A stretch of 33,723 nucleotides of DNA, taken from NCBI RefSeq assembly GCF_006345805.1, contig NW_021832049.1, positions 1 to 33,723 of the forward strand, in the 5' to 3' direction. Source of the DNA: Octopus sinensis. Lineage: Eukaryota. The notes beneath the pieces were generated by a model. That model was not told the origin of the DNA, ran no database searches, and saw nothing but the letters and a program-made list of their open reading frames with translations. Below are positions 1 to 33,723 of this stretch, in pieces; within the stretch, counting starts at the first letter, position 1; each line of letters begins with the position of its first letter. A program made the position numbers and the translations under genes.

Positions 1-214
1 ATTTTTCACAAGTCCAGCCAGTATGTATTAATATACGTATCATTCATATATATATATACACATACATATCAACACTTATATAGATATAGAACCTTATGGA
101 CGTGAAACCCTGGGTTACCCCATAGACCGGTCATGATGGTTTTATCTAATTAATCTACTGCTCTATAACATAGTGTGTTTCTCTTTCGGATTTATGATTT
201 ACTGTCGATATATA

Positions 215-480
215 ACAATTGCAGTGTGGAAGGTGTTTATAAGCCAGTTAAGAAACATACAAAAAGCGTTAGATTAACTTCAACATTTAAATTGAATTTG
301 CCAAAATATTTTGGTCGCTTTGAGACCGTGACCTGTTCACTGACAAAATTCCGTGCTGACAAATTTAATTTAAATGTTGAAGTGAATCTAACGGTTTTTG
401 CGTGTTTCTTAAATGGACTGTAAATACCTTCCACGCTGCAATTGTTTTAGTTCCAGCACACGAGCTCAGATCAGGTCACT
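215..480. mobile_element. Non-coding fold-back insertion (PLE pseudo-LTR-like module, inverted pair) with 12-bp TSD
   Basis: 215-~303 is the reverse complement of 357-~445. Direct repeat TGTCGATATATA lies at 203-214 and 481-492. Same family as the copies at 8141-8758. Confidence 0.8.
297..347 (-). ncRNA. Degenerate minimal hammerhead ribozyme motif (G3:C8 family)
   Basis: Minus strand TTTGTCA-GTGAACA-G-GTCAC-ggtctcaaa-GCGAC-CAA-AATATT-T-TGGCAAA. G12 is mutated to C and stem II has one mismatch. Confidence 0.55.
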
Positions 481-502
481 TGTCGATATATATGTATGTA
501 TA

Positions 503-557
<55 letters not shown>

Positions 558-559
<2 letters not shown>

Positions 560-760
560 GTTTGTGTTTGCCCCCTCCCCCAACATCGCTTGACAAACGA
601 TGCTGGTGTGCTTACGTCCCCGTAACTTAGCGGTTCGGCAAAAGAGGCCAATAGAATAAGTACTAGGCTTACAAAGAATAAGTCCTGGGGTCGATTTGCT
701 CGACTAAAGGCGGTGCCCCAGCATGGCCACAGCCATATAACTGAAACAAGCAAAAGAATA
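558..760 (+). mobile_element. Octopus-type SINE, 3' half (family A)
   Basis: CGTCCCCGTAACTTAGCGGTTCGGCAAAAGA...GGGGTCGATT...CCAGCATGGCCACAG...CTGAAACAAG(AAAAGAATA). Homologous copies recur at ~7861, 10808, 12030, 15745, 24643 and 28165. Confidence 0.8.
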
Positions 761-831
761 TATATATATGTATACGTATATGTATATGTATATATATATA
801 TATCTACATATACATATATATAAATAAAAGA

Positions 832-922
<91 letters not shown>

Positions 923-3519
923 AAATTTATAGTACAAAAAAAGACAGGTGTATGAACAGCAAGCATGTGTATAGTTTGACACGCGGGGAAATGAAAAATG
1001 AAAAAGTCTTTTACGTCTGGAGCTTATGCTCTTCAAAAAAAGGAATAAAAGAGGAAAAAACAGATAGAGAATGAAAAAAAAAAACTGTAGATTTAGCGGT
1101 CAGGCATGACGGCTGATAAGAGAAAAGAGTTTGAAAGAAGAGGTTGGAAGAAAGGGAGATAATAAAGTGAATGTGACTCCAACTGAAGGTGCGTGTGTGG
1201 TGGTGTGTATGTGAGAATGGTGTGTTTGAATGTGCAAGTCTGTGTGTGTGGATAGGGGCCATTGACTTAGTCAAATTTTTTACAAGTCTATATGTGTGTG
1301 TGTGTGTGTGTCCGTGTGTGTGAGAGCGAATAGAAAGAGAGAGATGATATATAAGTGAGTGATATAAAAAAAGTATGTATCTATTTTTATGTATGTATGT
1401 ATGTACGTATGTATATATTTATATACACATTGTATCTATGTATGTATGTGTATGTATAAATATGTGTAGATAAACCTACATACACACTTAGTGAAGATTA
1501 TGTGTGTGTGTGCGTGCGTGTGTGGATGATGGTGTGTGGTGTGGGTGCTGAGAAGTGGTCAATGGTAGTGTGTCTGGAGTGGTGTGTGGTGGGTAGGAGT
1601 TAGGGGCAGGGGATGTAACAAGGAAGAGAGGAAATGGGGAGGAGTGGAACACACATTATACACGTAAGTATATACACATTATACACACATTATACACGTA
1701 AGTACGTATGCATGACTGTATATATGAAGTTATTTTTTCAAATCCATTAGTAATGCGGGCAGAGTCTAGAAAATTCTAGAAACGTATGTATTCCTGAGAG
1801 GCTGGTGTCCGTACTCATTGTATTCTGCTTGTCTGTTAGCACATTAATTGCGTGTGAGTATGTGTGCGCATGCATAAATATGTATGTTTATACGTACCTG
1901 TGCGTTTGTCTGTCGTGAGGGGGTGTGTGTGTTGACGTTTTGTGTTTGCGTTTAAAATGAATACGAGAAACACGATGACAAGAACTTGTATTGTGATGGC
2001 GGCTATATTGTCTCATTTATGAGATTAACGTTAAATGGAATCTATGGAAATAAGTCATAAATGCAGCGATAACTGGAATATAAAAAGTGCCCTATATATG
2101 CAATAGAAGAAAGATAATCATACCATATTCCATATCAGGTACGTGTACTTGTACGGTGGGCGGTGTATGTGTGGAGGTATGCATGGATTTAATGTATCAT
2201 AATGTGTATGCATATATATGTTGGTGGTGTGTGTGTATATATATGTATGCATGTATATATATATATATATATATTATATATATTATATATATATGTAATT
2301 ATATATATACATATATATATGTAAATATAATTATATATATATAAATATAAACATGCATACATATGTATATGTATACCATATGCCTGTGTATGTGTTTATT
2401 CATTATGTATGTATGTATATATTTATATACATTTTGTATCTATATATGTTTGTGTGTATGTATAAATACGTGTAGACATACCTACATACATACTTAGATA
2501 CATACGTTCTTACGTACAGATATACATGTATATATGCATACACATGCAAACATATATGCACACATATATACATACAGACATACATACATAACTAGGGCAC
2601 AACTGTGTATTTGTAAGTATATTGTGAACATTTAATAAAAGTGTGTTAGTTAAAGAATGGAGGATTGAAAATTGAATGAAAGATAGTGAGAGGGAATAGA
2701 AAGAGATGGGTGGGGGAAAAAAGTGAGTGATATAAAAAAAACATGGCAAAGAGATTGTGATGGGGATGCTGATGAATAAGAAGGGGAAAAATATTCCATT
2801 GATGTTCTCCATCATTGTTCAACTGAAAGAATTTAAAGAAGTGAAAATTACGATGTAACATATTTCTTACTTTCTTACCGGAAGTGTATTTTTACGCTTT
2901 TATCTTATTAAAAGTCGCTCATTTGAAAAGGATATAATTGCATTTTTTCTTAATTTGAGGTTTGTTATAAATATTACTGCATGAGCTAATCACTAAGTTT
3001 TCTCTGCCATATGAAATAATTCAGTTAGTTTACAGTATCGTAAAATATAACAAAACTGAAAAGCCTTTTTCTTGTTTTAGATATTCCAAGAATTATCAAG
3101 GAAAGTTACTTTCTGATTTTTTTTTTCACTTTTTGTGTGTGTGGTAGACAAAAAAATATATCTCGTTCCATACTCATTATTTTTCTTTCAGTATTTGACA
3201 GCCTAAATTTTTAGGTGTGCAGAAGCAATGCTTTGGTATGAATCAAGAGAAAATTTATCGTGAGTGAAAGATAGCTTACTGTATAATTTTACACTACTTG
3301 CTTCTTAAACTACGTTATATGTTTAACGCGTGGCTAAGCAATGCATCCTACATGATCGTTGTGCGTCACAAGATCAACTCTGTGTCATCTCTTCTCTTAA
3401 AGCAAAGACAAAAAAAATGACATACATCCTTAAAGCAGAGAATAAAGTAGCAGTACAGTATCTGTCGAAAATGGTTGAGAGTTACAGGACTTGGGCGAGA
3501 CGTAATTCTTTCTAATATT

Positions 3520-3888
3520 AGTACCAGACCAGCGAATGTGACGGGAGGGGCCAAGCCGAATACATCGAACCCCAAAACTTTGATTTATACTTTATTTTAT
3601 CGTCATTGAAAGGTTGAACCGCAGACTTGGCCTCGGCAGGATTTGAGCTCGGATTTAAAGAGACGAAAGTAATATCCTTTCTACTATTGCTATAAGACCT
3701 GAAACTTTGGCGAAGTGGGTAATCGATTACATCGACCACGATGTTCAACTGGTATTTATTTCATCGACCCCGAAAGGATGAATGTCAAAGTCGACCTCGG
3801 TGGAATTTGAACTCAGAACGTAAGGACGGACGAAATGCCGCTAAGCATGTTGCCTAGTGGGCTAACGTCTCTTCCAGCTCGTCGCCTT
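3520..3888 (-). mobile_element. Two tandem tRNA-derived SINE copies (family B), the left one older
   Basis: Minus strand GGCGACGAGCTGGAAGAGACGTTAGC...GAGTTCAAATTCC (B box)...CCTTTCGGGGTCGAT. Matches 14206-14444. Confidence 0.75.
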
Positions 3889-4739
3889 AGAGCCGAAAGT
3901 AATATCAATAAGCATTTGATCTGCTGCACTATCGGTTCCGGCAGCCCACCACCTTTTGACTGAGTGATAATGAGGTTAGTAAATAAGGGCTCGTTAGACG
4001 CCATATTTGGCAATAATTTATAGAGAATAATGCAGTGTAAGAAGAGACAGGAGCAAAAATATTCCAAAGCCGCATAGCCAATCTGTATGAGGTCGGGTTA
4101 AAGGAAGAGTAACTGTCATCTGTCCAACTGGTAAAATCTATCGTCTGCTCTTTGGTAACGTGACATAATGCCATAAGAAACTAATTTTAGACGTTACTTC
4201 CACGTGATGTAAATGAATATATTTAATTCCTATGAAGAAATTTGTAATTGACAGAAAATTAATTATAATTTGCTAATTATAACACGATTAGCAATGATAA
4301 ACAGTGAAACAAAAAAACATTAACTTAAAAACGTTTCCTTGAATTTTTATCGTCTGTCATACATAAATATCTGCGCCAGCAATAGCAACTACAACGACAA
4401 TAAATCTTTAATTTGACTACACACGTCCTTCACGCTCATTTTATGCCACATTCCCGAAACCCAAAGGCAGGAACAATAACAAAAACAACAAGAAAAACAG
4501 AAACAGTAACAGGAACAAGTATAACAGAAACAACAACAAGAACAGCTACAATAACACAGGAACAACAACAAGCATAGCGTCAATACCGGAAGCAACAATA
4601 TCGGCGTCGACTGCAATAGGAAATGCCGTAACAACTAGACGCACATACATCCATTCATATATCCATACATGCAGAAACATATATGGATAGATAGACATAC
4701 ATATAAATACACACACATACAAGCATACATACATACACA

Positions 4740-4826
4740 CATGCATACATAAATACATGAATTGTTACATACATATACTATACATATATATACGTATATA
4801 TATCTATATATATATATATATATACG

Positions 4827-4868
<42 letters not shown>

Positions 4869-5247
4869 ATATATAATATATGTACATACACACATACATA
4901 ATACATACATACATACATGCATACATACATACATACATACATACATACATACATACATACATACATACATACATAAATGCATACTTACATACATGTATGT
5001 ATCTGTAAGTCAAAAAGGCCAGTCTGGTCGCATTCTGTGTCGCGTTGAATCTCTTTGAGAACTACGTTAAGGGGACGCGTGTCTGTGGAGTGCTGCCTAT
5101 TCCGTTGATCGGATCAACTGGAATCTTCTTCGTCGTAACCAACGGAGATCCACACACACACCATCATGTATGTATGTATGTATGTATGTATGTATGTATG
5201 TATGTATGTATGTATGTATGTTGTATGTATGTATATGTATATGTATA

Positions 5248-5283
<36 letters not shown>

Positions 5284-5410
5284 CACATACATACCTATAT
5301 ACCTACCTACATACTACATACATACATACATACATACATACATACATACATACAGACATACATACATACATACAGACATACATACATACATACATACAGA
5401 CAGACAGACA
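4740..5410. repeat. (TA)n/(CATA)n/(TATG)n microsatellite cluster
   Basis: Directly visible tandem di- and tetranucleotide arrays; source of the YI/HTYI/MYVC ORFs. Confidence 0.95.
5015..5150 (+). mobile_element. 3' tail fragment of SINE family D
   Basis: GAATCTCTTTGAGAACTACGTTAAGG...GTGTCTGTGGAGTGCT...CAACTGGAA...CGTCGTAACC matches the minus strand of 32978-33140. Confidence 0.7.
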
Positions 5411-5803
5411 GACATCGTATATGTTATTCAACAGGGGAAATAGCATTTTAAACGTAGATGAAGTTCTCTTGAGTGAGTTCTCTGACTGTAAAACTGTTCC
5501 TTGTCATCCAATGGTACATAGATTAATTTGCTTGCAGTAGAAGCTTCATTACACCAACTCAGTTTTATACACAAGTGCATATCCCGAAAACTAGATAATG
5601 CCAACGTTAACAGGAACCGTAGCCTTTCCCAAATAAGTGATACATATATCATATTCAACCTAGAAATGGTAAATTTTCGTTATCGATAAATTGGTGACAG
5701 TTACTAAATATTTTATCGATAAAAGACCTACAGATGCCTTCAGGCTTTTACTTTCCTATTAAAGAAAATATCGATTATGCCATACCAGTGTGAAAGATTT
5801 CGT

Positions 5804-6000
5804 CTATATAATCAACAGCTGCATTAAATCTCTGCAACTACTAACCTCCCACAGGACATTGTTAATCAAATCATTTACAATGCAATTGCCGAGAATGTAT
5901 TCTTTCTCGGCAAAGCACAAACTGCAAGGTTTTGAGATGTTGGCAACACTAAAGATGTACGAAAACCAAAATATAAAAGTAATTAGTGGTTTAACACCTC
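5804..6000 (-). pseudogene. Decayed C-terminus of a Penelope-like GIY-YIG endonuclease
   Basis: Minus-strand translation of 5947-5804 gives VANISKPCSLCFAEKEYILGNCIVNDLINNVLWEVSSCRDLMQLLII*. It aligns by eye to YTNGSGRCGLCDMERWLI...LNTRTELFGSCPHVTKFLL at 20297-20440 (CxLCxxE...N...SC). Confidence 0.6.
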
Positions 6001-6829
6001 AATATAAACAACAAGCAGGTGCAAATATAACAGGCCTTATATTATTCTCAGGGTGTGGGAACACAAGTCAAACGCAGGTTTGTAAAGAGATCACTTGCCC
6101 AGCGTGTGTGAAAGGCTCGTCTAAAACTGGAAAGAAAACAACAAAAAGTATGATGAATTTATAAGAAACTTACAGTTCATGGAATATAGGCTATAGATTT
6201 TTATTCACACCTTTTATCATAGATACACTGGGATATGTAACAACAGATTGGCATAAAAACCTCGAAAGTCTTGGTAGGTTTCCAAGAATGAACAAAGTAA
6301 ACTGCCTTGCATCCTTCAAATCTAATCGTTTCTTCACTGCACAGTGAAGATTTGTAAAACTTTCCAACATTCTTGTTTGTGTTCTTTGAAATAAACACAT
6401 ATGCAAAATTATATGTATGTATAATAGACATACACTGATTTAAAGAGAAATCACATTTCCGCAAATACCTGCAATAGGGAGATGTGAATAAGATATAAAT
6501 TGCATTGCACAAAAGGGCATTTATTTTCTTATCTACACATACATGCATACATACATACATTCATATATGAATGGACAAACGAAACAAAGTGGCGCCTACA
6601 CATTTGGTAGGAGTTGCATATACTATAACAATAATATATATACGCATGCACACGCGCACACACCACCACATACACACATACACACACACGTGCGAGATAC
6701 ACACACTAACAATGTTGCTAATAAGCCATACCACACTTTCCATACAGAGAATCGCCAGCTATACTTTAACATACGAGCCTAGCACGAGGTCCTAGGAACA
6801 TGACTATGAAGTGAGGCCACTGCAAAATT

Positions 6830-7041
6830 GGTTTGACATTTAGGCACAAGGCCAGCAATTTCGGGGAAGGGGCTAAGTCGGCCACATCGACTGTAATGCT
6901 AAATTGGTACTTATTTTATTGACCCAGAAATTCGAAAGGCAAAGTCGACACCAGTTTCATTTGAACTCAAAATGTGAAGATGAACGAAATGCACCCAAGC
7001 ATTTCACTCGACGTGTAAACGATTCTGCCAGCTCGCCGCCT
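6830..7041 (-). mobile_element. tRNA-derived SINE (family B)
   Basis: Minus strand starts GGCGGCGAGCTGGCAGAATCG and has a GAGTTCAAAT B box; homologous to 14206-14444. Confidence 0.75.
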
Positions 7042-7522
7042 TATACCACGACAATATCAACGACAATAGCGGTCCAACATCCAGAAGCTATATTGGACTT
7101 CTCCTCATTCAGTCACCAGAAGCAAGACGGTATTAGTCCGCTTGATGTGACAACTAAATTTTAAAGTGCAAGGAGCCGTGTCAAACTTAAATTAATATAT
7201 ATATATATATATTATATATATATATATTATTACACACACACACACATATCGTCTGGCTTATGGAGACCGAATGTGACAAGTTCAAAGAAGCATTTAGTCC
7301 ATGCCATCACCTAAAATGTTTCCTACTTGGAATACCCGATTCTTTGAATAGGCCCACTGCAGTTTGTTCGATTATTACCACGGCCGGAACCAACGTAAAG
7401 GAGACAACCCAGTACCCACTGCTGAACCGCTGCATGGAAAAATATGCATTTGTGTACCAACCTAACTGACCGAGACGTATTTTCTTCCTCCAGTTGTAGA
7501 GAGGTTATGCACTTTCAGACAT

Positions 7523-7602
7523 TTGAATCCGACGAGTCACCTATAGTGCTAAGTGCCTTATAGGTGCGAAACCAATAATCACTCTATGACTGGCCATAAC
7601 AA
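7523..7602 (+). ncRNA. Degenerate hammerhead-like motif with long stem II
   Basis: CCGACGA-G-t-CACCTATAG-loop-TTATAGGTG-C-GAAA-CCA...TGG-CC. Changes U4C and U16.1C; stem I is weak. Confidence 0.5.
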
Positions 7603-7860
7603 TTAACTTCCTATATATATATATATCATAATAGAAAATTTAGACAAATACGTATAATTAGATTAGTGTGTTTAAATGTTGAGTAGAGCACTGGCACAGT
7701 TTAGGCTACCTCTTGTCATTCGTAGTTGTGGTACACTTCCGTTGGATTTACTTCAGGAACTTCGCAGTGGCAGTTAGGCTAATAGTATTAAATAATAGTA
7801 GGAGGTGGATTTAGCATTAGACTTTTATTAGGTAAAACATATAAATATATATATATATAC

Positions 7861-8056
7861 TTTTATTCTTTTATTTGTTTTAGTCATTTGACTGCAGCCA
7901 TGCTGGAGCATCACCTTTAGTCAAGCAAATCGACCCCAGGATTTACTCTTTGTAAGCCTAGTACTTTTCTATCGTTCTCATTTGCCGAACTGCTAGGTTA
8001 CGGGTATGTAAACACACCAACATCGGTTGTCAAGCGATGGTGTGGGACAAAGACAC
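7861..8056 (-). mobile_element. SINE family A, 3' half
   Basis: Reverse complement of the 558-760 type sequence. Confidence 0.8.
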
Positions 8057-8062
8057 TCAACA

Positions 8063-8140
<78 letters not shown>

Positions 8141-8227
8141 AACAATTGCAGCGTGGAAGGTGTGTTTATAAGCCATTTAAGAGAAACACACAAAAGCCGT
8201 TCGATTCACTCCAACATTTAAGTTTAA

Positions 8228-8277
8228 TTTGTCAAAATATTTTCGTCGCTAAAATCCGCGACCTGTTCACTGACAAA
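8228..8277 (-). ncRNA. Mirror copy of the G3:C8 hammerhead motif
   Basis: Exact reverse complement of 8295-8344. Confidence 0.7.
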
Positions 8278-8294
8278 GTCCGTACAGCACGGAC

Positions 8295-8344
8295 TTTGTC
8301 AGTGAACAGGTCGCGGATTTTAGCGACGAAAATATTTTGACAAA
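8295..8344 (+). ncRNA. Minimal type I hammerhead ribozyme motif, G3:C8 variant
   Basis: Stem I TTTGTCA(8295-8301)/TGACAAA(8338-8344); core GTGAACA(8302-8308) plus extra G; stem II GTCGC/GCGAC; GAA(8328-8330); palindromic stem III AATATT(8331-8336); H17=U8337. Confidence 0.7.
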
Positions 8345-8491
8345 TAAACTTAAATGTTGGAGTGAATCGAACGGCTTTTGTGTGTTTCTTAAATGGCTTA
8401 TAAACACCTTCCACGCTGCAATTGTTTTCGTTTCAACCCACGATCTCAGATCAAATTACTTGCTATGCGAGTACATCTCCGTAATATTATA

Positions 8492-8555
<64 letters not shown>

Positions 8556-8695
8556 TACGGAGATCTACTTGCATAGCAAGTGATTTGATCTGAGATCGTG
8601 TGCTGGAACGAAAACAATTGCAGCGTGGAAGGTGTTTGTAAGCCATTTAAGAAACACACAAAAGCCGTTCGATTCACTTCAACATCTAAGTTTAA

Positions 8696-8746
8696 TTTGT
8701 CAAAATATTTTCGTCGCTATAAGACCGCGACCTGTTCGCTGACAAA
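8696..8746 (-). ncRNA. Third G3:C8 hammerhead copy (U4C, different loop II)
   Basis: Minus strand TTTGTCA-GCGAACA-G-GTCGC-ggtcttata-GCGAC-GAA-AATATT-T-TGACAAA. Confidence 0.6.
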
Positions 8747-9700
8747 AATCCGTGCTGCGTGTATATATATACATATAGTGTACTGTTCTGTTATATGTGG
8801 GATCAACAGAAAGTACTCCACCTAGCGAGAAATAAAATTTCATTTAATATACATGGGATTCAAATTCCTGCAGCTTTTAGTTTCATGTCTCTGAAAATAT
8901 ACAACTCGCTAAGAGGAATGAAACTAATAGTTGCTGACATGTGTATACATACATACATACATACATACATACATACATACATACATACATACATACATAC
9001 ATACATACATAAATACATACATACATACATACATACATATGTTTATATATGTATACACACATACATATATATATACACACATACATGCATGTATGCATAC
9101 ATACGTACTTACAAACACATGCATACATATGTACATAGATACATACGTAATAAAACTCTTACTTACGAACATATATCCATATATAACATACCCAGAGATG
9201 TTAATAATATATAAGAAATCAGTTAGCTTACAATTTTTTTCTTTGCTTTTGCAAGCGAAAAGTCATGAATCTCCAAAGAATTGATTTTTAAGTATAATTA
9301 TAAATTAACGAAATCGTAGAAATGTGTGAAAATAATGAGCATTTCTGAAAATAGTAATGTTTCGTGATAATCAGATATAATTTGTTTAGGTTAGATATTG
9401 TTAATCATCTTTTTTTATTTATTAATTAGCATAGTCTGGAGGAAAGAGCCGTGTCTCCGGCCTTCGTCGACTCTCATAGACCGGTGAGATTAAAGAGCTG
9501 CAAATAAATGTTACAGGAAGAATCGTGTGCAGGAAAGAAAATTTCAGAGGTGGCTTCATTCTTGGTCATGAGGGGATTAGAAGACAGAATATAATCGACG
9601 TCATGAAGAGACTCGGTTGAATGCCAACAGATGTATATTCTGACACGTTTGTTTAATGATTTGGTCTTCACTACTTCTCTAAATGCCACGAAGTTTTGGT

Positions 9701-9740
9701 TTCACTGAGAAGGTTAAGTAAAGCCGAAACATGTCGTAAG
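9701..9740 (+). ncRNA. Degenerate minimal hammerhead motif
   Basis: TTCAC-TGAGAA-GGTT-aagtaa-AGCC-GAA-ACATGT-C-GTAAG. Palindromic stem III ACATGT and GUC triplet; the core is one base short. Confidence 0.5.
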
Positions 9741-10007
9741 TTATCTCTCATATTTATCTAAACAATTAAAAGAATATTAGTCAAAGATTAATTTTGAGTA
9801 TTTTTCCTCATCGTTGTACCAGCCTGTTTATGTTCCCTAAACTGAATATGTTAAATCGTTTTAAGAAACTTATGCGACTTCTTAAATATGAATTATAATT
9901 AAACCGTAATGAATGAAAAATATTCTGAAATTTGGGGGAGCCACTATATATTATAAAGTATCGTGTATAAATTTCCCGATTATAAATGTTGAATAAAGAA
10001 TATACAA

Positions 10008-10165
10008 GAAGCGGATTTGTATGTTAAGACGTTTACTTCTCAACTACATGGTTCCAGGTTCAGTCCCACTGCGAAGCACCTTGGGCAACTGTCTGCTACC
10101 ATAGCCTCGGGCCGATGAAAGCTTTGAATATAGATTTTGTAGAGGAAAACTGAAAGTCCGTTGTA
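10008..10165 (+). mobile_element. SINE family A, tRNA-like 5' half
   Basis: CATGGTTCCAGGTTCAGTCCCACTGCG...CACCTTGGGCAA...CTATAGCCTCGGGCCGA-type head, followed by (TG)n. Confidence 0.75.
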
Positions 10166-10209
<44 letters not shown>

Positions 10210-10585
10210 GTATGCTTAAACAGAGCGAACGGATGTGAGCAAATTAAACTCAATCTATATGACATATGAAAACTAAAACGCCAACTTCATCCAGGGCCAA
10301 CACCTCTGCATCGAAAATAGCTATAAAGCTAATCCTTATCGAGTTAATAAAGTAGATGGAGTTAGGCTTGAGACATATATTTACACATAGCACAAAATAC
10401 AGATTATAAAATAAAGGAATAAATATAAGGTATTATCTCAGCCAATGTGTCAATATGGCCATAATGAACGTAGTGAGCACATCCATAAAATGATTATTTG
10501 CCACTCAGCTCTTGAAAATGGAGACATAACTTACTTAAGTTCATCTTAACTTGGTGCCGGTCGCACACCTATGACATCCTGTACC

Positions 10586-10646
10586 TATTACTTATGAATA
10601 TGGTTATTATATGAATTGTGAACATCTTGAAACAGCTGTCGTGATA
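10586..10646 (+). ncRNA. Degenerate hammerhead motif
   Basis: Stem I TATTAC/GTGATA; eroded core (C)TTATGA; GAA-ACAGCTGT-C (palindromic stem III, GUC triplet); stem II is decayed. Confidence 0.45.
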
Positions 10647-10724
10647 TTTTTCTATGTTTATCTACCTTACTACTTCTGTCTCTGTCTGTCTCTCTCTCTC
10701 TGTACACACACACACACACACACC

Positions 10725-10783
<59 letters not shown>

Positions 10784-10807
10784 ATATATATAAATGTATG
10801 TATCTAT

Positions 10808-11040
10808 GTGTGTGCCTTTGTTTCGTTGTTTGTCCGCCACAACTGGTTCAAAACTGGTGTCGGGTTGTTTCCGTCCCCGCAACTAAGCGGTTCGGCAATG
10901 CAAAATCGATCGAAGAAGTACCAGGTGATAAAACAATTTAAGTACTGGGATGGATTCATTCGATCAAAACCCTTCAAGGTGGTGCTCCAGTATGGCCACA
11001 GTCTAATTACTAAAACTAGTAAAAAAAAAAGTAAGAAGCT
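10808..11040 (+). mobile_element. SINE family A, 3' half
   Basis: CCGTCCCCGCAACTAAGCGGTTCGGCAA...GGTGCTCCAGTATGGCCACAGTC. Confidence 0.75.
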
Positions 11041-11519
11041 AAAAAGGAACGTCGCGAATGTGGGAATCATCTAGTAAGGGGAAGGGTCGAATTTATTGCT
11101 ACAAAATCAAAGAAGTTAGTGGAGTTTTATTTCATATTAAACGTATTTATAGAAGTGATTTTAGAAAATATTGCAAATCTACATGCAGATATTTTAATGA
11201 TTAGCAGAATACCTATTAATATTTATGAGGAAAGTGATAATATATGCAGTACATTTTGTATATGTGTTCACATGAATGTAATGAATACGTGCGAAAGAAA
11301 TATTAATGTTTGCAGCGATATAGATGAAACAAGAGCCAAAATATCAGAATTAATGCTATGAATATGTGAATATGTGATGTAAATGTAGACAATTAGACAC
11401 CGCTTAAATTTCACAAAAATGTAAAAGCATGTTTTCAAGACTACTTACAGCGTCTCAAGTAGTGTTAGTCTGTATATGTCATGTTTTATATTCTTTTCTT
11501 TATTTTGCAGGTCTAGATC

Positions 11520-11660
11520 GGTAGGTGGCCGAATCGTAAGGTCGTGAATGAAATACTATGCAAGCTTCCGTCGTGCTTTCCACGATATGAGTTCGAATTT
11601 CAACTACAACTTTCATAATTCCGGGACCAATAAAATATCTATCATGTACGGGGAACCATA
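11520..11660 (+). mobile_element. Old SINE family B copy
   Basis: GGTGGCCGAATCGTAAG...GAAATACT...GAGTTCGAATTTC resembles the family B head. Confidence 0.5.
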
Positions 11661-11932
11661 CTTCTACCAAATTTGGAGAATTTTAACTACGTTAAAAATT
11701 AATTATTTGCTTTAATCTCAGACATTAGACTGTAGTCATGTTTGTGCACAATTTTCGAGGGCGTCAGAAATCATATGGATCCCAATAAATAGATAAATTA
11801 CATTTTTTATAATACTATAGGATATTTTTGTTTGACACATCCTAACGACAAGAAATCGCACACGTACCCCACTCACACACTTACATATATGTATGTATTA
11901 TTACATATATGTATGATAATCTCTCTCTTTCT

Positions 11933-11988
<56 letters not shown>

Positions 11989-12029
11989 GTATATATGTAT
12001 GTATGTATATATGTGTGTGTGTGTATTAT

Positions 12030-12182
12030 AGTTTATGTTTCAGTTATTAGACTGTGGCCCCATTCTGAGGTGACGCTTTGACGGATTTCAGTGGAACAAA
12101 TCGACCCGAGGACTTAATGTCTAAGTTTGGTACTTATTCTATCGTTCTCTATTGATGAACTGCTAAGTTCAAGTGTAAAAAC
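12030..12182 (-). mobile_element. SINE family A, 3' half (decayed)
   Basis: TGTTTCAGTTATTAGACTGTGGCC...AAATCGACCC...GGTACTTATTCTATCG. Confidence 0.65.
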
Positions 12183-12445
12183 ATATATGTGTGTATGTGT
12201 GTGTGCGTGTGTGTGTGTGTTTACATACACACATATACACATACATTCTTATATATATATGTATGTATACGAGTATGTAAATACATTTTTACACACATAC
12301 ACACACATATATATATGTATATATGTATAAATGTAAAGTATCTATGCATATATGTATATATATAATATATACACAGACATATATATGTATTTGTGTGTTT
12401 ATACATATATTTACACACACGTTCATATACATATATATCTGCGTG

Positions 12446-12483
<38 letters not shown>

Positions 12484-12809
12484 ATATGTACATACGTTTA
12501 TACACACATACAGACTCACACACACATACACACACACACTTACACACACACATACACACGCATATGATTTTTTTGAATGTACATACCAAAATCACATTGC
12601 GCGGGTTGGTTGGCACTGTTTTAAAACTGCGTTGTTTGTTTGATATTCTATTCTATTTATTTCTGTATTTTTTATATGGGGGAAGAGTAAGAGAGAGAGA
12701 GAGAAAGCTGTAACTGAGTCTACATATTGTGTGTAAGTGTGATATGTGGAAAGGTGGGGGCTGAGAAAAAAGCCAGATGCAAAGAGAGGACAGGAAAAAC
12801 TGGGATGGT

Positions 12810-12990
12810 TGCGACGACGACAACGATGATGATGATGATGAGGCTGATGATGATGATGATGATGATGATGATTATGGTTGTGGTGGTGGTGGTGATGGTC
12901 GTAGTAATGATGGTTGTGGTGGTAGTGATGGTGGTGGTGGTGGTGCTGCTGCTGCTGCTGTTGTTGTTGATGGTGATGGTCGTGGTCTTG
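12810..12990. repeat. Compound trinucleotide microsatellite (GAC)(GAT)n(GGT)n(GCT)n(GTT)n
   Basis: Directly visible. Confidence 0.95.
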
Positions 12991-13922
12991 GTGGAGCAAA
13001 AAAGGGGAGCGGATAAAAGGTAATCAGAAAAATGGACAAAGAAACAAATCAGAAAGAGAGAGTGAGAGAGAGAGTCTGGGGGAAAAAGGGAAAGTGAGAA
13101 AGAAAGAGAAAGAGTGAGAGAAAGGAAGAGAGAAAGAGAGAGAGAGAGAGGAGGAAGAGTGAAAGAGAAAGACAGCTCCTGAGACAGAGGAAGAGAAAAA
13201 GAATGAATTAATGTTTGTGCTTTGTTTGTGCGGAAGTCTGTGTGTGCCTCTGCACACGTGTGTGCCTATAACTATGTGTGTGTCTATGCAATTGCTTTTG
13301 GCGTATGTATGCGTACGTATGTTCCAGGTAAAGTAAAAGGCTGACTTTTTTTGATAAGCTCAGCTGACAAGAAGTAGTTGCAATTAGTTGTTATTTCATG
13401 TGTTATATATAAGTTACTGTTTTCATGACATTTGTTTCGTCAGTAAAAATGTATGGAAATTTAGATGTATTCAATGTCAAGCAGAGAATAATGACGTCTG
13501 TTAAATGTGAGGTGTGTATGTTATGTTGTTATTTCTGTCAGCGTTCTTATTTATATCAGGCCTTTTTGGGAGTGTATGTGTATATGTGTATGTGCATGTA
13601 TGTACGCGATATTTATAATACACGCTGAAATGTATATATATATATACACATATTCGTAAATATATTTCTGTGAGTGGATGTGTGTATATATGAGCGCGCG
13701 CGTGTGTGGGTGATGTGTGTGCGCGTATGCCTGTCACTGTATGCATGTGTGTAATAAATATCATAACACGCACCAAAGCATAAAACTTCTACATAGACGT
13801 AAATATATATATTTGTATGGGATGTGCGTACGTAGGTATATGTGTGTGAGTGTGTTTGTGTGTGTTTTTATCTTTATATGTATCTATGTATGCGTGTGCA
13901 CGTGTGAAAGTATACATATAAT

Positions 13923-13982
<60 letters not shown>

Positions 13983-14205
13983 CATGAAAGTTTACCCTTG
14001 CTTTGCAATCATGAGGTGTTTTGTCTGAACCCGTCCGTGGCATCTAACGCAATTTTCATTTTCAAGAATCTCGTGTACGTTGAAGATTGTGCGGAAAATT
14101 TGTGACGGAGAAATGCATGATATCTCACTCACCCATGATTGTAAGATACTGCATTGTAGTACAGTGTGTCACTCTCATTTTATCTTGAAAATGCAGTAAA
14201 ATTAC

Positions 14206-14444
14206 GTTTCTTATTTCTTTAATGCCCACAAGGGGCTAAACATAGAGGGGACAAGCAAGGACAGACAAAGGGATTAAATCAATTACATCGACTCCAGCGC
14301 GTAACTGGTACTTAATTTATCGACCCCGAAAGGATGAAAGGCAAAATCAACCTCAGCGGAATTTGAACTCAGAACGTAACGGCAGACGAAATACCGCTAA
14401 GCATTTCGCCCGGCATGCTAACATTTCTGCCAGCTCGCCGCCTT
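14206..14444 (-). mobile_element. Full-length tRNA-derived SINE (family B) with ~15-bp TSD
   Basis: Head GGCGGCGAGCTGGCAGAAATGTTAGC, B box GAGTTCAAATTCC, A-rich tail AAAGAAATAAGAAA. Flanked by ATGCAGTAAAATTAC (14191-14205) and ATGCAGTAAAGTTAC (14445-14459). Confidence 0.85.
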
Positions 14445-14904
14445 ATGCAGTAAAGTTACATGTTTCTGCGGAGTATACAGCCACTTACGCTACATTTAAA
14501 CAAATGGGCGGTTAAGCTGTCAAATAACTGACATGCTCATCGTCGAAACCGAAGGTAGATCTATTTAAATATGTACATAAATGCTTATAGATTTTCCTAT
14601 ATTTCTAGATGTTCAGGATTTATTAAAAAAAAATTTCAACCAATAGAGAAAGACCGGTTTCCATCACAAAAAAAACAAAGCTCTTTCATTGAAAATTAGA
14701 CAACATTCACCAAATAGTCACATAGCTAGTTATGTGTCTACACATGCATATGTATGTACGCAATATACATGCCATTGCATAATGAATACGTAACTTATGT
14801 ATATAAATATATAATATCTATATATTTGTATGTATATGTATATATATATATATTATAATATATATAGATATATATTATATATATATATATGGAATATATA
14901 CATA

Positions 14905-14941
<37 letters not shown>

Positions 14942-15744
14942 GTATATAATATACATATATATATATATGTATATTATATTACATATATATATATGTATAT
15001 GTATGTGTATTTTTTTTTATATACATCTATATATATATGTATACTCACACACACGCATATATATATATATATATGTGTGTGTATATATATATATTTATAT
15101 CAGTATGTTTGTATGTTTGTCTATAAGTGTGTATACGTATGTTTATAATGTGCACACATTCATGTATTCGCATGCATGTCTATACAAGTGTACATGCATA
15201 TTAATATGTGTATCTATACAAGTGTATACATACGTGCACATATCCATACATATGTGTATATGTATATAGAAATGTTTACGTATACGCATCTACATCTTCA
15301 TATCTATGTCCATACGTGTGCTTTTTTATTTATACCTATCTATGTATTTGCACGTATGCCTGGAGAGATATCTCTCTGTATTTTTCTATAGACTAAACTC
15401 CTACAACGCTTTTACATATTTTACCATATTCTCCTTCGCGGCTTGTAATTATGTCTTAATTACCCGTACGTATCGTTTCTGCTTTTGTGATGCCCATCGT
15501 TTGAAGCCTGCGCTCGGTTAGTTATGTAACAAAGCACCCTACTAACCACAACTAAAGATCTGAAGTTGTACTCAGCGAGGCTTATGCAAATTTCTCATTA
15601 GTTCGCCATAGACGTTCGCTTTCAATTTTATCTTTAGCTTTCGATTACGACTTCCGGACAAGCGATTTCTATAACTGTACATCCTTTCTTCTGTCCATTA
15701 CAAACCATTATGTCTGGTCTTTAATCTTTTTTTGTTTTGTTTTG

Positions 15745-15950
15745 TTTTGTTTTGTTGCTTCTTTCACTCATAAGACTGCGGTCATACTGGAGTAATGCCT
15801 TGAACGGTTTAGCTGAACAAACTGACCGCAGTGCTTAAAAAATAATGAAGTCTGGTATTAATTTTAGCCATCTCTTTTACCAGACTGGTATGTTACGGGG
15901 ACGTAAGCAAAAGAACAACGGTTGCCAAGTGGTGGGAGGACAAGTACAAA
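15745..15950 (-). mobile_element. SINE family A, 3' half (decayed)
   Basis: GACTGCGGTCATACTGGAG...GTTACGGGACGTAAG. Confidence 0.65.
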
Positions 15951-15968
15951 GAGACTCACGCATGCACG

Positions 15969-16010
<42 letters not shown>

Positions 16011-16399
16011 TATATAGCCAAGCTTGCACTTATTTATTCCTATATCTTACAAATAATGTAGTAGGAATACTCGACCAATATTCATTTATCACATCGGTGA
16101 ATATTCCCTCCACTTCACAATAGCTTGTTATGTTTTTATCTTCAGGGTTCTTTCTACGGATTGCATTGTATGGAATTTTGGCCACGCCATGAAGCCTCAT
16201 AGGTACATAGTTTCGTGAGGCCCATTTTAGACAGCTACATATGATATGGATCACATTTTCGACGTTAACCCCATATAGTCTATACTGACTGTCACTTCCT
16301 TTTGTGTTACCATCATCCTTATTCCTGCTGTTATTTCTCGTTCCTTGATTGCAGGAACCTACCCTTTTATAGAGAGAATTAATATATCGGATGTTGATT

Positions 16400-16720
16400 C
16401 AAGTCTACTTTGGTTATCTATTTTACTGTCACGGTGAACGTTTCAGACAGGATGTAGGCAAGGCCTTCCACTAAACAGAAGGTATTTCACTTAATGTTAT
16501 GTTGTGGTAGACCTTCTCTGGTACATCTTATATCTGTCAGTTAAGGAATACTTTGTAGGAAACTGCTTCCTACAAAGAGTATCGGCCATGATACTCTTTG
16601 CCTCATATAGTCAACTTTAATCCAATGGAAAACTTCCAAGCTGTCTGGTTTTCAACGGCTGATTAAATAATCTTAGACTGGATTATTGCTCCTGCATTAG
16701 GTAGAGGCATTTAATAACGC
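16400..16720 (+). pseudogene. Decayed non-LTR retrotransposon RT fragment (L1/Tx1-like)
   Basis: Frameshifted peptides TVTVN, FQTGCRQGLPL, RVSA--DDTL and KLSGF occur in the order of RT motifs V.VNG, G.RQG.PLS, YADD and SG..IN. Confidence 0.5.
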
Positions 16721-17329
16721 TGTTGTCATGGAATTTTCTGACGTCGTTAATATAGATCGGCTTTCAATATCAATAAGCCAGATCTAATATTGCATATTAT
16801 CCAAATAAAGAACACAAATGCTGGTATAATTACTGATATACAAACGTTTTGCATTACAGATTTATGACATGAAGAGAGTCCTGAGTACCGTATTTTTTAT
16901 CCAGGGAATGTTTTTATCATTCCCTGGTAGGAAAAGGCTGTAAAAACAATTTGCTGGTTGGTCTACAGAAGACTGTCAGTTATGTCGCAGCAGTCATCAA
17001 ATATTAACAAATAAAAAGCCGCACTTCCCTCTCTAATAAAAATAGAAATTAAAAACTTAATGGACATTGCATAAAGTAACACTTCAATATAAATTCATCA
17101 CTATTAGACAGGAGTTGAAAGCTATCAGTTAATCGGTTATCAGGAAAGAGTAGGTGAAGGAATATCAAGAGGTTTCATCTTGGAAATCAATAAGCATTCG
17201 TCAGAGACATGAGAGATTTAGTGAATAAAATCGTAGAGGTTCCATCTCAGCAAGATATGGTTTCATTCTATAGAAAATCTGGAGTGAGGAAATGGTGTTT
17301 TACGGGAATACAGTATAGATAGAAGAAAT

Positions 17330-18100
17330 CTAAAATAAATATTTTACCGAAAGCATACATCGTCATTGCTGAAGTTCTTAAAGACCGTGAAAGAACTTCA
17401 GGATAAAAAAAGTACCCAGAAGCAATTTAATTGTCACCTGCTGATATAAAACCTGATTGTCGATCTGTGGCAGTAAATTATCAATAGAGATATAAATACA
17501 CCAAGCTGGCTGGTATTAGCAGAATCAAATATAAGAAAAGCACTCGTTTTCATTTATAGGGGGAAGGAAACCCAATCAATATCAATATACAAGTTCTATG
17601 CAGCCTGCCTGAACTTATTTCCTCAAGCTTTATTGTGGTAGTAATGATATCATCACAGCTAAACAAGAATATGCGCGGAGAGAGGTTTGAGGGAGGATAT
17701 GCAGAACAGTTTTTAATCAAGAGAACTGCGATATACGACAACATTGGCGAAAATTGGTTACAATCTGCCTGGATTCATAAAAAGTATTCGAGAGTTTGTT
17801 CCTCAGCTTTGGATGCTAGTTTTTGAAGTTTTTAAAGGTTTGGAGACCAAATTCAAGAACACATGCTGAGCTACCATCTTAAAATTAAATACAAGAAGCG
17901 ATTGTATTAGGATTAAGTAGCGCATAGGTATATTCCAAAGGTATATATAGTCTCCCTGTGATGCTGCTTATACTTGCAGTGAACTTATTAGCATTTATAT
18001 TAGGGAAATCTGGAGAGTACATTGCCTGACTATATACAGAGAATGTATATAGCATGACTGTATTTTGGCCCACAAAAAGGCGGAAATGGCATTCTGACAG
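17330..18100 (+). pseudogene. Decayed RT of an R4/Dong-like (RLE-class) non-LTR retrotransposon
   Basis: Ordered frameshifted motifs KVPRSNLI..*YK (~17409), YKFYAACLN (~17588), GGYAEQFLI, SAWI, VPQLWML and KGIYSLPVMLLILAVNLLAFIL (~17937). They resemble KAPGPD, YKL, GC.EQLLI, AWIDY.KAFDSVPH.WI and RGI.QGDSLSPLLF.LA.NPLS. Confidence 0.6.
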
Positions 18101-18334
18101 AGATGCTCTGTTGTTAAACTAGAAAAGATATAGTAAAAATAAGATAAATCCTTGGGTTGGTTACGAAGGGTATGTTTATGTGCATGTATGTAAGCATGTA
18201 TGTATCGATTTATTTAAGTGTATGTAGATAAATGCATGTGCATATATACACCTACACGTATTCATATTTGTACATATATCAATATCAGTTATCTTCTCTG
18301 TCTCTTTGATTCTCTTTTTCTCATTCTCTCTCTT

Positions 18335-18373
<39 letters not shown>

Positions 18374-18390
18374 TATATATAATATACATA

Positions 18391-19670
18391 CAGGGTTTGG
18401 ACAAAATAATGGAAACACCTAGCATCATACCATCATAATTTTGAAATATAAATAACCAACAAAAGCTAGTTTAGTTTTGTTTTTTTGATTTATTATTAGT
18501 GTTGCTTAATATGTTTTGCTAAAATTGCTGTTTCTTTTCAGATATCATCAGAAGAAGGTAATTAAAATTCATTAAAATGACAAATCTATCGGACTTTCAA
18601 AGAGGTCAAATTGTTGGTGCTCGTATGGCAGGAGCTAGCGTAACGAAAGCAGCTGAAATATTTAGTGTATCAAGAAGTACTGCCTCGACAGCAATGGCAG
18701 CCTTTGAGAAAGATGGAAAAACCCCCTTGTCGAAACAGAACTCCGGAAGAAAACCAAAACTTTCAGATAGGGAGCGTCGGGCTCCTATGTGAATTGTTAA
18801 AAAGTATCGCAAAAATACAGCTCCAAAAATTACTGCAGAGCTTAATGACCACCTCGTGAACCCAGTTTCCTCAAAAACTGTTTGCATTTGCCGGGAGCTG
18901 CATAAAGCCGGATTTCATATGAGGGATGCAATCAGAAAACCACTACTTTCAAATACAAACATTGCAAAACATTTAGAATGAAGCAAAACCTACAGTATTA
19001 GTCCCTAGAGCAGTGAAAGAGTGTTATTTTCTCGGACGGGTCATCCTTTACCTTATTTCCGACCACCGGCCGAATAAACGTGTGGAGACAGCCAAAAGAA
19101 GCATTTGATCCAGACTGCTTTCTTCCAACTGTTAAATATGGAGGAGGATCTGTGATGATCTGGGGTGGGGGACTATATCTTGGCAATCTGCCGGCCAAAT
19201 GTTTTCCCTTTATGGCAGAATTAATAGTGAAGAATATTTAAGCATTTTATCTGATAAAATTCATCCTATGGTTGCAGAACTGTTTCCGGAGGGAAATGCA
19301 ATCTTTCAGGATGATAATGCACCAATTCACACAGCTAAAGTTGTTACTGAATGGCACGAGGAACATTCTAGTGAAGTTGAACATGTTATCTGGCCATCAC
19401 AGTCCCCAGATCTCAATAGTATTGAACATTTATGGTGCATTGTAGAAACACAAGTAAGGAATCGATATCCTCCACCATCATCACTATAAGAACTGAACAC
19501 TGTTTCACCTGAAGAATGGACAAAAATTCCTTTGGAAACACTTAAAACTTTGCACGAGTCCATACCTCGTAGAATTCAAGCTGTAATTACGGCTACAGGC
19601 GGTCCTACCCCATATTGAAATTAATTTGTTTGAAATTTTAAGTTGTTACCGTTATTTTGACCAACCCCTG
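18391..19670 (+). mobile_element. Full-length Tc1/mariner DNA transposon, 1280 bp
   Basis: 30-bp TIRs CAGGGTTTGGACAAAATAATGGAAACACCT and its reverse complement at 19641-19670 (25/30 match). TA flanks at 18389-90 and 19671-72. Confidence 0.95.
18577..19618 (+). pseudogene. Tc1-like transposase pseudogene with DD36E spacing
   Basis: MTNLSDFQRGQIVGARMAGAS HTH, GRKPKL, VIFSD, FQDDNAPIH, SPDLNSIEHLW and GGPTPY*. Several stops and frameshifts. Confidence 0.92.
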
Positions 19671-19744
19671 TATATATATATATATATATATTATGTAAAT
19701 AGAGGAAATTTATCTATACAATATGTTACATTACTCGGTAGTCA

Positions 19745-19807
19745 AGATAAAACTCTGAGTTTCAGATGCCGAAGTGGAAATCCACAACACCATCTCTTTG
19801 GTTATCT
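19745..19807 (-). ncRNA. Inverted copy of the 20658-20719 hammerhead-like motif, core mutated
   Basis: Same stems; core reads CCAAAGA (G5A). Confidence 0.45.
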
Positions 19808-20042
19808 GGCTATTTGAAAACGTTATGAAAAAATACCGTTAAAAATGAAGGGAAAAACGTAACAGAAATTTAGTCACATGTGGGCATGATCCGAAAAGCT
19901 CTGTCCTTGTATTTAGACATGTGGTAGGGTCTAAGCTGCTTTTCCAGATAAGCCATCTCTCCATGTCGCATAAACCGCACCTTCCGCTGCCGTTAGTATA
20001 GGGCTTACATCTGGCCAAAATCTTCCATTGTATGTTATAAAT

Positions 20043-20465
20043 GGAGCTTGCATGTCCAAGACCATCATATATGAAGCTACCGTAAACTCTATAACCACTA
20101 AAGACACCGTTTCGACGAAGAAATACGTGCGCCTGACAGAGGGTAATTTCAAGGCCAGGTTCAATAACCACACTTTGAGCTTTAGGCACTGGAACAAAAG
20201 AAAAGCGACACAATTATCCAATCATATTTGGTCTTTAAGTGATAAAGGTGTCGATTATAACATACAATGGAAGATTTTGGCCAGATGTAAGCCCTATACT
20301 AACGGCAGCGGAAGGTGCGGTTTATGCGACATGGAGAGATGGCTTATCTGGAAAAGCAGCTTAGACCCTACCACATGTCTAAATACAAGGACAGAGCTTT
20401 TCGGATCATGCCCACATGTGACTAAATTTCTGTTACGTTTTTGGTCCCCTAAAGAAAACGGATAG
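20043..20465 (+). pseudogene. GIY-YIG endonuclease domain of a Penelope-like element (N-terminally truncated)
   Basis: C...IIYEATV...YVRLTE..FKARFNNH..SF...LSNHIW.L...IQWKIL...CGLCDMER...LNTRTEL..SCPH. The YIG glycine is replaced by R, and no RT lies upstream. Confidence 0.9.
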
Positions 20466-20657
20466 AACATGCTTTCTGTGTTATGTCCCAAGAAGATTTA
20501 TATATTTTTATATATTTTTATATATTTTTATGTATTTTTATATAATTTTTATGACGAAAAATGCGAGCGATGTATAAGTACGCAGGCAAGCAGAGTTATA
20601 ACAGAGTAATTTCCCTTCATTTTTAACGGTATTTTTTCATAACGTTTTCAAATAGCC

Positions 20658-20719
20658 AGATAACCGAAGAGATGGTTTGTGGATTTCCACTTCGGCATCT
20701 GAAACTCAGAGTTTTATCT
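20658..20719 (+). ncRNA. Hammerhead-like motif in the PLE pseudo-LTR (U4C variant)
   Basis: Stem I AGATAA/TTATCT; core CCGAAGA; stem II GATG..GTGG-attt-CCAC..CATC; extra T; GAA; stem III ACTC-a-GAGT; H17=U. Confidence 0.55.
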
Positions 20720-20741
20720 TGACTACCGAGTAATGTAACAT

Positions 20742-20799
<58 letters not shown>

Positions 20800-20803
<4 letters not shown>

Positions 20804-21010
20804 ATCCAAACATGAACAAAGAGAAAACACAACAACGCGGGGACATGGGACAAATATAGTGTTATTGGACGCTTAGGAAAGGAAACAAAGAAGGAGGATT
20901 TAACGTTTCTAGCGGAGCTCTTCGTCAGAAATATACAAAAAGGAAAGATCCAAGGAAGGGAACACGGAGAAAGAAAACCGCCAACGATGCACACGCGGTC
21001 ACATATTGAA
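20800..21010 (-). mobile_element. Non-coding PLE pseudo-LTR-like fragment containing a minimal hammerhead
   Basis: Abuts (TA)n and contains the motif at 20898-20932; boundaries are approximate. Confidence 0.5.
20898..20932 (-). ncRNA. Minimal type I hammerhead motif with canonical core
   Basis: Minus strand ATTT-CTGACGA-A-GAGC-tcc-GCTA-GAA-ACGT-T-AAAT. C11.1 appears mutated to A. Confidence 0.7.
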
Positions 21011-21169
21011 ATGACCGGAAGGGAATGGGTGAAGAAAAAGTTCTTTCAGAGATAGGAGAGTGCAAGAGAAGGAGGTGTGTGTGGGTATGTGCGTGCGCGC
21101 ATGTCTATGTGTGTATGCGTGTGTGTGTGTGTTTGTGTGTAATGATAGCACATGTATATGTATATATAT

Positions 21170-21229
<60 letters not shown>

Positions 21230-21318
21230 ATATTATATATATATATATATATGTATATGCACCTCTATAGAAATACATAGACCCTCTCACGCGCACACAT
21301 GTATATTATATGAACTTG

Positions 21319-21355
<37 letters not shown>

Positions 21356-22238
21356 ATGTATGTATGTGTGCGTATGCATATGTATATATATGAGATACAT
21401 AAGACCTAGACGTGTTAGCCAAGTACTAAAGTAATAATATATTAGCCAATAACCACATGTCACCTTGTTAACATCAGCTATCAGCCATCAAGTTTCTAGC
21501 TTATGGCCTGCCAACATTCCACCATCTTTAATTTTGAAATAATTCTCGTAATGAATAATTGGTTGGTTGTAAATCCTCGCCACCTGCTCTTGATGTAGAT
21601 ATCAACCCTCCCTCTTCCCTCTCGATCTCTCTCGTCTATGGAATTGGTATTAAAACTATAGACGCGTTGCTCCATACGTCAAGATTTTTGCGTATGATCT
21701 TATTTATAAGAGGTTGTTTAAGGATATCAGGTTTAGATAATTCGTATTCAGTTTGCGCCAAGATGATTTGCCCAGTGACCAAGGCATTTAACCTTCAGTT
21801 CACATACCTGTAATTAACGTTCGTTGTTAATTCGGTCAAAACCGGCCATTATTGAGCATTATTGGCATTCTAGCCGTGACGAACACGATTTTATTCGGAT
21901 ATAGTGTATCGAAGTCTATTACGACTGTTTTCCCTTTTATTCAGATAATATGGTAGCAATTTCAGGAACAGTTAGTTGTTATTTTTTGTAGGTCTAGTAG
22001 CCGCGTAAAGACCTCTTCGTTATTTTAGCCAGCAATAATTAAGGGCATTTCAACTGCTGTGACTACTAGATATTTTATCGAGCAGATTATTATTTGAGAT
22101 GACATTATTCTAATTTTTCCTTCCAATTCTGCAAATTCACGGTTAACGTCACCGTGTTCGACGCTGTCTTATTTGACATCAGACGTTTTAATGATTTTCC
22201 CGCTTTCTCCTTCCCTCGTTTTCACCCTTCTCGTTCCT

Positions 22239-22291
<53 letters not shown>

Positions 22292-22678
22292 ACCTATATA
22301 TATGTATATATATATATATAGTGAGATAGATAGATATAGATATGTCTACATATTTATATATACATATATATATATATACACACACACATATATACACACA
22401 TATATACACACACACACACATATATATATATATACATAAATATATGTGCGTGTATGTATATATGTGTTTGTATATATATATGTGTGTGTGTGTGTATGTA
22501 TATATGTGTGTTTGTGTGTGTCTGTGTCTGCCTGTCTGTCTGTGTCTATGTGTATCTATTTATCTCTCTATCTCTATCTCTCTACCTATCTATCTGTATA
22601 TACATACATACATACATACATGCATATACATATATGCACATATATATTTATCTTTTTCTCACCCTTTCTCTTGCTGGT

Positions 22679-22737
<59 letters not shown>

Positions 22738-23377
22738 GAATATTGTACAAATGTACAATTGTACAAATATTGTACAATATAGTTATGTTTGTATGCGTGT
22801 GTAATGCCTCAACAGTCTTTCTCTGTATCTCACACTCATTCTATCTGCATGCGTATAATTCTGTGCACCCTAGTTTGTGTACATATATATTTGCCGTCAG
22901 TTCGAAAATGTACAGTCACCCAAACAGCCTGTATGTCCACTAAGCCGTGTCAAATCATCGGCGTGGAAACAACCGCGTCCGATCGTCTCAGTGCGTTACC
23001 AAGGGGTTTCTGAAGTTTCGAAAAGCAGACAAAACAGTTATGTATTCAAATGGTTCATAGACAAAGATATCAATGAGTTAGATAGTGTAATAGATTGAGA
23101 GACAGACAGCGAGACAGCTTGACAAATAAACAGATAACTAGACGGTTTTCTAGACACTTCTATCAGCTGAAAGTATCACCTGACAACACATGAATGATCT
23201 AAATGTAAGTATCAAGATATTATCATTCATCATATCGTTCGCTTAATAAACAAATGTGTATAAAAATAAAATTAAATTTACAAAAGAAATATGTGAAAAT
23301 TAATAAAGCCATTTTCAGTGTTTGTCTCTTTTTATTTCCTTACAATCGTATTTAATAAACAGTTGTATCTTTTGTTT

Positions 23378-23920
23378 GAGAGAACGGTCGATTACTTATA
23401 CTCCTCAACAAGGGAATGCCTCTACATGGTTGCTCGTCCTGCAGTAAATAGCAGCTAAAACCCCTTAGAATCACACGCTACTATCTTAAAAGAGAAAAGA
23501 CATACTGCATAATGTGTGCTAGAATGAAAATGGGGGAACAATAACAACAAGCGTTTCATTTTATAGACCCCTATAAATACTTTTATAGACGGCCTTAGCC
23601 TTTTTTTTTTTAGAGCGAACGGTCGATTAAATATTGTCCAGTATTTTAGAGAGAACGGTCGATTAAATATTGTCCAGTATTTTACTGGTACTTTATTTAG
23701 ACAAAAGACCTTTATACAGTTGCTCGACTGCAGGAAACAGCAGCCAAATAGAACTCAAGTCACAAATTATGCGTTACTATCTTTAAAAACGAAAAATATA
23801 TTGGATAATGTGTGCTGGTACGTAAAATGCCTCATGAAAAGAAGCAAAGGTCACGGCTGGAACAACTTTCATTAAAAGCAAAACCAATAACAACAATAAC
23901 TGGTATTTCCTTTTATAGAC
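23378..23920 (+). repeat. Diverged ~270-bp tandem duplication with a 36-bp near-perfect junction repeat
   Basis: GAGAACGGTCGATTA...GTTGCTCG..CTGCAG.AAA.AGCAGC.AAA...ATAATGTGTGCT occurs twice. GAACGGTCGATTAAATATTGTCCAGTATTTTA lies at 23617 and 23653. Confidence 0.75.
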
Positions 23921-24069
23921 TCCTGAAGGAATAAAATGTAAAACTTATTCAGTTAGAATTTGATCTCAGATCGTTAAAAATCATGAATACTGATCTCTAA
24001 GGATGGCACAATTACATTTTGGTAGGGATAATATTGAATCACGATTTACCAACATTCCTGAATACAATT

Positions 24070-24072
24070 CTA

Positions 24073-24155
<83 letters not shown>

Positions 24156-24165
24156 TTACTACCAC
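24070..24165. repeat. (CTA)n microsatellite
   Basis: Directly visible. Confidence 0.95.
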
Positions 24166-24435
24166 TACACTCGCTTATCAATACACATAGACTCACACAT
24201 ACTGTATTCACACGTCAATAGCACAGATATGCAAATTAGGCTATCCATTACGGTGTTAGTTTAATTTATGACTGCTTTATGCAACAGATTAATTTGATAA
24301 AGAAGTGACTCGAGGATACAACGCTGACGATGTGCTCAAGCATTGTATCTGTAGGTATATGTTGAACACACATACACACATAATGCACTTGTACAATGAA
24401 TGCATATACGCGTATATATGCATATATAAACATGG

Positions 24436-24475
<40 letters not shown>

Positions 24476-24541
24476 GCATACACACATATATAATATACAC
24501 ACACACATATATATATATAGATTACATATACATGTATGCAC

Positions 24542-24585
<44 letters not shown>

Positions 24586-24642
24586 AAATAGATATATATA
24601 CGTATGTATATGTGTGTGTGTGCACTCGTATGTGTGTGTGTG

Positions 24643-24862
24643 TCTTATCCTTTACTTCTTTTAGTCATTGAACTGCGTCCATCCTGGAGCAGTACGATGA
24701 TAGGTTTAGTCGAAGAAATTAACTCCCTTGCCCAGTACTCTTTTTTTTGGGGGGGGGGAGCTGGTAGTCATTCAAACGGATCCACTTGTCCAATCTTCAA
24801 GATAATACAGGGACGTAAGCAAAACCACAGCAGTTGTGAAAATGTATTTGAGACAAAAGCAA
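24643..24862 (-). mobile_element. SINE family A, 3' half (decayed)
   Basis: TTAGTCATTGAACTGCGTCCATCCTGGAGCA...GGGACGTAAG. Confidence 0.6.
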
Positions 24863-24981
24863 ACACACACACACACACACACACATATGTATGCATATGT
24901 ATATGTGTACGTATATACATATTATGTGTGTGCGCGTGTATGTGTTTGTGTGTGTATGTATATATATGTATATATATATAT

Positions 24982-25310
24982 GCGCATGGCTCAGTGGTTA
25001 GAGCGTCGAGCTTACGATCGTGAAGTTGTGAGCTCGAATCCCGGACGGGGCTGCGTGTTGTGTTCTTGAGCAAGGCACTTTATTTCACGTTGCTCCAGTC
25101 ACTCAGCTGTAGAAATGAGTTGCGACGTCACAGGTGCCAAGCTGTATCGGCCCTTGACTTTCCTTGGACAACATCGGTGACGTGGAGAGGGGGGCCGGTA
25201 TGCATGGGCGACTGCTGGTCTTCCATAAAACAACCTTGCCCAGACTTGTGCCTCAGAGGGTATCTCTCTAGGTGCAAACCCATGGTCAGTGCCTGACCGA
25301 AGGGGGGTCT
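24982..25310 (+). mobile_element. tRNA-derived SINE (family C), apparently full length
   Basis: A box TGGCTCAGTGGTTAGAGCG and B box GAGCTCGAATCCCGG, followed by TGTTCTTGAGCAAGGCACTT. Embedded in (TA)n. Confidence 0.8.
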
Positions 25311-25323
25311 AAATATATATATA

Positions 25324-26288
<965 letters not shown>

Positions 26289-26318
26289 TATATATATACA
26301 TATATATATAATTATACA

Positions 26319-26384
<66 letters not shown>

Positions 26385-26386
<2 letters not shown>

Positions 26387-26540
26387 AGGTTTCTTTCGGG
26401 TTCTGTGTGCAAAACCCACTCGCAAGGCTTTGGTCGCCTAAAAGCTATAGCAGAAGACACTATCCCAAGGTGTTACGCAAACCGGTTGAGCCCGAAACAA
26501 TGTGGCTGGAATCGAACTTCTTAGCACACACACCTACGTC
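26385..26540 (-). mobile_element. SINE family A, 5' half
   Basis: Reverse complement of the 10008-10165 type head. Confidence 0.65.
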
Positions 26541-26753
26541 TATGTACATACCTGTGTGTCTGTGCGTGTGCGTGTGTGTGTGAGCATGTCTGTCTGTCTG
26601 TGCGTGTGTGTGTGTGAGCCTGTCTGTCTGTCTGTCTGACTTTGTCTGTGTGTATGTGCGTGTGTTTGGGTGTGCACGTTTGCGTGTGCGCGTGTACTTC
26701 TGTATAGACATGTATTATATATAGAATATATATGCGCGCATGCGCATATATTT

Positions 26754-26754
<1 letters not shown>

Positions 26755-26835
<81 letters not shown>
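26755..26835. repeat. (GATA)n microsatellite
   Basis: Directly visible. Confidence 0.95.
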
Positions 26836-27476
26836 GTACATGTTATTTGACAAATAAAACATTTTAATAGCTTCATCTAAAAATATGAGAGTCAGACAAT
26901 TTAATCATACAAATTTCTTAAACAAATTTCTTCCTCTATCCACATCATATCAAAAAGAAAAAAAAAACAGCTGCTCGTTATATATTATATTTCATGTTAT
27001 ATATCGTTTTTTTTTTTTATATATATATAAATATATATTCTCTGTACTAATCTCCATGTACATTTTACTTCAAGAATTTTGTTAGCAAATAAAGACACGG
27101 ACTTATAAGTATGGTAATAACTTATGAAAAATCGATATCGTTCTGCTAGTATATTTCATTCCAAAGACATTTGCGGTATCGTCGTGTCAAAATCGATAAA
27201 GAGTAAACCAACTTTCCTCGACCTGCTTTTCATAATTAGTTAAAGCCTGTTTACTTGCACCGCTCTTATTTCGGAACGCAAGCATATCACGTGGTGCTTC
27301 ATACGTCTTATTTTTCCTCATATGTAATTATTGTAATAATAATAATATTATAATGAAATTCTTCTATATATAATAATGATATATATTATTATCTAGTTTA
27401 TATCATATATACTACTGTACTGTATATACAATAATGTGTTATATATAAAATATATGTATCAAATTTATGATATATA

Positions 27477-27636
27477 CAAGGCGGGTAGTGAAAAGTTCTT
27501 TTACAAGGCTTACAAAACCTAAAGGACCGCTGCAATATGTGTGATTCTGAAAGTAGAATGTATTGAATAAAATCATAATTAACTGATCCTACTGTATTTT
27601 CTTTCACCCATAGCTAGACTTTTCAGTACCCCCTCG
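27477..27636. mobile_element. 160-bp mariner-type MITE
   Basis: TIRs CAAGGCGGGTAGTGAAAAGT and ACTTTTCAGTACCCCCTCG, with TA on both sides; no coding capacity. Confidence 0.7.
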
Positions 27637-27662
27637 TATGTATATATATATATATATATATA

Positions 27663-27699
<37 letters not shown>

Positions 27700-27711
27700 A
27701 TAATATATATA

Positions 27712-27761
<50 letters not shown>

Positions 27762-27777
27762 ATATAATATTATTTTA

Positions 27778-27981
27778 TTGGTTTCAACTTTTGGCACAGG
27801 GACATCGGTTCTTGAAAAAGTGGAAATCGATTATATCATCGTCAATACTAGGCTGGTACTTATTTTATCGACCTGAAAGGATAAAAAGTGTAGCTGACTT
27901 TAGCAGAATTTGAACTCAGATCGTAGAGATGGGGCGAAACACTGCTAAGCATTTTGTCCGGCGTGCTAACGGTTCTGCCAT
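27778..27981 (-). mobile_element. SINE family B
   Basis: CTGGTACTTATTTTATCGACC...GAATTTGAACTCAGA...GCTAAGCATTTTGTCCGGCGTGCTAAC. Confidence 0.75.
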
Positions 27982-27984
27982 TTG

Positions 27985-28125
27985 GGAGTTTACTTCCCAA
28001 TCACATGGTTCTGCGTTCAGTCCCACTGCGTACTGCAATGACCAAGTGTCTTCTTCTGTAGCCTCGGGTCGAGCAAAGCCTTGTGAGTGGATGTGGTAGA
28101 CGGAAACTGAAAGAAGCCTATCGTA
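27985..28125 (+). mobile_element. SINE family A, 5' half
   Basis: CACATGGTTCTGCGTTCAGTCCCACTGCG...GTAGACGGAAACTGAAAGAAGCC. Confidence 0.75.
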
Positions 28126-28164
28126 TATATATATACATCGTATATATATATGTGAAATCTTTTG

Positions 28165-28406
28165 ACTTTTCTCTTTACTTCTTTCAGTCGTTGGACAGTG
28201 GCCATGCTGGGGCACCGACTTGAAGAGTTTCGTCAAAACAATCAACTCCAGTGCTTTTAATATTTTCAAAATCAGGTTTTCGTTCTATCGGTTTCGTTCG
28301 CCGAACCGCTACACTACGTGGTCGTGAAAAAACTAATACCGGCTGTCTCCCTTTTTCTCTGTTTCTTTAACTCCTTATCTTTCTGTCTCTTATCTTTCCT
28401 CTCTCT

Positions 28407-28446
<40 letters not shown>

Positions 28447-28600
28447 GTGACGGGCTCCCATGCAATTTCCGTCTACCAAATTCACATAAAAAGTTTTGGT
28501 TGGCCGCGGGCTATGATAGAAGACGCTTGTTCAAGGTGAGGTGCTATGGGATTGAACTCCAAAGAACTTGGTTGCAAAGCGAGCCTCTTAACCCCACAGC
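28165..28600 (-). mobile_element. Complete SINE family A (head 28600-28445, internal CT-rich microsatellite, tail 28345-28165)
   Basis: Both halves occur in order on the minus strand. Confidence 0.7.
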
Positions 28601-29956
28601 AATGTCACAAATAGTCCAGACAATTTACCAGAAGTTGAAATTTATTAGTATAAAGAGAATGGCTGTGTTTCCAAACAAATTATTTTAAGTAAATTAAATA
28701 TCATTTTCGTTTGGGCATATATAATTTTGATGTTTAAGGAAACAAGTAAAAGAAATTATTACCAAATTTGAACTCGTGGCACAGGGAACCATAGTATTCC
28801 CACCACAATTGCTGACGGCATTTCCCATTCGCTTTCAAAAATCCGGACCTTGTTCTGTATATTTTTTTGTATTTTTACAAGGATGTAATTCAAGGAAGAT
28901 TAAGTTATCATTTCTAGCAGGTCTAGGATCCATGTAGAGGTTCGATGATTAGATCGACAGACAGTTTTTAAAATAAAATTAGGAATCTCACGTGAAATTT
29001 AGCCACATGTTCGCCTGTCACCCAGCCTCACTTTCTCCCTGTCTCCCACCATTCCCTATCTTCTTTTATGGAATAATATATAGAACACAATTTACAACCC
29101 AAAAATATTCAAAAAAAAAAAAGAAAATAACAAAGGAACACTCGAAGAAAGTTCTTCGTTTATTAACACCTCCAGACATTCGTATAGAAATCTCAAATCC
29201 GTGATGGTTTTCTTTATATTTAAGAATCTCACGTAAAAATAACATGGAAAACGCATGAAACAAAGAATGTCTTCTCCTCCAGCGGCAAGAATTAGATTCC
29301 AGTTAGGATAATATTAAAAGACGAAAAAAAAAACTGAAGCTAGTTCTATTGTTGTTGACTGTCTTTAATAAATTCTTTCATGGTTTTTATGTAGACATAA
29401 AAAGAAACTACAAAACTACATGTCGGTACGGAAGTGGCTTTGTGTGTGTGTGTGTGTAAGTGTGTGTGTGTGTAAGTGTGTGTGTGTGTATGTGTGTGTG
29501 AGAGTGTGTGTGTGTGTGTGTGTGAGTGTATCAACGATTATGATATGATATATAAATATATATGAATATATATTTGTCTCTCTGTAAGTATGTATGTGTG
29601 TGCGTGTGTGTACATATGTTTATTTTCATATAACATATAAATTCGTTTATTATATTTATATACATATTCATTGATATGCAAATATATTATTTTATGCATA
29701 TATATACACCTACATATATGTGTGTATGTGTGCATCTGTGTGTATCCATCTTTGTGTGTGCGTATGTGTGTGTGTGTGTGTGTGCAATAGCGTTTGATTC
29801 TAAGATTTGATTGGAGATTGTAATAGGGATATGAATATGGTCCAGCATGATTGCTTGCTATTCCATCTATACACAGACACGCACACACACGAACACAAGC
29901 ATGCAGAAACACATACATACGCATACACACACACACTCACACATACAGGCATGCAG

Positions 29957-30105
<149 letters not shown>

Positions 30106-30575
30106 TATATACATATATATATGCTTGTATGTATGTATGCAGCTGTCTATGTATACATATACACCAGCATGTATGTTATACACCCACACATACGCAAACA
30201 AACAAACACACACATGCACAAACAAACAAACAAACACTTACGCAAGTATGTAAGTACCTTATATATTTTAGCCATCGGGGCTGAGAGTATATAATTATGC
30301 ATTTATTCAAATTATATAATAATTATATTGCGTAATACACCCCACCAGGCGCGCGCGCTCACGCACACACACGCACACACACACACACACACACACACGC
30401 ACATACATTTTATGTGTCTGTGTGTGCATTTCTGATACTATTTTCGTCCGTATATATTTTGTGTGTGTGTGTATGTCTGTGTGAGTATGTTTATGTGTAT
30501 GTATTCATAGACGCAGACACACATACACACACACACACAGACACACACACGCACACACACCACACACACACACAC

Positions 30576-30626
<51 letters not shown>

Positions 30627-30762
30627 GAAGAAGTTGCTTACTGTGCATTTGTATGTAATAGATATATTAATTATAGACTAAAACAAAACATAGACAGTCA
30701 CATACACATTCGCATGTATATATATATATATATAATATATGTAATGTATAATATATATATAT

Positions 30763-30796
<34 letters not shown>

Positions 30797-31032
30797 ATTA
30801 TTATATATATATATATATATTATATATATATATATGTATATACGGATGAACTCTCTCACGTCTATATATTTCACTATTGAATATTCATATCGATTATATG
30901 TAACGACTGTCTGAACCTCACTTGCATGCCAATTCGATCTATAATACACTACTTTTTCTTCGGCTATTTTCAGATTATATCTTTCCGCATGTGATTGAAG
31001 CGTTTATATTCCTTCTCATCTTACTCTAATAT

Positions 31033-31074
<42 letters not shown>

Positions 31075-31234
31075 TATATATATAGCAGTATTTTTATGTT
31101 TTCTAAGTGCAATGACCCTTCTGTTTTTATAGGAAATAGAGAATTTATTACATCCTTTTCATTAACGTTTCCAGAATATTATCTTCATACATGCACGCGT
31201 ACATTCAAACGCATGTATGTCATCAGTACGATCA

Positions 31235-31700
31235 ACATCGTTGTTTAGCATCCGTCTTCCAAAGTGGCATGGAAGACTGTTCAAGAGAGTCCGAAGGTTG
31301 CCGTCCATCTCTAATGTATTCTTTGTCACGATTCCTGCAGCTGGATAGCCTTCTTAGCACCAAACATTTTACGGAGTTTACTGGGTGCACTTTTTTTTCA
31401 TGGCACCGACACTTGTGAGGTCACCAAGTAAGAGGCAAGACAAAAGAAACGCGAAAAACAAATGCCGCCTCGGCTAAGAGGGGATTAATAAATGGGGCGC
31501 AGATTTATGCCGAGTGTTGAGAGGTTAAGTATGATAGAGGAAGATGGAAAGAAGTTTTAGCTGTAGAGGAAATAACATGGCTACCCCGTATAAGAGAAGG
31601 GAATAGCTGGGGACAAGGATGAAGACGGTAGTGATGAGGTGTTAGGTCGTACTTCCATGACACATAGGTACTGGAAGGTAAGAATAAGAGAGGATTGTGA
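31235..31700 (-). mobile_element. Decayed retroposon (SINE/LINE tail type)
   Basis: CATCGTTGTTTAGCATCCGTCTTCCA...GCTGGATAGCCTTCTTAGCACCAA...TACTGGGTGC resembles a common octopus retroposon; recalled by eye, family not established. Confidence 0.5.
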
Positions 31701-31872
31701 CTAAATAGTATATTTATGCATGTGTGTATATATGTGTATTTATGTATCTTTGCATGTATATACATATATTTACACATACACAGATATATTTATACATGAT
31801 AAGTACTAACGCACGAAACTCTTGGCTTTTGAGTCACTCTGTTGCTTCTGCTAAATGTATATATATATACAT

Positions 31873-32228
<356 letters not shown>

Positions 32229-32584
32229 AACATTTTATCCAGCAACACGATGTTTATTATATATATATATATATATACTATATATATATATATATATAAT
32301 ATATGTATATATATATCTGTGTGTGTGTGTGTGTGTATGTGTGTGCGTGTGTACAGAGAGAGAGAGGGAGAGAGAAAGAGAAAGAGTTTAATTACAAACA
32401 TACACCACACATACGCGTGTATATATGTGTATGGTCCAACGTATTTGTGTGTGTTTAAGTTACATCTGCTCTGGAATGCGTCGTCAGTGATGTTTCTGGG
32501 GACTCTTTCAACATCAGACCTCCTCTTTCAAGAAGTCAAGCGAATACCTCAGCACTCTATGTGAAGATAAATCTGGGTAACAGC

Positions 32585-32652
32585 ATTTCTGATGAAGAAT
32601 ATAGTAATCCATATAGGTTAGCTATATCTCGTGGTAGGTACGAACTGTAAAT
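32585..32652 (+). ncRNA. Disrupted hammerhead-like motif
   Basis: ATTT-CTGATGA-A followed by a long hairpin ATATAG.TAATC/GGTTA.CTATAT. The GAAA box is disrupted; CTGT-AAAT follows. Confidence 0.35.
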
Positions 32653-32977
32653 CTGAAGTTAGTTACCGGTTGATTGGTTGGTACATTAATTACAGTGTTG
32701 ACTACTTGAAATATGTATGTAAATGCATTTCTTTCACTAATTTAGACACAAAAGCGTGTTGTCAAATCAAAGAAAATCGAAGTTCAAAGTTTTTCAGTGG
32801 AATTTATGTGGCAACGGAGAAGTTTTAATGTGGTCGTTCCACCTATTGTAAACAGCAGCCTAATCTGCTTCATAGTACTTTCGATCGTCTTAAAGAAATT
32901 AAAGATACGTTAGTTCATATATCCCTAGGTATGCTAACAAATATGTTCTATTTTCTGGGTTTAGAGCTGGACAACAC

Positions 32978-33591
32978 ACGTAGTATTCTGTCGGTTACGA
33001 CGACGAGGGTTCCAGTTAATCTGATTAACGGAACAACCTGCTCGTGAAATTAACGTTTAAGTGGCTGAGCACTCCACAGACACGTGTATCCTTAACATAA
33101 TTCTCGGAGAGATTCAGCGTGACACATAGTGTGACAAGGCTGCCCTCTGAAATACAGGTACAACAGAAACAGGAAGAAAGAGTGAGAGAAAGTTGTAGTG
33201 AAAGAGTACAGCAGGGTTCGCCACCACCCACTGCTTCGTGGAGCTTTATGTGATAGACTGGTGGTTGCACGGACGCGAAAGCTATGTTGTTATCCTCATT
33301 CCGTAAACGGTAGATTTTAACGGGTGGAGAGCTGAACCATCCTGGGGTACAGAGGATTCGCAATCAAGACTAGGGTTACACCATGGTTCCTTTGCTTTGT
33401 GGCAGAAGTAGGAAGAAAGAGAGAAAGAAAGTTGTGGTGAAAGAGTACAGCGAGGTTCACCACCACCCACTGCCGGAAACCTCGTGAAGCTTTAGGCTCA
33501 ATAAACACTCACAACGCCAAGTCCGGGAATTGAAATCACGATCCTACGACCGCGAGTCCACTGCCCTCACCACTGGGCCATTGCACCTCCA
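32978..33591 (-). mobile_element. tRNA-derived SINE (family D) with internal duplication and insert
   Basis: Head GGAGGTGCAATGGCCCAGTGG...GATTTCAATTCCCGG. 33171-33248 is duplicated at 33410-33494, and the tail matches 5015-5150. Confidence 0.75.
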
Positions 33592-33723
33592 TGTTGGACA
33601 ACAGCAACAATAATAATAAGATCGTCGGTGCTAGAGTTACTTGGAAAAGCATGAACACCCAGCAGTCCATTATCTTTTTTAAATAAAAAAAATGTTCTGT
33701 ATTTATTAGCATAGGGATCAAGA

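Follow-up and report, generated by a model that had tools for sequence, protein, structure and literature searches.

The window, i.e. the whole stretch of 33,723 nucleotides of contig NW_021832049.1 of Octopus sinensis analysed here, is rich in microsatellites, and within one of its (TA)n runs lies a palindrome whose two arms carry the same hammerhead motif on opposite strands. The features of this region, together with those of the related insertions in the window, are the following:

214..482, no strand given: oldest insertion (85-86%), made of an inverted arm (214-358) and a main arm (357-482)
347-297, minus strand: decayed hammerhead in the oldest insertion, with G3:C8 and G12C
8095..8140, no strand given: (TA)n target run, left flank
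8140..8283, minus strand: inverted 5'-truncated pLTR copy without the tail, 96.5% identical to the main arm over 143 nt (junction read)
8228..8277 (read 8277-8228), minus strand: identical hammerhead motif of the inverted arm, G3 at 8270, predicted cut between 8235 and 8234
8285..8486, plus strand: main copy, a 5'-truncated pLTR (3' end) of a Penelope-like element (PLE), 98% identical to genome-wide copies, boundaries from 30 loci
8295..8344, plus strand: intact minimal type-I hammerhead motif (from sequence, scan and fold)
8295-8301, plus strand: stem I, 7 bp with stem I'
8302-8308, plus strand: core GUGAACA (G3 at 8302, C8 at 8307)
8309, plus strand: additional G after the core
8310-8314/8323-8327, plus strand: stem II, 5 bp
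8315-8322, plus strand: loop II
8328-8330, plus strand: GAA
8331-8336, plus strand: palindromic stem III, AAUAUU
8337, plus strand: U17, predicted cut between 8337 and 8338
8338-8344, plus strand: stem I'
8393..8486, plus strand: first codons of the element ORF, whose ATG lies within the pLTR and 56 nt downstream of the predicted cut (frame seen in locus L085)
8428..8486, plus strand: tail of about 59 nt, confined to the main arm (inverted arms stop at query positions 133-139 in 15 of 55 matches)
8484..8555, no strand given: (TA)n target run, right flank
8552..8758, minus strand: older, separate insertion of the pLTR family (93%) in the same TA run, with a hammerhead at 8746-8696

The layout that the earlier note had read on each strand, stem I-GUGAACA-G-stem II-GAA-AAUAUU-U-stem I', is indeed present at 8295-8344 (+) and 8277-8228 (-), and these are exactly the two window sites that match the hammerhead pattern when both strands are scanned with positions 3 and 8 left free. 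Stems I and II form the minimum-energy fold (z of -3.3 and -3.1, with 0 and 2 of 200 shuffles equally good). At 8295-8344, a Watson-Crick 3:8 pair is accompanied by intact U4, G5, A6 and A9, by the extra nucleotide 9/10.1, G10.1:C11.1, GAA and A15.1:U16.1, and by a short palindromic stem III followed by an NUH-type triplet, UUU, which is also used by a U3:A8 sister family of this genome. Since the core is GUGAACA and does not match the literal CUGANGA of the published descriptor, the motif is best filed as a variant, like the published U3-A8 form. All four window copies keep G3 and C8 and show three loop II variants, as had been claimed, but the further claim that the core changes solely at these two positions holds for just two of them: the copy at 8746-8696 (-) has an additional U4C, and that at 347-297 (-) has G12C plus stem mismatches, which leaves intact cores in 2 of 4. 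As the four copies belong to one repeat family they count as non-independent observations, and their likeness reflects descent rather than selection.

Standard models pass over the motif. In the Rfam comparison that the earlier note had called for, positions 8284-8400 gave no hammerhead match up to E 10, only microRNA-hairpin noise, and no hammerhead appeared for the whole window among the 150 of 301 matches listed. A covariance model built without any G:C sequence (R1) recovered the two arms only weakly, as its third and fourth matches in the window (E 0.065 and 0.12). The top match of this model, at 9696-9747 (+) with E 0.0009, is a decayed canonical-type minimal hammerhead of another family, with a GUC triplet and apparently one core base short.

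In this 2.72-Gb genome (G000; L-numbers denote loci from the genome or from metagenome contigs), the 200-nt arm recurs as a repeat of high copy number. Nine of its 30 top loci extend upstream into element sequence and six of these nine reach a GIY-YIG-like EN ORF, while in L085 the repeat continues into an RT ORF whose opening ATG corresponds to window position 8393; these links identify the repeat as the pLTR of a young Penelope-like retroelement. In an open frame of 1042 codons (L066), YVDD is accompanied by a linker of the form CxxxCxxC and by a GIY-YIG-like domain, i.e. there is a single ORF with RT and, at its C terminus, GIY-YIG, as in EN+ PLEs, and pLTRs at both ends, an ORF start within the pLTR, the inverted 5'-truncated copy and the tail complete a PLE layout. 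Pfam scored no family on the 1042-codon frame; a distant homologue (P0091) shows RVT_1 and GIY-YIG above the Pfam cut-off, a search of solved structures gave a single weak RT match, and the closest named homologue of the element protein, at 57%, is labelled Octopus vulgaris. The Cys motif of the RT-EN linker is conserved in the protein alignment, which together with the C-terminal GIY-YIG recalls the Neptune/Nematis-type PLEs (Craig et al. 2021, PMC8557442). By published description, these also share the inverted 5'-truncated copy, the tail and the microsatellite targets, although their tail has 30-40 nt against about 59 here, and the core of our family is absent from the supplement of that paper.

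Two side observations concern the architecture of the element. The 5' ends of family copies cluster 22 nt upstream of G3 (L085:1199-1201); a G mostly missing from the contiguous element precedes the clustered ends in 22 of 33 truncated copies, and the sequence upstream of them resembles a branch point plus 3' splice site, so that the G may stem from a cap where transcription starts, or a short exon may have been spliced on. Moreover, two loci (L103 and L104, G000:C30) are head-to-tail arrays of ~400-nt units, each comprising the pLTR and ORF start and some with G3:G8, which put hammerheads in one orientation and would be natural dimer substrates.

Counted as exact matches to a 19-nt pattern over the genome, the family comprises 5,677 G3:C8 copies, 207 copies without G3 and 350 with G3 but without C8. 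Copies of about 79-86% identity are already G3:C8, while their loop II has changed at four sites. Changes at the subfamily level, defined as those common to at least 15% of 133 sampled segments, spare all 42 structured positions and fall on 4 of the 8 in loop II and on 6 of the 107 in the flanks. The expectation that core and stems would be better conserved than their surroundings is thus borne out against loop II (p=0.0003) but not significantly against the flanks (p=0.13), and per-copy decay in the core (1-9%) is similar to that of the flanks. No RNA data set was among the sequencing runs listed for the element. In contigs of four sequencing runs with four organism labels, compared on L085, no other letter reached 10% at positions 3 or 8.

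Within the family, 209 copies are G3:G8, against 141 for A8 and U8 combined, and they cluster on the tree (6 changes versus a shuffled mean of 14.1, on a poorly resolved tree). Because this class outnumbers the other substitutions and clusters, a broken-pair lineage has probably transposed. The class, which is represented by loci L090, L093-L096, L102-L104, L269 and L271 among others, includes ORF-bearing copies and may be a derived, broken lineage or an intermediate of the flip. G3:G8 as the ancestral state is unsupported, the oldest copies holding both G:C and G:G on the same poorly resolved tree, and the single inspected candidate for an ancestral C3:G8 copy inside the family, L260, belongs to another family.

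As all 5,677 G3:C8 copies belong to one family, they are not independent, and the independent test of the 3:8 pair lies across families. Two sister families of this genome, both at about 51% endonuclease identity, carry a motif at the corresponding place: one is U3:A8 in 42 of the 44 copies read, the other C3:G8 plus A9C in 39 of 39. Among 80 related loci from metagenome contigs, the 26 with the ORF end present were scanned and 12 showed a motif within 450 nt downstream, always with a Watson-Crick pair (C:G in 7, U:A in 4, A:U in 1); the remaining 14 ends are short, decayed or outside the pattern, and shuffled regions gave 0.02 matches per replicate, none of them Watson-Crick. A wider scan of all 80 loci found 11 motifs, each of them sense-strand and Watson-Crick, against 6 matches with zero Watson-Crick pairs in five shuffles. 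When the three families of the genome are included, position 3 pairs with position 8 in 15 of 15 motifs (2 of 500,000 permutations, with relatedness ignored). In an alignment of 15 motifs 94% of cells pair, compared with 61% when shuffled (0 of 500), the 3:8 column pairs throughout, and compensatory changes are seen in stems I, II and III. In a protein tree (23 rows, two short rows having been dropped) the pair type has to change five times, and the G:C family stands next to this genome's U:A and C:G families (99/98). Judged from the sequences compared, the 3:8 swap is real covariation, in which related PLE families keep the Watson-Crick pair in all four forms. The proposal of a natural covariant G3:C8 family, overlooked by CUGANGA searches, has accordingly gained cross-family support, besides the lack of an Rfam hammerhead match.

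G5, A6, G12, A13, A14 and G10.1:C11.1 are invariant over the 15 diverged motifs, and in 12 of 12 the base at N17 is other than G. Both the invariant core positions and an N17 other than G are catalytic requirements under the established hammerhead rules. U17 does not count as evidence of a co-adaptation to G3, because U and A are found at this position in C3 families too. The A3:U8 form is a lone hammerhead candidate on one contig (L160:1701-1751), 385 nt after a matched related-PLE ORF end. The sister family with C3:G8 and C9 (L074:3448-3502, L075) is very young, with at least 43 identical copies, and a metagenomic U3:A8 motif (L115:2488-2542) also carries C9, possibly a second recurring core variant. 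About 100 nt past the ORF end of L114, a C3:G8 motif was found by eye with U15.1:A16.1 replacing A:U.

How does this family relate to the hammerheads already described? The minimal type-I hammerheads of PLEs (Cervera & de la Peña 2014, PMC4209133) share with it the pLTR location, the extra nucleotide A9/G10.1, the G10.1:C11.1 pair, the short palindromic stem III, the massive dispersed copies and the opposite-strand pairs, and a natural U3-A8 covariation was reported among them in Schistosoma. The differences lie in the G3:C8 core (no representative in Fig. S3 of that paper starts with G3), in the inserted base, G here and H in their consensus, and in the UUU triplet. Natural covariation at 3/8 also occurs among the hammerhead core variants of Perreault et al. 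2011 (PMC3088659), where the text covered here names U3:A8 and not G3:C8 or A3:U8. In the lizard element PAc (Poseidon, Anolis carolinensis; PMC11167929), the C3G/G8C swap was introduced into a PLE ribozyme, and PAc also shares the ORF start inside the pLTR, the tail, the AT-rich targets and an uncut RNA as the insertion template; what is a laboratory mutant there occurs here in nature, as the normal form of thousands of copies. Engineered G3:C8 (PMC11167929; PMC3884650) and natural U3:A8 (PMC4209133; PMC3088659) were therefore already known, and in the portions covered of the literature searched, including PMC6765202, PMC6155905 and PMC10085705, we found no natural G3:C8 or A3:U8, although the PLE-variant survey of Lünse et al. 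2017 could contain cases.

Since related elements use all four pairs at 3:8, the flipped form likely still cuts slowly. Our preferred reading, to which we give a probability of roughly 65%, is that the G3:C8 PLE hammerhead retains a slow self-cleavage 3' of U8337, for which it probably has to dimerize or to be helped by the element's own protein. The published experiments frame this expectation: G8C causes a 10^5-fold loss of activity that C3G restores in part (review, PMC8495972); in the lizard PLE hammerhead the single mutants are dead, the engineered C3G/G8C double mutant partly recovers cleavage, and a protein is required (PMC11167929); and monomers of minimal PLE hammerheads are described as inactive, their dimers as weak (PMC4209133). 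Mechanistically, the G3:C8 pair would take over the role of C3:G8 in placing the 2'-OH of nucleotide 8, two pLTRs of one tandem transcript could pair through the self-complementary AAUAUU of stem III, and the cut would trim tandem or read-through RNA 56 nt upstream of the ORF start. In co-folding predictions another dimer (-31.3 kcal/mol) is preferred over the active-type dimer (-27.2 kcal/mol), a gap of ~4 kcal/mol.

Cleavage may nevertheless be unnecessary for insertion. Of 95 arms, sampled at 90 places among the first 100 on a list of 5,680, 81 span the predicted cut site, and 41 start at -30 to -17 from G3, against a single one within 3 nt of the cut, so that inserted copies would come mostly from uncut RNA. 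Exactly at the predicted cut, 57 copies of the genome break off; true 5' ends account for 29 of the 30 that were inspected. Breaks at +31 to +42 number 261, and when the first 100 of them were tallied by eye, 17 fell on the cut site versus a mean near 8, with 8 of the 17 explained by microhomology, and neighbouring positions reach 17 (+40) and 11 (+32 and +38 each); no clear peak at the cut site over its neighbours emerges from these 100 breaks. In the oldest insertion, the start of the main arm (357-482) falls within 2 nt of microhomology and coincides with the predicted cut site. From these sequence data cleavage seems dispensable for insertion, and the lizard PLE likewise inserts in vitro with no need for it (PMC11167929).

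Such dispensability, together with the apparent spread of the G3:G8 lineage and the presence of A9C in all copies read of a very young sister family, would suit a hammerhead fold kept in the PLE RNA for its structure or for protein binding, in RNA-protein assembly, one that cleaves little or not at all and whose 3:8 pair matters for shape only. We regard this as unlikely, though as a serious alternative, given that the positions kept across the 15 diverged motifs, and the constant avoidance of G at N17, are those that catalysis demands. Less probable still is a dead relic, in which two changes arose by chance in one master copy and were spread by its amplification, the motif having since lost selection in the family: the single lineage behind all G3:C8 copies, the core decay similar to that of the flanks and the weak contrast between structured and flank positions agree with it, but across the clade every change at 3:8 gives a Watson-Crick pair, and copies of ~79-86% identity were already G3:C8 despite four changes in loop II.

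The palindrome, for its part, has a simple origin. Inverted arms of the family end ~59 nt short of the main arm's end, the insertion sites are (TA)n runs, and inverted, 5'-truncated and tail-less copies are a known PLE insertion product (PMC8557442), the tail itself being described in PMC8557442 and PMC11167929; it follows that the palindrome arose when, in the course of integration into (TA)n, an inverted cDNA copy without the tail became joined to the main copy. A MITE or fold-back DNA transposon, which calls for fixed terminal inverted repeats with no link to RT, is ruled out by variable junctions, unequal arms and the RT linkage. The functional role suggested for the back-to-back layout is unsupported, as the arms lie on opposite strands by virtue of an insertion by-product, and RNA reading through both is predicted to form a single hairpin (-236.5 kcal/mol) with neither ribozyme folded, and no dimer. 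That the palindrome itself is the functional unit, be it a fold-back element, a hairpin RNA source or a paired-ribozyme switch with an incidental hammerhead, is very improbable and largely refuted: a hairpin of about 140 bp in read-through RNA and the inverted arm at 15 of 40 scored places speak for it, whereas junctions vary among copies, many copies have no inverted arm, and the arrangement is a known by-product of PLE insertion.

The C3:G8 core pair has so far been shown through engineered swaps and natural U3:A8 variants; a G3:C8 family that occurs in nature in thousands of copies, plus the A3:U8 candidate of the same clade, completes the natural set of pairs and offers ready wild-type substrates. 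It also indicates that abundant, predicted PLE ribozymes are overlooked by CUGANGA-anchored searches and by Rfam, and bears on the purpose of PLE hammerheads, as selection holds the fold across families and yet insertion from uncut RNA and the spread of a broken core seem to occur. A bolder extension is that the core pair is freely exchangeable in the PLE clade, with all four Watson-Crick pairs natural, and that the 209 G3:G8 copies are the surviving mobile intermediate of a C3:G8 to G3:C8 flip, carried along because cleavage is dispensable for insertion or supplied by an intact partner in the dimer. We offer it tentatively, as a speculation more likely wrong than right; if true, the clade would be a natural experiment in a catalytic RNA crossing a dead intermediate, and descriptor-based ribozyme counts would miss whole families.

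Other mobile elements accompany the palindrome in the window. At 19690-20740 lies another retroelement insertion in (TA)n, with a GIY-YIG-like frame (19974-20465) and a perfect inverted copy of 188 nt (19853-20040 / 20255-20442); weak covariance-model matches fall at 19805-19861 and 20604-20660. The neighbouring stretch 18606-19620 holds a transposase-like remnant (frame 19136-19489), presumably of the Tc1/mariner type.
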